Source: Veillonella parvula (lineage in GTDB: Bacteria > Bacillota > Negativicutes > Veillonellales > Veillonellaceae). From it: 64,000 nucleotides of DNA. The stretch is taken from positions 484,462-548,461 of the forward strand of contig NZ_JAGZIJ010000001.1 in NCBI RefSeq assembly GCF_018366295.1, written 5' to 3'. Below, in pieces: positions 1 to 64,000 of the stretch (positions are counted from its first letter, which is position 1; the number at the start of each line of letters is the position of its first letter). The notes beneath the pieces are model-generated. The model did not search any database. It was not told the origin of the DNA and saw nothing but the letters and a program-made list of their open reading frames with translations. Both the position numbers and the translations under genes were made by a program.

Positions 1-175
1 TTTTTTCTTTAATAATCGTAAAGTCGATGACCATCCCATTATGATCTAACTCTTCAGAACGTGCATGAACTGTAATAATCCAATTATGCCCATGAAGATT
101 TTGACATTTACTCGGATAATCTAGTTTTAATTGATGAGATGCACTCACCTCTAACCGTTTAGTAACTGTAAACAT
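1..175 (-). CDS. queD: 6-carboxy-5,6,7,8-tetrahydropterin synthase QueD, N-terminal part only; the gene runs off the left edge
   Basis: Minus-strand translation from the ATG at 175 gives MFTVTKRLEVSASHQLKLDYPSKCQNLHGHNWIITVHARSEELDHNGMVIDF, which contains the QueD/PTPS CxxxHGH motif. An AGGAG sits 6 nt upstream of the start. Confidence 0.6.
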   Translation of the reverse strand, partial: MFTVTKRLEVSASHQLKLDYPSKCQNLHGHNWIITVHARSEELDHNGMVIDFTIIKEK

Positions 176-187
176 TATATCTCCTAT

Positions 188-262
188 CTATTACATAAGC
201 TTTCAACTTATATCTATTACATAAAACTTATCGCTATTACATGAAACGCTTGTCTATTACGT
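188..262 (-). repeat. Four direct repeats of CTATTACRT (ATGTAATAG on the queD strand), spaced 26, 20 and 20 bp, immediately upstream of queD
   Basis: Copies at 188, 214, 234 and 254, seen directly in the sequence. Helical phasing suggests regulator binding sites. Confidence 0.5.
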
Positions 263-315
263 AAGTCTTATCATAAATTACTTTTTATTGTAAGATATTA
301 CCATTTTTTATTATA

Positions 316-366
316 ACACAAAAGGGTTGTAATACAGTGCTATACACCACTGCATTACAACCCTTA
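316..366 (-). terminator. Intrinsic terminator downstream of rpoD
   Basis: Inverted repeat AAGGGTTGTAAT...ATTACAACCCTT followed on the minus strand by a T-rich tract. Confidence 0.6.
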
Positions 367-380
367 AGAGATTCAAAATC

Positions 381-1562
381 TTATAAGAAGTCTTTGATTT
401 TATCACGTTTACCGCGGTTGCGCAATTTAGTAAGCGCTTTACCTTCAATCTGACGAATACGTTCTCTTGTTACATTGAAATGTTGACCAACTTCTTCCAA
501 TGTGCGAGGCTTACCATCCTTCAACCCAAAACGTAAAATCAATACTTGTTGCTCACGATCAGTCAAGCATGTAAATACATCTTCAATTTGCTCTTGCAAT
601 AAAATATAACTAGCTGCATCGTCTGGAGCAATTGCATCTTGGTCCTCGATGAAGTCCCCTAAATGGGAATCTTCCTCTTCACCAATCGGAGTTTCCAAGG
701 ATACTGGCTCTTGGGCGATTTTCTGAATTTCACGTACCCGCTCTACAGTAATTCCCATACCTTCAGCAATTTCTTCTGGCAATGGCTCACGACCCTTGTC
801 TTGCAACAATTGTCTAGAAATACGAATCAATTTATTAATTGTTTCTACCATATGTACAGGAATACGAATCGTACGAGCTTGGTCTGCAATAGCACGTGTA
901 ATCGCTTGACGAATCCACCATGTAGCATACGTTGAAAATTTATAACCTTTAGTATAATCGAATTTATCTACCGCTTTAATCAGACCTAGGTTACCTTCTT
1001 GGATTAGATCCAAGAACAACATACCGCGACCTACATAACGTTTCGCGATACTTACAACTAATCGCAAGTTAGCATCTACCAATTTTTTCTTAGCCTTTTT
1101 GCTAAGTTGAATATCTTTATATGTAGCATCCTCTTGTGCACCAGCTTCGATTTGCTTAGCTAATACGATTTCTTCGTCAGCTGAAAGCAATGGTACGCGA
1201 CCAATCTCTTTTAGGTACATTCGTACAGGGTCATCAATATTAACACCAGAATCAACACTTAAATCGATAGAAATTTTCTTCTCGCTAGAAACTTCGTCTT
1301 CATCTTCATCCGTTTCAATTGTATGACTATCTGTATCATCAGCATCAATATCTGCCACAATCTCAACATTCAATTTACCCAAAGTCGTATAAATATCATC
1401 TAATTGTTCCGCAGTAATTTCCGTCTGCTCATGAAGAGCATCTGAAATCTCGGATTGTGTCAACACACCGCTCTTACGGCCTTTTTCAAGAAGTTGCTCA
1501 ACAATCTCCTCTATTTGACTTTTTTGTACTTTCTTAGCCACAGCGCTCTCCTTTTTAACCAT
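381..1562 (-). CDS. rpoD: RNA polymerase primary sigma factor (sigma-70 / SigA)
   Basis: 393 aa with sigma-70 regions 1.2-4 ([54 protein letters not shown]). Located downstream of dnaG, the classic dnaG-rpoD operon. Confidence 0.95.
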
Positions 1563-1569
1563 TAATGAT

Positions 1570-3363
1570 TTACTTAGACCATTCTCTAATTAAATTCTGT
1601 ATTTCCTGACACTTATGTAATTCGCTAATAAACGTCGAATCTCCTGCTCGTTTTAATTGATCCGCCATAATTGAATGCGCTTTATACTGTTCACGCAATG
1701 AATGGAGCCTTATCTTGCGGATTAATGCAGGCACTTGTACCTTGTATTCATCGTCACTCATGACGACCAACCTAGAGTAAATATCGTATTCTTGAGAAGA
1801 TAAAACAGATTGAATTGCAGTTTCATCTAGACGACCTTCGGACTTATACAAGGTGAATAGCTTTTCTATTATACCTCGATATTCAATTTTTTCAAAGTCC
1901 TCTAATGGCAAATAGCTCATCATATGTTGTAATACTTCGCCATCTGTGAAAGCTAAGGACAATAATTTTTCCGCATCCCCCTTTGGTAAATCCTGTTTTG
2001 GCAAAGGTGTTGATGCAGTATCCACTAATTCAATTTGTCCTTTTTTCACATAATCTCTAAAGTATCTAAAAATAGTACTATTATCAAGCCATAATGGCAA
2101 TGCCAATGTTTTTAAAGCATCATCTCTCTGTGTTTGACTATCTATATTTGCAATATATGGGAAAACATCTGTCATAACAGCCTGCTTCCCTTCTGTATCA
2201 TTTGTATCGTGTTTAATCAAAGACTCACTTAATAGATAATCAAGAGGTTTAACAGCTTTAGCAACTAACTCCTTAAATGCCTGTCCCCCATGATTACGCA
2301 CATAATCATCTGGATCTTTACCGTCTGGCATGGCAAGGACACGCACCTTAAAATCCGTATTTTGCAATAATTCAATAGCCCTAGCAGCCGCTTGACGACC
2401 AGCACCATCCATATCATAAGCTAACACGATTTCTTCAGCTTGCCTCATCAAGATATGCCCATGATCTCTTGTATAAGCAGTCCCCAATGATGCGACTACA
2501 TTAGTAACACCATGATTATGAGCGGATATAACATCCATATAGCCTTCTACAAGAATAGCTTGTTTTTCCTCACGAATAGATTTATAAGCCTTATCAAAGG
2601 CAAATAAGAGTTTACCTTTTTCAAAGATTGATGACTCTGGAGAGTTTAAATATTTTGGTGTACTATCATCCATAACGCGTCCACCAAAAGCAACTACTCG
2701 CCCTTTACCATCCATAATGGGGAACATAATTCTATTTCTGAAGAAATCATAAAATTGACCCTTTTGGTTCTTTCGGACAAGATTCAACTCTAAAAGAATG
2801 GAATCTTCAATGCCACGCTCATGAAAGGCACGATATAACTTATCCCAACCATCAGGAGCAAAACCAAGCTTAAATGTTTCTATGGTCTCTTGTGTGAGTC
2901 CTCGCTTTTTCAAATAATCTAATCCCACTTTACCAATAGACGTTTGAGTGAGACAATTATGGAAAAAGGTAGCCGCTAAATCAGAAGCTTCATACAGTTT
3001 TTTGCGTCTTTCATCTCTAGCTCTTTGTTCAGGTGAAAGTTTCGCCTCTGGCAATGGAATATTAGCTCGATTAGCTAGCCGCTCTAGGGCTTCTACAAAG
3101 GTTAAATGCTCTAATTCCATAAGAAATTTAATAGCATTTCCTGATGCATGGCACCCAAAGCAATAATAAAAACCCTTTTCAGGGGCTACACTAAAGGATG
3201 GCGTTTTTTCATTATGAAATGGACAACAACCCCAATAGTTCTTGCCGCGTTTCTTTAAGGCTACATGCTCGGATACAACTGACACGATATCATTAGCATC
3301 TTTGATTTGTTCAATCAACTCATTTTCAAAATATCGGCTCATAGCCAACGCCTCCTTCCCCAT
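1570..3363 (-). CDS. dnaG: DNA primase
   Basis: 597 aa with a CHC2 zinc finger ([14 protein letters not shown]) and a TOPRIM domain; adjacent to rpoD. Confidence 0.95.
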
Positions 3364-3597
3364 ATATATATTAATTCTATATACAAATAAAAAATCCTCT
3401 ATTTGTAAAGCATTTCAATCAATTAAATTATTAAAAAAGTATAAATAACTTGATACGAATCATAGGAATCATCATCTACAACGCAATGTACATGATGATT
3501 CCTATACGCCGTATATAGCAATATATAATTACCGAAACTTTGATAACAATAGGCTGCAATGAAAACATTGCAGCCTATACTTATCGCTTATAGCATA

Positions 3598-5226
3598 TTA
3601 TTTTGCGTAATCCACAACGCGAGTTTCACGAATAATTACGACCTTAATTTGGCCTGGATATTCAAGTTCTGACTCGATGCGTTTTACGATATTCCGAACA
3701 AGTAATGTAGACTCAGCTTCATCAATCTTATCCGGTTTTACTACAACGCGAATCTCACGACCGGCTTGAATAGCAAAACATTTTTCAACGCCTTCGAAGG
3801 ATTCAGCGATTTCTTCCAATTTAGATAAACGTTTTAAGTAGTTTTCTAATGTTTCTCGACGTGCTCCTGGACGGGCAGCGGAGATAGCATCAGCGGCAGC
3901 TACTAATACAGCTTCTACAGTTTGGAACTCTTCATCACCATGATGAGCACCAATACAGTTAATTACTGCTGCACTTTCACGATATTTACGAGCCACATCA
4001 ACACCGATTTGAACATGAGAACCTTCAAGTTCACGGTCTAATGCTTTACCAATATCATGAATCAAACCACCTCGTTTAGCCAAAGTTACATCACAGCCTA
4101 GTTCAGCTGCCATTAAACCTGCTAAATGAGATACTTCAATGGAATGTTTCAATACGTTTTGACCATAACTAGTACGATATTTCAAACGGCCCAAAATCTT
4201 AACAATTTCAGGATGTAAGCCATGAACATCAGCTTCAAATGTCGCTTGTTCACCAGCCTCTTTAATAGTTTGGTCCACCTCTTTACGAGCTTTACCAACC
4301 ATTTCTTCAATACGAGCTGGATGGATACGACCATCTACAATCAATTTTTCCAGCGCAATACGAGCCACTTCACGACGAATTGGATCGAAGCCGGAAAGAA
4401 TAACTGCTTCTGGTGTGTCATCGATAATCAAATCAATACCTGTTAATGTTTCGAGTGCACGAATGTTACGGCCTTCACGACCGATAATGCGCCCCTTCAT
4501 TTCATCATTAGGCAATGCCACTACGGATACGGTAGTTTCCGCTACATGGTCAGCTGCACAACGTTGGATAGCAGAGGAGATAATTTCTTTCGCTTTTTTC
4601 TCCGCTTCATCCTTAGCTTGCTGCTCCATTTCCTTAACCATAATCGCCGTTTCATGACGGATTTCTTGTTCCACATTCGTTAATAAGATATTTTTTGCTT
4701 CTTCGAACGTCATGCCAGAAATACGTTCTAATTCTGCCATTTGTTTTTCATACAAAGCTTCTACCTTTTCACGGCTTTGGGCTAAGTCAGCTTCTTTGCG
4801 ATGTAAAGCTTCCTCTTTGTGCTCAATATTGTCTAATTTTTTATCCAAAGATTCTTCTTTTTGAAGAATACGACGTTCCATACGTTGAAGTTCAGAACGA
4901 CGATCTTTATTTTCTCGTTCTACATCAGAACGGAGCTTATGAATTTCTTCTTTCGCTTCTAATAAAGCTTCTTTCTTTTTAGACTCAGCTGTGCGTTCAC
5001 CATTTGCAATGATGCGAGCAGCCTCTTGTTCAGCTTGATTCAGTTTTCCTTCAGCAATATTTTTTCTTAAAAAATAGCCTACCCCTAGTCCAATCAGTAC
5101 CATTACCACTGCAATTAGACTATACTCTAAAATTTCTTTCACCTCCTTTTTATTTCTCAAAATTGAGCTTTCATGCTCCTTTTTATGCCCTTTATGCATT
5201 AAATTATCAATTAGCCATATCATCAT
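3598..5226 (-). CDS. rny: Ribonuclease Y (membrane-anchored KH/HD endoribonuclease). The true start is probably near 5133, following a strong AAGGAGGTG at 5140-5148
   Basis: N-terminal TM segment, a coiled-coil, a KH domain ([13 protein letters not shown]) and an HD domain ([10 protein letters not shown]...HDIGK). Gene order recA-recX-rny. Confidence 0.9.
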
Positions 5227-5249
5227 ATAAATAAATAAGGCTATTATTA

Positions 5250-5278
5250 ATTTTAGACTTCAAAGCCCTTTCTGTCAA
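5250..5278 (-). promoter_or_regulatory. Candidate sigma-A promoter for rny (TTGACA, 17 bp spacer, TAAAAT)
   Basis: Minus-strand TTGACAgaaagggctttgaagtcTAAAAT lies directly upstream of rny. Confidence 0.45.
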
Positions 5279-5317
5279 GATTTTACAAGCCTACCAAGGC
5301 CTCTCAAAAAGCAGAAT

Positions 5318-5761
5318 TTATTCATAAAAATCATTGCATACAACTTGAATTGTGCTTGTTGAGAACCCCCTGTATTTGAGAAAACTAAAAACTTTTACCC
5401 GAGGAGTCTTCTCTTCATTGAGAATAGATCCAAATTTTTTTTCTACCACCCGATAAGCAGCTTTTACCTCATCATAAGCAGAAATATCTTGAGGAATCGC
5501 AAGTCCTCGAAGTTTCATTTTTTGCTTAATCATATAAGCACCGTATTTCTGTTCTTTCATAAAATACGCTAATACTTGCTCAGATAAACGTTCATCATTA
5601 ATGTAATCATAATCTTTAAGGCGCTCAAGGACCCTCTCAATGATAGGGTCCTCGAATTGTTTACGTCTCATTTTTTGCGTCAGCTCATAAGAACTAAGGA
5701 AGCGCTGAGCTAGGAAGCGATACGCTTGATCCATAGCAGCTTGCATCGTTTCGTCACTCAT
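5318..5761 (-). CDS. recX: RecA regulator RecX
   Basis: 147 aa, immediately downstream of recA, with the RecX three-repeat helical architecture (FLAQRFLSSYEL). Confidence 0.8.
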   Translation of the reverse strand: MSDETMQAAMDQAYRFLAQRFLSSYELTQKMRRKQFEDPIIERVLERLKDYDYINDERLSEQVLAYFMKEQKYGAYMIKQKMKLRGLAIPQDISAYDEVKAAYRVVEKKFGSILNEEKTPRVKVFSFLKYRGFSTSTIQVVCNDFYE

Positions 5762-5763
5762 GA

Positions 5764-6804
5764 TTATACTTCTTCAGTTACTTCTTCACCAATTACATCG
5801 ATTTCTTCAGTGCCAACAGCCAATGTATCACGAATAATGCGATCGATTTCATCAGCTATTTGTGGATTCTCTAACAAGTATTGTTTAGCCGCTTCCTTAC
5901 CTTGCCCCATACGTTCCCCATTATAGGAGTACCAAGCACCAGATTTATTAATAATTTCCATATTTGTACCAATATCAATAAGTGTGCCAGTTTTAGAGAT
6001 ACCTTCGCCATACATCAAATCAAATTCAGCTGTCTTAAATGGAGGTGCCACCTTATTTTTGACAACTTTGACTTTTGTTCGAGCGCCAACATTTTCGTTG
6101 TTTGCTTTAATTAATTCCCCTTTACGAACATCAAGTCGTACGGAAGAATAGAATTTCAACGCACGACCACCAGTCGTTGTTTCAGGATTACCGAACATAA
6201 CACCTACTTTTTCACGCAATTGGTTGATGAAGATAACAACTGTTTTGGATTTACTGATGATACCAGTCAATTTGCGCAAAGCTTTACTCATCAAACGAGC
6301 TTGTAAGCCTACGTGAGCATCGCCCATTTCGCCATCGATTTCCGCTTTAGGCACCAAAGCCGCTACGGAGTCAACTACAACGATATCTACTGCACCACTG
6401 CGAACAAGAGCTTCTGTAATTTCTAGAGCTTGTTCTCCATTATCTGGTTGAGAAATCAACAAATTATTGATGTCTACCCCCAAGTTGCGAGCATATACAG
6501 GATCCATCGCATGCTCCGCATCAATAAATGCCGCAATACCACCTTGTTTTTGAGCTTCTGCTACAGCGTGAAGAGCGACTGTTGTTTTACCAGAAGATTC
6601 TGGACCGTAGATTTCAATTACACGACCACGAGGGAAGCCACCTACACCAACAGCAATATCGATAGCAAGAGAACCAGAGGAAATCACCTCTACATTCATG
6701 CGATCTGCCGCTTCACCAAGACGCATAATAGCACCTTTACCAAAATCTTTTTCAATTTGTTTTAACGCGTTATCCAACGCTGCTTGTCTGCCATCTACAG
6801 CCAT
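5764..6804 (-). CDS. recA: Recombinase RecA
   Basis: 346 aa with Walker A (GPESSGKTT), [12 protein letters not shown] and other RecA hallmarks. Confidence 0.97.
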
Positions 6805-6808
6805 TATT

Positions 6809-8056
6809 TTATTTCCCCTTTTCTGTTATATAAGTATAAACATAGTATAGTGCTAGCTCTGCCGCACTTTGTCTAATATCTTCTCGATTGCCAATTAAAT
6901 TAGCTTTATGGGCCACTGTGCCATATGGACCAGTAACACCAAACCATACAAGACCAACAGGCTTTTCTCGAGTACCACCTCCAGGACCAGCTATGCCTGT
7001 CGTAGAAACAGCATATGTTGTTTGGCCAACAGTTCGTGCCCCCTCTGCCATAGCCTTAGCCACTTGTTCACTAACAGCGCCATACGCATCTAACATATCT
7101 TGTGGTACACCTAAAACACGATGTTTCACATCATTACTATACGAAATGACACCACCCATATAGTACTCACTACTGCCACTGACATTAGTCAGTAATTTAC
7201 CAACCAATCCTGATGTACATGATTCAGCAGTACTAATAGTACTATGTTCCTCTAACAAGGTTCGACCTAATGTTTCCTCCATAGAAATTGTTAAGTTGCG
7301 CCCTATGCGAGAGCCTAAGCGTTCTCGTATGATTGCATCCCAAGGATTAAGCAGGTCTTGTGCCGCTTCTAATGTTTCAGCCTTAGCAGTGATACGAACC
7401 TCAATGTAGCCTTTTTTAATGAGCAAAGCTATGGTCGGATTAGATTGCTTCTTAATTAGATCCATCAAGGTGCTTTCTAAATCAATTTCACGAATATCAT
7501 ATACGCCATAACGATAGGATGTAACAACACCTTGAGAACCAAATCGGCCATTTAAATAAGGAACTACGCTCTCTTGGAACATGTCCTTCATTTCTCCAGG
7601 AGGTCCAGGTAAAAGTATGTACGTAGTGTCGCCATCTTCAACGACGACACCTGGAGCAACTCCAACAGGGTTATATAATACTTTCGCCCCTTCTGGTAAT
7701 TGTGCTTCTCGCCGACTCGCATCGGGTATAGTACGGTTTACACTTTTAAAAAACCTTTCAAGCTCATTCATGGCCTCTTGATTAAACACAATAGGTCTGC
7801 CAATTGAATCGGCAAGTACATTACGTGTAATGTCGCCCTGCGTAGGTCCTAGCCCACCAGTACTAATAACGATATCAGCCCTTGTACTAGCGAGCTGAAA
7901 AACTTCAGCCATCCGTTTCGGATTATCACCTACCACCGATTGATGGGCAATGGTATATCCTAATTTATTTAACTCTTGTGCTAGCCATGATACATTCGTA
8001 TTTACTGTATCACCTAGCAATAATTCTGAACCTGTAGAAATAAGTTCTACAATCAT
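6809..8056 (-). CDS. cinA: Competence/damage-inducible protein CinA (MoCF-binding domain plus PncC-like NMN deamidase domain)
   Basis: 415 aa sitting immediately upstream of recA, which is conserved synteny. N-terminus [21 protein letters not shown] is CinA-like. Confidence 0.85.
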
Positions 8057-8093
8057 CAGATCACCTCCACAATCGAATGTATCGAACTGTGTA

Positions 8094-9458
8094 TTATTCT
8101 ACAACCGTAGCTACTACATCATAAGCAAAGCCTTGCTCTACTTGTACCTTAAGAATATCACCAGGTTGAATGTCTTCACCACAGTCTTCAATGTACATAT
8201 TACCATCTACATCAGGTGCTTGAGATTTCAATCGACCTTTTGCAAGCAAGGTGTTATTCTCGCCTTCTTCGATTTCCTCTACCATCGCATAATCAATGGT
8301 ACCTTCTAAATTGCGATTATTCTCTTCAGAGATAGCAGCTTGGATGGACATAAGAACGTGATAACGCTCTTCTTTGACCTCTTCTGGTATTTGGTCTTCA
8401 CGAGCACCAGCTGGTGTACCATCTTCTTGAGAATACGTAAATACGCCCATATTATCGAATTTGATTTCTTTTACAAAGTCACAAAGTTCCTCAAATTGTT
8501 CATCTGTTTCACCAGGAAATCCAACGATGATAGAGGTGCGCAATGTAATATGAGTCGGTGCATTTCTAATCTTCTTAAGCAAGCGCTCAATATCATTGCG
8601 ATCGTCTCGGCGATTCATTTGTTTCAAAATATCGTTATTAACATGTTGCAATGGAATATCTACATATTTACAAAGCTTTGGCTCATTAACAATAATATCT
8701 AACAATTCATCAGAGAAAAATGTCGGATATAGGTATAGCATGCGAATCCATTCTATGCCTTCTACAGTTGTTAATTCTTTTAACAATGTCGTCAATAATG
8801 GTTTACCAGCATTAAGGTCGATACCATAGCTCGTTGTATCTTGAGCGATAAGGACAACTTCCTTAACCCCGGTCGCAGCCAATCGTTCCACTTCAGCCTT
8901 AATAGACTCGATAGTACGACTGCGGAATGCACCGCGTACCTTAGGAATAATACAGAATGTACACCCGTTATTACAGCCTTCTGCAATTTTTACATATGCA
9001 CTATAACGAGGTGTTGTTTGAATACGAGGCATGCGCTCATCATAGATATTCGTAATATTTTCCATGATACAACTGCGATTGCCGTGCTCAATAGCATCAA
9101 CGGCTACCATAACTTGATCCCATGCACCGGTACCGATTAATGCATCAATTTCAGGAATTTCTTGGAATAATTCATCCTGATATTGTTGGCTAAGACAACC
9201 TGCTACGATAAGGCCCTTACAAGTACCATCCTCTTTATATTGGGCAACCTCAAGGATAGTATTTATAGACTCAGCCTTAGCTTTTTCAATAAAAGTACAG
9301 GTATTTACAACGATAAGATCTGCTTCGCTTAAGTCTTCTGTAATCGAATAGCCATTATCTCTCAATAAGCCTAACATTACCTCTGTATCTACTAAATTTT
9401 TAGCACAACCTAGGCTAACATATCCTAATTTTTTCCCCATTCTATATCCTTTCGTCAC
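8094..9458 (-). CDS. rimO: Ribosomal protein S12 methylthiotransferase RimO (MTTase N-terminal domain, radical SAM core, TRAM)
   Basis: 454 aa with LGYVSLGCAKNLVDTE, CNNGCTFCIIP, YVDIPLQH, IPEEVKEERY and a C-terminal TRAM domain (PGDILKVQVEQGFAYDV) that closely parallel E. coli RimO. Confidence 0.8.
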   Translation of the reverse strand: MTKGYRMGKKLGYVSLGCAKNLVDTEVMLGLLRDNGYSITEDLSEADLIVVNTCTFIEKAKAESINTILEVAQYKEDGTCKGLIVAGCLSQQYQDELFQEIPEIDALIGTGAWDQVMVAVDAIEHGNRSCIMENITNIYDERMPRIQTTPRYSAYVKIAEGCNNGCTFCIIPKVRGAFRSRTIESIKAEVERLAATGVKEVVLIAQDTTSYGIDLNAGKPLLTTLLKELTTVEGIEWIRMLYLYPTFFSDELLDIIVNEPKLCKYVDIPLQHVNNDILKQMNRRDDRNDIERLLKKIRNAPTHITLRTSIIVGFPGETDEQFEELCDFVKEIKFDNMGVFTYSQEDGTPAGAREDQIPEEVKEERYHVLMSIQAAISEENNRNLEGTIDYAMVEEIEEGENNTLLAKGRLKSQAPDVDGNMYIEDCGEDIQPGDILKVQVEQGFAYDVVATVVE

Positions 9459-9499
9459 TAGATTCTTATTTATTTATTTCTTGGATTTATACAACTGAC

Positions 9500-10537
9500 T
9501 TAGTCCTTACGGAATCGTACTTGACTAACCCAATGATTTAATAGTAACTTTTTACCTTCTAGAGTATAGCCACCATTCACAGGCCATAATACTAAATCAT
9601 GCCCCATAGAATCTTTTGGCTCATCCATCTCAGGATTAGTAAATATATAAGTAAAATTCTTTTCTACCATATATTTTGCCGTTTTAGAAGATAGTAACCA
9701 ATTAATAAACTCTACACTATCTGCTTTATGTTTTGAATTTTTTAAAACGGCAGCACCAGTCACATAATAAGACGTACCATCTTTAGGATAAATGATCTTA
9801 ATTGGATACCCATGATGACTATATTGCGCCGCATCAGACAAGTTACCAATACCAATATTTGTCTCCCCTAGCGCAGTTAGGCGTATTGGAGTAGACAAAA
9901 ATTTAGCATGTTGAACCACATGGGGCTTCAAACTATATAAGTATTCAAGAGCCTCTGGTTCCCCTTTATACTCTACCATATTATATAGCAAATTGGCCGC
10001 ATTCTGAGATGCTACAAAATCGGTCATAACGATAGACCAATCACCTTGTTTTCCCAATGTATCCCATGTAGTAATATATTTACCAATGCCATTATGGAAG
10101 GTATCATTCTGAACAAATACGATGGGATCATACCAAATACCAACCCAATAGCCATTTGGATCCTTTAGATTATCACGTACCTCGTCAATACGTTCATTGA
10201 CGATGGGCATATATTTACCTGCATTGGCACCAATTACGAGATTATCTTCAGAAGTTAGCACCAAATCACCAGAAGTATCAGCCACTGTAGAAGCCGACCG
10301 TTGTGACATTTGTTCCTCTGTAAGAGGCATTACAGTGACTTTTACCTTTTGTTCCTCTTCATAACGCTCAGCAAGCATAGCTGTCAAAGTATTAGGTAAG
10401 TCCGTATAGACTATAATTTCACCACGAATAGGCTCTTTGGCCTGTTCTATTTGTTCTTGTTGGTAAAAGTTTATGCCATAGATCAACATTCCTACCACAA
10501 ATAATGCTAAGATGCTCGGAGCAATCCATCGTTTCAT
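9500..10537 (-). CDS. Extracellular solute-binding protein (SBP family 1-like, N-terminal TM anchor). No cognate ABC permease or ATPase is nearby
   Basis: 345 aa with an N-terminal hydrophobic anchor followed by a periplasmic-binding-protein-like sequence. The call comes from overall composition only. Confidence 0.4.
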   Translation of the reverse strand: MKRWIAPSILALFVVGMLIYGINFYQQEQIEQAKEPIRGEIIVYTDLPNTLTAMLAERYEEEQKVKVTVMPLTEEQMSQRSASTVADTSGDLVLTSEDNLVIGANAGKYMPIVNERIDEVRDNLKDPNGYWVGIWYDPIVFVQNDTFHNGIGKYITTWDTLGKQGDWSIVMTDFVASQNAANLLYNMVEYKGEPEALEYLYSLKPHVVQHAKFLSTPIRLTALGETNIGIGNLSDAAQYSHHGYPIKIIYPKDGTSYYVTGAAVLKNSKHKADSVEFINWLLSSKTAKYMVEKNFTYIFTNPEMDEPKDSMGHDLVLWPVNGGYTLEGKKLLLNHWVSQVRFRKD

Positions 10538-10593
10538 ATATGCCTCCCATAAGACATAAAGTATCTTAAAATGAGAGTAGCTAGAGCTACTCC

Positions 10594-12540
10594 CTACATG
10601 TAACGACCACCAAAACTTTTATTAGATGTACGAACTTTAGTCACATCTCTACTACGCCTTTTTCCAGTCTGGCATCGATTCCTAGATTCGCAACCTCGTT
10701 TGCCATTACGAGATTTACTAGATTGGCTAATACGCTTAGAATTTCCACCAATTGGTCGGGGTGGAATTAAACATTCTGGGCCAAAGCCAATTAAATCACG
10801 TCGATTGGCTTCTATGAGAGCCTCTTTAACAAGGTCATAGTTTTCAATATTTTTAAACTGCATCAATGCGCGCTGTTTTGCTTTATCTCTACCCTTTTTA
10901 GCAACATAAACAGGTTTTCCATCTAGTGGATTAATGCCCGTATAATACATACAAGTAGAAAGGCTACCCGGCGTAGGAATAAAATCCTGTACTTGCTCTG
11001 GGTACATATGGTGATCTCGTAAAAATTCCGCTAATTCAATAGCATCCTCTAGGGCACAACCGGGATGAGAGCTCATAAAGTACGGCACTAAGTATTGTTT
11101 CTTACCAAGCTTTTTATTTGCCTCTTCAAACCAAGACTTAAAGGTTAGGAATTCTTCTTTACCAGCTTTCCCCATCATATTGGTAACCCGTTTAGATACA
11201 TGTTCTGGAGCTACCTTTAGCTGCCCACTTACGTGAAACTCGCAAAGTTCCCGCACAAAATCTTTATTGTTATCGGCTAGTACATAGTCATAACGCAAAC
11301 CAGAACGAACAAATACCTTTTTTACACCTTTTAGTTTACGTAATTTACGCAGTAAAGCAATATAGTCATCATGATTTGTATTCAAGTTTTCACAAGGTTC
11401 TGGAGCCGCACAAGTACGACCTTTACACGCACCATAGACAGCTTGTTTATCGCAAGCTAGATGGCGGAAATTTGCCGTAGGGCCCCCTACATCATGAATA
11501 TACCCTTTAAAATTGTCCATCTTGATCATCATGTGAGCTTCTTCAATCAAAGACTCATGACTACGATTCTGAATGATACGCCCTTGGTGATTAGTAATAG
11601 CACAGAAAGAACAACTGCCAAAGCAACCTCGTTGGCTCACAAGGCTAAATTGAACTTCGCTTAATGCTGGCACACCACCCTTATCATCGTATTTAGGATG
11701 CCACTTTCGAGTATATGGCAAGTTATAGACACCGTCCATTTCCTCCTGTGTCAATGGCAAGGCAGGCGTGTTCTGAATGAGATATCTATCACCATGCTTT
11801 TGGACTACAATACGTCCATAGAACGGATCTTGTTCATCGTATTGAATGCGGAATGCATCGGCAAAATCCATCTTATCCGCCTTAATAGCTTCATACGATG
11901 GGCACTCTACATAGTCAATGGTTGGAATTTCCTTTGCCATGTAGCAAATGCCACGTATAGATGGCAAAGACTCTTTAAATCGACCCTGATCTAAGGCATC
12001 AGCTAGTTCAACGATTTGAAGTTCTCCCATGCCATAGACGAGTACATCGGCCTTAGAATCTACTAAGATGGATCGACGCACCGTATCTGACCAATAGTCA
12101 TAATGACCAAAGCGACGCAAAGACGCTTCTATACCACCAATGATAAGAGGTACATCACTGTAAGCCTCCTTCATACGGTTAGCATATACCAAGGTAGCAC
12201 GATCTGGACGATGACCTGACTCACCACCTGGAGAATAATCATCTTGACGGCGAACTTTCTTTGCTGCCGTAAATTTATTAAGCATTGAATCTAAATTCCC
12301 TGCCGTAACAAGGGATGCTAGACGTGGTTTACCTAGTTTTTTGAAAGCCTCTACATCATTCCAATCTGGTTGATCTATAATGCCTACACGATAACCTTTG
12401 GATTCCAAGTATCTACCGATAACTGCAGGCGCAAAGGATGGATGGTCCACATAAGCGTCCCCACTGATGAGAACGAAATCTAATTCAGCCCAACCACGTT
12501 CCTTCATATCCGAAGGTTCTGTTACTAAAAATCTATCCAT
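10594..12540 (-). CDS. ygiQ: YgiQ-family (UPF0313) radical SAM protein
   Basis: 648 aa. The N-terminus WAELDFVLISGDAYVDHPSFAPAVIGRYLESKGYRVGIIDQPDW is the YgiQ signature. A radical SAM cluster motif and a basic C-terminal tail are present. Confidence 0.85.
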   Translation of the reverse strand: MDRFLVTEPSDMKERGWAELDFVLISGDAYVDHPSFAPAVIGRYLESKGYRVGIIDQPDWNDVEAFKKLGKPRLASLVTAGNLDSMLNKFTAAKKVRRQDDYSPGGESGHRPDRATLVYANRMKEAYSDVPLIIGGIEASLRRFGHYDYWSDTVRRSILVDSKADVLVYGMGELQIVELADALDQGRFKESLPSIRGICYMAKEIPTIDYVECPSYEAIKADKMDFADAFRIQYDEQDPFYGRIVVQKHGDRYLIQNTPALPLTQEEMDGVYNLPYTRKWHPKYDDKGGVPALSEVQFSLVSQRGCFGSCSFCAITNHQGRIIQNRSHESLIEEAHMMIKMDNFKGYIHDVGGPTANFRHLACDKQAVYGACKGRTCAAPEPCENLNTNHDDYIALLRKLRKLKGVKKVFVRSGLRYDYVLADNNKDFVRELCEFHVSGQLKVAPEHVSKRVTNMMGKAGKEEFLTFKSWFEEANKKLGKKQYLVPYFMSSHPGCALEDAIELAEFLRDHHMYPEQVQDFIPTPGSLSTCMYYTGINPLDGKPVYVAKKGRDKAKQRALMQFKNIENYDLVKEALIEANRRDLIGFGPECLIPPRPIGGNSKRISQSSKSRNGKRGCESRNRCQTGKRRSRDVTKVRTSNKSFGGRYM

Positions 12541-12579
12541 TGATTGTGTAAATGCCTTTCTATCATGCCTAATCAGATA

Positions 12580-13032
12580 CTAGAACAGGAATAACCATAG
12601 TAAAAATAATGCCATACAAACTAAAATAATCCCTAAAATAATGCGTTCTTGTACAATAGAGCGTTGACGTTTTCGTTGACGCGTTTCTAAGGACATACGC
12701 TTTTTAGATGTTTGGTATTCAACAAACTCACTTTGTACCAAATTAGGAGTTGCTTGAGCCTTCCGTCTTGTAACAGAACGTAAAGAAAAGGTATCTATGT
12801 CCCCTACTTGGCCCTGATATACTTTTACCAAGCGATCCCCATCAAGATCTAAGTAGTTACCATAGTTTCGAATAAAACCTTTTACGTAGACTTGACCAGG
12901 AATGATATCATAGTTGCCATCTTCGATAGCCTCTAAATAGGTTGTTTTAATGTGCAGCACTTGCTCCACATCTTTAAAGGTTAGATTACGTCTTACCCGT
13001 TCACGTCGTAATTCTTCGCCTAATTCAGCCAT
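12580..13032 (-). CDS. RodZ-like XRE-family HTH membrane protein (short form)
   Basis: 150 aa with an N-terminal HTH (LGEELRRERVRRNLTFKDVEQVLHIKTTYLEAIEDGNYDIIPGQVYVKGFIRNY) and a C-terminal TM helix. Its position upstream of the cinA-recA region parallels B. subtilis ymfM/rodZ. Confidence 0.6.
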   Translation of the reverse strand: MAELGEELRRERVRRNLTFKDVEQVLHIKTTYLEAIEDGNYDIIPGQVYVKGFIRNYGNYLDLDGDRLVKVYQGQVGDIDTFSLRSVTRRKAQATPNLVQSEFVEYQTSKKRMSLETRQRKRQRSIVQERIILGIILVCMALFLLWLFLF

Positions 13033-13080
13033 TTTCGTTCCTTTCTAAATCTACGTAATATTCATATAGTAATTAGCTAA

Positions 13081-15837
13081 TTATTGCTCATCATTGGAAT
13101 CGGAGAAATATCTAGCCTTAGCTTGTTCAGGGCTCATTAAAATTTCTCGCGCCTTACTGCCCATGCTAGGACCAACGATTTTAAGGTCTTCCATTGTATC
13201 TACAAGACGTGCCGCACGGGTATAACCTATACGGAAACGACGTTGCAACATCGATACGGAAGCTTGACCAGATTCCATAACGAGATTGACAGCTCGCTCT
13301 AATAATTCATCGCGGTAAACATCATTAGCATCAGAAGATTCTTTTTCAGCTTCCTTTTCCACTTCTTGAGTTACCGTATTATCATATTCTGGTTCTCGTT
13401 GAGCTTTCACAAACTCTACAAGTTTTTCTACCTCATCATCAGAAATGAAGGCCCCTTGTACACGAATAGGTTTATTAGCACCAATCGGAGCAAATAACAT
13501 ATCCCCTTTACCCAATAGTTTCTCTGCTCCTGCCATATCAAGAATGGTACGAGAGTCAATTTGAGAGCCTACAGCAAAGGAAATACGACTTGGCACATTG
13601 GCCTTGATAGAACCGGTAATAACGTTAACAGATGGCCGCTGCGTAGCAAGAACCATGTGAATACCTGCAGCACGAGCCATTTGTGCTAAACGACTAATAG
13701 ATTCTTCAATATCATCAGGAGCCGTCATCATAAGGTCAGCTAACTCGTCGATAATCAACACGATTAGCGGCATAGCAGCCTTAGGATGCGCTTCATTATA
13801 GCTCTTGATATCACGTTTACCAGATGCAGCAAACGCCTTATAACGAGCCTCCATTTCACGAACGGCCCAACGTAATACAGCTGCTGCTTTTTTCATATCC
13901 GTTACAACTGGAGCCATCAAGTGCGGGATCCCATTGTAAATAGACAATTCAACCATCTTAGGGTCGATTAATAATAACTTAACCTCTTCCGGTTTGCGGC
14001 TAAAGAGAATACTAGAAATTAATGTATTTACACATACGGATTTACCAGAGCCAGTTGTACCAGCTACGAGCAAGTGAGGCATCTTCGCAAGGTCTGTAAT
14101 AACAGGCTTTCCTGCAATATCCTTACCAAGGCCGACAGGAATACCTCCACGAGCATCTTTAAAGTCACTGCAATCAAGTACATCGCGTAAATGAACGGCT
14201 TCTGTCGTTTTATTAGGGACCTCAATACCGATGGCAGATTTCCCTGGAATCGGAGCCTCCATACGAATATGTTGTGCTGCCAAATTGAGGGCAATATCAT
14301 CTGTTAAATTAACGATACGACTCACTTTCACGCCTGGTGCAGGTTCAATTTCATAACGTGTAACAGTTGGGCCTTGTGTAGCATTAACAACCTTTGCCGT
14401 AATACCAAAGTCACTCAATACATGTTCAAGCATCATCGCATTTTGTGCTACTTCTTCACCATTGTTTTGACTCCCCTTCCCTTTCGCCAAAATATCTAGG
14501 CTTGGGAAATGGTAAGGTCTATCATAGGACCGATGAATCTGTCCATCTTTAGATACAGCTACTTGCGCCGTATCTTCTGTAGTACTAATAATGGACGGTA
14601 CTTGTAACCCCATACCTGCCATACCAGCTCCAGCACTTACAGAACTTGCCGCTGCACCCGTTCCTGGCACAGCGGAGGCAATAGCACCGTGATTCGTTTC
14701 CAATGGTCCTATTGTTGTATTTTGATAAGAGAATTCTGGTTCTTCATCATCAGAGTTTTCTACAGTTCCAACCTCATCTGAATACTCTTCATCTGGTGTA
14801 TATGAAAAGTCCTCATCTGGAACATATACATAATCATCACTCGTAGATCTATGCGTATCAGAGAATTGTTCAAAATTATCAGCTTCATAAGACTTAGCAT
14901 CACCAGATGCTTCAGATATATTAGCCAATTGCTCAGCCGCACGATTACGTGCTTCTATCTCAGCCAATTCCTTCCAAGATGTAGGAGTTCTTTGTGACTC
15001 CATAGTAGTAACTGTATCTTCAATAGGATCAACATCTATAGCTGTGGTAGAGTCAAAGAGGTCTCTTCCAGTAGCAATGCCTTGTTTTTCTAGTGCATCT
15101 AATGCTTGATCTGCTGCATCAGCAAAGCGTGTATCTTTTTCCCTGTTATAAGCTTTACGCTGTTCTGCCGCTTCTTTACGTTGTTCATTCCAATCTTCAA
15201 AGACTTCTTTTGCAACAGCAACCTTCTCAGCAGCTACCTCTTTTGCAACATCAAGGCCAACCTGTGTTTTGTCCGCAGCCTTTTGTAATCCACTGCGCAA
15301 AGACAAACGTGTCACCAGTAATCCAAAAGCTATGAGTAAGAATACATCAAGAATAATAGCCCCTAGATTGCCTAATAGTGTACGAAGGAATGTAGCAATT
15401 GCACCACCTACGAAACCACCTTGATTAGCTAGTTGTGTAGTAATGAGTTCCTGCCCCTCAGGAACGCGCCACAAGGGAACAAGAGCTAACAAAAATAGGA
15501 AAAACAAGGTCATTACAATCCCTCGTTTTGTAATGGAAATAAATGTATCCTTATATAATAATCTCCAACCTAACCAGAAAACGCATAAACAAGGAATAAT
15601 ACCCCCTAAGCCAAAGCCATAACGGAATATACCTGTTAAAATCTGTCCTACAAGGCCGAGTTCAAAGCCGAAAAAGCCCAGAAAGGAAATCACAGCAAAG
15701 GCAATGACAATAAGGCCTTTCACTTCGCTGCGCAAAGAAAAGCTTTGAGACTTTGATTGCTGTTTTGTACTTGTTCGCTTACGGCGTGTGTTGCGTCTTT
15801 TGGTGGAAGTATTTTCTTCTGCCATAAATCTATACAA
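13081..15837 (-). CDS. ftsK: DNA translocase FtsK/SpoIIIE
   Basis: 918 aa with N-terminal TM segments, a long low-complexity linker, an FtsK ATPase domain (Walker A GTTGSGKSV) and a C-terminal gamma/winged-helix domain. Confidence 0.93.
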   Translation of the reverse strand: MYRFMAEENTSTKRRNTRRKRTSTKQQSKSQSFSLRSEVKGLIVIAFAVISFLGFFGFELGLVGQILTGIFRYGFGLGGIIPCLCVFWLGWRLLYKDTFISITKRGIVMTLFFLFLLALVPLWRVPEGQELITTQLANQGGFVGGAIATFLRTLLGNLGAIILDVFLLIAFGLLVTRLSLRSGLQKAADKTQVGLDVAKEVAAEKVAVAKEVFEDWNEQRKEAAEQRKAYNREKDTRFADAADQALDALEKQGIATGRDLFDSTTAIDVDPIEDTVTTMESQRTPTSWKELAEIEARNRAAEQLANISEASGDAKSYEADNFEQFSDTHRSTSDDYVYVPDEDFSYTPDEEYSDEVGTVENSDDEEPEFSYQNTTIGPLETNHGAIASAVPGTGAAASSVSAGAGMAGMGLQVPSIISTTEDTAQVAVSKDGQIHRSYDRPYHFPSLDILAKGKGSQNNGEEVAQNAMMLEHVLSDFGITAKVVNATQGPTVTRYEIEPAPGVKVSRIVNLTDDIALNLAAQHIRMEAPIPGKSAIGIEVPNKTTEAVHLRDVLDCSDFKDARGGIPVGLGKDIAGKPVITDLAKMPHLLVAGTTGSGKSVCVNTLISSILFSRKPEEVKLLLIDPKMVELSIYNGIPHLMAPVVTDMKKAAAVLRWAVREMEARYKAFAASGKRDIKSYNEAHPKAAMPLIVLIIDELADLMMTAPDDIEESISRLAQMARAAGIHMVLATQRPSVNVITGSIKANVPSRISFAVGSQIDSRTILDMAGAEKLLGKGDMLFAPIGANKPIRVQGAFISDDEVEKLVEFVKAQREPEYDNTVTQEVEKEAEKESSDANDVYRDELLERAVNLVMESGQASVSMLQRRFRIGYTRAARLVDTMEDLKIVGPSMGSKAREILMSPEQAKARYFSDSNDEQ

Positions 15838-15907
15838 ACCCCTTACTTATATAACATTACAGTAAATTAACTTATCATTATATTATAGCATATATCGTAA
15901 TATTAAG

Positions 15908-17209
15908 TTAATTTTTACAACGTTTCTCCCAGTCGTGAAGTAACTGTTCCTCAGTCCCTCTCTTTATGCCCTTATAGTAGGTTGCATCAACTAGAGGCGT
16001 TGGTAAATACTGCTGTTTTACATATCCATTAGGATAATTATGAGCATACTTATAAGCTTTCCCATGGCCTAATTTACTAGCCCCGCTATAGTGACTATCT
16101 TTCAAATGATCAGGTACTTGTCCACAATCCTTATGTCGCACATCAGATATCGCGGCATCAATAGCTACATAAGCAGAATTACTTTTAGGTGCGAGAGCAA
16201 CATAGCACGCAGCCTCAGATAATATAATGCGCGCCTCAGGAAAACCTACCATATGAGCCGCTTGAGCCGCTGCGTTGGCAAGTATAAGAGCTTGTGGGTC
16301 CGCAAGTCCTACATCCTCTGCTGCACAAATAACAATACGACGAGCAATGAAATTAGGATCCTCTCCAGCTTCAATCATGCGTGCTAAATAATGTACCGTT
16401 GCCTGCACGTCAGAACCACGCATACTTTTTATAAAGGCTGAGATTGTATCGTAATGACTGTCTCCTTTTTTATCATATGTATATATACGACGACCTACGA
16501 CCTTTTCAAGAACCTCAATAGTAATCGTCCCCTCATCGGGAACCATAGCTGCAGCTTGTTCAAGAATATTAAGGGCCATGCGGCCATCACCATTGACGAA
16601 AATTCCCACATCTTCCAGAACTTCATCCGTTACCTGTAGATGGCGTTTGCCTAATCCCACTTCTTCATCGGTAATGGCGCGACGTAAAATTTGACCAATA
16701 GCCTTTGGTGTAAGTGCTTCTAATGTAATAAGACGCAAACGAGATAATAACGGTCTATTAACCTCAAAGAATGGATTCTCTGTTGTAGCACCAATAAGGA
16801 TAATAGTGCCATCCTCTACACAAGGTAACAACACATCTTGTTGGCTTTTATTAAAACGATGAATTTCATCGAGGAATAGAATTGTGCGTTGCTGTAAAGA
16901 ACGAACTCGTTTGCGCGCGTCTTCAATGATGGTGCGCAACTCACCAATACCGGCGTTAGTAGCATTCAGGTTTACAAAATGGCTATTACTCACCTTAGCT
17001 ATAATGCCAGCTAATGTAGTCTTACCCGTTCCACAAGGCCCATAAAAAAGCATAGATGGTATTGTATCCTTCTCTACCATAGCTCTCAAGAAAGTCCCCT
17101 TACCTACGGCCTTCTCTTGACCATATAAATGATCTAGTTTAGTAGGACGCATTCGTACAGGAAGCGGCTCGTATGTATTTGTAGGTGTCATATCAAACAA
17201 ACTATCCAT
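15908..17209 (-). CDS. rarA: Replication-associated recombination protein A (AAA+ ATPase, MgsA/RarA)
   Basis: 433 aa with Walker A GPCGTGKTTLA, an AAA+ core and an MgsA C-terminal domain. Confidence 0.9.
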   Translation of the reverse strand: MDSLFDMTPTNTYEPLPVRMRPTKLDHLYGQEKAVGKGTFLRAMVEKDTIPSMLFYGPCGTGKTTLAGIIAKVSNSHFVNLNATNAGIGELRTIIEDARKRVRSLQQRTILFLDEIHRFNKSQQDVLLPCVEDGTIILIGATTENPFFEVNRPLLSRLRLITLEALTPKAIGQILRRAITDEEVGLGKRHLQVTDEVLEDVGIFVNGDGRMALNILEQAAAMVPDEGTITIEVLEKVVGRRIYTYDKKGDSHYDTISAFIKSMRGSDVQATVHYLARMIEAGEDPNFIARRIVICAAEDVGLADPQALILANAAAQAAHMVGFPEARIILSEAACYVALAPKSNSAYVAIDAAISDVRHKDCGQVPDHLKDSHYSGASKLGHGKAYKYAHNYPNGYVKQQYLPTPLVDATYYKGIKRGTEEQLLHDWEKRCKN

Positions 17210-17450
17210 TCTATCACCTCAATTCGCACTCAGTTTAACTGTCGTATTTTCATATCTATAACTATTCAATCCAAAAAAATTACTGTCCCGTCATAAAAGC
17301 CTAATAACATCAGTAACTCGGTAACACTGATAATATTGGCAAGATATTTATAACATTTATGACATTTAGGACTCTTAAGATTTTAAATAGTTTAAATTCT
17401 TACCAAAGATATATTTATAGTATATGATATTTCAGTCTATTTTTACACGC

Positions 17451-17626
17451 AAAAAAGCCCCACCATGCCGTAATGTACCGCGTTTTGATCCTGCAAGGGC
17501 AGGTGGGTGTCCTCCTCATCCTGCAGTTGTCCCGTAAGGGCGTAACGTTCAGACGAGAGTTCAGACTCCCAAAGTAAATGTGTTGGCTCAAAACTGCGAT
17601 ATCACACGCACATGGCAGGGATATCT
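17451..17626 (-). ncRNA. ssrS: Candidate 6S RNA (SsrS-like structured small RNA), about 175 nt, in the aspS-rarA intergenic region
   Basis: No plausible CDS here; the 80-aa ORF at 17415..17657 has junk composition. The 5' end (CCCUGCCAUG) and 3' end (CAUGGUGGGG) of the minus-strand transcript pair over 10 bp, and this extends into an imperfect roughly 12 bp stem (GUUUUGAGC / GAUCAAAAC). A U6 tract follows the 3' arm. A promoter-like TTG...TATTTA lies upstream. Position just downstream of aspS matches where B. subtilis 6S-1 (bsrA) is located. Confidence 0.5.
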
Positions 17627-17704
17627 TATACTTAAATAGTATCAGAAAGATTAGCAATTAACAAGTCTTGACATTTCGATTTTAATCAATTCTTGCCTAT
17701 GTTT

Positions 17705-19522
17705 TTACACTAAAGATTGCTCTTGTTCTTCTTCTACATCTGGTTTAATATGCAACTCTTTTAATTGCTTTGGTTCTACTTCAGATGGAGCTTGGCTCAT
17801 GATATCAGAAGCAGATTGAGTTTTAGGGAATGCGATTACGTCGCGGATAGATTGACGTTTTGCCATCAACATAACAAGACGATCTAAGCCAAATGCACAA
17901 CCTGCATGAGGAGGTGCACCATATTGGAATGCATCAAGCATGAAGCCGAATTTGGATCTTGCTTCTTCAATGGACAAACCAATTGCTTTGAATACTTTTT
18001 CTTGTACGTCAGCTTGGTAGATACGCAAGGAACCGCCACCAATTTCTACGCCATTCAATACCATATCGTAAGCAATCGCTTTTACGCTGCCAGAATCAGA
18101 TTCCAATTTATCAAGATCCGCATGGCGTGGCATTGTGAACGGATGGTGCATTGCAACATAACGTTTTTCATCTTCGTTATATTCGAACATAGGGAAATCA
18201 GTTACCCAGGTGAATGCCAATTTATCTTGGTCAATCATGTTCATACGACGTGCCATTTCAAGGCGTAGTTCACCTAATGCACGTGCCACAGTTGCAGGTT
18301 TATCAGCAATCATCAATACGAGGTCGCCACCTTTAGCACCCATTTTTTCACCGATATTGCGAATTGTATCTTCACCTAAGAACTTCATGATTTGAGACTT
18401 GATAGAACCATCTTCGTTGAAGCAAGCCCATGCAAGGCCTTTGGCGCCGTAACGATTTACATATTCAACAAGGTCGTCAAGTTCACGGCGAGGAATGCCA
18501 GCGTCACCAGGTACAACAATACCTTTAACTACACCACCATTGTCGATAACAGAACGGAATACTTTGAATTCTGTATCTTTTACAAGATCAGTTACATCAG
18601 TAAAGGCCATATCAAAACGAAGATCCGGCTTATCAGAGCCGTATTTATCCATTGCTTCGTCCCATGTAATACGAGGCATAGGCAAAGAAATTTCTTTACC
18701 TAATGCAGTTTTAAATACATGAGCAATCATCTCTTCAAGCAATGCATAAATATCTTCTTCATCAACGAAGGACATTTCTAAGTCGAGCTGAGTGAACTCA
18801 GGTTGACGGTCTGCGCGCAAATCTTCATCGCGGAAGCAACGAACGATTTGGAAATATTTTTCGTAACCAGCAACCATCAAGATTTGTTTGAAAATTTGTG
18901 GAGATTGTGGCAACGCATAGAATGTACCAGCATTTACACGGGACGGCACTAGATAGTCACGAGCGCCTTCTGGTGTAGATTTAGTAAGCATTGGAGTTTC
19001 AATTTCCAAAAAATCGCGGCTATCGAAGAAATCGCGCATTGCTTTCGTTACTTTGTGACGCAAAATCAAGTTGCGTTGCATTTCTGGACGACGTAAGTCA
19101 AGGTAACGATATTTCAAGCGAATATTTTCATCTACATCGATATCATCTTGGATATAGAAAGGAGGAGTTTTAGCAGAGTTCAATACGCGCAACTCTTCAC
19201 AGAACATTTCGTATGCACCTGTAGGAAGATTTGGATTAATAGCAGCCTCATCACGCTTTGTAATCTTACCACGTACACAAAGCACATATTCATTACGAAC
19301 ATCCTCTGCTTTGTGGAACGATTCTACGTTATGATCTGGGGATGCCACCACTTGTACTACGCCAGAACGATCACGTAAATCCAAGAAAATCAAACCACCA
19401 TGGTCACGACGGCGTTCAACCCAACCACATAATACGACCTCTTTACCTACCTCTTGTTCAGAGATGGTGCCACAACCGTGCGTACGGTGTAAGCCTTGCA
19501 TTGTTTCCATTCTAATTGTCAT
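17705..19522 (-). CDS. aspS: Aspartate--tRNA ligase
   Basis: 605 aa class II aaRS with an anticodon-binding OB fold and a GAD insertion domain; follows hisS. Confidence 0.95.
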   Translation of the reverse strand: MTIRMETMQGLHRTHGCGTISEQEVGKEVVLCGWVERRRDHGGLIFLDLRDRSGVVQVVASPDHNVESFHKAEDVRNEYVLCVRGKITKRDEAAINPNLPTGAYEMFCEELRVLNSAKTPPFYIQDDIDVDENIRLKYRYLDLRRPEMQRNLILRHKVTKAMRDFFDSRDFLEIETPMLTKSTPEGARDYLVPSRVNAGTFYALPQSPQIFKQILMVAGYEKYFQIVRCFRDEDLRADRQPEFTQLDLEMSFVDEEDIYALLEEMIAHVFKTALGKEISLPMPRITWDEAMDKYGSDKPDLRFDMAFTDVTDLVKDTEFKVFRSVIDNGGVVKGIVVPGDAGIPRRELDDLVEYVNRYGAKGLAWACFNEDGSIKSQIMKFLGEDTIRNIGEKMGAKGGDLVLMIADKPATVARALGELRLEMARRMNMIDQDKLAFTWVTDFPMFEYNEDEKRYVAMHHPFTMPRHADLDKLESDSGSVKAIAYDMVLNGVEIGGGSLRIYQADVQEKVFKAIGLSIEEARSKFGFMLDAFQYGAPPHAGCAFGLDRLVMLMAKRQSIRDVIAFPKTQSASDIMSQAPSEVEPKQLKELHIKPDVEEEQEQSLV

Positions 19523-20790
19523 CCTTTCACCAAAGAAGTTATACGTTCAGCCACTGTATCAAGAGATACAGTCTCTTGTTCACTAGTATCCATGAATCGA
19601 ATTATGGCTTCTTTACGAGCCAATTCATCATCACCCAATATAATAACATATTTCGCATTAATTTTGTTAGCGTATTTTAATTGTGCCTTCATACTCTTGC
19701 CCTGCCCGTCCATTTCAACGGTAATATATTCATCATGTAAGGCTTGGCAAATTTTGAAAGTCTCTACCTTAGCCGCATCACCAAGAGCGACTACGAATAC
19801 AGATGGTTCTACAGTTGGCTCAGGCAATAAGTTTTGTTTTTCAAGAGCTAATAGTAAACGCTCCATGCCCATAGCAAAACCGATAGCTGGAGTATGAGGT
19901 CCATCGAGCTCTTCTACGAGACCATCGTAACGACCACCACCAGCTACAGCACTTTGAGCACCTAAAGGAGTATATTGTACCTCAAAGGCTGTCTTTGTAT
20001 AGTAATCAAGGCCACGTACGAGACGAGGATTTAAAGTATATTGCACATTAGCTGCAGTTAAATAGGTTTTCAATTCTTCAAAATGATCATGACACTCTTC
20101 ACATAAATGTTCGTGAATTTCAGGAGCACCTACGGACAAGGATTTGCATGTTTCATTTTTGCAGTCCAAGATACGCAAAGGATTTTTGTACAAACGCTCT
20201 TGGCAATCGCTACATAATTGTTCCTTTTTAGGTTCAAAGAAAGCGATTAATTTTTCTCGGTATACAGGACGACATGTTGGGCAACCTACGGAGTTTACTT
20301 CTACATTGAGGTCTTTAAGGCCAAAGTCTTTTAATAACTGTACAACCATACAGATAACTTCACTATCTACCACTGGAGATTGCGAACCTAGTACCTCTGC
20401 ACCAAACTGGTGGAATTGACGATAACGACCCGCTTGCGGTTTATCATGACGGAACATAGGGCCCATGTAATACCATTTTGTGAGACCTTCTTTACCATAT
20501 ACTTTATTTTCTAAGTATGCGCGCACAGCAGACGCCGTATTTTCAGGGCGTAAGGTAAAGCTAGAACCACCGTCATCACCAGTGGTAAAGGTGTACATCT
20601 CTTTTTGTACTACATCTGTAGTCTCACCGATACCACGTAAGAATAATTTAGTTTCTTCAAAGGCAGGTGTGCGAATTTCATTGAACCCATATACTTTACA
20701 AATTTCGCGCATACGTTGTTCAATATAATGCCAATGTATCATCTGTTCTGGCAAAAAGTCTTGTGTACCTCTTGGTTTTCTTATAGCCAT
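19519..20790 (-). CDS. hisS: Histidine--tRNA ligase. The start was chosen at MAIRKPRGTQDF; the ORF extends to 20805
   Basis: About 423 aa class II HisRS with the N-terminal RGTQD motif typical of HisS. It overlaps the upstream gene's stop and aspS's start, indicating translational coupling. Confidence 0.93.
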   Translation of the reverse strand: MAIRKPRGTQDFLPEQMIHWHYIEQRMREICKVYGFNEIRTPAFEETKLFLRGIGETTDVVQKEMYTFTTGDDGGSSFTLRPENTASAVRAYLENKVYGKEGLTKWYYMGPMFRHDKPQAGRYRQFHQFGAEVLGSQSPVVDSEVICMVVQLLKDFGLKDLNVEVNSVGCPTCRPVYREKLIAFFEPKKEQLCSDCQERLYKNPLRILDCKNETCKSLSVGAPEIHEHLCEECHDHFEELKTYLTAANVQYTLNPRLVRGLDYYTKTAFEVQYTPLGAQSAVAGGGRYDGLVEELDGPHTPAIGFAMGMERLLLALEKQNLLPEPTVEPSVFVVALGDAAKVETFKICQALHDEYITVEMDGQGKSMKAQLKYANKINAKYVIILGDDELARKEAIIRFMDTSEQETVSLDTVAERITSLVKG

Positions 20791-22235
20791 TACACAACCT
20801 CCCAAAATCTTTCACAAATTTTATGTCGTTTCTCTAAAAGTGCATCTATCGTTACGTGATAAACATCTACGTCTTTTGGCATATGCTGTTTAAGTTGACG
20901 GTATTCAGGGGCTCGCATCCACTTAGACGAGCTGCCAGGCCCCATAGATAGAATACTCTGCCGTTCTTCCATGATCTGAATATTATATTCACACGCTTTG
21001 CCAGGCAAGGTATAGCCAATATTCTCTAACTGCCCTCTCATATATTGTTGGCGATATAAATAATATGGCACATAACCAGCTGCTTCAAGACGCTCTTTAC
21101 CATATTGTACCATTTCCGCCACAAGATGTTCTTCAGGAATATCATCTTCCATATGTAAATCGTACAACGGGCTACCACGTTTTAATGCTAACGTATGAAT
21201 TGTAACATTTTCCGGCAGATTTTGACATACATAATCCATATTCTCTATCATGTTTAACATCGTTTGATTAGGCAAGCCTGCAATAAAATCCATATTTACG
21301 GCTAATGATGTATTGTTTTTTACATATTGTAAAAGTTCATCAATATCCCGTACACTATGGCCGCGTCCAATACGACGCAAAATATCATCTTGCATTGTTT
21401 GCGGGTTAATGCTAATACGATTCACACCTAGCGCAAGCATGGAACGTAGCTTTGTAGGATTAACAGAATCAGGTCGTCCTGCCTCTACAGTAAATTCATG
21501 ACCTTCTGGTACGAGTAGAGACAACTGTTTTAGAACCTGGTGAAAGTCTTCATCCTTTAGCACTGTCGGAGTACCACCGCCCATATAGAGGGTATTTACG
21601 GTTAAATTATAAGATTGGACAATAGCTTTCATATCTTCTATATCACGGGTTAAAGCCTTTAGGAATTGACTTTTACCAGCATAATCCTGATAGAGACCAT
21701 ATGGAAACGAGCAATATACACAACGCGTGTCACAGAAAGGAATACCACAATAGAGACTCACCTTTTTATCATCTGTATCAGATAGAAATGGACGTTGATA
21801 CTCGCCAATGTCCCCCAAAGTAGCAAGCTTTTCCATAGACACAGAAAACTCGTCCCGAATGTGACGAGTTGCTGCGTGGACAGAGCCATATGTATCTATA
21901 TATTTATGTAGTAGCTTTGTAGGGCGCACACCTACCATAGTTCCCCACGGAGCCTCAGCAGGTAAGCCTTGATATTCACGCAAATAGCGCAACAAGGCTT
22001 GTCCAATTTGGCGACGCCCCATAGAGGAAACAGGGCCTTCAAAAATCTGAACCGAATCACCAATGGTAACAGTTAATGTGTAGAGCCCTTCCACTTCATG
22101 TGCTTCAAGGATAACCTCTGGATTTATCTTATCAGAAAAGAGTCCCGCCGCGCCACAGTTATGAGCTACTACGGAGCCAAGTGGTAATGGACCCGTATAT
22201 AGATATCCATTAACCATGATGGGACATACGCTCAA
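20790..22235 (-). CDS. HemN/HemZ-like radical SAM protein (oxygen-independent coproporphyrinogen-III oxidase family, long N-terminal extension)
   Basis: 481 aa with CGIPFCDTRCVYCSF (CxxxCxxC) and a HemN-like C-terminal domain. The size and N-terminal extension resemble Bacillus HemZ. Confidence 0.6.
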   Translation of the reverse strand: MSVCPIMVNGYLYTGPLPLGSVVAHNCGAAGLFSDKINPEVILEAHEVEGLYTLTVTIGDSVQIFEGPVSSMGRRQIGQALLRYLREYQGLPAEAPWGTMVGVRPTKLLHKYIDTYGSVHAATRHIRDEFSVSMEKLATLGDIGEYQRPFLSDTDDKKVSLYCGIPFCDTRCVYCSFPYGLYQDYAGKSQFLKALTRDIEDMKAIVQSYNLTVNTLYMGGGTPTVLKDEDFHQVLKQLSLLVPEGHEFTVEAGRPDSVNPTKLRSMLALGVNRISINPQTMQDDILRRIGRGHSVRDIDELLQYVKNNTSLAVNMDFIAGLPNQTMLNMIENMDYVCQNLPENVTIHTLALKRGSPLYDLHMEDDIPEEHLVAEMVQYGKERLEAAGYVPYYLYRQQYMRGQLENIGYTLPGKACEYNIQIMEERQSILSMGPGSSSKWMRAPEYRQLKQHMPKDVDVYHVTIDALLEKRHKICERFWEVV

Positions 22236-22698
22236 GCTTTTCTAATTCTGCTTCAGTCATATGATTTTGGCAATCACTACAGTAACCATATACTTTCAAT
22301 TGATGATCAATGGTACGGAAGTTTAATTTCTTAGCGATAATAGACTCCAATGTTTCAAGCATGTCGTCTTCAAACTCGGATACTTTACCACATTTTACGC
22401 AAATCAAATGATGATGGAAATGAGCGAACTCTTCGTCATTTAATTCATAGCGATTACGGCCATCACCAAAATCAAGACGTTTTAACAAATCAAGTTCTGT
22501 GAAGAGATCAAGAGTTCTGTAAATTGTTGCTAACCCGATATCAGGTGCTACTTCTTTTACAAGAACATATACATCTTCAGCACTCAAGTGATTTTCATCA
22601 GCATCGATGAATGCTTGCAAAATTGTTTGACGTTGAGTTGTCAATTTGTACTTTTTGTCTTTAATGCGTTCTTTTAATTTTTCTAATGTTGTGTTCAT
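22210..22698 (-). CDS. fur: Fur-family metalloregulator (Fur/PerR/Zur type)
   Basis: 162 aa with a winged HTH (QRQTILQAF...LSAEDVYVLV), an HHHLICVKCGKV motif and a C-terminal CxxC. Confidence 0.85.
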   Translation of the reverse strand: MNTTLEKLKERIKDKKYKLTTQRQTILQAFIDADENHLSAEDVYVLVKEVAPDIGLATIYRTLDLFTELDLLKRLDFGDGRNRYELNDEEFAHFHHHLICVKCGKVSEFEDDMLETLESIIAKKLNFRTIDHQLKVYGYCSDCQNHMTEAELEKLERMSHHG

Positions 22699-22739
22699 AA
22701 TAAATTTCCCCTCGACTGTAAAAAATAATTCGTTTAAAC

Positions 22740-23375
22740 CTACTGACCAACGAATGGGTTGTATTGTTTTTCATACCCTATATTTGTTTCCGGTCCATGA
22801 CCAGGATAAACCATTGTATTATCAGGCAATCTATATAGCTGAGTCTTAATCGATGATATCAGGATCTCATAAGAACCATTTGGAAAATCTGTACGGCCTA
22901 CGGAATCTCTGAATAGAGTATCCCCTACAAATACAAGACCTTCCATGTAATAACACACCCCTCCTGGCGTATGACCTGGTGTTTCAAGCACCTCAAGATC
23001 GATATCACCACATGTAATATGATCACCTTGTTTAACCTCGATGATTTCCGCTTTTACCTTAATTGGCGTTGGATTGCTATAAGCACTAAGATTAAGTTCA
23101 GGATCAGATAAATACGGTACATCGCCTTTATGAATATATACAGGCACATGATAGGTGTTTACAATTTCTTGAATGCCACCAATATGATCTCCATGTCCAT
23201 GTGTCAGTACAACCGCCTTCGGCTTTAAGTCATGTTTTTTTAGCGCATCTAGTACTTCAGCTGTTGCAGGATCGATAATGAAAGCTTCACCTATCGCTTT
23301 ATCACCGATAACATAGCAATTTGTTCCTAATGGACCTAAAGGCATGCGCATAAGCACTAATTGTTGTTCGCTCAT
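22740..23375 (-). CDS. MBL-fold metallo-hydrolase (glyoxalase II-like)
   Basis: 211 aa containing THGHGDHIGG, the metallo-beta-lactamase HxHxDH motif. Confidence 0.75.
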   Translation of the reverse strand: MSEQQLVLMRMPLGPLGTNCYVIGDKAIGEAFIIDPATAEVLDALKKHDLKPKAVVLTHGHGDHIGGIQEIVNTYHVPVYIHKGDVPYLSDPELNLSAYSNPTPIKVKAEIIEVKQGDHITCGDIDLEVLETPGHTPGGVCYYMEGLVFVGDTLFRDSVGRTDFPNGSYEILISSIKTQLYRLPDNTMVYPGHGPETNIGYEKQYNPFVGQ

Positions 23376-25615
23376 TAAGCCCCTCCTTTACTACGTTGAA
23401 CAGTATACACTTCACGAATACGACGCAATTTAGTCATTACGAAATCTAGTTGCGAAATATCCCGAATATCAACCACCAAATTGATGCTTACATTTTTTGT
23501 ATCTTCTTGAACCTTAGCATTGATGTTAGTAATGGTGATTTTCAATTCTGAAAGCACCGCCATAACCTCCATGAGAATGCCAGCTCGATCATAAGCCTGA
23601 ATATCAATGCCTACATGGAAAGATTCTCCAGAAGAACCGTCCCAAGAGACTTCTATCATCCGCTCTAAGTCTTCAGGAGAATGTCCCATGCTAGGGCAAT
23701 CACAGCGGTGAATAGAAACACCACGACCACGGGTTATGTAACCTATAATATCATCACCAGGTACAGGATTACAGCATTTTGCCATACGCACCATCACACC
23801 AGCTTCACCTTTTACGAGAACACCAGTGCCATTTTTAGTTTTCTTTTGTCCTTGAGATTTTAATTTCTCAATAATTTGCTCTGTACTGCGCTTAGATTCC
23901 TCTACCTCTTTAGACTTTTTATAAAGTTCAATTAAACGCAAGAGAACAGTGCTTACAGGAATGCCGCCATAGCCACAGGCTGCAAACATTTCCTCTTCTG
24001 TACCGGCTTTAAGTTGTTTCGTTACATGTTGTAAACGGTTGTCTGCACATAATTCTTTCCAATTATGATTCAATCGTTTTGCTTCTTTTTCAAGAGCTTC
24101 TAAGCCTTTTTCAATATTTTCAGCTTTATTTTCACGCTTGAACCAATTACGAATTTTACTCTTACTTTCAGAAGAACCTACGATATTCAACCAATCAAGG
24201 CTAGGACGACCTGTTTTGGATGTGATGATATCAACAATATCACCATTTTGCAAGGTATAATCCAACGGCACAATTTTGCCGTTTACCTTAGCACCAACAC
24301 AATGATGACCTACATCGGTATGAACTCGATAGGCAAAGTCAAGCGGTACAGAGCCTATTGGCAACTTAACAACGTCACCCTTTGGCGTAAATACAAATAC
24401 CTCACCAGAGAAAACGTCTAATTTCAAAGCATTAACGAGTTCTGTTGGATTACTAGTATCTTGCCATTCAAGAACCTGGCGCAGCCATGCAACCTTTTGA
24501 TCAAATTCTTTATCGCCGTTTTTATTTCCTTCTTTATATCGCCAGTGAGCAGCCACACCATATTCAGATACACGGTGCATTTCCCAAGTACGGATTTGAA
24601 TCTCTACCGGTTGCCCCATCGTGCCGATAACGGTTGTATGCAAGGATTGATACATATTAGACTTCGGCATGGAAATATAATCTTTGAAGCGATAAGGCAA
24701 TGGCTTCCACAAGCTATGTGCAATGCCAAGTACTGCATAACAATCAGGAATGCTATCAACAATTACACGAACGGCAAGCAAATCATAAATTTGGGATAAA
24801 TCACGATTGTCCTTTTTCATCTTCTTATAAATACTGTAGAAGTGTTTTGGACGACCTTTGATATCCGCCTTAATATGGGCTTCACTTAAGGCCTTTGTAA
24901 GTTGCCTCATCGTATCATTAACAATGTCTTCCCGGACTTGGCGTTTTTGTTTCATTTGATCGACTAGATCATAGTATTTTTCCGGCTCTAAATAACGGAA
25001 GGATAAATCTTCCAACTCCCATTTCACATTGAAGATACCAAGACGATGTGCCAAAGGTGCAAAGATTTCTAGGGTTTCCTTAGCAATACGTTTTTGTTTG
25101 TCACTACGCATATGCTTTAAGGTGCGCATATTATGTAAGCGATCACCCAATTTAATAACTACGACACGTACGTCCTTCGCCATAGCTAAAATCATCTTTC
25201 GATAGTTTTCCATTTGGCGATCTTCTTTTGTTTCATACTGGAATTGGTTTAATTTTGTTACCCCATCAACGAGGAATGCTACTTCAGAGCCAAACATCTC
25301 CTCTAGGTCTTCCTTCGAGTAAGATGTATCTTCAACCACATCATGCATAAGAGCTGCCATGAGTGTAATATGGTCGATTTGTAAATGTGCCAAAATATCA
25401 GCTACAGCTAAAGGATGCATAATATACGGTTCACCGGAAGCTCTAAACTGACCTTCATGAGCCTTATCAGCAAGCTCAAAAGCTTTCAATACTTGGTCAC
25501 ACTCATCATCTGTTAAATACGTATGGATATACTCCATAAACTCGGCTAAGGCTTTACTTTTATCAAATGTACTTTGTTCCACCAAAGCTTTGCCTTCTTC
25601 ATTTACAGTTGTCAT
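23375..25615 (-). CDS. relA: Bifunctional (p)ppGpp synthetase/hydrolase RelA/SpoT (Rel)
   Basis: 746 aa with HD hydrolase, synthetase, TGS and ACT domains. Gene order recJ-relA. Confidence 0.95.
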   Translation of the reverse strand: MTTVNEEGKALVEQSTFDKSKALAEFMEYIHTYLTDDECDQVLKAFELADKAHEGQFRASGEPYIMHPLAVADILAHLQIDHITLMAALMHDVVEDTSYSKEDLEEMFGSEVAFLVDGVTKLNQFQYETKEDRQMENYRKMILAMAKDVRVVVIKLGDRLHNMRTLKHMRSDKQKRIAKETLEIFAPLAHRLGIFNVKWELEDLSFRYLEPEKYYDLVDQMKQKRQVREDIVNDTMRQLTKALSEAHIKADIKGRPKHFYSIYKKMKKDNRDLSQIYDLLAVRVIVDSIPDCYAVLGIAHSLWKPLPYRFKDYISMPKSNMYQSLHTTVIGTMGQPVEIQIRTWEMHRVSEYGVAAHWRYKEGNKNGDKEFDQKVAWLRQVLEWQDTSNPTELVNALKLDVFSGEVFVFTPKGDVVKLPIGSVPLDFAYRVHTDVGHHCVGAKVNGKIVPLDYTLQNGDIVDIITSKTGRPSLDWLNIVGSSESKSKIRNWFKRENKAENIEKGLEALEKEAKRLNHNWKELCADNRLQHVTKQLKAGTEEEMFAACGYGGIPVSTVLLRLIELYKKSKEVEESKRSTEQIIEKLKSQGQKKTKNGTGVLVKGEAGVMVRMAKCCNPVPGDDIIGYITRGRGVSIHRCDCPSMGHSPEDLERMIEVSWDGSSGESFHVGIDIQAYDRAGILMEVMAVLSELKITITNINAKVQEDTKNVSINLVVDIRDISQLDFVMTKLRRIREVYTVQRSKGGA

Positions 25616-25626
25616 GATGTCACCTC

Positions 25627-27612
25627 CTATACACTATAAGTAAGGAATGTTACGGATGTGACAAGATCTAATTTTCCTTCAATGGCGTTCCATCTAAGCA
25701 TTAATTGACCATCATCACTTGTATATTCTTCAACAATGCCCAATTCTTTAAATACATCAATAGATGTTAGAGCACTGCGATTATTCTGATCTGCCGGCTT
25801 ACGGCGCAATATATCTTGTTCTACATTATAAACCGATTGACTACGACCTCGCATGGACTGTTTTATTATGACATACATTTGTCTAAGCCCTTCTGTAGAA
25901 AGCTTAATCGGCTCTTCAGTCAATGGTTCAATAGCTTGAATCATGAGTTGCGGAGAAACCATACCTTGCCATTCATTCTTTTGCAAGGAAAAAGCCACTT
26001 TTACCACAGTTCCCATAAAGATAGATTTAAATAAGTCTGGACGATTCCAAGCTATAGCATCTAATGTACCATTCGAAGTTTCAAATATTATCTTACAATG
26101 ATTTTTTAATTGGCCCATGAGCATAATATCTTGCACGGTAGCTTCCATAATAGCAAAGACTGGCGTGCTATTGGCCATCCCATAAGGTTCAAGGTCTGAT
26201 ACGCGGTCAATGATATCGACATCGATATCATCAACAGGTAGTTCCGCATCAATAGCAACCACAGGAATATATTCCTCATCTGTAATAACTGCTTTGCAAT
26301 ACTTGGTTAACCGTTCTCGTAACTCATCAATACGATTTGCATCGATGCTAAAGCCTGCTGCCGCAGCATGCCCGCCAAACTGTAGCAAGATATCCTCACA
26401 AGATTTTAATGCATCATATATGTTAAAGCCATCTATACTACGGCACGAGCCTTTACCAATGCCATCATGAATACTGATAACTAAGGTTGGTTTGTAAAAC
26501 TCCTCTACTAGACGAGAAGCAACAATACCAATGACTCCTGGATGCCACTCTTCGCCGGCCACAATAGTTACATAATCAGCTTTATGTCCTTGATTAGCTA
26601 CATCAACACGAGCTAACTCATGAATATTTCGTTCTAACTCTTGTCGTTCACGATTCGTTTCATTTAGTTCATCCGCAATTGCCTCTACTATATCCTCGTC
26701 ATCGGTCACAAGTAGTTCGACCGCACGCGTTGCATGCGTTACGCGACCCGCTGCATTAAGACGAGGTGCTAAGGTAAAACCAATATGTCCAGATGTAATA
26801 GTTCGTTCATGGAGCCCAGCTACACCAATAAGCTTTTTAATTCCTAAATTAGGTTCCCTATTCATCTTCTCAAGGCCTGATTTCACAATGATGCGGTTCT
26901 CACCGACCAAAGGTACTACATCGGCCACAGTGCCAAGTGCAACGATATCTAAATCATCTAAGTACCATTCTCCGTGCTTTGTAAGCCACAAGGCTTGGCA
27001 TAATTTGAAAGCAACCCCTACGCCAGATAAGTTTTTATCCTTATATGGACAATCCTTTTGCTTATGATTTATAACGGCCTTTGCTCGTGGAATCATATCA
27101 GGAGCCGTATGGTGATCCGTAATAATCATATCGATGCGGTCTCGTACAGCCTCTACAATATCGTAAGAACTAATGCCGCAGTCTACAGTAATGACTAAAG
27201 CCGTTCCCCGTTCAATAAGGTGCTCTAAAGCCTCTAAATTGAGGCCATACCCTTCACTTTGACGTTCTGGTATGTAATAGGTAACATCGGCACCTAATTT
27301 CTTTAAAAATCGATAAAGTACTGATGTTGCAGTAATACCATCTACATCATAATCACCATAAATGACGATTGGTTTGTGACTTTCAATTGTTTCCAGAACT
27401 AGTGAAACAGCCACATCCATATCTTTTAATGTAAATGGATCTAACAAATCTGACAAAGTACCTTGTAAAAACTGACGACCTTCGTCTACATCAATGTGAC
27501 GATTCACCATTAATTTAGCCACAATAGGGTTTACACCAAGTTCACGGATTAAGATATTCTCTTTCTCTTGATCACCTTTACAAAGGCGCCAACGTTTTTT
27601 CTTAATCATCAT
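25627..27612 (-). CDS. recJ: Single-stranded-DNA-specific exonuclease RecJ
   Basis: 661 aa of the DHH/DHHA1 family (ITDHH, GGGHAAAAG). Confidence 0.9.
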   Translation of the reverse strand: MMIKKKRWRLCKGDQEKENILIRELGVNPIVAKLMVNRHIDVDEGRQFLQGTLSDLLDPFTLKDMDVAVSLVLETIESHKPIVIYGDYDVDGITATSVLYRFLKKLGADVTYYIPERQSEGYGLNLEALEHLIERGTALVITVDCGISSYDIVEAVRDRIDMIITDHHTAPDMIPRAKAVINHKQKDCPYKDKNLSGVGVAFKLCQALWLTKHGEWYLDDLDIVALGTVADVVPLVGENRIIVKSGLEKMNREPNLGIKKLIGVAGLHERTITSGHIGFTLAPRLNAAGRVTHATRAVELLVTDDEDIVEAIADELNETNRERQELERNIHELARVDVANQGHKADYVTIVAGEEWHPGVIGIVASRLVEEFYKPTLVISIHDGIGKGSCRSIDGFNIYDALKSCEDILLQFGGHAAAAGFSIDANRIDELRERLTKYCKAVITDEEYIPVVAIDAELPVDDIDVDIIDRVSDLEPYGMANSTPVFAIMEATVQDIMLMGQLKNHCKIIFETSNGTLDAIAWNRPDLFKSIFMGTVVKVAFSLQKNEWQGMVSPQLMIQAIEPLTEEPIKLSTEGLRQMYVIIKQSMRGRSQSVYNVEQDILRRKPADQNNRSALTSIDVFKELGIVEEYTSDDGQLMLRWNAIEGKLDLVTSVTFLTYSV

Positions 27613-27624
27613 ATCCCTCAGTAG

Positions 27625-27672
27625 TTTATAATCAATATTATTCTTGAATTCAACGTATTATCATTATCATTT
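27625..27672 (-). promoter_or_regulatory. Promoter of the recJ operon with an abutting classic Fur box
   Basis: Minus strand reads AATGATAATGATAATAcgTTGAAT-(17 nt)-TATAAA, about 12 nt before the recJ start. The two perfect GATAAT hexamers, plus ATG, match the Fur consensus GATAATGATAATCATTATC. Confidence 0.6.
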
Positions 27673-27750
27673 TTATTTATTATACCTTAAAATGCAAATA
27701 AAATAAACTATTTTATATATTTTATTCTCATTTAAATCTTGCTATTTTCT

Positions 27751-27788
27751 CAACAAGAAAGAGCCTCCCATTATCAATAGGAGGCTCC
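27751..27788 (-). terminator. Intrinsic terminator downstream of hydG
   Basis: GGAGCCTCC...GGGAGGCTC hairpin followed by UUUCUUGUU on the minus strand. Confidence 0.5.
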
Positions 27789-27803
27789 ATATCAGTGAAT
27801 TCC

Positions 27804-29258
27804 TTAGAACCGGAAGTCCCGTTCGCCGTCTTTCATCTGTGCAATATAAGCTTTAGCTTTATCTTTAACTAAATCATTTTTGATATTTTCTAACTGTTGT
27901 TCAATAACCTTAGAACCATGAGCCTTAGTTTCATCATTGCCGTAATCCATGATATATTCGTTCAATGTCATCAACGCATTTGGTTGACAACAGTTGTGAA
28001 TTTGACCGGATTTTGCAAGAGCCATGAATCGATCCCCAGTTCTACCTGCACGATAACAAGCAGTACAGAAGCTTGGAACATACCCAAGGTCTAGCAACCA
28101 GTTAACGATTTCATCTAATGTACGCGTATCACTACGATCGAATTGTGCCGTATTATCTTCTGGCTTTTCTTCTTCTTTGTAACCACCTACACTAGTACGA
28201 GATCCACCACTAATTTGGGAGATACCTAATGCCAAGCCACGTTCACGCATGGATTGACTTTCACGAGTGGACATAATCATACCTGTATACGGTGTGGAGA
28301 CGCGGATAAGAGCAACAATTTTTTCAAATACATCATCAGGTACAGCATTACTGAAATCATCTACATCGATATCATCCGCTGGACAAATACGAGGTACAGA
28401 AATAGTATGTGGACCTACCCCATACACAGCCTCTAAATGTTCTGCGTGCATCAACAAACCAACGAAATCGTATTTATAATGTTCCAAACCATAAAGAACT
28501 CCGATGCCTACATCATCAATACCACCTTGCATAGCGCGGTCCATCGCCTCTGTATGGTAGGCGTAGTCGCTCTTAGGGCCTGTAGGATGTAAAGCTTCAT
28601 AGTTTTCTTTATTATATGTTTCTTGGAATAATGTATACGTGCCAATACCAGCTTCATGTAATTTTTTGTAGTCCTCAACGGAACAAGCTGCAATATTTAC
28701 GTTTACACGGCGGATTTCACCATTTTTATTTTTGATACTGTAAATCGTCTTGATGGATTCCAAAATATATTCCAGTGGATTATTAAGAGGATCTTCACCA
28801 GACTCAATTACAATACGCTTATGGCCCATCGCTTCTAACGCAATAACCTCTTCTCTGATTTGGTCTTGCGTTAATTTTTTACGTTTAATATCGCGGTTTT
28901 TGGAGTGGTACGGACAATACACACATCCATTGATACAATAGTTAGACAAGTATAACGGTGCAAATAGAACAATACGATCGCCGTAGATAGCCTTCTTGAT
29001 TTCCTTTGCTAAAGCAAAAAGCTTTTCCTTATATTCAGGTAACGGACATTCTAAGAGAACTGCTGCTTCTCGGTGGTTTAATCCCTTAAATGTAGCAGCT
29101 TTCGCTAAAATAGCATCTAACAACTCCCTATTTTCCTTGTTTTCCTCTGCATAGGCAAGTGTGTCAAGGATTTCCTGATGGGAAATAAATTCCTCCGCCT
29201 TTGGAGATTTTACATCATACATAGTACTTACCTCAAATCTTTCTAGTGGCAATGCCAC
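27804..29258 (-). CDS. hydG: [FeFe]-hydrogenase maturase HydG-like radical SAM tyrosine lyase (ThiH paralogue)
   Basis: 484 aa with an N-terminal radical SAM motif CINGCVYC and a C-terminal auxiliary cluster motif CTACx21CC. Size matches HydG rather than ThiH (about 370 aa). Confidence 0.65.
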   Translation of the reverse strand: MALPLERFEVSTMYDVKSPKAEEFISHQEILDTLAYAEENKENRELLDAILAKAATFKGLNHREAAVLLECPLPEYKEKLFALAKEIKKAIYGDRIVLFAPLYLSNYCINGCVYCPYHSKNRDIKRKKLTQDQIREEVIALEAMGHKRIVIESGEDPLNNPLEYILESIKTIYSIKNKNGEIRRVNVNIAACSVEDYKKLHEAGIGTYTLFQETYNKENYEALHPTGPKSDYAYHTEAMDRAMQGGIDDVGIGVLYGLEHYKYDFVGLLMHAEHLEAVYGVGPHTISVPRICPADDIDVDDFSNAVPDDVFEKIVALIRVSTPYTGMIMSTRESQSMRERGLALGISQISGGSRTSVGGYKEEEKPEDNTAQFDRSDTRTLDEIVNWLLDLGYVPSFCTACYRAGRTGDRFMALAKSGQIHNCCQPNALMTLNEYIMDYGNDETKAHGSKVIEQQLENIKNDLVKDKAKAYIAQMKDGERDFRF

Positions 29259-29532
29259 CCCTCTTTAGGTTTATGAAAGTATATGACAACCAGTCTTCTG
29301 GTATTTCACTGATACTGTACATAGTATACCACTATTCCTACTAAAAAGCACAGGAATTTGATACATGCAAAAAGGTTGCCACCTCATAAGAGGAAGCAAC
29401 CTTTATATCATGGGAGTTTCTAATCTATATCGATTATCTATATCGAACATGACTAAAATGTATGTATGTATTTTTACACGAGATAAACCCTTACATAATA
29501 GTACTAACTATATATTACAAATGTATTTAGTC

Positions 29533-30621
29533 CTATTCTCCCCATGTATCATACAGCTCTTTCATAGCACGTTCTTTCGCAATAATACCATGGGCCATCC
29601 ACAAAGTACTATCCACTTGCAATACATGATCGGCTTTTACAGCAGGCAAATTTTTCCACAACTCATCTTTTTTAAGATTTGCCAATCGTTGGTCTGCTAC
29701 ACCTTGATTATTAGCACTAGAAGCACCGTAACCAGCAGAAACGATTAAATAGCCTGCATCAAGATCGGGTAATCGCTCTAAAGAAATCGCATTGTTCGTA
29801 GGGTTAAGTTCTGTTTCTAATACCATATCAGGCGGTTTAATATTAAGTAATTCAGCCATAAAGACATTCAAATCGCTTTTCATATACGGATACAATCGTA
29901 TTTCTTTATTTAAAATTCTTAGAAAAGCTACGGTTTCCCCTTGCATATGTTCAGCTAAAGCTATCCGTGTTTTCTTAGCCTGTGAATAATATTCTTTCAA
30001 ACGAGCTTCCCCTTTTTCAGGGACCCCAAGTGCTTTAGCAATAGTTAGTAGTGCAACTTCTTCCTTATTTACGTTGACAGAAATGGTTGGAGCAATTTTA
30101 GAAAGTGCATTATATGCCGCTTTGCCATAAGAGTCACGCATAATAATCAAATCCGGTTTTAAAGCCTGAATCTGCTCATAGTTGATAGTCTTTGTTTCAT
30201 CATTAATACTAAAATTTTGAACATTACGATTACTTAATTCATTATAAAGATAGCTTTTTTCATTAAAATTTGCCCCTATAAAAGATTCATCTAATGCAAT
30301 CATAGGATCTTCTGTCCGAACAACCACGATACGTTTATGTTCTTTGGGCATAACTGTTGTCCCGAGCTTATGAGTGACAATAATCTTATCTCCTTCAACA
30401 GTAACAATTTTATCTGCTGCCTTTTGGATAGCCGTTAATCGCTTCTTAAACTCTTTATCAATTTCCTTTGGATCATTAGATCGTTCTAGGGCAGCTTTCA
30501 TCTTATCATCAAGGCTAGCATAGATAGCTTCATGAGTCATGCCATTTTGTTGAGGTCCGCAACCGGCAATCCCCATAATTACACAAGCTCCTATTAAGCT
30601 TGACAGTAACAATCGCTTCAT
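29533..30621 (-). CDS. Iron-siderophore/Fe3+ ABC transporter substrate-binding lipoprotein (FhuD/FecB-like)
   Basis: About 362 aa with a lipoprotein signal (LIGACVIMGIAGCG) and a cluster A-2 periplasmic-binding fold. First gene after an ATPase plus two FecCD permeases. Confidence 0.75.
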   Translation of the reverse strand: MKRLLLSSLIGACVIMGIAGCGPQQNGMTHEAIYASLDDKMKAALERSNDPKEIDKEFKKRLTAIQKAADKIVTVEGDKIIVTHKLGTTVMPKEHKRIVVVRTEDPMIALDESFIGANFNEKSYLYNELSNRNVQNFSINDETKTINYEQIQALKPDLIIMRDSYGKAAYNALSKIAPTISVNVNKEEVALLTIAKALGVPEKGEARLKEYYSQAKKTRIALAEHMQGETVAFLRILNKEIRLYPYMKSDLNVFMAELLNIKPPDMVLETELNPTNNAISLERLPDLDAGYLIVSAGYGASSANNQGVADQRLANLKKDELWKNLPAVKADHVLQVDSTLWMAHGIIAKERAMKELYDTWGE

Positions 30622-30622
30622 A

Positions 30623-31432
30623 CTACACCTCACGTGCCGTATGGTCATAATTCTTCATAGAATAAGGAATACAGAACGGACGATCCGTCTTAGGATCATT
30701 CATAATCGTAGAATCTACACCAAATACATCCTTTAACATCTCGTTATGGAAAATATCATGAGGAGTACCTTCGTACTGAATTTTTCCATCTTTCATAGCT
30801 ACTAAATAATCAGCAAAACGAGCTGCTTCATTAAGTTCATGAATAACCATAATAATCGTCTTATTATATGTTTTATTTAAATGCTCTACTAAATGCAATA
30901 CATCCATTTGGTGAGATACATCAAGAAAGCTCGTCGGTTCATCAAGAAACAAAATATCTGTATTTTGTGCAATAGCCATAGCAATCCAAGCTCGTTGGCG
31001 TTGACCGCCAGACATGTGCGTAATACCACGATCTGCAAATGATAGTAATTCAGTTTCTTTTAAAGCCCACTCTACAATTTCTTTATCTTCCTTTGTAGTA
31101 CGAGCAAAAAGGCTACCTTGATGCGGTGCACGTCCATACATAACAAGTTCGCGAACAGTGATTTCACCAGGTGCTGTAGGATTTTGAGGTAAAATAGCAA
31201 CCTTCTTCGCTAATTCACGACTATTGTAATCACCAATAGACTTACCATCTAATAATACATCACCATCCATGGGACGAATAATACGACAAATTGTTTTTAA
31301 CAATGTAGACTTACCACAACCATTAGCACCAATCAATGCGGTCACTTTACCTTCTGGAATTGTAAGATTCAAGTTTTCTATAATTTTTGTATCACCGTAA
31401 CCTGTGGTTAAGTTATTAATTTCTAATTTCAT
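30623..31432 (-). CDS. Iron ABC transporter ATP-binding protein (FecE/FhuC-like)
   Basis: 269 aa with Walker A GANGCGKST, the LSGGQRQR signature and Walker B. Confidence 0.9.
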   Translation of the reverse strand: MKLEINNLTTGYGDTKIIENLNLTIPEGKVTALIGANGCGKSTLLKTICRIIRPMDGDVLLDGKSIGDYNSRELAKKVAILPQNPTAPGEITVRELVMYGRAPHQGSLFARTTKEDKEIVEWALKETELLSFADRGITHMSGGQRQRAWIAMAIAQNTDILFLDEPTSFLDVSHQMDVLHLVEHLNKTYNKTIIMVIHELNEAARFADYLVAMKDGKIQYEGTPHDIFHNEMLKDVFGVDSTIMNDPKTDRPFCIPYSMKNYDHTAREV

Positions 31433-31446
31433 TTATATCTCCCCTT

Positions 31447-32445
31447 TTACGCTTTTGTTTTCGCTAAAATATACAAGAAGTATGGTGCCCCGATTAAGGC
31501 TACAATAATGCCTAAGAGGATTTCGTCAGGCGCAATAATGGCTCGGCCAATCCAATCGGCAGTGACCACTAAAATAGCGCCAATTAGACCTGTTAACGGC
31601 AAGAAATACGCATGGTCGGCACCAACTAAACGACGTGCAATGTGAGGGGAAATAAGCCCTACAAAACCAATACTACCACCGATAGCTACACAGAACCCAG
31701 ATAAAAGAACTGCAATAATTAAGTATACGAATCTAGAGCGATTTATATGTACGCCAAGACCAATCGCCGTTTCATCAGCTAAGCTTAATAAATTTAACTC
31801 CATATAACGAGCATAGAGAATAAGTGATAATACAATGACAACTGGTACAAGCACCCATACGTGCTCCCAGGTATTACCCGAAATGGTACCGATTGTCCAG
31901 GTATTAACTAAATAAAATTTATTAGGGTCCAAACGCGTTACGAGTAAGACTTGCAATGCATGGAACCCTGCGCTCATAGAAATACCTGTTAAGATTAAAC
32001 GATATGGCGAAATAATATCGCGGCCTCGACAAGATAAAAGATAAATTAAAAGCGCTGCCACAACAGCACCAGCTACGGCAACAGTTGGTAATGTCCAAAT
32101 CCCCCACGCCGTTGTAGAACCTGCAAAATACACTAAAAGAACTACACCTAAGCCAGCACCAGCATTTACGCCTAACAAGCTTGGGCTAGCCAATTCATTA
32201 CGAGATATAGTTTGGAAAATCGCACCAGACATAGCAAGGCCCATACCAATAAATACAGCCAAGATGGTACGAACTAAACGAAAATCAAAAACCGTGAGGT
32301 TTTCTACATCATTACCACCGCCAAAAAGAATGCGAATAAGATCAGATGTAGACATATCGCTAAATCCTGTATGAAGATGTCCATATATAGCACCTAATAA
32401 TATAAGTGTCATAACGAAAGAGTAGGCAAAAAAGCGTTTTTTCAT
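31447..32445 (-). CDS. Iron ABC transporter permease (FecCD family)
   Basis: 332 aa polytopic membrane protein of the FecCD family. Confidence 0.85.
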   Translation of the reverse strand: MKKRFFAYSFVMTLILLGAIYGHLHTGFSDMSTSDLIRILFGGGNDVENLTVFDFRLVRTILAVFIGMGLAMSGAIFQTISRNELASPSLLGVNAGAGLGVVLLVYFAGSTTAWGIWTLPTVAVAGAVVAALLIYLLSCRGRDIISPYRLILTGISMSAGFHALQVLLVTRLDPNKFYLVNTWTIGTISGNTWEHVWVLVPVVIVLSLILYARYMELNLLSLADETAIGLGVHINRSRFVYLIIAVLLSGFCVAIGGSIGFVGLISPHIARRLVGADHAYFLPLTGLIGAILVVTADWIGRAIIAPDEILLGIIVALIGAPYFLYILAKTKA

Positions 32446-32446
32446 C

Positions 32447-33469
32447 TTATTTCCCTCCCTTACGATTTGCTAAATAAATAAAGAATGGAACCCCTACGAG
32501 CGCAGTAATGGCACCTAATGGTGTTTCAAATGGAGGATTTATGATACGAGCCACAACGTCTGCAATCATAACAAGAACCGCACCAAAAAGTGCAGAGAAT
32601 GGAATTACTAGTCGATAATCGATGCCCACCAGTTTACGTGTTATATGTGGAATGACGAGACCTACAAAACCGATAGGACCGGCTAGAGCAACAGCAGAAC
32701 CGCTAAGAATAAGTACTGTCAAACCAGATAACACACGGACGCGATTTAAATTACTACCTAGACCAATCGCCACCTCTTCACCAAAGCTTAAAAGCGTAAC
32801 AGATTTTGATACGTACATAGCAATAAGAATACCAACAATAGTCCAAGGTAATACGAGTAATACTTGTTCCATGCGAATACCGCTTATACCGCCGGCAGTC
32901 CAGAAGCTTAATTCTTGTGCTACTTGGAAGTACACAACAAGCATATGTGTAACAGCTACAAATACTGCACTAATAGCCGTACCTGCAAGTGCAAGATATA
33001 CAGGGGTAGCTTTACCACCTACGCGTTTAGCAAGAGCTAAAATAAATAGTGTTGCCAACGCAGCCCCAGCAAAGGAAAATAAAATACTTCCATTTAAGGT
33101 TAAATAAGGAAATAAAATCATTCCAACAGCTAGACCAAAACTAGCACCTGCATTAATCCCCAAAATAGAAGGACTTGCCATAGAATTATTGGTAACACCT
33201 TGCATCAGTGCACCTGATACGGCAAAGCTAATACCTACAACGATACCTGCTATCATACGTGGCAGGCGCAATGTTTGAACGATCATCTGTCCTATACTAT
33301 TAGGATCATAGTTGGTAAAGGATAGAGTAATATCATCTATGCTGATATAGCGTATCCCAATGAAGAGTGAACCAAGAGATGTGGCAATTAAAATAGCTAA
33401 GGCTAATATACCTAGTAGCGTAGTTTTAGCTGCACGCCCTCCCCTTGTTTCTACGTCATAATTGCTCAT
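32447..33469 (-). CDS. Iron ABC transporter permease (FecCD family)
   Basis: 340 aa, paralogous to the adjacent permease. Confidence 0.85.
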   Translation of the reverse strand: MSNYDVETRGGRAAKTTLLGILALAILIATSLGSLFIGIRYISIDDITLSFTNYDPNSIGQMIVQTLRLPRMIAGIVVGISFAVSGALMQGVTNNSMASPSILGINAGASFGLAVGMILFPYLTLNGSILFSFAGAALATLFILALAKRVGGKATPVYLALAGTAISAVFVAVTHMLVVYFQVAQELSFWTAGGISGIRMEQVLLVLPWTIVGILIAMYVSKSVTLLSFGEEVAIGLGSNLNRVRVLSGLTVLILSGSAVALAGPIGFVGLVIPHITRKLVGIDYRLVIPFSALFGAVLVMIADVVARIINPPFETPLGAITALVGVPFFIYLANRKGGK

Positions 33470-33512
33470 AAGAACTCCTTACAATACGAAATACTATAGA
33501 ATTTACTGATAC

Positions 33513-33565
33513 ATTATATCAACAATGCTCTATCTATTTCAATAATAAATCTCAGTATCATTTAT
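33513..33565 (-). promoter_or_regulatory. Candidate promoter (TTGAAA-18-TATAAT) for the iron ABC operon, with an AT-rich palindrome (ATAAATgatactgagATTTAT) just upstream
   Basis: Seen in the sequence. The Fur-box resemblance is only partial. Confidence 0.35.
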
Positions 33566-33762
33566 AGCAATAATGCAATGTTAAAAACAAAATAAGTAAA
33601 TCTTTATAACTATACAGAATTATATCCAACAATTTTTATTCCTATAATCATATATAAACATTATTTCTATAAAAAAAGAGCAGTAACCTTAAGGCTACTA
33701 CTCTAAGTTATGAGTAAATATTCTGATTTGATGTACAATAAAATATATTTAAAGCACTAAAT

Positions 33763-34527
33763 TTACCTATTTAATTGATTCCTATTATTAAAAAATGTTT
33801 TATACGCTAATTGACAAGTAATAAAGCAAGCAATCGATATGGTAGATAAACTCATAAATGTCACAATCATTTGATATTTTACAGCTTCAAGCGGGGGCAT
33901 CCCCGCTAAAATAAGACCTGTCATCATCCCTGGTAAAGCCACAATTCCTAAGGTCTTAGCACTATCCACAGTTGGCTGCAATCCAGTCTTTATAACATCT
34001 CGCACGATGGCTTTTGACGCTTGCTTAGGTGTACTTCCTAGCGCTAGTTTAATCTCTACCTCTTGTTGACGCAATTCAAAATTTGATAGCATTTGGCGAT
34101 AACAAAGCCCAATCGCTACCATAGCACCACTAATGACCATACCACCAACAGGAATCACTTGATAAGCAGTAAAATTAAGCACGCCCGTTAAAAGCAAAAT
34201 CGTTAAAGTAATACTTGCACCTACGGTTATAGCAAACCAAGAAATCCACAGAGCATAAGGAATTCCCTTTCCCCGCTTAGAAGAATTATAGGCCGCATTG
34301 ATAGCCATAAATCCTAATAAACCAATTATAAATATAGGACTTTCGGTACTAAAAATATAAGCTAAAATAAAACCTATAACAAATAACTGTATGGTAGCCC
34401 GCAAAGCACTTATAAAAATATCTTTCTCTAACTTCAACTCCTGCTGATAGGACATAAACATACTGATAATAACTAATGTAGATGCAAGGCATAATGACGT
34501 GGCTGAAATAGCATGAAATTGACTCAT
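33763..34527 (-). CDS. fetB: Iron export ABC transporter permease FetB (UPF0014/YbbM family)
   Basis: 254 aa multi-TM protein paired with the 223-aa ABC ATPase directly upstream. Confidence 0.7.
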   Translation of the reverse strand: MSQFHAISATSLCLASTLVIISMFMSYQQELKLEKDIFISALRATIQLFVIGFILAYIFSTESPIFIIGLLGFMAINAAYNSSKRGKGIPYALWISWFAITVGASITLTILLLTGVLNFTAYQVIPVGGMVISGAMVAIGLCYRQMLSNFELRQQEVEIKLALGSTPKQASKAIVRDVIKTGLQPTVDSAKTLGIVALPGMMTGLILAGMPPLEAVKYQMIVTFMSLSTISIACFITCQLAYKTFFNNRNQLNR

Positions 34528-35195
34528 CGTAATACCTCCTCTTTAGCTAATGATCCATCTACAATTGTAATACGACGATTAGACATGCGTAGGCTTTGTT
34601 CCTCACTATGTGTAATTGCTATGATGGTCATTCCATTTTTATGGAGCTCACCGATTACCTGTTCTACAATAGCCGTATTGACAGCGTCTAATGCAGAGGT
34701 TACCTCATCTAAAAGCAATACTTTAGGTTCAAAGATAAGACTGCGAATAAGACAAATCCGTTGCATTTCTCCACCAGATAATTCATCATTACGGCGCTCA
34801 AGATATTCGATAGGCATATGAAGTAAATCGAAAAGATATTTGATACGAATCATATCAGGTTCCATACCTCGAATATCATAAGGGAACAAAATATTACGAC
34901 GCACCGTTTTTGCAAACAAGTAAGGTCTTTGAAAGCAATAACCAACCTCTTTACGATAACTTTCTGGATCTATAGTGGCTAAATCACGCCCATTATAAGT
35001 AATAATCCCTGAGGTAGGGCTAATTAAATCACTGCATAATTTTAAAAGTGTACTTTTACCACTACCAGAAGGACCTACAATAGTGAGATACTCTCCTTCA
35101 TGTACAGATAGAGATACATCACGGATAATAGACTTTTCTTTTACAACATAGGATATATTAGATAACTCTAATAGTGCCATAATGCCTCCGATCAT
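34524..35195 (-). CDS. fetA: ABC transporter ATP-binding protein FetA-like
   Basis: 223 aa with Walker A GPSGSGKST, LSGGEMQR and Walker B LLLDE. Confidence 0.75.
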   Translation of the reverse strand: MIGGIMALLELSNISYVVKEKSIIRDVSLSVHEGEYLTIVGPSGSGKSTLLKLCSDLISPTSGIITYNGRDLATIDPESYRKEVGYCFQRPYLFAKTVRRNILFPYDIRGMEPDMIRIKYLFDLLHMPIEYLERRNDELSGGEMQRICLIRSLIFEPKVLLLDEVTSALDAVNTAIVEQVIGELHKNGMTIIAITHSEEQSLRMSNRRITIVDGSLAKEEVLR

Positions 35196-35287
35196 ATTTC
35201 AAGACTCTATGATATATTTAATAATCACTTTAAACTATATTATATTATACCAATACAACTTACACCATAATAAACAAAAATAAGCAA

Positions 35288-35316
35288 CAAAAAACCCCTA
35301 GTGGAAACCACTAGGG
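35288..35316 (-). terminator. Intrinsic terminator downstream of rpmA
   Basis: CCCTAGTGGtttCCACTAGGG followed by T6 on the minus strand. Confidence 0.8.
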
Positions 35317-35334
35317 ATTAATAGTCTTATAAAA

Positions 35335-35628
35335 TTAAGCTTCTACAGGGTATACGCTAACTTTACGGTTATAACGACCAGCACGTTCAAATGCTACTTT
35401 ACCAGGCACAAGTGCAAATAAAGTGTCATCTTTACCGATACCTACGTTAGTACCAGGGTGGAAGTGAGTACCACGTTGACGAACGATGATGTTACCGCTC
35501 TTTACGATGGAACCATCATGGCATTTAACACCAAGACGTTTAGATTCACTGTCACGACCGTTACGAGTACTGGACACACCTTTTTTATGTGCGAACAATT
35601 GCAAATCAAAAGTAAACATTAAGTTCAC
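35335..35628 (-). CDS. rpmA: 50S ribosomal protein L27 (with the Firmicutes N-terminal propeptide)
   Basis: 97 aa. [17 protein letters not shown] carries the cleavable N-terminal extension ahead of the conserved AHKKG. Confidence 0.95.
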
Positions 35629-35631
35629 CTC

Positions 35632-35946
35632 CTATATTTCGTGAATTTGGACAAACTCTGGATATTGACGGCTAATTTCCTCCAAACCGAGAAGCATAGT
35701 CCCCAGAATATCCTGTCCACTCTGATTAATCGTACCAGAGAGAACTATATCACATTGACCTTCGCTATTCGTATACTCCCCTTCTTGTCGAGCAATTTGG
35801 GTGAGTCCTAACATTGCCGTTGCCGACAAGGCGGACACTGCGGCACATACGATATCGAAGCCATGTTCATCATATCCTGCATGACCGGACATATGACAAC
35901 CAACTACTTGGCCATCACTATTCCGCTGGATTCCAATGGAAACCAT
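35632..35946 (-). CDS. prp: Ribosomal-processing cysteine protease Prp (YsxB), which removes the L27 propeptide
   Basis: 104 aa located between rplU and rpmA, with a conserved GHAG..H..CAAVS motif. Confidence 0.9.
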   Translation of the reverse strand: MVSIGIQRNSDGQVVGCHMSGHAGYDEHGFDIVCAAVSALSATAMLGLTQIARQEGEYTNSEGQCDIVLSGTINQSGQDILGTMLLGLEEISRQYPEFVQIHEI

Positions 35947-35948
35947 AA

Positions 35949-36260
35949 TTAAGCTTGGATAGATTCAATACGAACTTTTGTGAACGGTTGACGATGGCCT
36001 TGACGACGACGGTAGTTGGATTTAGCTTTGTATTTGAATACTAAGATTTTTTTACCTTTACCATGCTCAAGAACTGTACCTGTAACTTTTGCACCGTTTA
36101 CAAGAGGAGCGCCAACTTTAACGTCGCCGTCATTCACTACAGTCAAAACTTCTTCGAATGTAACGGACTCGTCAGCAGCTGCTTCCAATTTTTCGATAGT
36201 AATTACATCGCCTTCAGCAACGCGATATTGTTTACCACCAGTTTTAATAATTGCGTACAT
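35949..36260 (-). CDS. rplU: 50S ribosomal protein L21
   Basis: 103 aa beginning [18 protein letters not shown]. Confidence 0.97.
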
Positions 36261-36409
36261 GAGAACACCTCCTTGTTATCGAACTCGCTGAATTCGGTAT
36301 CCCGACCCGAACTTCGGTCGGGCGTTTAAACCTGCTTCACGCGGATTGCAAAGTTCAGTAAACCGAACTAATACTGATATAGTATATCCTATTTACACAG
36401 TCATGTCAA
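36261..36409 (-). promoter_or_regulatory. rplU operon promoter (TTGACA-17-TATACT) and a structured roughly 110-nt leader, candidate L21 ribosomal-protein leader
   Basis: Seen in the sequence: a promoter hexamer pair, then a leader with the strong hairpin CCCGACCGAAGTTCGGGTCGGG and a second hairpin before the GGAGG SD. Confidence 0.5.
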
Positions 36410-36461
36410 ACAAAAATCAACAGAATCCGCTCAGTTTCTAACACTTTCACATATATATACC

Positions 36462-37037
36462 TTAAAATTCTCCAATAATCCCAAGATGTTGTAAAAGTAT
36501 CTTTGTACCGATGAGGATCAATACACCGCCACCTACTATATCTGCATATTTTCCAACAAATCGGCCCATAAATTTACCTAAGTAAACACCCACTAAAGAT
36601 ATACCAAAGGTAATAACACCAATCATCGTAGATGCTTTCCATACATTAATAGGTAAGAATGCAAAGGTCAGTCCTACAGCCATTGCATCAAAGCTAGTCG
36701 CTACGGAGAGCATCATCATTTCCCAGACACCCAAGAATTGCTTATCATCGTCCTCTTCATCATCATCGCTAAGTCCCTCTCTGATCATAGCGATACCTAA
36801 ATAACCAAGAAGGCCAAAGATAATCCAGTGGTCCCAATCAGCAATCACATCGATAAATTGACGACCGATGAGCCAACCAATAAGAGGCATAAGAAACTGG
36901 AACAAACCAAAAAGAAATGCCAAGGTTACCTTGCGACCATTCTCACCTACAGGCATTGTCAGCCCCTTACCGATAGATACACCAAAGGCATCCATCGCTA
37001 GGCCTATACTAATTAATATAATTTCAAATACAGACAC
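36462..37037 (-). CDS. mntP: Manganese efflux pump MntP
   Basis: 191 aa beginning LISIGLAMDAFGVSIGKGL, with the duplicated MntP/DUF204 TM architecture. Confidence 0.85.
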   Translation of the reverse strand: MSVFEIILISIGLAMDAFGVSIGKGLTMPVGENGRKVTLAFLFGLFQFLMPLIGWLIGRQFIDVIADWDHWIIFGLLGYLGIAMIREGLSDDDEEDDDKQFLGVWEMMMLSVATSFDAMAVGLTFAFLPINVWKASTMIGVITFGISLVGVYLGKFMGRFVGKYADIVGGGVLILIGTKILLQHLGIIGEF

Positions 37038-37064
37038 GGTACTCCTCTATAAACAAACTACATA

Positions 37065-38492
37065 TTATTCAGTGACAGCCATCAGGGAATACCCTTCACG
37101 GCTAATTTGTGGATTTACCACAATAGAAATCTTGCGCCCTATAGACTCACCCAAATCCACGAGAACAGCCTTTGTTAAATACTGAGCTACCTCCGGATGA
37201 ACTTCGAGTTCTAAATCTGTTTTAATACGTCCCGATTTAAATAACTCGCGGATACGACGCACAATCTGCATATATACAGTACGCCCTGACAACATATAGC
37301 CCGTACCACCACATTGAGGGCATGTATCAAACATCAAGGTTTGCAAGCCTTGGCGAGCTCGCTTTCGGGTCATCTCTACGAGGCCAAGCGAACTAATGCC
37401 GCATACAACAGTTTTCATTTTATCTAACTTAGCTTGTACCCCCAACAATTTTAACAATTCTTGTTGATGCTCTTTATCTTTCATATCGATGAAATCAACC
37501 ACAATGATACCGCCAATATCGCGCAAGCGCAATTGACGACAGATTTCTTTTGCCGCTTCTTTATTGACTGTGAAAGCTAAATCTTCCAGCTTATTAGATT
37601 TACCAGTGTAATGAGCAGAGTTTACATCAAATACTGTGAGGGCCTCCGTATGGTCAATACGGATTGAACCACCAGAAGGAAGATTAATATCGCGAGAGAT
37701 AAGATCTTCCAATTGAGGTTCAATGTGATTTGCTTTAAAAATCGGTGTGCTATCACGATGACGTGTTACTTTAATTTGTTGTGACGTAGGTCCATGCCCT
37801 AAGAGGTCCAGCAATCGGGATTCTCCCATATCGGAATCGACGATGATTTCCTCTACATTGCGATGCGCATAGTCCCGTACAAGGCGGAACCAGAAATCCG
37901 CGTCACTATATAAATCAGTACCGCTCTTAGCCACCTTAAAGCGCTTCAACACATGTTGCCAGGTCCGCCACAGATACTCCATATCGCGACCGATTTCATC
38001 GGCACTGGCCTTAGCTGCTGCAGTGCGAATGATAAAACCGCAACCTTCTTGTACATAAGGGGCTGCCAATTCTTGTAGTTTACTGCGCATGGTTTCGTCT
38101 GTAATTTTCTTGGAAATATGCATGCCTTCAGAATATGGTAATAGTACCATAAAACGACCGGCCAAACTGACGTCTGCAGTCACGCGGGCACCTTTACCAA
38201 GCATTTCTTCTTTCACTACTTGAACGAGGATTTGTTGCCCCACAGATAAGCGTGGCAAGATTTTCTGTTCCTTCCCTTGTTGCAGGTTCAAGTACGCATT
38301 TTGAGAGCCCCCAATATCAACAAAGGCCGCTTGCATACCATTTAATACGTTCTTTACTGTGCCTTTGTACATATGATTTGCCATATGAGACTCATCGGTA
38401 CGCTCCAAGACAAAGTCCACTAGCTGTCCTTCTTCGTCTATAACAGCCATACGAATTTCTTCGCGCATAACATTGACCAAAATTTTATGCAT
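37065..38492 (-). CDS. rng: Ribonuclease G/E family endoribonuclease (Rng/CafA-like)
   Basis: 475 aa with an S1 domain, an RNase E/G catalytic core and a Zn-link CPxCxGxG motif. Confidence 0.85.
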   Translation of the reverse strand: MHKILVNVMREEIRMAVIDEEGQLVDFVLERTDESHMANHMYKGTVKNVLNGMQAAFVDIGGSQNAYLNLQQGKEQKILPRLSVGQQILVQVVKEEMLGKGARVTADVSLAGRFMVLLPYSEGMHISKKITDETMRSKLQELAAPYVQEGCGFIIRTAAAKASADEIGRDMEYLWRTWQHVLKRFKVAKSGTDLYSDADFWFRLVRDYAHRNVEEIIVDSDMGESRLLDLLGHGPTSQQIKVTRHRDSTPIFKANHIEPQLEDLISRDINLPSGGSIRIDHTEALTVFDVNSAHYTGKSNKLEDLAFTVNKEAAKEICRQLRLRDIGGIIVVDFIDMKDKEHQQELLKLLGVQAKLDKMKTVVCGISSLGLVEMTRKRARQGLQTLMFDTCPQCGGTGYMLSGRTVYMQIVRRIRELFKSGRIKTDLELEVHPEVAQYLTKAVLVDLGESIGRKISIVVNPQISREGYSLMAVTE

Positions 38493-38526
38493 CCTATCCC
38501 TCCCTTCTTTGTCATCTAAATTATAA

Positions 38527-39222
38527 TTAGTAATTAATCTCTAAAGGCGTATAACGGCCTTCTTCGTTTTCTACTATAATTGCTTTACGATGAATTTCGT
38601 AATCTGAAGTAATAGGCCAATTATACTGATTTTTACCAAGATTCCACACTTCGCTAGGTTTAATAGTCCCTTGCGGATAAATGCCGATGCCCATTGTAAG
38701 TATCACCATACCGTCTTTAACAGATGCTACGATTGGTTCTTTTACAAACTCTTTTACATCAATGGTACGAGTTTTCTTAGGTGTTACCTTTTCATAAGAA
38801 ATTTCCGTTGCTTCATTAAAAGGTTTGAGTAACGCATCCCAATCAGCATTTTCATCTGTCACAGGGCCTGTTACCTCATAGATAGCAAAGTTACAGATGG
38901 CCATCATCTTTTTCACCTTTTCAGGCATTTCTTTACCATCTAGAACCTCAAGACCAGGAGGCGCTACACGGTTTAAACGGTCTATAATGGACTCTAAACT
39001 ATCCTCTTCAAGCACATCCATATCAATATATTCAGCCGCTGCGGTTACGCCTAAGGCGAGTGCAGAGGAGAAGCTAATTTTCATGTGAGGGTTAAACCCT
39101 TCAGAGTACGCCATTTTAATTTCTGCTCGACGTATCATCCGCTCTACAGCTTGAGCATAATCAAGGTGTGACAGGAATCGTAATTCTTCGCCTTTATTTA
39201 AGGCCAAACGTAACTTTTTCAA
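38527..39222 (-). CDS. TIGR03936/DUF2344 family protein, the partner of the TIGR03960 radical SAM enzyme. Probable TTG start at 39222 with an AGGAGG 9 nt upstream
   Basis: The family N-terminus KLRLALNKGEELRFLSHLDY. It overlaps the 3' end of the upstream radical SAM gene by 29 nt. Confidence 0.7.
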   Translation of the reverse strand: MKKLRLALNKGEELRFLSHLDYAQAVERMIRRAEIKMAYSEGFNPHMKISFSSALALGVTAAAEYIDMDVLEEDSLESIIDRLNRVAPPGLEVLDGKEMPEKVKKMMAICNFAIYEVTGPVTDENADWDALLKPFNEATEISYEKVTPKKTRTIDVKEFVKEPIVASVKDGMVILTMGIGIYPQGTIKPSEVWNLGKNQYNWPITSDYEIHRKAIIVENEEGRYTPLEINY

Positions 39223-41077
39223 CTCTACCACCCTCCTTATAGTCAATAATAGCTGTATTGAGCTCTGGACATACATTACAGCCCTTACATGGAGCTCGAC
39301 GACAATCGCCTGTAAGATTAGCTGCTACCGCTTGCTCCCACTCGCGTTTTAAGAAAGCTTTACTTACGGTGCAATCTAAATGATCCCAAGGCAATGGCTC
39401 ATCGAAATCTCGTGTACGACGTGCAAAATACGCAGGATCCAATCCGCAGTCAGCGAATGCTTTCAACCAAGTTTCATAGTTAAAGAACTCGGTCCAACCA
39501 TCGAATTTACAACCTGCCTTCCAAGCCTCTACGAGAACTTTGGACAATCTGCGGTCCCCACGAGCAAAAGCGGCTTCCATGTAGCCAGTATAGCCATCAT
39601 GGTAGTGGTAGGAAATGTTACGATTATTGATGAGGGACTTCAAGTAACGTTGTTTGCGATGAATTTCCTCTACATCTTGTTGACCATACCATTGGTATGG
39701 AGAATGTGTTTTTGGCACGAAGAAGGATACGCTGACCGTTACAGAACCATTTCGCTTCCCTGTAATTTCACGGTGTAAATCGAGCACCTTGTACGCAAGA
39801 TCCGCAATACCAGCCAAATCTTCGTCTGTTTCTGTAGGAAGGCCCATCATAAAATATAATTTAACTGTATTCCAACCAGATTTGAAAGCATTAGAACAGG
39901 CCGCCAATAAGTCTTCTTCACTAACGCCTTTATTGATAACGTCACGCATTCGTTGCGTACCTGCTTCAGGAGCAAAGGTAAGACCACTCTTGCGCACTTG
40001 CTGTACCTTTTTCGCAATATCGATAGAGAAACTGTCGATACGCAAGGACGGTAAGCTAACGCTAACTTGTTTATCTTTAAACTCTTCCATGAGCATATCT
40101 ACAAGCTCAGGTAATTTGGAGTAGTCTGCAGAGCTTAAACTCATCAAGGATATTTCATTATACCCCGTATTGGCAATCGTATCTTTAGCAATTTGCAACA
40201 AACGTTCTGGTGTCTTTTCACGAACTGGACGATAGAGCATACCTGCCTGACAGAAACGACAGCCACGCGTACAGCCACGGAATAGCTCCAATACAGCGCG
40301 GTCATGCACTATATCAAGGAACGGTACAACAGGCTTTGTTGGATAGAATACATTCTCTACATCCTCTATAATACGTTTCTCAACGGTTGCAGGTACGTCT
40401 TCGAAACGCGGCGTAATCGATTTAAAATCGCCTTGTTCAGTGTATTCTACATCGTATAAAGCCGGGCAATATGTGCCAGGAATTTGGGCTACTTTACGCA
40501 AAAAGCCTTCTTTGCCACCTGGGAAGCCTTTGGCTTTTTCTGCTTTAAATAAGTCGATGAATTCATCGCCCCACTCTTCGGATTCACCGAGGGATACGAT
40601 ATCAAAGAAATCAGCAATAGGCTCTACATTATACGCACAAGGGCCACCGCATACAAGCAGTGGAAAATCTAAATCACGCTCCTTAGCATACATAGGAATG
40701 CCTGCTAAATCGAGCATATTTAAAATGTTAGTAAAACTCATTTCATATTGAAGCGTAAATGCTAACACATCAAAGTCTTTAATAGGCGTACGTGTTTCTA
40801 AGGAAAATAATGGAATATTACGCTTGCGCATTTCCTCTTCCATATCGTGCCACGGTGCAAATACGCGCTCGGCTACCGCATCTTCACGACGGTTTACGAG
40901 ACCATACAAAATCTTGATGCCCAAATGACTCATGGCCACTTCGTACACATCGGGAAAACCTAAAGCCATAGTTACATCAACAGTACTGTGATCTTTCACG
41001 ATACTATTGTATTCGCCGCCCATGTAGCGAGCGGGCTTTTGGACATGTTGTAACCATGACGTATCTAATTGAATCAT
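39194..41077 (-). CDS. B12-binding-domain radical SAM protein (TIGR03960 family)
   Basis: 627 aa with an N-terminal B12-binding-like domain and a radical SAM core (CTRGCRFCQAGM). Partnered with the DUF2344 gene. Confidence 0.8.
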   Translation of the reverse strand: MIQLDTSWLQHVQKPARYMGGEYNSIVKDHSTVDVTMALGFPDVYEVAMSHLGIKILYGLVNRREDAVAERVFAPWHDMEEEMRKRNIPLFSLETRTPIKDFDVLAFTLQYEMSFTNILNMLDLAGIPMYAKERDLDFPLLVCGGPCAYNVEPIADFFDIVSLGESEEWGDEFIDLFKAEKAKGFPGGKEGFLRKVAQIPGTYCPALYDVEYTEQGDFKSITPRFEDVPATVEKRIIEDVENVFYPTKPVVPFLDIVHDRAVLELFRGCTRGCRFCQAGMLYRPVREKTPERLLQIAKDTIANTGYNEISLMSLSSADYSKLPELVDMLMEEFKDKQVSVSLPSLRIDSFSIDIAKKVQQVRKSGLTFAPEAGTQRMRDVINKGVSEEDLLAACSNAFKSGWNTVKLYFMMGLPTETDEDLAGIADLAYKVLDLHREITGKRNGSVTVSVSFFVPKTHSPYQWYGQQDVEEIHRKQRYLKSLINNRNISYHYHDGYTGYMEAAFARGDRRLSKVLVEAWKAGCKFDGWTEFFNYETWLKAFADCGLDPAYFARRTRDFDEPLPWDHLDCTVSKAFLKREWEQAVAANLTGDCRRAPCKGCNVCPELNTAIIDYKEGGRVEKVTFGLK

Positions 41078-41132
41078 ACATCCTCCGTCTTTAATGAAAG
41101 ACTTCTTTCACAATCAATCCTATGAAAGGATA

Positions 41133-42239
41133 TTAAAATATATATTTTGTCCGCTGTCTAGCAATATTTAATAAAATGCCAATGCTCAGCATATTAGTTG
41201 TTAGCGCACTAACACCATAGCTAAGGAATGGCAACGGAATCCCCGTTACAGGCATGATACCAATCGTCATGCCTACGTTTACGAGCACTTCAAAGGCAAA
41301 CATCGTACCAATACCCGTTGCTAATAACATACCGAAATTATCATTGCAGGTATATGCTACTTGAATGCTGCGATAAATAAGCATAAACAATAATAGCAAT
41401 ACTACAATGCATCCTACAAAGCCAAATTCTTCGCCGATTACAGAAAAGATAAAGTCCGTATGATTTTCTGGTAAAAAGTTCAACTGACTTTGAGTACCAT
41501 TAAAGATACCTTTACCAAAAATCATACCCGACCCGATGGCAATCTTAGATTGAATAATATGATAGCCAGAACCGAAGGGATCAATATCTGGATTTAAAAA
41601 TACTAGAATACGTTGCTTTTGGTATTCTTTCAGTACAAACCAGCCCAAAGGCATCAAGAGTAAAGCCACGCTCGCAATGATTTTTATAAGCTTAGTTTTG
41701 ATACCAGATATAAAGAGCATCCCTACAAATATAGCAATATATACGAGGGATGTCCCCAAGTCAGGTTGTAAAAATACGAGAAGGATAGGAATCCCTACAT
41801 ATAACACTGGCATCAATAGGGATTTAAAAGTATCTAACTTGCCAATGCGCGGTTCTAACATTTTAGCCATACAGATAATCATCAATAGTTTAGAAAACTC
41901 TGAAGGCTGGATAGTAATTGGCCCCAGTTGAATCCAACGCTGTGCACCTAGTGCGGAGGTACCAACTACCATAACTGCAATTAACATAAGCATGGTAATC
42001 ACATAAATCATATTCCCCCACCCTTTAAGGCGATGGTAATCTAGAAATTGCATGCCTATAACGACAGCTATATTTGCTAAAAAGAATACGAGTTGTTTTA
42101 CCACTAAACTACCAAAACCGATAGCTTCATGATTCACATGGGTAGCACTACCAATAGCTGTAAGACCAATTCCGACAAGTAATATAGTACATATGATGAT
42201 AGTCCAATCGCTATCTGTCCATATTTTACGCCACATCAT
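41133..42239 (-). CDS. rodA: Rod shape-determining protein RodA (SEDS family peptidoglycan glycosyltransferase)
   Basis: 368 aa polytopic protein of the FtsW/RodA family, located in the mre-mrdA cluster. Confidence 0.85.
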   Translation of the reverse strand: MMWRKIWTDSDWTIIICTILLVGIGLTAIGSATHVNHEAIGFGSLVVKQLVFFLANIAVVIGMQFLDYHRLKGWGNMIYVITMLMLIAVMVVGTSALGAQRWIQLGPITIQPSEFSKLLMIICMAKMLEPRIGKLDTFKSLLMPVLYVGIPILLVFLQPDLGTSLVYIAIFVGMLFISGIKTKLIKIIASVALLLMPLGWFVLKEYQKQRILVFLNPDIDPFGSGYHIIQSKIAIGSGMIFGKGIFNGTQSQLNFLPENHTDFIFSVIGEEFGFVGCIVVLLLLFMLIYRSIQVAYTCNDNFGMLLATGIGTMFAFEVLVNVGMTIGIMPVTGIPLPFLSYGVSALTTNMLSIGILLNIARQRTKYIF

Positions 42240-42244
42240 ATCAC

Positions 42245-43168
42245 CTATTTCAACTTGCTACGGCGCCACAAGCTTTGTTTCCCTTGCACCAATAAGCGTT
42301 GCGTGGTCCAACCGCCACGATTAATGTAATGAACATTGTTAGAATCCTCAAAAATAGACTCACCTACTGTTGCAAGACTTGGTGTACTATCTTGCTCCTT
42401 CGATGTTTTTTTCTTAGTTACATAAGCATCGAAGTGCTTTTGTACATCGTAGTCTTCCCAACACTCACCGGTAGTTACATAATCAACAAGAGGTGCTAAC
42501 ATAGCTTTTAGTTCACTAGAAACAAATTCTAACAAACGACCATCTTGTGTATAGGTCAAAATATCCTCATCATAAGGAATTATAGCCCCTACATATTCAG
42601 CACGAAGGACTTCTAACATATCATATAAATGGATATCCTCTCCATCGATAGGTACTGCATTAAAAGCAATAGCATAATCACGAATATTATGTTCTTGACA
42701 TACTTGAATCATGCGTGCCCCATTACGCAAGGACACCCATAAAGGATGCGTCACCACGATGCAACGATTTACTAATTCTAAAATAGACTCTATGCCCTTA
42801 CCGATACCAGCAGGAGCATCAATTAAAATATAGTCATATGTCTCAGAGAGGCGACGGACTAATTTTTTATATTTTTTACGACCTATATCTTCCCAACGAG
42901 CACTTTGGCTAGCTGGTAGGAAATCTAAGTTTTCAGCAATTGATACAATGGCATCATCCATATAGTCTTTATCTTCGCTCGCATCTAATGCGTCGTAAAT
43001 AATTTCATTTGCCACTCCTAACACAAGGTCTAAATCGCGCAATCCAAAATCTCCATCACAGAGCAATACGCGATGCCCTGCATTGCTTAAGGCTGAACCC
43101 AAGCAAGCGGTAATCGTAGTCTTACCTACGCCTCCCTTACCGGATACAACGCCGATTATCTCGCCCAT
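42245..43168 (-). CDS. MinD/ParA-family P-loop ATPase (divergent MinD-like with a basic C-terminal extension). No minC or minE neighbour
   Basis: About 307 aa with a deviant Walker A (GVVSGKGGVGKTT) and a MinD-like switch region. The C-terminus (KKKTSKEQDS...WRRSKLK) is unlike canonical MinD. Confidence 0.7.
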   Translation of the reverse strand: MGEIIGVVSGKGGVGKTTITACLGSALSNAGHRVLLCDGDFGLRDLDLVLGVANEIIYDALDASEDKDYMDDAIVSIAENLDFLPASQSARWEDIGRKKYKKLVRRLSETYDYILIDAPAGIGKGIESILELVNRCIVVTHPLWVSLRNGARMIQVCQEHNIRDYAIAFNAVPIDGEDIHLYDMLEVLRAEYVGAIIPYDEDILTYTQDGRLLEFVSSELKAMLAPLVDYVTTGECWEDYDVQKHFDAYVTKKKTSKEQDSTPSLATVGESIFEDSNNVHYINRGGWTTQRLLVQGKQSLWRRSKLK

Positions 43169-43169
43169 A

Positions 43170-45092
43170 CTAATCCTTTCTTGGTTGTCCACTAGTTACC
43201 GCATTCTGAGGTTTTTGCCCTTTATTAATACTTGTCCCCGTAGCAGTTTCCTTATTGCCCTTACTATTTGTATCATTAGATTTCTTATTCACTGGTACAT
43301 TGAAGTACGCAGCCAATATATCTCTTACGATAGGCCCTGCAGAGCCCGCACCAAAGCTACCTTGCTCAACAAGTGCAACCACTACAATTTGTGGCTTATC
43401 ATATGGTGCATAGGCTACAAACCAGCCGTGATCTCTGCCATGTGCATTCTCTGAAGTACCTGTTTTACCAGCTACATCAATAGGGAATCCTTTAAACAAC
43501 TCCCCTGCTGTACCACCTTCATTAGTAACATCACGCAAGCCTTCGCGAACAAGATCCATAATATTTTTTGGTACAGGTAAGATACCGAGCTTGTCTGGGC
43601 CAAAGATTTCTTTTGGCGTGCCATCCTTATTATCAATACGGCTCACTACATATGGGCGGTATTTAATGCCACCATTTGCTACTTCACTAAGCATAACAGC
43701 CATTTGTAATGGTGTCACCAAAGTAAAAGACTGACCTATGGCCGCATCAAAGGTTTCACCTAAATACCAATCTTCATCATACACTTTGCGTTTATAAGCA
43801 GGACTTGCCATATTACCAGAGGCCTCACCAACAAGATTGATGCCTGTCTTTTCGCCAATACCAAAGTAGCCAGCATATTTTACAAGTCCTTCTATGCCAA
43901 CGCGATTGCCCATTTCATAGAAGTAAACATTATCTGATTTTGCAAGAGCTTTATTAAAGTTAAGCCACCCTAATGCTTCACCTTCTGCATTTCGTTTATC
44001 GATAAGCCAATGTTTACCACTATCAAAAATCATTTCTTCAGGGGTAACCTTTTTAAGATCTAAAGCCGCCGTACCTGTAATAATCTTGAACGGAGAACCT
44101 GGTGGATATTCACCAGAAATAACCTTATTATCAAATGGATGATTCTTATCGTTATTCAATTGATTCCACCGTGCCGTTGTAATCCCCTTCGCAAACCAAT
44201 TAGGGTTAAACTCAGGGGCGCTGACCATGGCCAAAATGGCACCCGTATTTGGATCCATTGCTACTACAGCAGCTCCTTGAGCTGGAATGCCTTGGGCACG
44301 CAACTGTTCTAATTGGTTCTTAACAGCTTCTTCAGCAGCCTTTTGTAGATTTGCATCTATTGTCAAATGGATATTAGATCCAGGCACTGTATGCTTTCTA
44401 TCTACCTCCGCAACCGGTCGGCCTGTAGCATCAACCTCTACCTGTTTACCACCATCAGTGCCACGCAAGATGGAATCATATAGTTTTTCAAGACCAGAAC
44501 GGCCTAAAATAGTACCACCACTAATAAGGGTATTTGGATCTTGCTGTTTTAGCTCTTCTAATTCTTCTTCGCTCACTTCACCCACATACCCAAAGAGCTG
44601 AGAAGCCATCGTTTCATATGGATAATAGCGAAGTGGTTCTACATCTATGGTAACACCTGGTAATTCATGACGATGCTCTTCGATGCTTGTAACTACATCC
44701 ATAGAAATATCATTAGCAATACGAATTGGCTCATAACCATATTTATGATCATTTACCTTTTTTGTAATATCTTCTGGTTTAATTTTCAGCAAAGTTGCCA
44801 ACTTAGCAACTTCACCTTCGTCTAGAGCCTTCCCCGTAGGCAAAATGGAGATAGTGTATGCCGGTCTAGAACCTACTAAGATCTGACCATTTCGATCGTA
44901 CATAATACCACGAGCAGCTGTCATGGATACCATGCGCAAACGGTTGCCTTCTGCCTTAGCTTGGTAATAACCACCAGACAAGATTTGCAACGTCATCAGG
45001 CGTAATGCCAAGACTATAAATATGCCGGCTACAATGTAAAAGAGTACATCAAAGCGATTCGTTTTTCTTCGTTTATAGAGGCCTTCAAGCAC
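43170..45092 (-). CDS. mrdA: Penicillin-binding protein 2 (elongasome transpeptidase)
   Basis: 640 aa with PBP dimerisation and transpeptidase domains (SxxK, SxN, KTGT). Follows mreD. Confidence 0.9.
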   Translation of the reverse strand: MLEGLYKRRKTNRFDVLFYIVAGIFIVLALRLMTLQILSGGYYQAKAEGNRLRMVSMTAARGIMYDRNGQILVGSRPAYTISILPTGKALDEGEVAKLATLLKIKPEDITKKVNDHKYGYEPIRIANDISMDVVTSIEEHRHELPGVTIDVEPLRYYPYETMASQLFGYVGEVSEEELEELKQQDPNTLISGGTILGRSGLEKLYDSILRGTDGGKQVEVDATGRPVAEVDRKHTVPGSNIHLTIDANLQKAAEEAVKNQLEQLRAQGIPAQGAAVVAMDPNTGAILAMVSAPEFNPNWFAKGITTARWNQLNNDKNHPFDNKVISGEYPPGSPFKIITGTAALDLKKVTPEEMIFDSGKHWLIDKRNAEGEALGWLNFNKALAKSDNVYFYEMGNRVGIEGLVKYAGYFGIGEKTGINLVGEASGNMASPAYKRKVYDEDWYLGETFDAAIGQSFTLVTPLQMAVMLSEVANGGIKYRPYVVSRIDNKDGTPKEIFGPDKLGILPVPKNIMDLVREGLRDVTNEGGTAGELFKGFPIDVAGKTGTSENAHGRDHGWFVAYAPYDKPQIVVVALVEQGSFGAGSAGPIVRDILAAYFNVPVNKKSNDTNSKGNKETATGTSINKGQKPQNAVTSGQPRKD

Positions 45093-45111
45093 TCTTTCAC
45101 CCCCTTAATCC

Positions 45112-45606
45112 TTACCAAATATAACCTTGTTGTTCATCATCTTTACGCCATAACAAACCATGCACAATAGCGCCTAACAAGCCATTCCAGAACATCACGG
45201 GTAATACCATATGCCACAAGTATAGTCCAAAGTGCAAATCGCCACCACTAGCTAATATCATAAAGCTACGAATAACGCCATCTAGCAGCGTACAAATAGC
45301 TACTATACCACTAGACCAATACCAGCGTTCTTCATAGATACGATGCTTTACGGCAGATAGTAGGTATACCACAATTACGTAAGGGAATAGATGGAGCCCA
45401 AAAAAGTTAGATATCAATACATCATGTACGATACCCCCAATAACAGCGGATATCAGCCCCATACGACGACCTTTAAATAAAGTAATCATAACAATTATCG
45501 TCAAAATTAAGTTTGGTAACCAATTTGTATGGAAAATAGTAGGCAATAATTGCGCTTGTATAAAATATATTAAAAATCCAGAGAGAGCTAAAGCTAGACG
45601 CATCAT
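45112..45606 (-). CDS. mreD: Rod shape-determining protein MreD
   Basis: 164 aa polytopic membrane protein immediately after mreC. Confidence 0.8.
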   Translation of the reverse strand: MMRLALALSGFLIYFIQAQLLPTIFHTNWLPNLILTIIVMITLFKGRRMGLISAVIGGIVHDVLISNFFGLHLFPYVIVVYLLSAVKHRIYEERWYWSSGIVAICTLLDGVIRSFMILASGGDLHFGLYLWHMVLPVMFWNGLLGAIVHGLLWRKDDEQQGYIW

Positions 45607-46520
45607 TGTTTAACGGCCCCCTTTGCACCCTCTACTTGATCTCGTTGTGTTTGAGGCACAAGTTTAGGCTCAAGTTCTGGTTTTTGTGGTGCGCTTAGAG
45701 AAGACGAGGTAAGCACAAAAACTTCTTCTAAACGATGAAAATCTACACTCGGTGTGACTACCGCATTTTTAACAAATCCTTCCGAATCATTTTCGATAGA
45801 TTGCACGTTGCCAACAGGTAGACCTTTCGGATAAATGCCTCCATATCCAGAGGTAATCAACTTATCACCTACCAATACATCACCATCGCGAGCAATATTT
45901 ACCATAGATGGTGTACGAGGTGTATTGCCATTACCTTTTACAACGCCAGACAAACGAGATTCAGGTCGTTGTACAAGGATACCTATTGCGCTACGCGGAT
46001 CAAGAATGGTTTGAACGCGAGCAGAATGCGGATATACATCTGTAATAAAACCAACGACACCACTAGGTACAACAACAGCCATATTAACTGCCATACCTTC
46101 TTCACTCCCTTTATCAATGGTGAAAGTATTTGTCCAAGTACCGTAATCCTTTGTAATGATACCTGCTAAGGTCATGGAGAATTCTGGATGGCTACTCTTA
46201 TAGTTTAAAAGCTGACGAAGGCGAATATTCTCTGCCACTACTTCATCGTAGTTAACTACCTTTTGTTCCAATGTAGCTTTACGAGATGCTTCCTCTTCGC
46301 GTTCGATAGTAGAGAAAATAGCATTATTAAGTACTGTAAAGCTAGTTTGGACGCCCTCTAATAAACGAGCTGACCCATAAGAGAAAGGCGTTGTAATTCC
46401 TTCAAGGGTAACCGTAACAAAGGGAATACTAGTCCGTTGCTTCCACGCAAAGCCGAGCAATGACATTAGGATACAACCAATGACAACGATGATAATTAAC
46501 TTTTTATCTGACTGTATCAT
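45603..46520 (-). CDS. mreC: Rod shape-determining protein MreC
   Basis: 305 aa with an N-terminal TM segment, a coiled-coil and a beta domain; follows mreB. Confidence 0.88.
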   Translation of the reverse strand: MIQSDKKLIIIVVIGCILMSLLGFAWKQRTSIPFVTVTLEGITTPFSYGSARLLEGVQTSFTVLNNAIFSTIEREEEASRKATLEQKVVNYDEVVAENIRLRQLLNYKSSHPEFSMTLAGIITKDYGTWTNTFTIDKGSEEGMAVNMAVVVPSGVVGFITDVYPHSARVQTILDPRSAIGILVQRPESRLSGVVKGNGNTPRTPSMVNIARDGDVLVGDKLITSGYGGIYPKGLPVGNVQSIENDSEGFVKNAVVTPSVDFHRLEEVFVLTSSSLSAPQKPELEPKLVPQTQRDQVEGAKGAVKQ

Positions 46521-46521
46521 G

Positions 46522-47559
46522 CTAGTCTCGGCCCTTTCTATTCTTAGAATTTACAATAAAACGCGATAAGCTCACCAAATCAGATGAGGCCCCATTAAGG
46601 CCTACCACAACTTTTGTTTCAGGTGCTTCAGGAACGTGAACAGGTACACCTACTTCAGTACCAATCCGATCCGCTAATCCAGATAGTCTTGCTGTACCGC
46701 CAGTAAGCCATATGCCATGTTGCATAATATCAGCCACGATTTCTGGTGCCGTAGCACGAATCATTTGCTTAACCTCATCCAAGAGTCCTATCAAACATTC
46801 ATTTACAACTTGGTACACTTCAGATTGATGAATCACACAACGTCTACCTAAGCCGTTCATCATATCGCGCCCTTGAAAGGCATACTCTGCATCCTCTAAA
46901 GGAGCGACAGCTGTTCCTAATGTATGCTTAATATCTATTATAGTTTCATCAGATACGATAATGCCAAAACACTCACGCACATAGCGTAATAAGGCATTAT
47001 TAATATCAGAACCACCAAAACGAATTGTTTTGCTATCTACGATACCACCTAAAGAAACAATCCCCATATCAATAGTGCCACCGCCGATATCAATAATCAT
47101 AGATCCTTGTGCTTCAAAGATAGGCACACCACAACCAATAGCAGCCGCCACAGGTCGTTCGATAAGAAATACCTCTCGAGCACCAGCTTGAATAACAGCA
47201 TCCATCATGGCTCGTTGCTCAACATCGGTCATCCCACAAGGAACCCCTACGACAACGCGGGCTCGACGCAATGCATTAGACACCTTATTAAGAAAGTAGC
47301 TAAGCATAGTATGCATAACGCGATAGTCAACTATAAATCCATCCTTTAAAGGCGTTAACGGACGCCATATATCGGGCATGCGCAATACGAGGCGCGCCGC
47401 TTCATCACCAACGGCTACTACTTTTTCTTGTTTTGTATCAGTTGCTATAATCGATGGTTCGCTTATAACAGTCCCTCGCGTCCCCCCCATGAGGCGCGTT
47501 TGTATGGAACCAATATCTATACTTACATCTTTTCCTAGAGTAGGTAAAATGGAACTCAT
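46522..47559 (-). CDS. mreB: Actin-like rod shape-determining protein MreB
   Basis: 345 aa actin-fold ATPase (DIGGGTIDMGIVSLGG); SD AAGGAG 9 nt upstream. Confidence 0.95.
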   Translation of the reverse strand: MSSILPTLGKDVSIDIGSIQTRLMGGTRGTVISEPSIIATDTKQEKVVAVGDEAARLVLRMPDIWRPLTPLKDGFIVDYRVMHTMLSYFLNKVSNALRRARVVVGVPCGMTDVEQRAMMDAVIQAGAREVFLIERPVAAAIGCGVPIFEAQGSMIIDIGGGTIDMGIVSLGGIVDSKTIRFGGSDINNALLRYVRECFGIIVSDETIIDIKHTLGTAVAPLEDAEYAFQGRDMMNGLGRRCVIHQSEVYQVVNECLIGLLDEVKQMIRATAPEIVADIMQHGIWLTGGTARLSGLADRIGTEVGVPVHVPEAPETKVVVGLNGASSDLVSLSRFIVNSKNRKGRD

Positions 47560-47838
47560 AGTAATTTCTCCTTCATTACATCATCATTCCATTTTACCAT
47601 ATATAACGCGACTTTTTCCATTGATATCAGTACCTTTCCTTTTGTTAAAAGCACAGATAACGCATAATCCCTGTACTCATAAGTCATACATAAAAATTAC
47701 ATAACTTCATACATACAATCTCATACACAATAAGGAAAAGCACTCATTTATAGGAACTTACCCATGCGTCAAAATTAGGTATAGTTCAAAATGAATGCTT
47801 TTAATAATCTTACTTGGCTTTGTTCAGTTTATTTAGGC

Positions 47839-48537
47839 TCAGCTCAATTTACCAATTTCGCTGAGGCTCGTAAATTCATTATCCCCTATAACAATATGAT
47901 CGAGTACAGGAATCCCCATAAATTGACCAGCACTAACAAACATTTTCGTTAGCCGTATATCTTCATCACTTGGTCTACTATCACCTGACGGGTGGTTATG
48001 GATTAGGATAATAGCCGCTGCATTGCATGCTATAGCTTTTTTAAATACTGCTCTTTGCTCTACAAGACTTGATACCAATCCACCATTAGAGATATGTTCC
48101 AACTGAATAAGCTTATTTCGAGATGTTAACATGGCAGCCCACACATGTTCCACATCTTCGTGACGCAGTCGCTCCATCACATATTGAGCTATTACAAAAG
48201 GTTGCGAAAAATCTTCATAAGTCTCTTTAATCTTAAGCTCCCCTAGACGCCTACCCATTTCAAGTGCTGCGCATAGCGTCACTGCTTTATCTCTACCAAT
48301 ACCCTTGATTTTGATTAGATTATCTACGGTCATTCGGTTAAGACCATATACGCCATCATCAAAGGATTGTAGGATATCACTTGCCAAAGAAATCGCAGAT
48401 TGCCCCTTTACCCCTGTGCGCAATAAAATAGCCAACAACTCCTCCATTGCCATATGTGAAGGGCCTAAGGCGAGAAATTTTTCTCGAGGGCGCTGGAATG
48501 GTAGCATATCTTTTACACTTACTGTTGGTACTTCCAT
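47839..48537 (-). CDS. radC: RadC-like JAB/MPN domain protein (UPF0758). Start chosen at MEVPTVSV; the ORF extends to 48579
   Basis: HhH N-terminal region plus the JAMM motif HNHPSGDSRPSDED. Confidence 0.85.
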   Translation of the reverse strand: MEVPTVSVKDMLPFQRPREKFLALGPSHMAMEELLAILLRTGVKGQSAISLASDILQSFDDGVYGLNRMTVDNLIKIKGIGRDKAVTLCAALEMGRRLGELKIKETYEDFSQPFVIAQYVMERLRHEDVEHVWAAMLTSRNKLIQLEHISNGGLVSSLVEQRAVFKKAIACNAAAIILIHNHPSGDSRPSDEDIRLTKMFVSAGQFMGIPVLDHIVIGDNEFTSLSEIGKLS

Positions 48538-48615
48538 AGAATCTCTCCATTCAAATAGATAACACCATTTGTAAATCAAACAATAAACACATCTACTCTC
48601 TTAAAAATTATTTAG

Positions 48616-48680
48616 CACAGCACAGCACAGCACAGCACAGCACAGCACAGCACAGCACAGCACAGCACAGCACAGCACAG
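48616..48680. repeat. Perfect pentanucleotide microsatellite (CACAG)13, 65 bp, between maf and radC
   Basis: Seen directly at 48616-48680; flanked by G on the 5' side and C on the 3' side. Confidence 0.95.
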
Positions 48681-48714
48681 CCAATTATATCACTATCTGT
48701 CTAATACGCTAGTA

Positions 48715-49281
48715 CTATTTTGCCCCTAACGCCTTGCACAGTTCCTCGTATACATGTTCAACTGGTAACCCTACCACATTAGTATAAGAGCCCTCTATTT
48801 TATCTACCCATAATGCACCTTTTCCTTGGATGCCATAAGCTCCAGCCTTATCCATCGGTTCCCCACTAGCAATATAAGACTCGATTTCAAAGGGTGCTAA
48901 TTGTTTAAAATATACTTTTGTTTCATTGTGAAAAACTATCTCCTCCCCTTTGATGAGTAACGCGACTCCAGTGATTACAGAATGTGCTCTACCCGATAAA
49001 TGCTCCAACATATGGCGTGCATCGGATTCATCATGTGGCTTTCCTAATACTTTATTATCAAGGACAACAATAGTATCTGCGCCTAACACAATACTTCCGT
49101 CTGGAACACCTACAGCACAACGAGCCTTACCTAATGCTTGGGCTTTCACCATTTCAATAGGGTTGTCGTAACCCTCATTAGATTCCTCATAAGTACTGGA
49201 TACAACAGTATGATCAATCCCAACCTGTGTTAATAATTCAGTTCTACGTGGTGATTGACTCGCCAAATATAATCCAGCCAT
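48715..49281 (-). CDS. maf: Maf-like nucleoside triphosphate pyrophosphatase (septum formation protein Maf)
   Basis: 188 aa beginning LYLASQSPRRTELL, with a Maf/Ham1 fold. Confidence 0.9.
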   Translation of the reverse strand: MAGLYLASQSPRRTELLTQVGIDHTVVSSTYEESNEGYDNPIEMVKAQALGKARCAVGVPDGSIVLGADTIVVLDNKVLGKPHDESDARHMLEHLSGRAHSVITGVALLIKGEEIVFHNETKVYFKQLAPFEIESYIASGEPMDKAGAYGIQGKGALWVDKIEGSYTNVVGLPVEHVYEELCKALGAK

Positions 49282-49367
49282 ATACGCTCCTTCGTATTAA
49301 AAAACTTGTACATAAAATTCTTGGTATAACTAAACTATCCTGCCTATCCCCCAGAACTTACCATCCC

Positions 49368-49988
49368 TTACATAGTTGTTCCTTTATCTTCTTCTGAAGA
49401 AATTAATCTTTCATAATATTCTTGTACATCTTCCCCATGTTTTACCGCATCAGCTCGCACCGCTGCATAAAATACAATATCCGCTTGAGGCACACGAATA
49501 CGGCCAGGCACATGCTCTTCTAATATTTCAAAGAATCTATCGTCGGCTTTCAACAACAAACGGCCATTTTTAACTTTATTTCCATCTACAATAGAATACA
49601 CAAGAGACCAAATCGGGCGCGGGTCAGAGGTAGAACATTTTCTATATTTATAGCGGTATTTAATATTTGTCAACAACTCACGTTCAAACTTGAACACCCC
49701 ATCAATCATGTTATAATCTACTTCAAAATGACGATTTCTAAAGATAGAGTTCTCTTCAATCACAAGCTTTGTATCTGTCAAAATATATGTATATCGACTA
49801 ACAGCCTGTTTAACCATAACAATGATGGCCATGATTTCAATAAAATACTCAGCTAATAAAACCGTATGTAATTGAATACTGCGATACGTTGTATAAGCTG
49901 CTGCACACAACAATAAAATCACAAAAAATACTACCAATAACTCTGCACTTCTGGTGCGCTGAGATTTTTCTTCATATAATACTGTCAT
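49368..49988 (-). CDS. Hypothetical membrane protein (two N-terminal TM helices plus a cytoplasmic domain)
   Basis: 206 aa ORF with coding-like composition. No family recognised. Confidence 0.4.
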   Translation of the reverse strand: MTVLYEEKSQRTRSAELLVVFFVILLLCAAAYTTYRSIQLHTVLLAEYFIEIMAIIVMVKQAVSRYTYILTDTKLVIEENSIFRNRHFEVDYNMIDGVFKFERELLTNIKYRYKYRKCSTSDPRPIWSLVYSIVDGNKVKNGRLLLKADDRFFEILEEHVPGRIRVPQADIVFYAAVRADAVKHGEDVQEYYERLISSEEDKGTTM

Positions 49989-50067
49989 GCTTTACCCCTT
50001 TTAAAGAAATCACTAATTAATAACTATACATCCTATTATAAGATATTCTATGCATAAAAACTACAAA

Positions 50068-50102
50068 AACCCCGTCTATATCCAAGATATAGACGGGGTT
50101 TT
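50068..50102. terminator. Bidirectional intrinsic terminator downstream of ackA
   Basis: AAAAACCCCGTCTATATCcaaGATATAGACGGGGTTTT. Confidence 0.75.
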
Positions 50103-50140
50103 ATGACTCTATTAGTCACTCAGTTCAGATGCGAACTATA

Positions 50141-51346
50141 TTATTTTTTCAACGCTGCTGTAATACGTTGAGTATCACGAGCAATCATGATTTCTTCGTT
50201 TGTAGGAATTACGAAGATTTTAACCTTAGAGCCTTCAACACTGATTTCTTGTTCTTTACCACGAACATTATTGCGTTCAGAATCAATACGAGTACCTAAG
50301 TATTCCAAACCATTACAAATTGCATCGCGGTTACCGATACCGTTTTCACCGATACCTGCAGTAAAGATAATAGCATCTACACCGCCCATAACAGCCGCAA
50401 AGGCACCGATTACACGGCGAACTTTGTAATGGAACATATTCAATGCCAATTGTGCGCGTTTATTGCCGTTAGCAGCAGCTTCTTCAATCACACGGAAGTC
50501 ATTGGATACACCAGAAATCCCTAATACACCGGATTCTTTATTCATAACTCTATCGATTTCTTCATAGGTCATACCTGTTTTTTCCATCAAGAATGGAACG
50601 ATAGCAGGGTCAATATCACCTGTACGCGTACCCATGATCAAACCGGACAATGGAGTAAAGCCCATTGTAGTATCGATGGAGCGACCACCTTTAATAGCAG
50701 CCACAGAGGAACCATTACCCAAGTGGCATGTGATGATACGAAGATCAGTCATATGTTTACCCATTAATTCTGCACAACGTTGCGCTACATATTTATGGGA
50801 TGTACCATGGAAGCCGTAACGACGAATACCATAATCTTCATAATAAGAGTAAGGAAGCGCATACATATATGCTTCTTTTGGCATAGTTTGATGGAATGCA
50901 GTATCAAATACAGCAACTTGAGGTACATTTGGCATAATAGCTTCACAAGCTTCAATACCTTGAATGTTTGGTGGGTTATGCAATGGTGCAAGAGAAGCAC
51001 ATTCTTCCAATGCTTCCATAACTGCTGGAGTAATCAATACGGAATCAGCAAATTTTTCACCGCCGTGTACTACACGGTGACCTACAGCATCGATTTCATC
51101 CATGGAAGAAATAACACCAAATTCAGCATCAACTAAAATATCTAGCAAAATGCGAAGCGCTTCTTTATGGTTCAAAATTGGTTCAATGCGTTCTAATTTA
51201 TCTGCATTAGGACGTTTGTGAGTGAAGATAGCATCTTGATCACCAATCTTTTCAAAAAGACCTTTTGCCAATTCTGTTTCAGTTGTCATATCAAGTAATT
51301 GATATTTCAAAGAAGAACTACCGCAGTTAACTACTAATACGTTCAT
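50141..51346 (-). CDS. ackA: Acetate kinase
   Basis: 401 aa beginning [17 protein letters not shown], with the acetate/propionate kinase fold. Confidence 0.95.
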
Positions 51347-51349
51347 CGA

Positions 51350-51925
51350 TTAACCCTCTTTCTGTTGTGTAACTTGAATCTTGTTTTGAATTTCTTTGCT
51401 GATATCAGCACCTACCTGATCCTTTTCAGGATATTGGTAGACTATATTCCACAATACGCCATGATCTAAGAATACGTATTGAGAAATTCTAAATATTTGT
51501 CCTTGCGATGTAACAGTAACATCAAGCTTTTTAGCAGATGCACCTTCTAATGCTACGGACTCTTCTTTGATGGTCGCGCCTACTTTAGCAAATTCAGACT
51601 TACTGTGATTAATATACTCATCTACCGTAGGTAACGGTTTATTTTCACCAGGCCGTAAAGCCTCAACCTCAATTACCATATGTTCTGTAACAGATCCATA
51701 AATATCGATTGGATACCCCTTATCAGACATATTTTTTGTACTTTTACCCATTTCATAAGGCAAAGCAATGGTAATTTCAGATTGACCAGCACGGATAACT
51801 TGATGGCCAAAACTATATGTATCCATTACATTTGTAGAGCCACATCCCGCCATTGCTAGCAGCACAGCACCGAGCAGAGTCCCTTGTAATGTACGTTTCC
51901 AATTTTGTTTCATCATATACCTCAC
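51350..51925 (-). CDS. Hypothetical lipoprotein
   Basis: 191 aa with a lipobox (LLAMAGCGS). Confidence 0.5.
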   Translation of the reverse strand: MRYMMKQNWKRTLQGTLLGAVLLAMAGCGSTNVMDTYSFGHQVIRAGQSEITIALPYEMGKSTKNMSDKGYPIDIYGSVTEHMVIEVEALRPGENKPLPTVDEYINHSKSEFAKVGATIKEESVALEGASAKKLDVTVTSQGQIFRISQYVFLDHGVLWNIVYQYPEKDQVGADISKEIQNKIQVTQQKEG

Positions 51926-60763: not shown

Positions 60764-61055
60764 ACGCCAGCCACCCTTCATACGTAAGATCCTTAAATTG
60801 ACGATTAATATTATATTCATCCTGGGACACGGCAAAGTAATATGTTATGATATTGCCCCTAACCTCTGCCACCAAGTACTGTCCCATGGCTGCAGCCCAG
60901 ACATGTTGCCCAGGCTGCAATCCATTCACAGTAATTTGTTGACGTCGATTAGGGATGTCAGATACATACATCCGTCCCTCGATACGTGTAAGCCTTTCCT
61001 TGAGATTTAGTATGATATTGCCGTTAGCATCATAAGCTAATACATGCGGTTCCAT
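60750..61055 (-). CDS. Phage hypothetical protein. Start at MEPHVLAYD with a GGAGG 7 nt upstream
   Basis: About 101 aa; its start overlaps the stop of the upstream tail gene. Confidence 0.45.
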   Translation of the reverse strand: MEPHVLAYDANGNIILNLKERLTRIEGRMYVSDIPNRRQQITVNGLQPGQHVWAAAMGQYLVAEVRGNIITYYFAVSQDEYNINRQFKDLTYEGWLAYGIY

Positions 61056-61063
61056 AATACCTC

Positions 61064-64000
61064 CTACCAGCACCCAAGTTTAATCCGAGGGTTATTGTCA
61101 TCATCAAAACCTGTAATAATATTATCTTGAATCTCAACACGAGCACCGGTCTCTCTCGAACGAAGTAACCCAATTGTACTGGACACCGCCGCTAAATTTT
61201 CAACATGTAATTTATCGGCGGTGACTGCGTTAGCCTGAATCATCTTATTAACAATGACGTTATCATCGAACTTAGTCGCTCCAGTGATGTGAATCAATTT
61301 CCCCGCAATGTATACTCCGGACTGACTGAGGTTAATGCGAGATACCAACTCGCCACCATCAATCTCGCCAATACTTTTTTTAACTTGTAAATCGATGCTA
61401 CCAGCTAACTCAGTAATGCGAGATTCCGTATGTGACGCCAAATTCGTAATTCTTCTAGTGGTCTCTTCAGAATTCTTATTGAATTTCTTATCAAGTTCCT
61501 TAATTCGTTCATCAACTTTATTCAGCCCGAGAGACTCAAGGTCTAGCAAGCTAGCATCAATTTGTGTCTTAATCACGACTTGCTTCTCGTTAACGAGTCC
61601 ATCTCCGAACACATCCACAAACGAGCAACGTATCCGATATATTCCGGCTGAGTTCGAATACGTCAGCATGGTGCTAGTAGTTTCAAAATCATCAGTACGT
61701 TCATCTCCGATCACGTGGCATCTGATTGCGTATGCTTGTGCTGGCTTAGTTGAGAAATAAAGATTAAATCCCCCTAACTGGCTTTTTACTACAAGCTCAG
61801 GCGCGGCCAACTGCGGAACGTTATACTCGTATGTTGCTGCAGTCGAGTATTTGCCCAACGTGCTGCGAGCATATAAATAAACAGTATCCGCTCGTTTAGA
61901 TAAGGTAAGTACAGCAGATGTACCTTTAACTCTTGCCAATAAAGTATTCGTATCTTTACCAGGATTATTATCGGTACGTAATTCGTAATAGTCGACGTCA
62001 GCATTCAGTACCTCATCCCATGATGCGGTGGCATTTCTGCTGAAAGTAATACCGAAATTACTAGGCATATCGGGTACCGCATCCATTGGTTTGACTATCA
62101 CATCAACCATTTGAGCTGTTTCTGCCCTGTTGCCAAATCGATCAACCGAAATTGCTTTGATTCGATATTCCTCACCAGGGCCTAATGATTTGATAATAAC
62201 CTGACTATTACTACTGCCAGCATACTGCCATTCTTGCCCCGCTACAGGCTTTCCGCTCTTCGACTTTAAGAGATACCAAATCTCCGCCACATCGAAATTG
62301 GCAGGATTACTAGGCGGGTCAAATAGCACTTGTAAGTCATAGTAAACACTTTTATCGGCAGTCTGATTATATCGACTGAGTACGTGCAAATTTTGCACAT
62401 CCTCAGGTGCTTGCATCTTAGGTATGGCTATAGATTTTGTTACGCCAGTAGTTAACTGTCCTAACTCATTAATTGCCTGCACGCGTACTTCATAGTTCGC
62501 GCCTAGCAGCACATCGGATATTGTGGTAGTATTTGTGGACGCTGGGTCGTTTCCGATATATGTCCACGTATCGCTTTTTACGTTTCGGTAATTCACGACT
62601 ACGTTTGAGACTTTTCCATCGCGAGGTAACTGCCACGTTACACCTATACGTGAATACATGATGCCATTAGTACCATAGACATCGCTCACTAACCCTACTG
62701 ATTGAATATCAGATGCACCATGATTCGTATAATCAATACTTGGCACCGTGCCATCATCTGATACATAGAGTTCTGGATAATATTCCATGCATTGGATCTT
62801 ACGGGTCATTTCTGATAGTGTCTTTGTAATAGCCAACACACGAAATGGCTTAGCCGATTTAGAGACCTCTCCGAATGCATATACCGCATCAGGCTGCACC
62901 GGTATAGCCTCTTTAACAATCACATTGAGACCTGATACATTTACTACGTTAAACGTAGAGACGATATCCGTAGAGTTGCTACGAATTAGTAACTGATAAT
63001 TCTTCCCTGGTTGTACCGACACTTCCTTGTCAAGTGTAATCGTCTGGCCACTTACCGCAACCACACGACCGCCCTCGCCCCATTCAGGTATGTCATGCTG
63101 GATTAATATTATGTCCCCTACCGTGCATGCTATGGCATCCGTAAACGCCTCTATTGTCACAGTACGTATTTCATATTTATTGCATCGCAAGAAATGCTTA
63201 CCGTGTTTATATGCCTGCTCAAGACTAGTACACCCCATGAGTTCAACTTGTGCCGGATTTGTTAGCGTATCCGACTCGTCGTAAGTATCCCCATATACTG
63301 GAATGACGTCTCGCTCATAATCCTTATCCTTATTAAGGAACGATATTTCAACAGAGTTAGCCCTAGCCTCCACACCTTGAAACTCTTCAGTAAAACTGCC
63401 GTGCTTTATATTGGCTACAGTAAACAACTGTACCGGTGTAGATTGATAATCACTAACACATGTGAACCTGGTTCCTACAGGAATTACTTTCCCTCGACCT
63501 ACTGCCTCTGGATACTTTAACGCATCCCATAATCGCATAGCGGTGTCGTATATATAGTTGAATGTAAACCCATTTGTTTTGCACTTATCTGCCCATGCCT
63601 TAAATGCGTTATAGTCAAGGCGCATATGGGGCTGTCCAAATACAATATATTCACCGCCAATCTTACGACAGATGTGGATTAAATCATAAGCAGCCCAAGC
63701 CGGGTTATCAGCTGGTTGTGCTTCATACTTATTGATGTACGGATTGAATGCATATACCTCTGAGCGCTCTTGAATCCATGTCACTTTTGGATCGGTGCCG
63801 CTTAACTGGGATGTAGCCAAGGCCTTAATTCCAATGAGGGCTTTTCCCGGATGCACGAAATCGTCATAAATAATTTGGGTTAGCTGCACCCAGTAGACCT
63901 TATTGACATGGCGCAGGCTTTTCCCATCTTTCGCACTGCAGCGCATGCGGATTTCATAACGCGCCTTTTCGAGATTGTCAAAGCGAAATACACGATAAAA
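61064..64000 (-). CDS. Phage tail host-specificity protein (lambda gpJ-like / Phage-tail_3 family with FN3-like repeats). The 5' end lies beyond the window
   Basis: At least 960 aa. The reading frame stays open to position 64000. Beta-rich repeats such as YEVRVQAINELG are FN3-like. Confidence 0.65.
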   Translation of the reverse strand, partial: FYRVFRFDNLEKARYEIRMRCSAKDGKSLRHVNKVYWVQLTQIIYDDFVHPGKALIGIKALATSQLSGTDPKVTWIQERSEVYAFNPYINKYEAQPADNPAWAAYDLIHICRKIGGEYIVFGQPHMRLDYNAFKAWADKCKTNGFTFNYIYDTAMRLWDALKYPEAVGRGKVIPVGTRFTCVSDYQSTPVQLFTVANIKHGSFTEEFQGVEARANSVEISFLNKDKDYERDVIPVYGDTYDESDTLTNPAQVELMGCTSLEQAYKHGKHFLRCNKYEIRTVTIEAFTDAIACTVGDIILIQHDIPEWGEGGRVVAVSGQTITLDKEVSVQPGKNYQLLIRSNSTDIVSTFNVVNVSGLNVIVKEAIPVQPDAVYAFGEVSKSAKPFRVLAITKTLSEMTRKIQCMEYYPELYVSDDGTVPSIDYTNHGASDIQSVGLVSDVYGTNGIMYSRIGVTWQLPRDGKVSNVVVNYRNVKSDTWTYIGNDPASTNTTTISDVLLGANYEVRVQAINELGQLTTGVTKSIAIPKMQAPEDVQNLHVLSRYNQTADKSVYYDLQVLFDPPSNPANFDVAEIWYLLKSKSGKPVAGQEWQYAGSSNSQVIIKSLGPGEEYRIKAISVDRFGNRAETAQMVDVIVKPMDAVPDMPSNFGITFSRNATASWDEVLNADVDYYELRTDNNPGKDTNTLLARVKGTSAVLTLSKRADTVYLYARSTLGKYSTAATYEYNVPQLAAPELVVKSQLGGFNLYFSTKPAQAYAIRCHVIGDERTDDFETTSTMLTYSNSAGIYRIRCSFVDVFGDGLVNEKQVVIKTQIDASLLDLESLGLNKVDERIKELDKKFNKNSEETTRRITNLASHTESRITELAGSIDLQVKKSIGEIDGGELVSRINLSQSGVYIAGKLIHITGATKFDDNVIVNKMIQANAVTADKLHVENLAAVSSTIGLLRSRETGARVEIQDNIITGFDDDNNPRIKLGCW

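Follow-up and report, generated by a model that had tools for sequence, protein, structure and literature searches.

The 495-bp gap that separates aspS from rarA (positions 17210-17704) in this Veillonella parvula contig raises the question of whether it is simply a spacer or contains a gene of its own. The window analysed here is a stretch of 64,000 nucleotides (64 kb), and an earlier note on it had proposed that the gap holds a candidate 6S RNA on the minus strand, with ends at 17451 and 17626. A cmscan search of the whole window against Rfam 15 places in the gap a full-length match to the 6S/SsrS family RF00013 (model positions 1-187 of 187), which runs from 17453 to 17624 on the same strand and so lies within 2 nt of both proposed ends. 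Its score of 89.7 bits is about twice the gathering score of 46.4, with an E-value of 1.8e-16 for the whole window. Nothing else in the 64 kb attained its Rfam gathering score: no T-box leader, tRNA or other family did so, and no second 6S paralogue of the 6S-2 type was found. Searching 17100-17800 against Rfam at a permissive threshold (E <= 1) likewise returned no RNA family other than 6S. We put at about 95% the probability that the element is ssrS, the 6S RNA gene of this member of the Negativicutes, lying on the minus strand with its own promoter and specifying the canonical rod. The coordinates of its features are collected in Table 1.

Table 1. Features of the putative ssrS locus of V. 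parvula, numbered from the first letter of the window.
Feature	Positions	Strand	Remarks
-35 element TTGTTA	17659-17664	minus	TTG 17664-17662 invariant in 17 diverse Veillonellaceae sequences
Extended -10 element TGaTACTAT	17636-17644	minus	TG 17644-17643; hexamer TACTAT 17641-17636, 17 nt past the -35 element
Predicted primary 6S RNA (ssrS) transcript	17451-17629	minus	About 179 nt, from predicted +1 A17629 to the U6 end; ends predicted from promoter geometry and U tract
Closing helix, 5' strand CCCUGCCAUGU-GCG...	17606-17620	minus	Helix 1: 14 pairs, 100% of cells paired, 2 compensatory pairs
Predicted pRNA template AGUUUUGAGCCAAC	17582-17595	minus	Predicted start opposite C17582, by homology
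Central bubble, 5' strand GCCAACACAUUUACUUU	17571-17587	minus	About 17 nt, unpaired in MFE, centroid and consensus structures
Apical (internal) arm	17504-17570	minus	Helices GGGAGUCU/GGAC.CCC and CUCUCGUCU/AGGAUGAGGAG, plus terminal stem-loops
Small hairpin of the 3' bubble strand, CCUGC-CCUU-GCAGG	17490-17503	minus	Helix 7: 5 pairs, 98.8% of cells paired, no compensatory change
Closing helix, 3' strand ...ACGGCAUGGUGGGG	17458-17472	minus	Nearly invariant across the genus
U6 tract	17451-17456	minus	One base past the closing helix; likely 3' end and termination signal
80-aa ORF, TTG start	17415-17657	minus	Overlaps the RNA gene; not a gene

The gap lies between the minus-strand ORFs 17705-19522 and 15908-17209, whose products NCBIfam identifies as aspartate--tRNA ligase (891.7 bits) and a RarA-type AAA ATPase; the size of the gap and the aspS-rarA context given in the earlier note are both borne out. 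Farther from the gap NCBIfam recognizes hisS, hemZ and an ftsK-like gene. Within 17705-22235, successive genes of the series hemZ, hisS and aspS overlap (20790-20805 and 19519-19522), and the three look like a single operon. In Bacillus subtilis, hisS-aspS is under T-box control. The AspS protein is 99-100% identical to those of V. parvula strains such as UTDB1-3 (NZ_CP019721.1). Among 80 loci compared from Veillonella and the Veillonellaceae, blastn located the element in 79, in the same orientation and in the same aspS-rarA interval, the exception (L073) being a contig that ends just past aspS; rarA is the next gene and co-oriented in 78 of these 79, the remaining locus (L052) ending past the 6S element. 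When 19 diverse Veillonellaceae loci were searched with the family model, every one returned RF00013 at full length (72.9-96.5 bits), on the same strand and directly downstream of aspS. The suggested synteny with bsrA, the 6S-1 gene of B. subtilis, also holds: the aspS-yrvM location in that species goes back to Suzuma et al. (2002), as cited in PMC3299989, and linkage of 6S RNA to rarA is described across the Lactobacillales and for B. subtilis 6S-1 in PMC8414754. The aspS-6S-rarA arrangement of Bacillus and the Lactobacillales is now extended to the diderm branch of the Firmicutes.

Folding of the minus-strand transcript, a check that the earlier note had suggested, gave a minimum free energy (MFE) of -66 kcal/mol against -49.3 +/- 4.1 kcal/mol for dinucleotide shuffles (z = -4.1), with none of 200 shuffles folding as well; the plus strand, with z = -1.0, folded no better than its shuffles. 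In the predicted rod the closing helix and a second helix lead to the central bubble, whose 5' strand is unpaired over about 17 nt and whose 3' side forms a small hairpin, and the apical arm lies beyond it; the rod thus possesses the closing stem and internal bubble that had been named as the hallmark of 6S RNA. The complementary termini are present as described, the 5' arm CCCUGCCAUG (17620-17611) pairing with CAUGGUGGGG (17467-17458) over 10 bp that include one U-G and one G-U pair. The second stem, which had been called imperfect, is perfect over GUUUUGA (17594-17588)/UCAAAAC (17488-17482) and becomes imperfect once extended to GUUUUGAGC/GAUCAAAAC, with internal hairpins between its strands as expected.

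The fold is also supported by covariation. An alignment of 17 diverse sequences, from V. parvula to V. montpellierensis and including other Veillonellaceae, yields an RNAalifold consensus of 53 pairs, 18 of which show compensatory double changes. Pairing is seen in 98.2% of the cells of this alignment but drops to 41-48% once partners are slid by 1-3 columns, and the 18 double-change pairs compare with 2-6 in the slid controls, a comparison biased in favour of the consensus structure by its derivation from the very alignment tested. None of 500 shuffles reached the observed value on any of five measures. Rfam's own model, which is independent of this alignment, has the same closing helix and apical arm; its sole difference is at the bubble edge, where UGAGCC is instead paired with GGAUCA. 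Helices 3-6 of the apical arm hold 12 of the 18 compensatory pairs, while for the predicted 3'-bubble hairpin the alignment speaks only weakly. Several pairs either are G-U in all 17 sequences or alternate C-G with U-G, or A-U with G-U, a pattern that fits a minus-strand transcript only, since each G-U would be an A-C mismatch on the other strand; C-to-U and A-to-G changes on the 5' side of the closing helix likewise leave the bases paired, as G-U, in the minus-strand RNA only.

The promoter-like hexamers that had been pointed out upstream of the element prove to be real, weak as they are against the consensus. A consensus promoter scan of 17150-17800 with a 9-of-12 cut-off returned nothing on the minus strand; the V. 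parvula promoter was missed because its hexamers, TTGTTA and TACTAT, fit the consensus at just 8 of 12 positions. It was recognized by comparative alignment together with scans of relatives, in which the homologous promoters of V. ratti (L051) and strain VA137 (L061) do score. In the flanked alignment of the 17 sequences, the TTG of the -35 element, the TG of the extended -10 element and T17641, A17640 and T17636 of the -10 hexamer are all invariant, as is A17629, which lies 7 nt past that hexamer and is the predicted +1 of the 6S transcript. To judge from these motifs, the promoter is of the extended -10 type for the housekeeping sigma factor. A scan of 17630-17704, between the aspS stop (17705) and the 6S promoter, found no intrinsic terminator in V. 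parvula, so that aspS transcripts probably continue into the 6S gene. The corresponding aspS-6S spacer of V. ratti (L051:4878-4917) contains an 18-bp hairpin with a T run that overlaps the 6S -35 element.

At its other end the element runs, as had been claimed, into a tract of six U residues, and this tract is conserved throughout the parvula/dispar/atypica clade. No separate terminator hairpin for the 6S gene was found by a scan of the minus strand of 17150-17800. Comparison of 17451-17472 with the equivalent segments of V. ratti (L051:5114-5137) and strain VA137 (L061:5077-5094) reveals two arrangements within the genus. In V. parvula, V. rogosae, V. dispar, V. infantium, V. atypica, V. tobetsuensis and V. 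denticariosi the sequence GGGGC is followed by U6-7 without a separate hairpin; in V. seminalis, V. ratti, V. magna, V. montpellierensis, strain VA137 and further lineages a GC-rich hairpin and U run lie a few bases past the closing helix. In the parvula/dispar/atypica clade the closing stem and U6 probably end the transcript. It is conceivable, if rather doubtful, that in this clade, which has lost the hairpin kept by deep-branching Veillonella, the closing helix with its U6 tract now serves as a leaky intrinsic terminator, both for transcripts from the 6S promoter and for read-through from hemZ-hisS-aspS, its leakiness supplying rarA mRNA. Such a terminator would couple the biogenesis of 6S RNA to expression of a replication-restart factor.

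Within the genus, as few as 29 and as many as 336 nt separate the 3' end of the 6S element from the rarA start codon. In V. parvula this spacer measures about 245 nt, has a GC content of 29-31% and contains no consensus promoter on the minus strand (17210-17450). In the V. atypica/V. tobetsuensis clade the rarA start codon lies about 30 nt past the 6S 3' end, and in V. denticariosi 41 nt (short-spacer loci L038, L039, L041, L043, L045 and L049). Because a spacer of about 30 nt is too short for a rarA promoter, rarA in the V. atypica/V. tobetsuensis clade probably owes its transcription to upstream promoters, those of 6S or aspS, by way of read-through, much as in the ssrS-fau pair of Escherichia coli. 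According to what is reported of the work of Chae et al., the E. coli 6S RNA is co-transcribed with fau and then processed.

Three other accounts of the region have to be weighed against a 6S RNA gene. The 80-aa ORF that overlaps the element has 80 open codons and the orientation of its neighbours, as might be expected if it encoded a small protein, but it has no NCBIfam match and its frame begins upstream of the predicted 6S +1. Nor is that frame conserved among close relatives: 1-nt indels cut it to at most 61 codons or shift it in V. parvula strains (L010, L013, L040 and L023), it is down to 44 codons in dispar-like loci, and in sister species too it is cut or shifted. Substitutions in the region track base-pairing and not codon structure. 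With a chance of coding that is next to nil, the ORF is rejected as a gene and struck from the gene list, in agreement with the earlier verdict that it is spurious and that the gap holds no credible CDS. A little less remote, though still very improbable, is the view that the region is just the 3' untranslated region and terminator of the hemZ-hisS-aspS operon, with no separate functional RNA. The closing stem with its U6 tract is indeed the first terminator-like signal downstream of aspS, and with no intrinsic terminator between the aspS stop and the element, aspS transcripts probably enter it. A terminator, however, has no need of a conserved 170-nt rod with a bubble, and this account leaves aside the full-length fit to the 6S model, the element's own promoter conserved across the genus and the invariant sequence of the bubble. 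In the deeper Veillonella lineages, moreover, the element is not the terminator, since a normal terminator hairpin comes after it there. The two roles are compatible, and termination of aspS transcripts may be a further task of the 6S RNA.

The third account is that the element acts in cis on rarA, as its leader or regulatory RNA, and not in trans as a 6S RNA. That rarA always comes next on the same strand, and that its ATG in V. atypica and V. tobetsuensis follows the element so closely as to imply co-transcription there, would suit such a leader. The spacing, variable across the genus and some 245 nt in V. parvula, is nevertheless unlike that of a leader with an expression platform, and the conservation of the element is accounted for by the Rfam 6S match, the bubble and the pRNA template. 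The linkage of 6S RNA to rarA in other Firmicutes, as described in PMC8414754, occurs with other gene orders and orientations, and the E. coli 6S RNA gene lies about 20 nt upstream of fau, yet its product is still trans-acting. A rarA leader is, on this evidence, barely to be entertained, and the 6S RNA gene is the reading adopted in what follows.

The central bubble of a 6S RNA is the site from which RNA polymerase copies a short product RNA (pRNA), and the candidate template in V. parvula can be placed by comparison with the experimentally studied systems. In the cmscan alignments C17582 and U44 of the E. coli RNA both fall at position 45 of the Rfam model, U44 being the established experimental start of the E. 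coli pRNA (PMC3299989). The predicted V. parvula pRNA, 5'-GUUGGCUCAAAACU, lies on the plus strand with its first G opposite 17582 (GUUGGCUC...), and is identical at 12 of 14 positions to the 14-mer pRNA of B. subtilis 6S-1, 5'-GUUCGGUCAAAACU, as given in PMC8876501. Across the 17 sequences, eleven positions of the template segment 17592-17581 are invariant and one nearly so. In the predicted pRNA, positions 4/5 are GG and positions 9/10 are AA, and the 6S RNA itself has adenine adjoining the start site; PMC8414754 describes a GG dinucleotide, AA at 9/10 and the neighbouring adenine as hallmarks of Firmicute and other pRNAs, and the role of the initiating nucleotide is discussed in PMC3753640. 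The putative template site is conserved and coincides in position with those of E. coli and B. subtilis, and features of the 6S-1 type, namely an aspS-linked locus and a predicted G-initiated pRNA like GUUCGGUCAAAACU, are both found. Blocking the template in silico opens the GUUUUGA/UCAAAAC helix alone, and the duplex formed by the predicted 14-mer has a predicted free energy of -20.9 kcal/mol, near the -22.4 kcal/mol given for that of B. subtilis (PMC8876501). Of the two rearrangements described for the model species, the central bubble collapse helix of B. subtilis and the extended 3'-bubble hairpin of E. coli, neither appears in the constrained fold obtained after this block; the MFE of that fold, a weak test of such rearrangements, leaves AUCAAAAC unpaired, with just a 4-bp UUUG/CAAA pairing possible by eye.

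These features are compatible with the working cycle established for other 6S RNAs, here taken from the cited literature and applied by homology, in which the holoenzyme is sequestered in stationary phase and freed by pRNA synthesis on outgrowth. The V. parvula ssrS gene would be transcribed on the minus strand from its own extended -10 promoter by polymerase carrying the housekeeping sigma factor, starting near 17629 and ending at the U6 tract near 17451. [quoted passage not shown] On the return of nutrients and NTPs, the polymerase would copy the bubble from C17582 into a short G-initiated pRNA (predicted GUUGGCUCAAAAC...), the pRNA:6S duplex would unzip the GUUUUGA/UCAAAAC helix, and the RNA would refold and release the polymerase.

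In kind, the V. parvula 6S RNA is already known, an ordinary member of a well-known family, and a match so far above threshold would be caught by standard annotation pipelines that use Rfam models. A search of the accessible literature for 6S RNA or ssrS in Veillonella or the Negativicutes returned no dedicated study, the matches to 'ssrS' being unrelated abbreviations. The value of the present assignment lies mainly in annotation, in that a 6S gene is placed in an important oral and gut commensal; the promoter, +1 and pRNA sequence provide precise predictions for work on stationary-phase regulation in Veillonella and other Negativicutes.

Comparison with characterized systems shows which features are shared and which are particular to this locus. 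The E. coli ssrS RNA, carried as an ncRNA feature in RefSeq, matches the same covariance model at full length, with 139.8 bits compared with 89.7 for V. parvula, and the two RNAs have in common a conserved UGAGCC motif bordering the bubble, a pRNA start at the same model position (U44 and C17582) and a co-oriented protein gene closely downstream, fau in the one case and rarA in the other. They differ in genomic context, zapA-ssrS-fau as against aspS-ssrS-rarA, and in the initiating nucleotide of the pRNA, which is A in E. coli (template U44) and predicted to be G in V. parvula, while the extended 3'-bubble hairpin of the E. coli type is not predicted for V. parvula. The 3' ends also differ, that of the E. 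coli RNA being attributed to Rho-dependent termination and processing (Chae et al., in PMC3299989), whereas in V. parvula the U6 tract abuts the closing stem. With the 6S RNAs of the Lactobacillales, as they are described in PMC8414754, the V. parvula element has in common the linkage to rarA, a gene arranged as a monocistronic unit behind a promoter of its own, and the hallmarks of the pRNA. The gene order is different, with rarA upstream and uspA downstream in the Lactobacillales but aspS upstream and rarA downstream in V. parvula, and the GG of the pRNA stands at positions 5/6 in the former and 4/5 in the latter.

The closest parallels are with B. subtilis 6S-1 (bsrA), which belongs to the same Rfam family and likewise lies directly downstream of aspS with rarA nearby (PMC8414754). 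There rarA runs in the opposite direction, with yrvM in between, as opposed to its co-oriented and immediately downstream position in V. parvula. The V. parvula RNA, at about 172-179 nt, is predicted to be shorter than mature B. subtilis 6S-1, for which 190-197 nt is given in PMC10578484 and PMC8876501. Both RNAs have a single-stranded 5' extension before the closing helix, of about 9 nt as predicted for V. parvula, and in B. subtilis represented by an 11-nt leader that is removed by RNase J1 (PMC10578484). The small 3'-bubble hairpin present in free B. subtilis 6S-1 (PMC8876501) is predicted in V. parvula as well, while the collapse helix of the B. subtilis type is not. With a G-initiated pRNA predicted for it as well, the V. 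parvula 6S RNA is, as far as its predicted features go, a standard member of the 6S family that stands nearest to B. subtilis 6S-1 in genomic context and in pRNA.

Follow-up and report, generated by a model that had tools for sequence, protein, structure and literature searches.

A hypermutable pentanucleotide repeat upstream of radC in Veillonella and its possible role in tuning radC expression

A perfect 13-unit pentanucleotide repeat is present upstream of radC in Veillonella parvula, and comparison of public genome sequences showed that 5-bp units are gained and lost at a rate well above that of point substitution in the surrounding DNA. Both the repeat and its hypermutability are solid. 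By analogy with transcribed repeats in other bacteria and from RNA folding models, we propose that this hypermutable repeat, probably at the start of the radC leader, tunes radC expression in a graded manner through leader length and a 5' hairpin, a reading to which we assign a probability of roughly 50%.

Within the 64,000-nucleotide stretch of V. parvula DNA that was analyzed (hereafter, the window), direct reading found (CACAG)13 without interruption at 48616-48680, which on the gene strand is (CTGTG)13 at 48680..48616. Tandem Repeats Finder placed the array at 48614-48681 and counted 13.6 copies of a 5-bp period, matching at 100% and free of indels. Both approaches thus bore out an earlier description of the locus from its letters alone (the sequence-only reading), which had noted a perfect (CACAG)13 between maf and radC. 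That reading had also considered a 65-bp repeat improbable by chance, and a 15-mer of the repeat indeed had no match in 100 dinucleotide-preserving shuffles. Within the 64-kb window the same 15-mer matched inside the tract only, and Tandem Repeats Finder detected no other tandem array of more than four copies there. With its 13.6 perfectly matching copies, the array is a long perfect tandem of a unit in the 1-9 bp range, as is typical of simple-sequence-repeat contingency loci.

The tract lies in a maf-radC-mreBCD cluster in which the neighboring genes are all on the minus strand. The features of this region, in window coordinates, are as follows.
50141-51346, minus strand: ackA
49368-49988, minus strand: gene for a 206-aa protein, function unassigned
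48715-49281, minus strand: maf, 188 aa (PF02545)
48684..48692, minus strand: predicted P1 promoter with the extended -10 element TGATATAAT (from sequence reading and cross-species conservation)
48614..48681, minus strand: pentanucleotide simple sequence repeat (from direct reading and Tandem Repeats Finder)
48538..48613, minus strand: non-repetitive radC leader, holding AGAGAGTAGATGTGT (48587-48601) and GGAGAG (48543-48548) (from alignments)
47839..48537, minus strand: radC, encoding a 232-aa RadC-like JAB-domain protein (PF20582 UPF0758_N and PF04002 RadC)
45112..47559, minus strand: mreB (46522-47559), mreC and mreD, downstream of radC
Beyond mreD, minus strand: PBP2-type gene

Read on the gene strand from maf to radC, the region runs maf-TAG ... 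GTGATATAATTGG (CTGTG)13 CTAAATAATTTTTAAGAGAGTAGATGTGT ... GAATGGAGAGATTCT ATG, with the maf stop codon 33 bp before the tract. The downstream gene encodes a RadC-like JAB protein, as had been recognized earlier: PF20582 and PF04002 both match its product, and the translation contains HNHPSGD, which has the form of the HxHPSG motif. The tract had, however, been placed only 36 bp from radC, and this distance was wrong. It was counted from position 48579, which is merely where a mechanical open reading frame begins (the first TTG after a stop codon), whereas 10 public gene calls start the 232-aa RadC at ATG 48537, behind the Shine-Dalgarno sequence GGAGAG. With the true start at this ATG, the distance from the end of the tract to the start codon downstream is 78 nt.

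A consensus scan of 47400-49500 predicted no terminators between maf, radC and mreB. The tract would also be part of a maf-radC read-through transcript. The gap between radC and mreB measures 279 bp (47560-47838) and contains a promoter-like TGGAAA-18-TAAAAT with a TG at 47620-47591; since no terminator is predicted in this gap, read-through from the radC promoter into mreB is possible. The same spacer carries an imperfect 22-bp tandem repeat (47676-47725, 2.3 copies). In more distant Veillonella, whose RadC is 64% identical to that of the window (L216-L219), a gene for an ECF-transporter S component (2322-2945) lies on the opposite strand between radC and mreB, so the two genes are not one transcription unit throughout the genus.

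The number of repeat units ranged from 4 to 20 across GTDB Veillonella species representatives and further contigs, as counted in public assemblies of isolates, complete genomes and metagenomes. Ten contigs encoding a Maf identical to that of the window had near-identical flanks and yet carried 5, 5, 7, 10, 10, 11, 11, 11, 15 and 15 units. The count differed in 17 of the 18 locus pairs that had no mismatch over 4.4 kb of flank, and in 46 of the 48 pairs with at most one mismatch over the same distance. Pairs with identical flanks among isolates and complete genomes included SKV38 (n = 15) versus LFYP99 (n = 13) and CLA-AA-H2 (n = 13) versus NSJ-78 (n = 12), and GCA_046985265, with 7 units, formed such a pair with the window itself (n = 13). 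When 5 kb of flank was aligned with gaps, the mean count difference was 2.5 units at <0.1% divergence and saturated at 4.5-7 units at all divergences above 0.1%. Because near-identical flanks accompany differing counts, the tract must mutate far faster than its surroundings. The tract is therefore slippage-prone, as had been anticipated, with a length that differs among strains whose flanks are otherwise identical; a length invariant across strains, which the sequence-only reading had named as an outcome that would speak against it, was not what we found. Length polymorphism among very close strains, seen here in 46/48 pairs, is likewise a property of contingency loci.

Some of these counts have to be read with the assembly method in mind. 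One metagenome pipeline yielded mostly 10-12 units, a pattern that matches collapse at k = 55 (11 units = 55 bp), and on account of this probable collapse the apparent modal count of 11 is not to be trusted. At least 10 contigs of metagenome-assembled genomes begin inside the tract (L011, L023, L033, L035, L036, L040, L042, L045, L053, and L055), and four scaffolds have gaps of 100 Ns at it (L229, L230, L235, and L238). Contig breaks and N-gaps of this sort are expected for any repeat that exceeds the assembler k-mer, and they are also compatible with length change within a clone. Together, the dominance of 10-12 units in that pipeline and the interrupted assemblies could suggest that length variation is an artefact of short-read and metagenome assembly and that the real tract is stable. 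Against this stand the megabase contigs and complete chromosomes, which differ among themselves with 7, 10, 15 (SKV38, LR778174) and 18 units (UTDB1-3, CP019721), and the isolate drafts, with counts of 5, 7, 8, 10, 12, 13, and 15. Moreover, loci with identical flanks yielded counts on either side of 11. The complete genomes exclude a pure assembly artefact, and a stable tract whose variation is only apparent is extremely unlikely.

Among loci with an assembled maf-radC intergenic region, the tract was present in every one whose RadC is at least 96% identical to that of the window. The carriers are V. parvula, V. hominis, V. rogosae, V. dispar, V. infantium, V. fallax, and further species. Tract and TATAAT were both absent from two uncultured species with a RadC 94% identical (L054 and L060) and from V. 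denticariosi (89%; L056 and L215), and the tract was also absent from relatives with a RadC 83%, 81% or 64% identical. The maf-radC distance is 33 bp in V. denticariosi and about 80 bp in L054 and L060. One locus with a RadC 81% identical (L212) has TGCATAATTGACTGACATACAG at about 1440-1465, the place matching the -10 element and the repeat; this sequence may represent the same promoter without the repeat, before microsatellite expansion. Presence at ≥96% and joint absence of tract and TATAAT at ≤94% identity, apart from this proto-site, point to a single gain kept through speciation; on the simplest history that these sequences suggest, the tract was gained once and then retained while at least six named species diverged.

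Over this history, the period and the repetitive nature of the tract have been conserved better than the exact unit. Variant units include (CTATG)12(CTGTG)3 in L039, an internal (GCCGT)4 in L045, and two GCTGA in L062. The tract of L231 is the only decayed one, and no lineage has fewer than four units. Among the matches listed by a metagenome scan for (CTGTG)6, most were unrelated contigs (median GC 0.49); Veillonella was represented by a single additional locus (L094), and one look-alike (L113) came from unrelated DNA. These matches are thus uninformative on other copies in Veillonella genomes. The look-alike lies at 1-70 on the minus strand of contig Ga0208620_1002099 (47% GC), which ends in TTGTATAATTG(CTGTG)12. 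An extended -10-like motif thus directly precedes an identical pentamer repeat on this unrelated contig, whose end truncates the downstream gene.

A repeat of another kind occurs elsewhere in the window, in the HIGH_NTase1 (PF05636) gene at 52085-53419 on the plus strand. Its Thr/Ser/Asn-rich low-complexity insert contains 6-bp tandem repeats at 52782-52816 (CAAATT x2.5 and CAACTG x3.8). The window's version of the product has 444 aa, and those of other V. parvula contigs have 435-449 aa; these differing lengths suggest that this coding repeat, too, changes in frame from strain to strain.

The TATAAT reported earlier to lie immediately upstream of the tract on the radC strand is real. It occupies 48684-48689, with a TG at 48691-48692, so that the -10 element ends 3 bp upstream of the tract. 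In an alignment of the spacer between maf and the tract, G-nTATAAT was invariant in 10 of 10 species-level haplotypes, mostly in the form TGnTATAAT; between the maf stop codon and the -10 element, 7 of 24 columns were invariant in the 10 haplotypes. A TATGAT variant occurs within species at two loci. No -35 element is recognizable for P1, which is why a consensus promoter scan did not call it. Alone, TGNTATAAT was found nine times in the window against 7.5 expected and is thus not rarer than chance, so the case for a promoter rests on its conservation and not on the motif. With a -10 element ending at 48684, transcription is predicted to start at about 48676-48679, inside the first repeat unit. 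Since the conserved extended -10 is upstream of the tract and no terminator is predicted after maf, the tract would belong to the leader and not to a spacer: it most likely makes up the initial 20-100 nt of the radC leader rather than a -35/-10 spacer, a position that we consider probable. The repeat accordingly sits where contingency repeats are found, inside a gene, promoter or leader: a conserved -10 precedes it by 3 bp, and the radC ATG follows 78 nt later.

The position of the -10 element also bears on a different explanation, in which 5-bp steps alter the spacing or the helical face of promoter elements or regulator sites and thereby cause on/off phase variation. A 5-bp unit corresponds to half a helical turn, AT-rich -10-like hexamers occur just past the tract in each haplotype, and the conserved AGAGAGTAGATGTGT after the tract could be an operator. 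These hexamers, however, are not conserved in sequence and differ between haplotypes (TGATATAGT in the infantium type, for example), and the haplotype alignment contains no conserved -10 at a fixed distance downstream of the tract. The sole conserved -10, TGnTATAAT, is upstream of the tract, rather than separated by it from a -35 as in a promoter-spacer switch, and no -35-like hexamer exists within the repeat unit. Nor does any -35/-10 pair straddle the tract, which at 20-100 bp among strains is far outside the range of any such spacer; for these reasons we do not uphold the earlier suggestion that unit changes alter the spacing of promoter elements. Furthermore, both odd and even counts are found among isolates (12 odd and 6 even). 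A switch based on promoter spacing or helical phasing is therefore improbable.

The preferred reading, in which repeat number tunes radC expression, takes another route. P1, as a -35-less extended -10 promoter, would direct transcription from within the first unit, and the radC mRNA would then carry the tract as its initial 20-100 nt. As in-silico folding and analogy suggest, unit count would then set the length of the leader and the size of a 5'-terminal G.U-rich hairpin, which could alter mRNA stability or processing (decay, RNase III). The outcome would be heritable, reversible and graded differences in RadC among cells of a lineage, possibly extending to mreBCD by read-through, and the tract would act as a rheostat rather than as an on/off frameshift switch. 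Graded tuning, or no effect at all, appears more likely than on/off phase variation. Among the options raised by the sequence-only reading, an effect on UTR structure is a plausible one that fits the anatomy of the locus.

Folding predictions gave mixed results for such a role. The (CUGUG)13 RNA self-folds at -21 kcal/mol (z = -5.6 versus shuffles) into a hairpin of 4-bp blocks of G-C and G.U pairs, and the predicted stability of this hairpin is linear in n, at about -2 kcal/mol per unit. The self-folding of (CUGUG)n ranked 60th among 208 pentamer units and is unexceptional, and the (CUAUG)12 variant found in one species folds more weakly (-14 kcal/mol). For n = 0-21, the predicted probability that the Shine-Dalgarno sequence and AUG are unpaired remained constant (0.44-0.46). 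The models thus gave no sign that the tract occludes the ribosome-binding site, and this mechanism was rejected in silico.

Several further candidates were considered at the locus. Single-stranded DNA hairpins as drivers of slippage were rejected, with folds of -3 and -1.3 kcal/mol that were worse than those of shuffles. An intrinsic terminator composed of the tract hairpin and a U-run was rejected as well, since the U-run lies at a distance of 8 nt and other species lack it, and so was a conserved upstream open reading frame from the ATG in AGAGAGTAGATG, whose length and frame vary between haplotypes. Past the tract, Veillonella species with and without the repeat share a conserved AGAGAGTAGATGTGT (48587-48601, minus strand), which did not occur beyond chance elsewhere in the window. 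Folding models pair this motif with TCTAT at the start codon; compensatory changes were not seen in any of 10 haplotypes. Rfam searches gave no match at the locus, either in the scan of the whole window at gathering thresholds or in that of the locus at E ≤ 1. The sole Rfam match in the window is the 6S (SsrS) RNA gene at 17453-17624 on the minus strand (89.7 bits), which has the extended -10-like TGATACTAT upstream.

We also considered that the tract might act by its sequence and not by its length, either as a periodic protein-binding array in RNA or DNA or by encoding a leaderless, GUG-initiated (LCCAV)n peptide. Every unit contains a GTG, the predicted transcription start is at or near one, and mechanical open reading frames of 21 and 27 aa cover the tract. 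A period of 5 nt is the spacing of some ring-shaped RNA-binding proteins, which would favor a binding array. The putative peptide has no Shine-Dalgarno sequence, and all three frames stop within 15 nt past the tract, so a change of frame would have no downstream consequence. In addition, CTATG replaces the unit in L039, the tract matches no Rfam family, and no candidate binding protein was identified. Overall, a sequence-dependent role is very improbable.

Of greater weight is the serious rival that the tract is a neutral hypermutable microsatellite, which originated once beside an internal promoter and persists by slippage with no meaningful effect on expression. Consistent with this reading, the predicted accessibility of the ribosome-binding site is independent of n, the strength of the hairpin is unexceptional, and radC is a housekeeping-type gene. 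The locus also tolerates unit variants, such as (CTATG)12 in L039, (GCCGT)4 in L045 and the interruptions in L062 and L231, and the range of 4-20 units has no clear preferred length once the artefactual peak at 11 is discounted. Other observations are harder to reconcile with neutrality. The 64-kb window has no other long perfect repeat; the tract has been kept through at least six named species, with no lineage below four units and only one showing a decayed tract (L231); it falls right on the predicted +1 of a conserved promoter; and comparable transcribed repeats affect expression in other bacteria. We regard neutrality as a realistic possibility. In favor of graded tuning of radC we count the uniqueness of the tract, its retention across species, the conserved promoter, the scaling of the hairpin with n, and the precedents. 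The same proposal is weakened by the lack of a -35 element, the n-independent accessibility of the ribosome-binding site, the unexceptional hairpin and the weaker fold of (CTATG)12, and also by the fact that radC is not a typical contingency gene of the kind that encodes surface structures or restriction-modification systems.

Among known repeat-based systems, Neisseria opa carries a coding-region pentanucleotide repeat, (CTCTT)n, that acts by frameshift. The Veillonella tract resembles opa in its pentanucleotide unit and high-frequency length change, but differs from it in being non-coding, with stops in all frames just after the tract. In promoter-spacer repeat switches, exemplified by the TA repeats of Haemophilus influenzae hif and the homopolymers of Neisseria porA and opc, the tract lies between the -35 and -10 elements. 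The likeness to hif, porA and opc consists in an intergenic repeat beside core promoter elements that is subject to slipped-strand mispairing; whereas one unit shifts promoter strength in those systems, the Veillonella tract comes after the -10 and exceeds the length of a spacer by far. Switches of this type have been described as a class (PMC12721329).

Closer parallels come from repeats in 5'-UTRs. The (ATCTTTC)n repeats of H. influenzae hmw1A and hmw2A lie in the 5'-UTR, are transcribed, fold, and are cut by RNase III, and hmw1A expression falls as the repeat count rises (PMC12721329). As at hmw, the Veillonella repeat is intergenic and, as predicted here, located in a leader behind a conserved promoter; short-read assemblies break at both loci, and their counts are widely spread in nature (PMC12721329). 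Folding of the repeat-region RNA is part of the mechanism at hmw and is predicted for the Veillonella tract, with the difference that ten hmw repeats pair with a separate G-rich downstream arm while the Veillonella tract pairs with itself through G.U wobbles (PMC12721329). Our folding analysis accordingly found only self-pairing and a separate downstream hairpin, and not the two-arm RNase III substrate specific to hmw. The systems differ further in unit, copy number and target, hmw having a heptamer in 11-63 copies before an adhesin gene and Veillonella a pentamer before radC (PMC12721329). By analogy with what has recently been shown for hmw, the instability of the tract might itself depend on transcription or RNA structure.

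The second parallel is the AGAT tract in the 5'-UTR of Moraxella catarrhalis uspA2, which has 6-23 copies with an optimum of 18 (Attia & Hansen 2006, J Bacteriol 188:7840, via PMC4679880). At uspA2, as here, a short-unit repeat is situated between the transcription start, which in our case is predicted, and the start codon, and its copy number is strain-dependent (6-23 there versus 4-20 here; PMC4679880). The effect at uspA2 is described there as graded and free of frameshift, whereas the graded effect at radC is proposed only (PMC4679880). The uspA2 locus differs in its tetranucleotide unit, its proteobacterial host and its surface protein target, and both the transcription start and the dependence of expression on the repeat were measured for uspA2 and are inferred for radC (PMC4679880). 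A further difference is that the Veillonella tract begins at the predicted +1 itself. Taken by its sequence-level features, the locus qualifies as a simple-sequence-repeat contingency locus and resembles the uspA2/hmw class of 5'-UTR repeats. In the papers that we searched, we found nothing on repeats or phase variation in Veillonella, on phase variation of radC, or on transcription-start maps of V. parvula.

What is known of repeat-driven phase variation comes largely from pathogens such as Haemophilus, Neisseria, Campylobacter, and Moraxella, and it largely concerns surface and restriction-modification genes. The hypermutable tract reported here belongs to an abundant human commensal, precedes a conserved gene of unknown function, radC, and persists across species. 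A bolder interpretation would see in it the first contingency-type locus described in Veillonella or the Negativicutes, a fast-mutating, heritable dial at the +1 of an internal promoter in a core operon that adjusts the dose of RadC, and possibly of read-through MreBCD, and is kept by selection in at least six human-associated species; we consider this rather doubtful. In practical terms, the length of the tract can serve as a marker at strain level, and short-read and metagenome assemblies of Veillonella repeatedly break at this site. If its length does tune expression, the naturally occurring variants would constitute an allelic series for probing RadC function, and contingency-type regulation would reach core operons in the Negativicutes.
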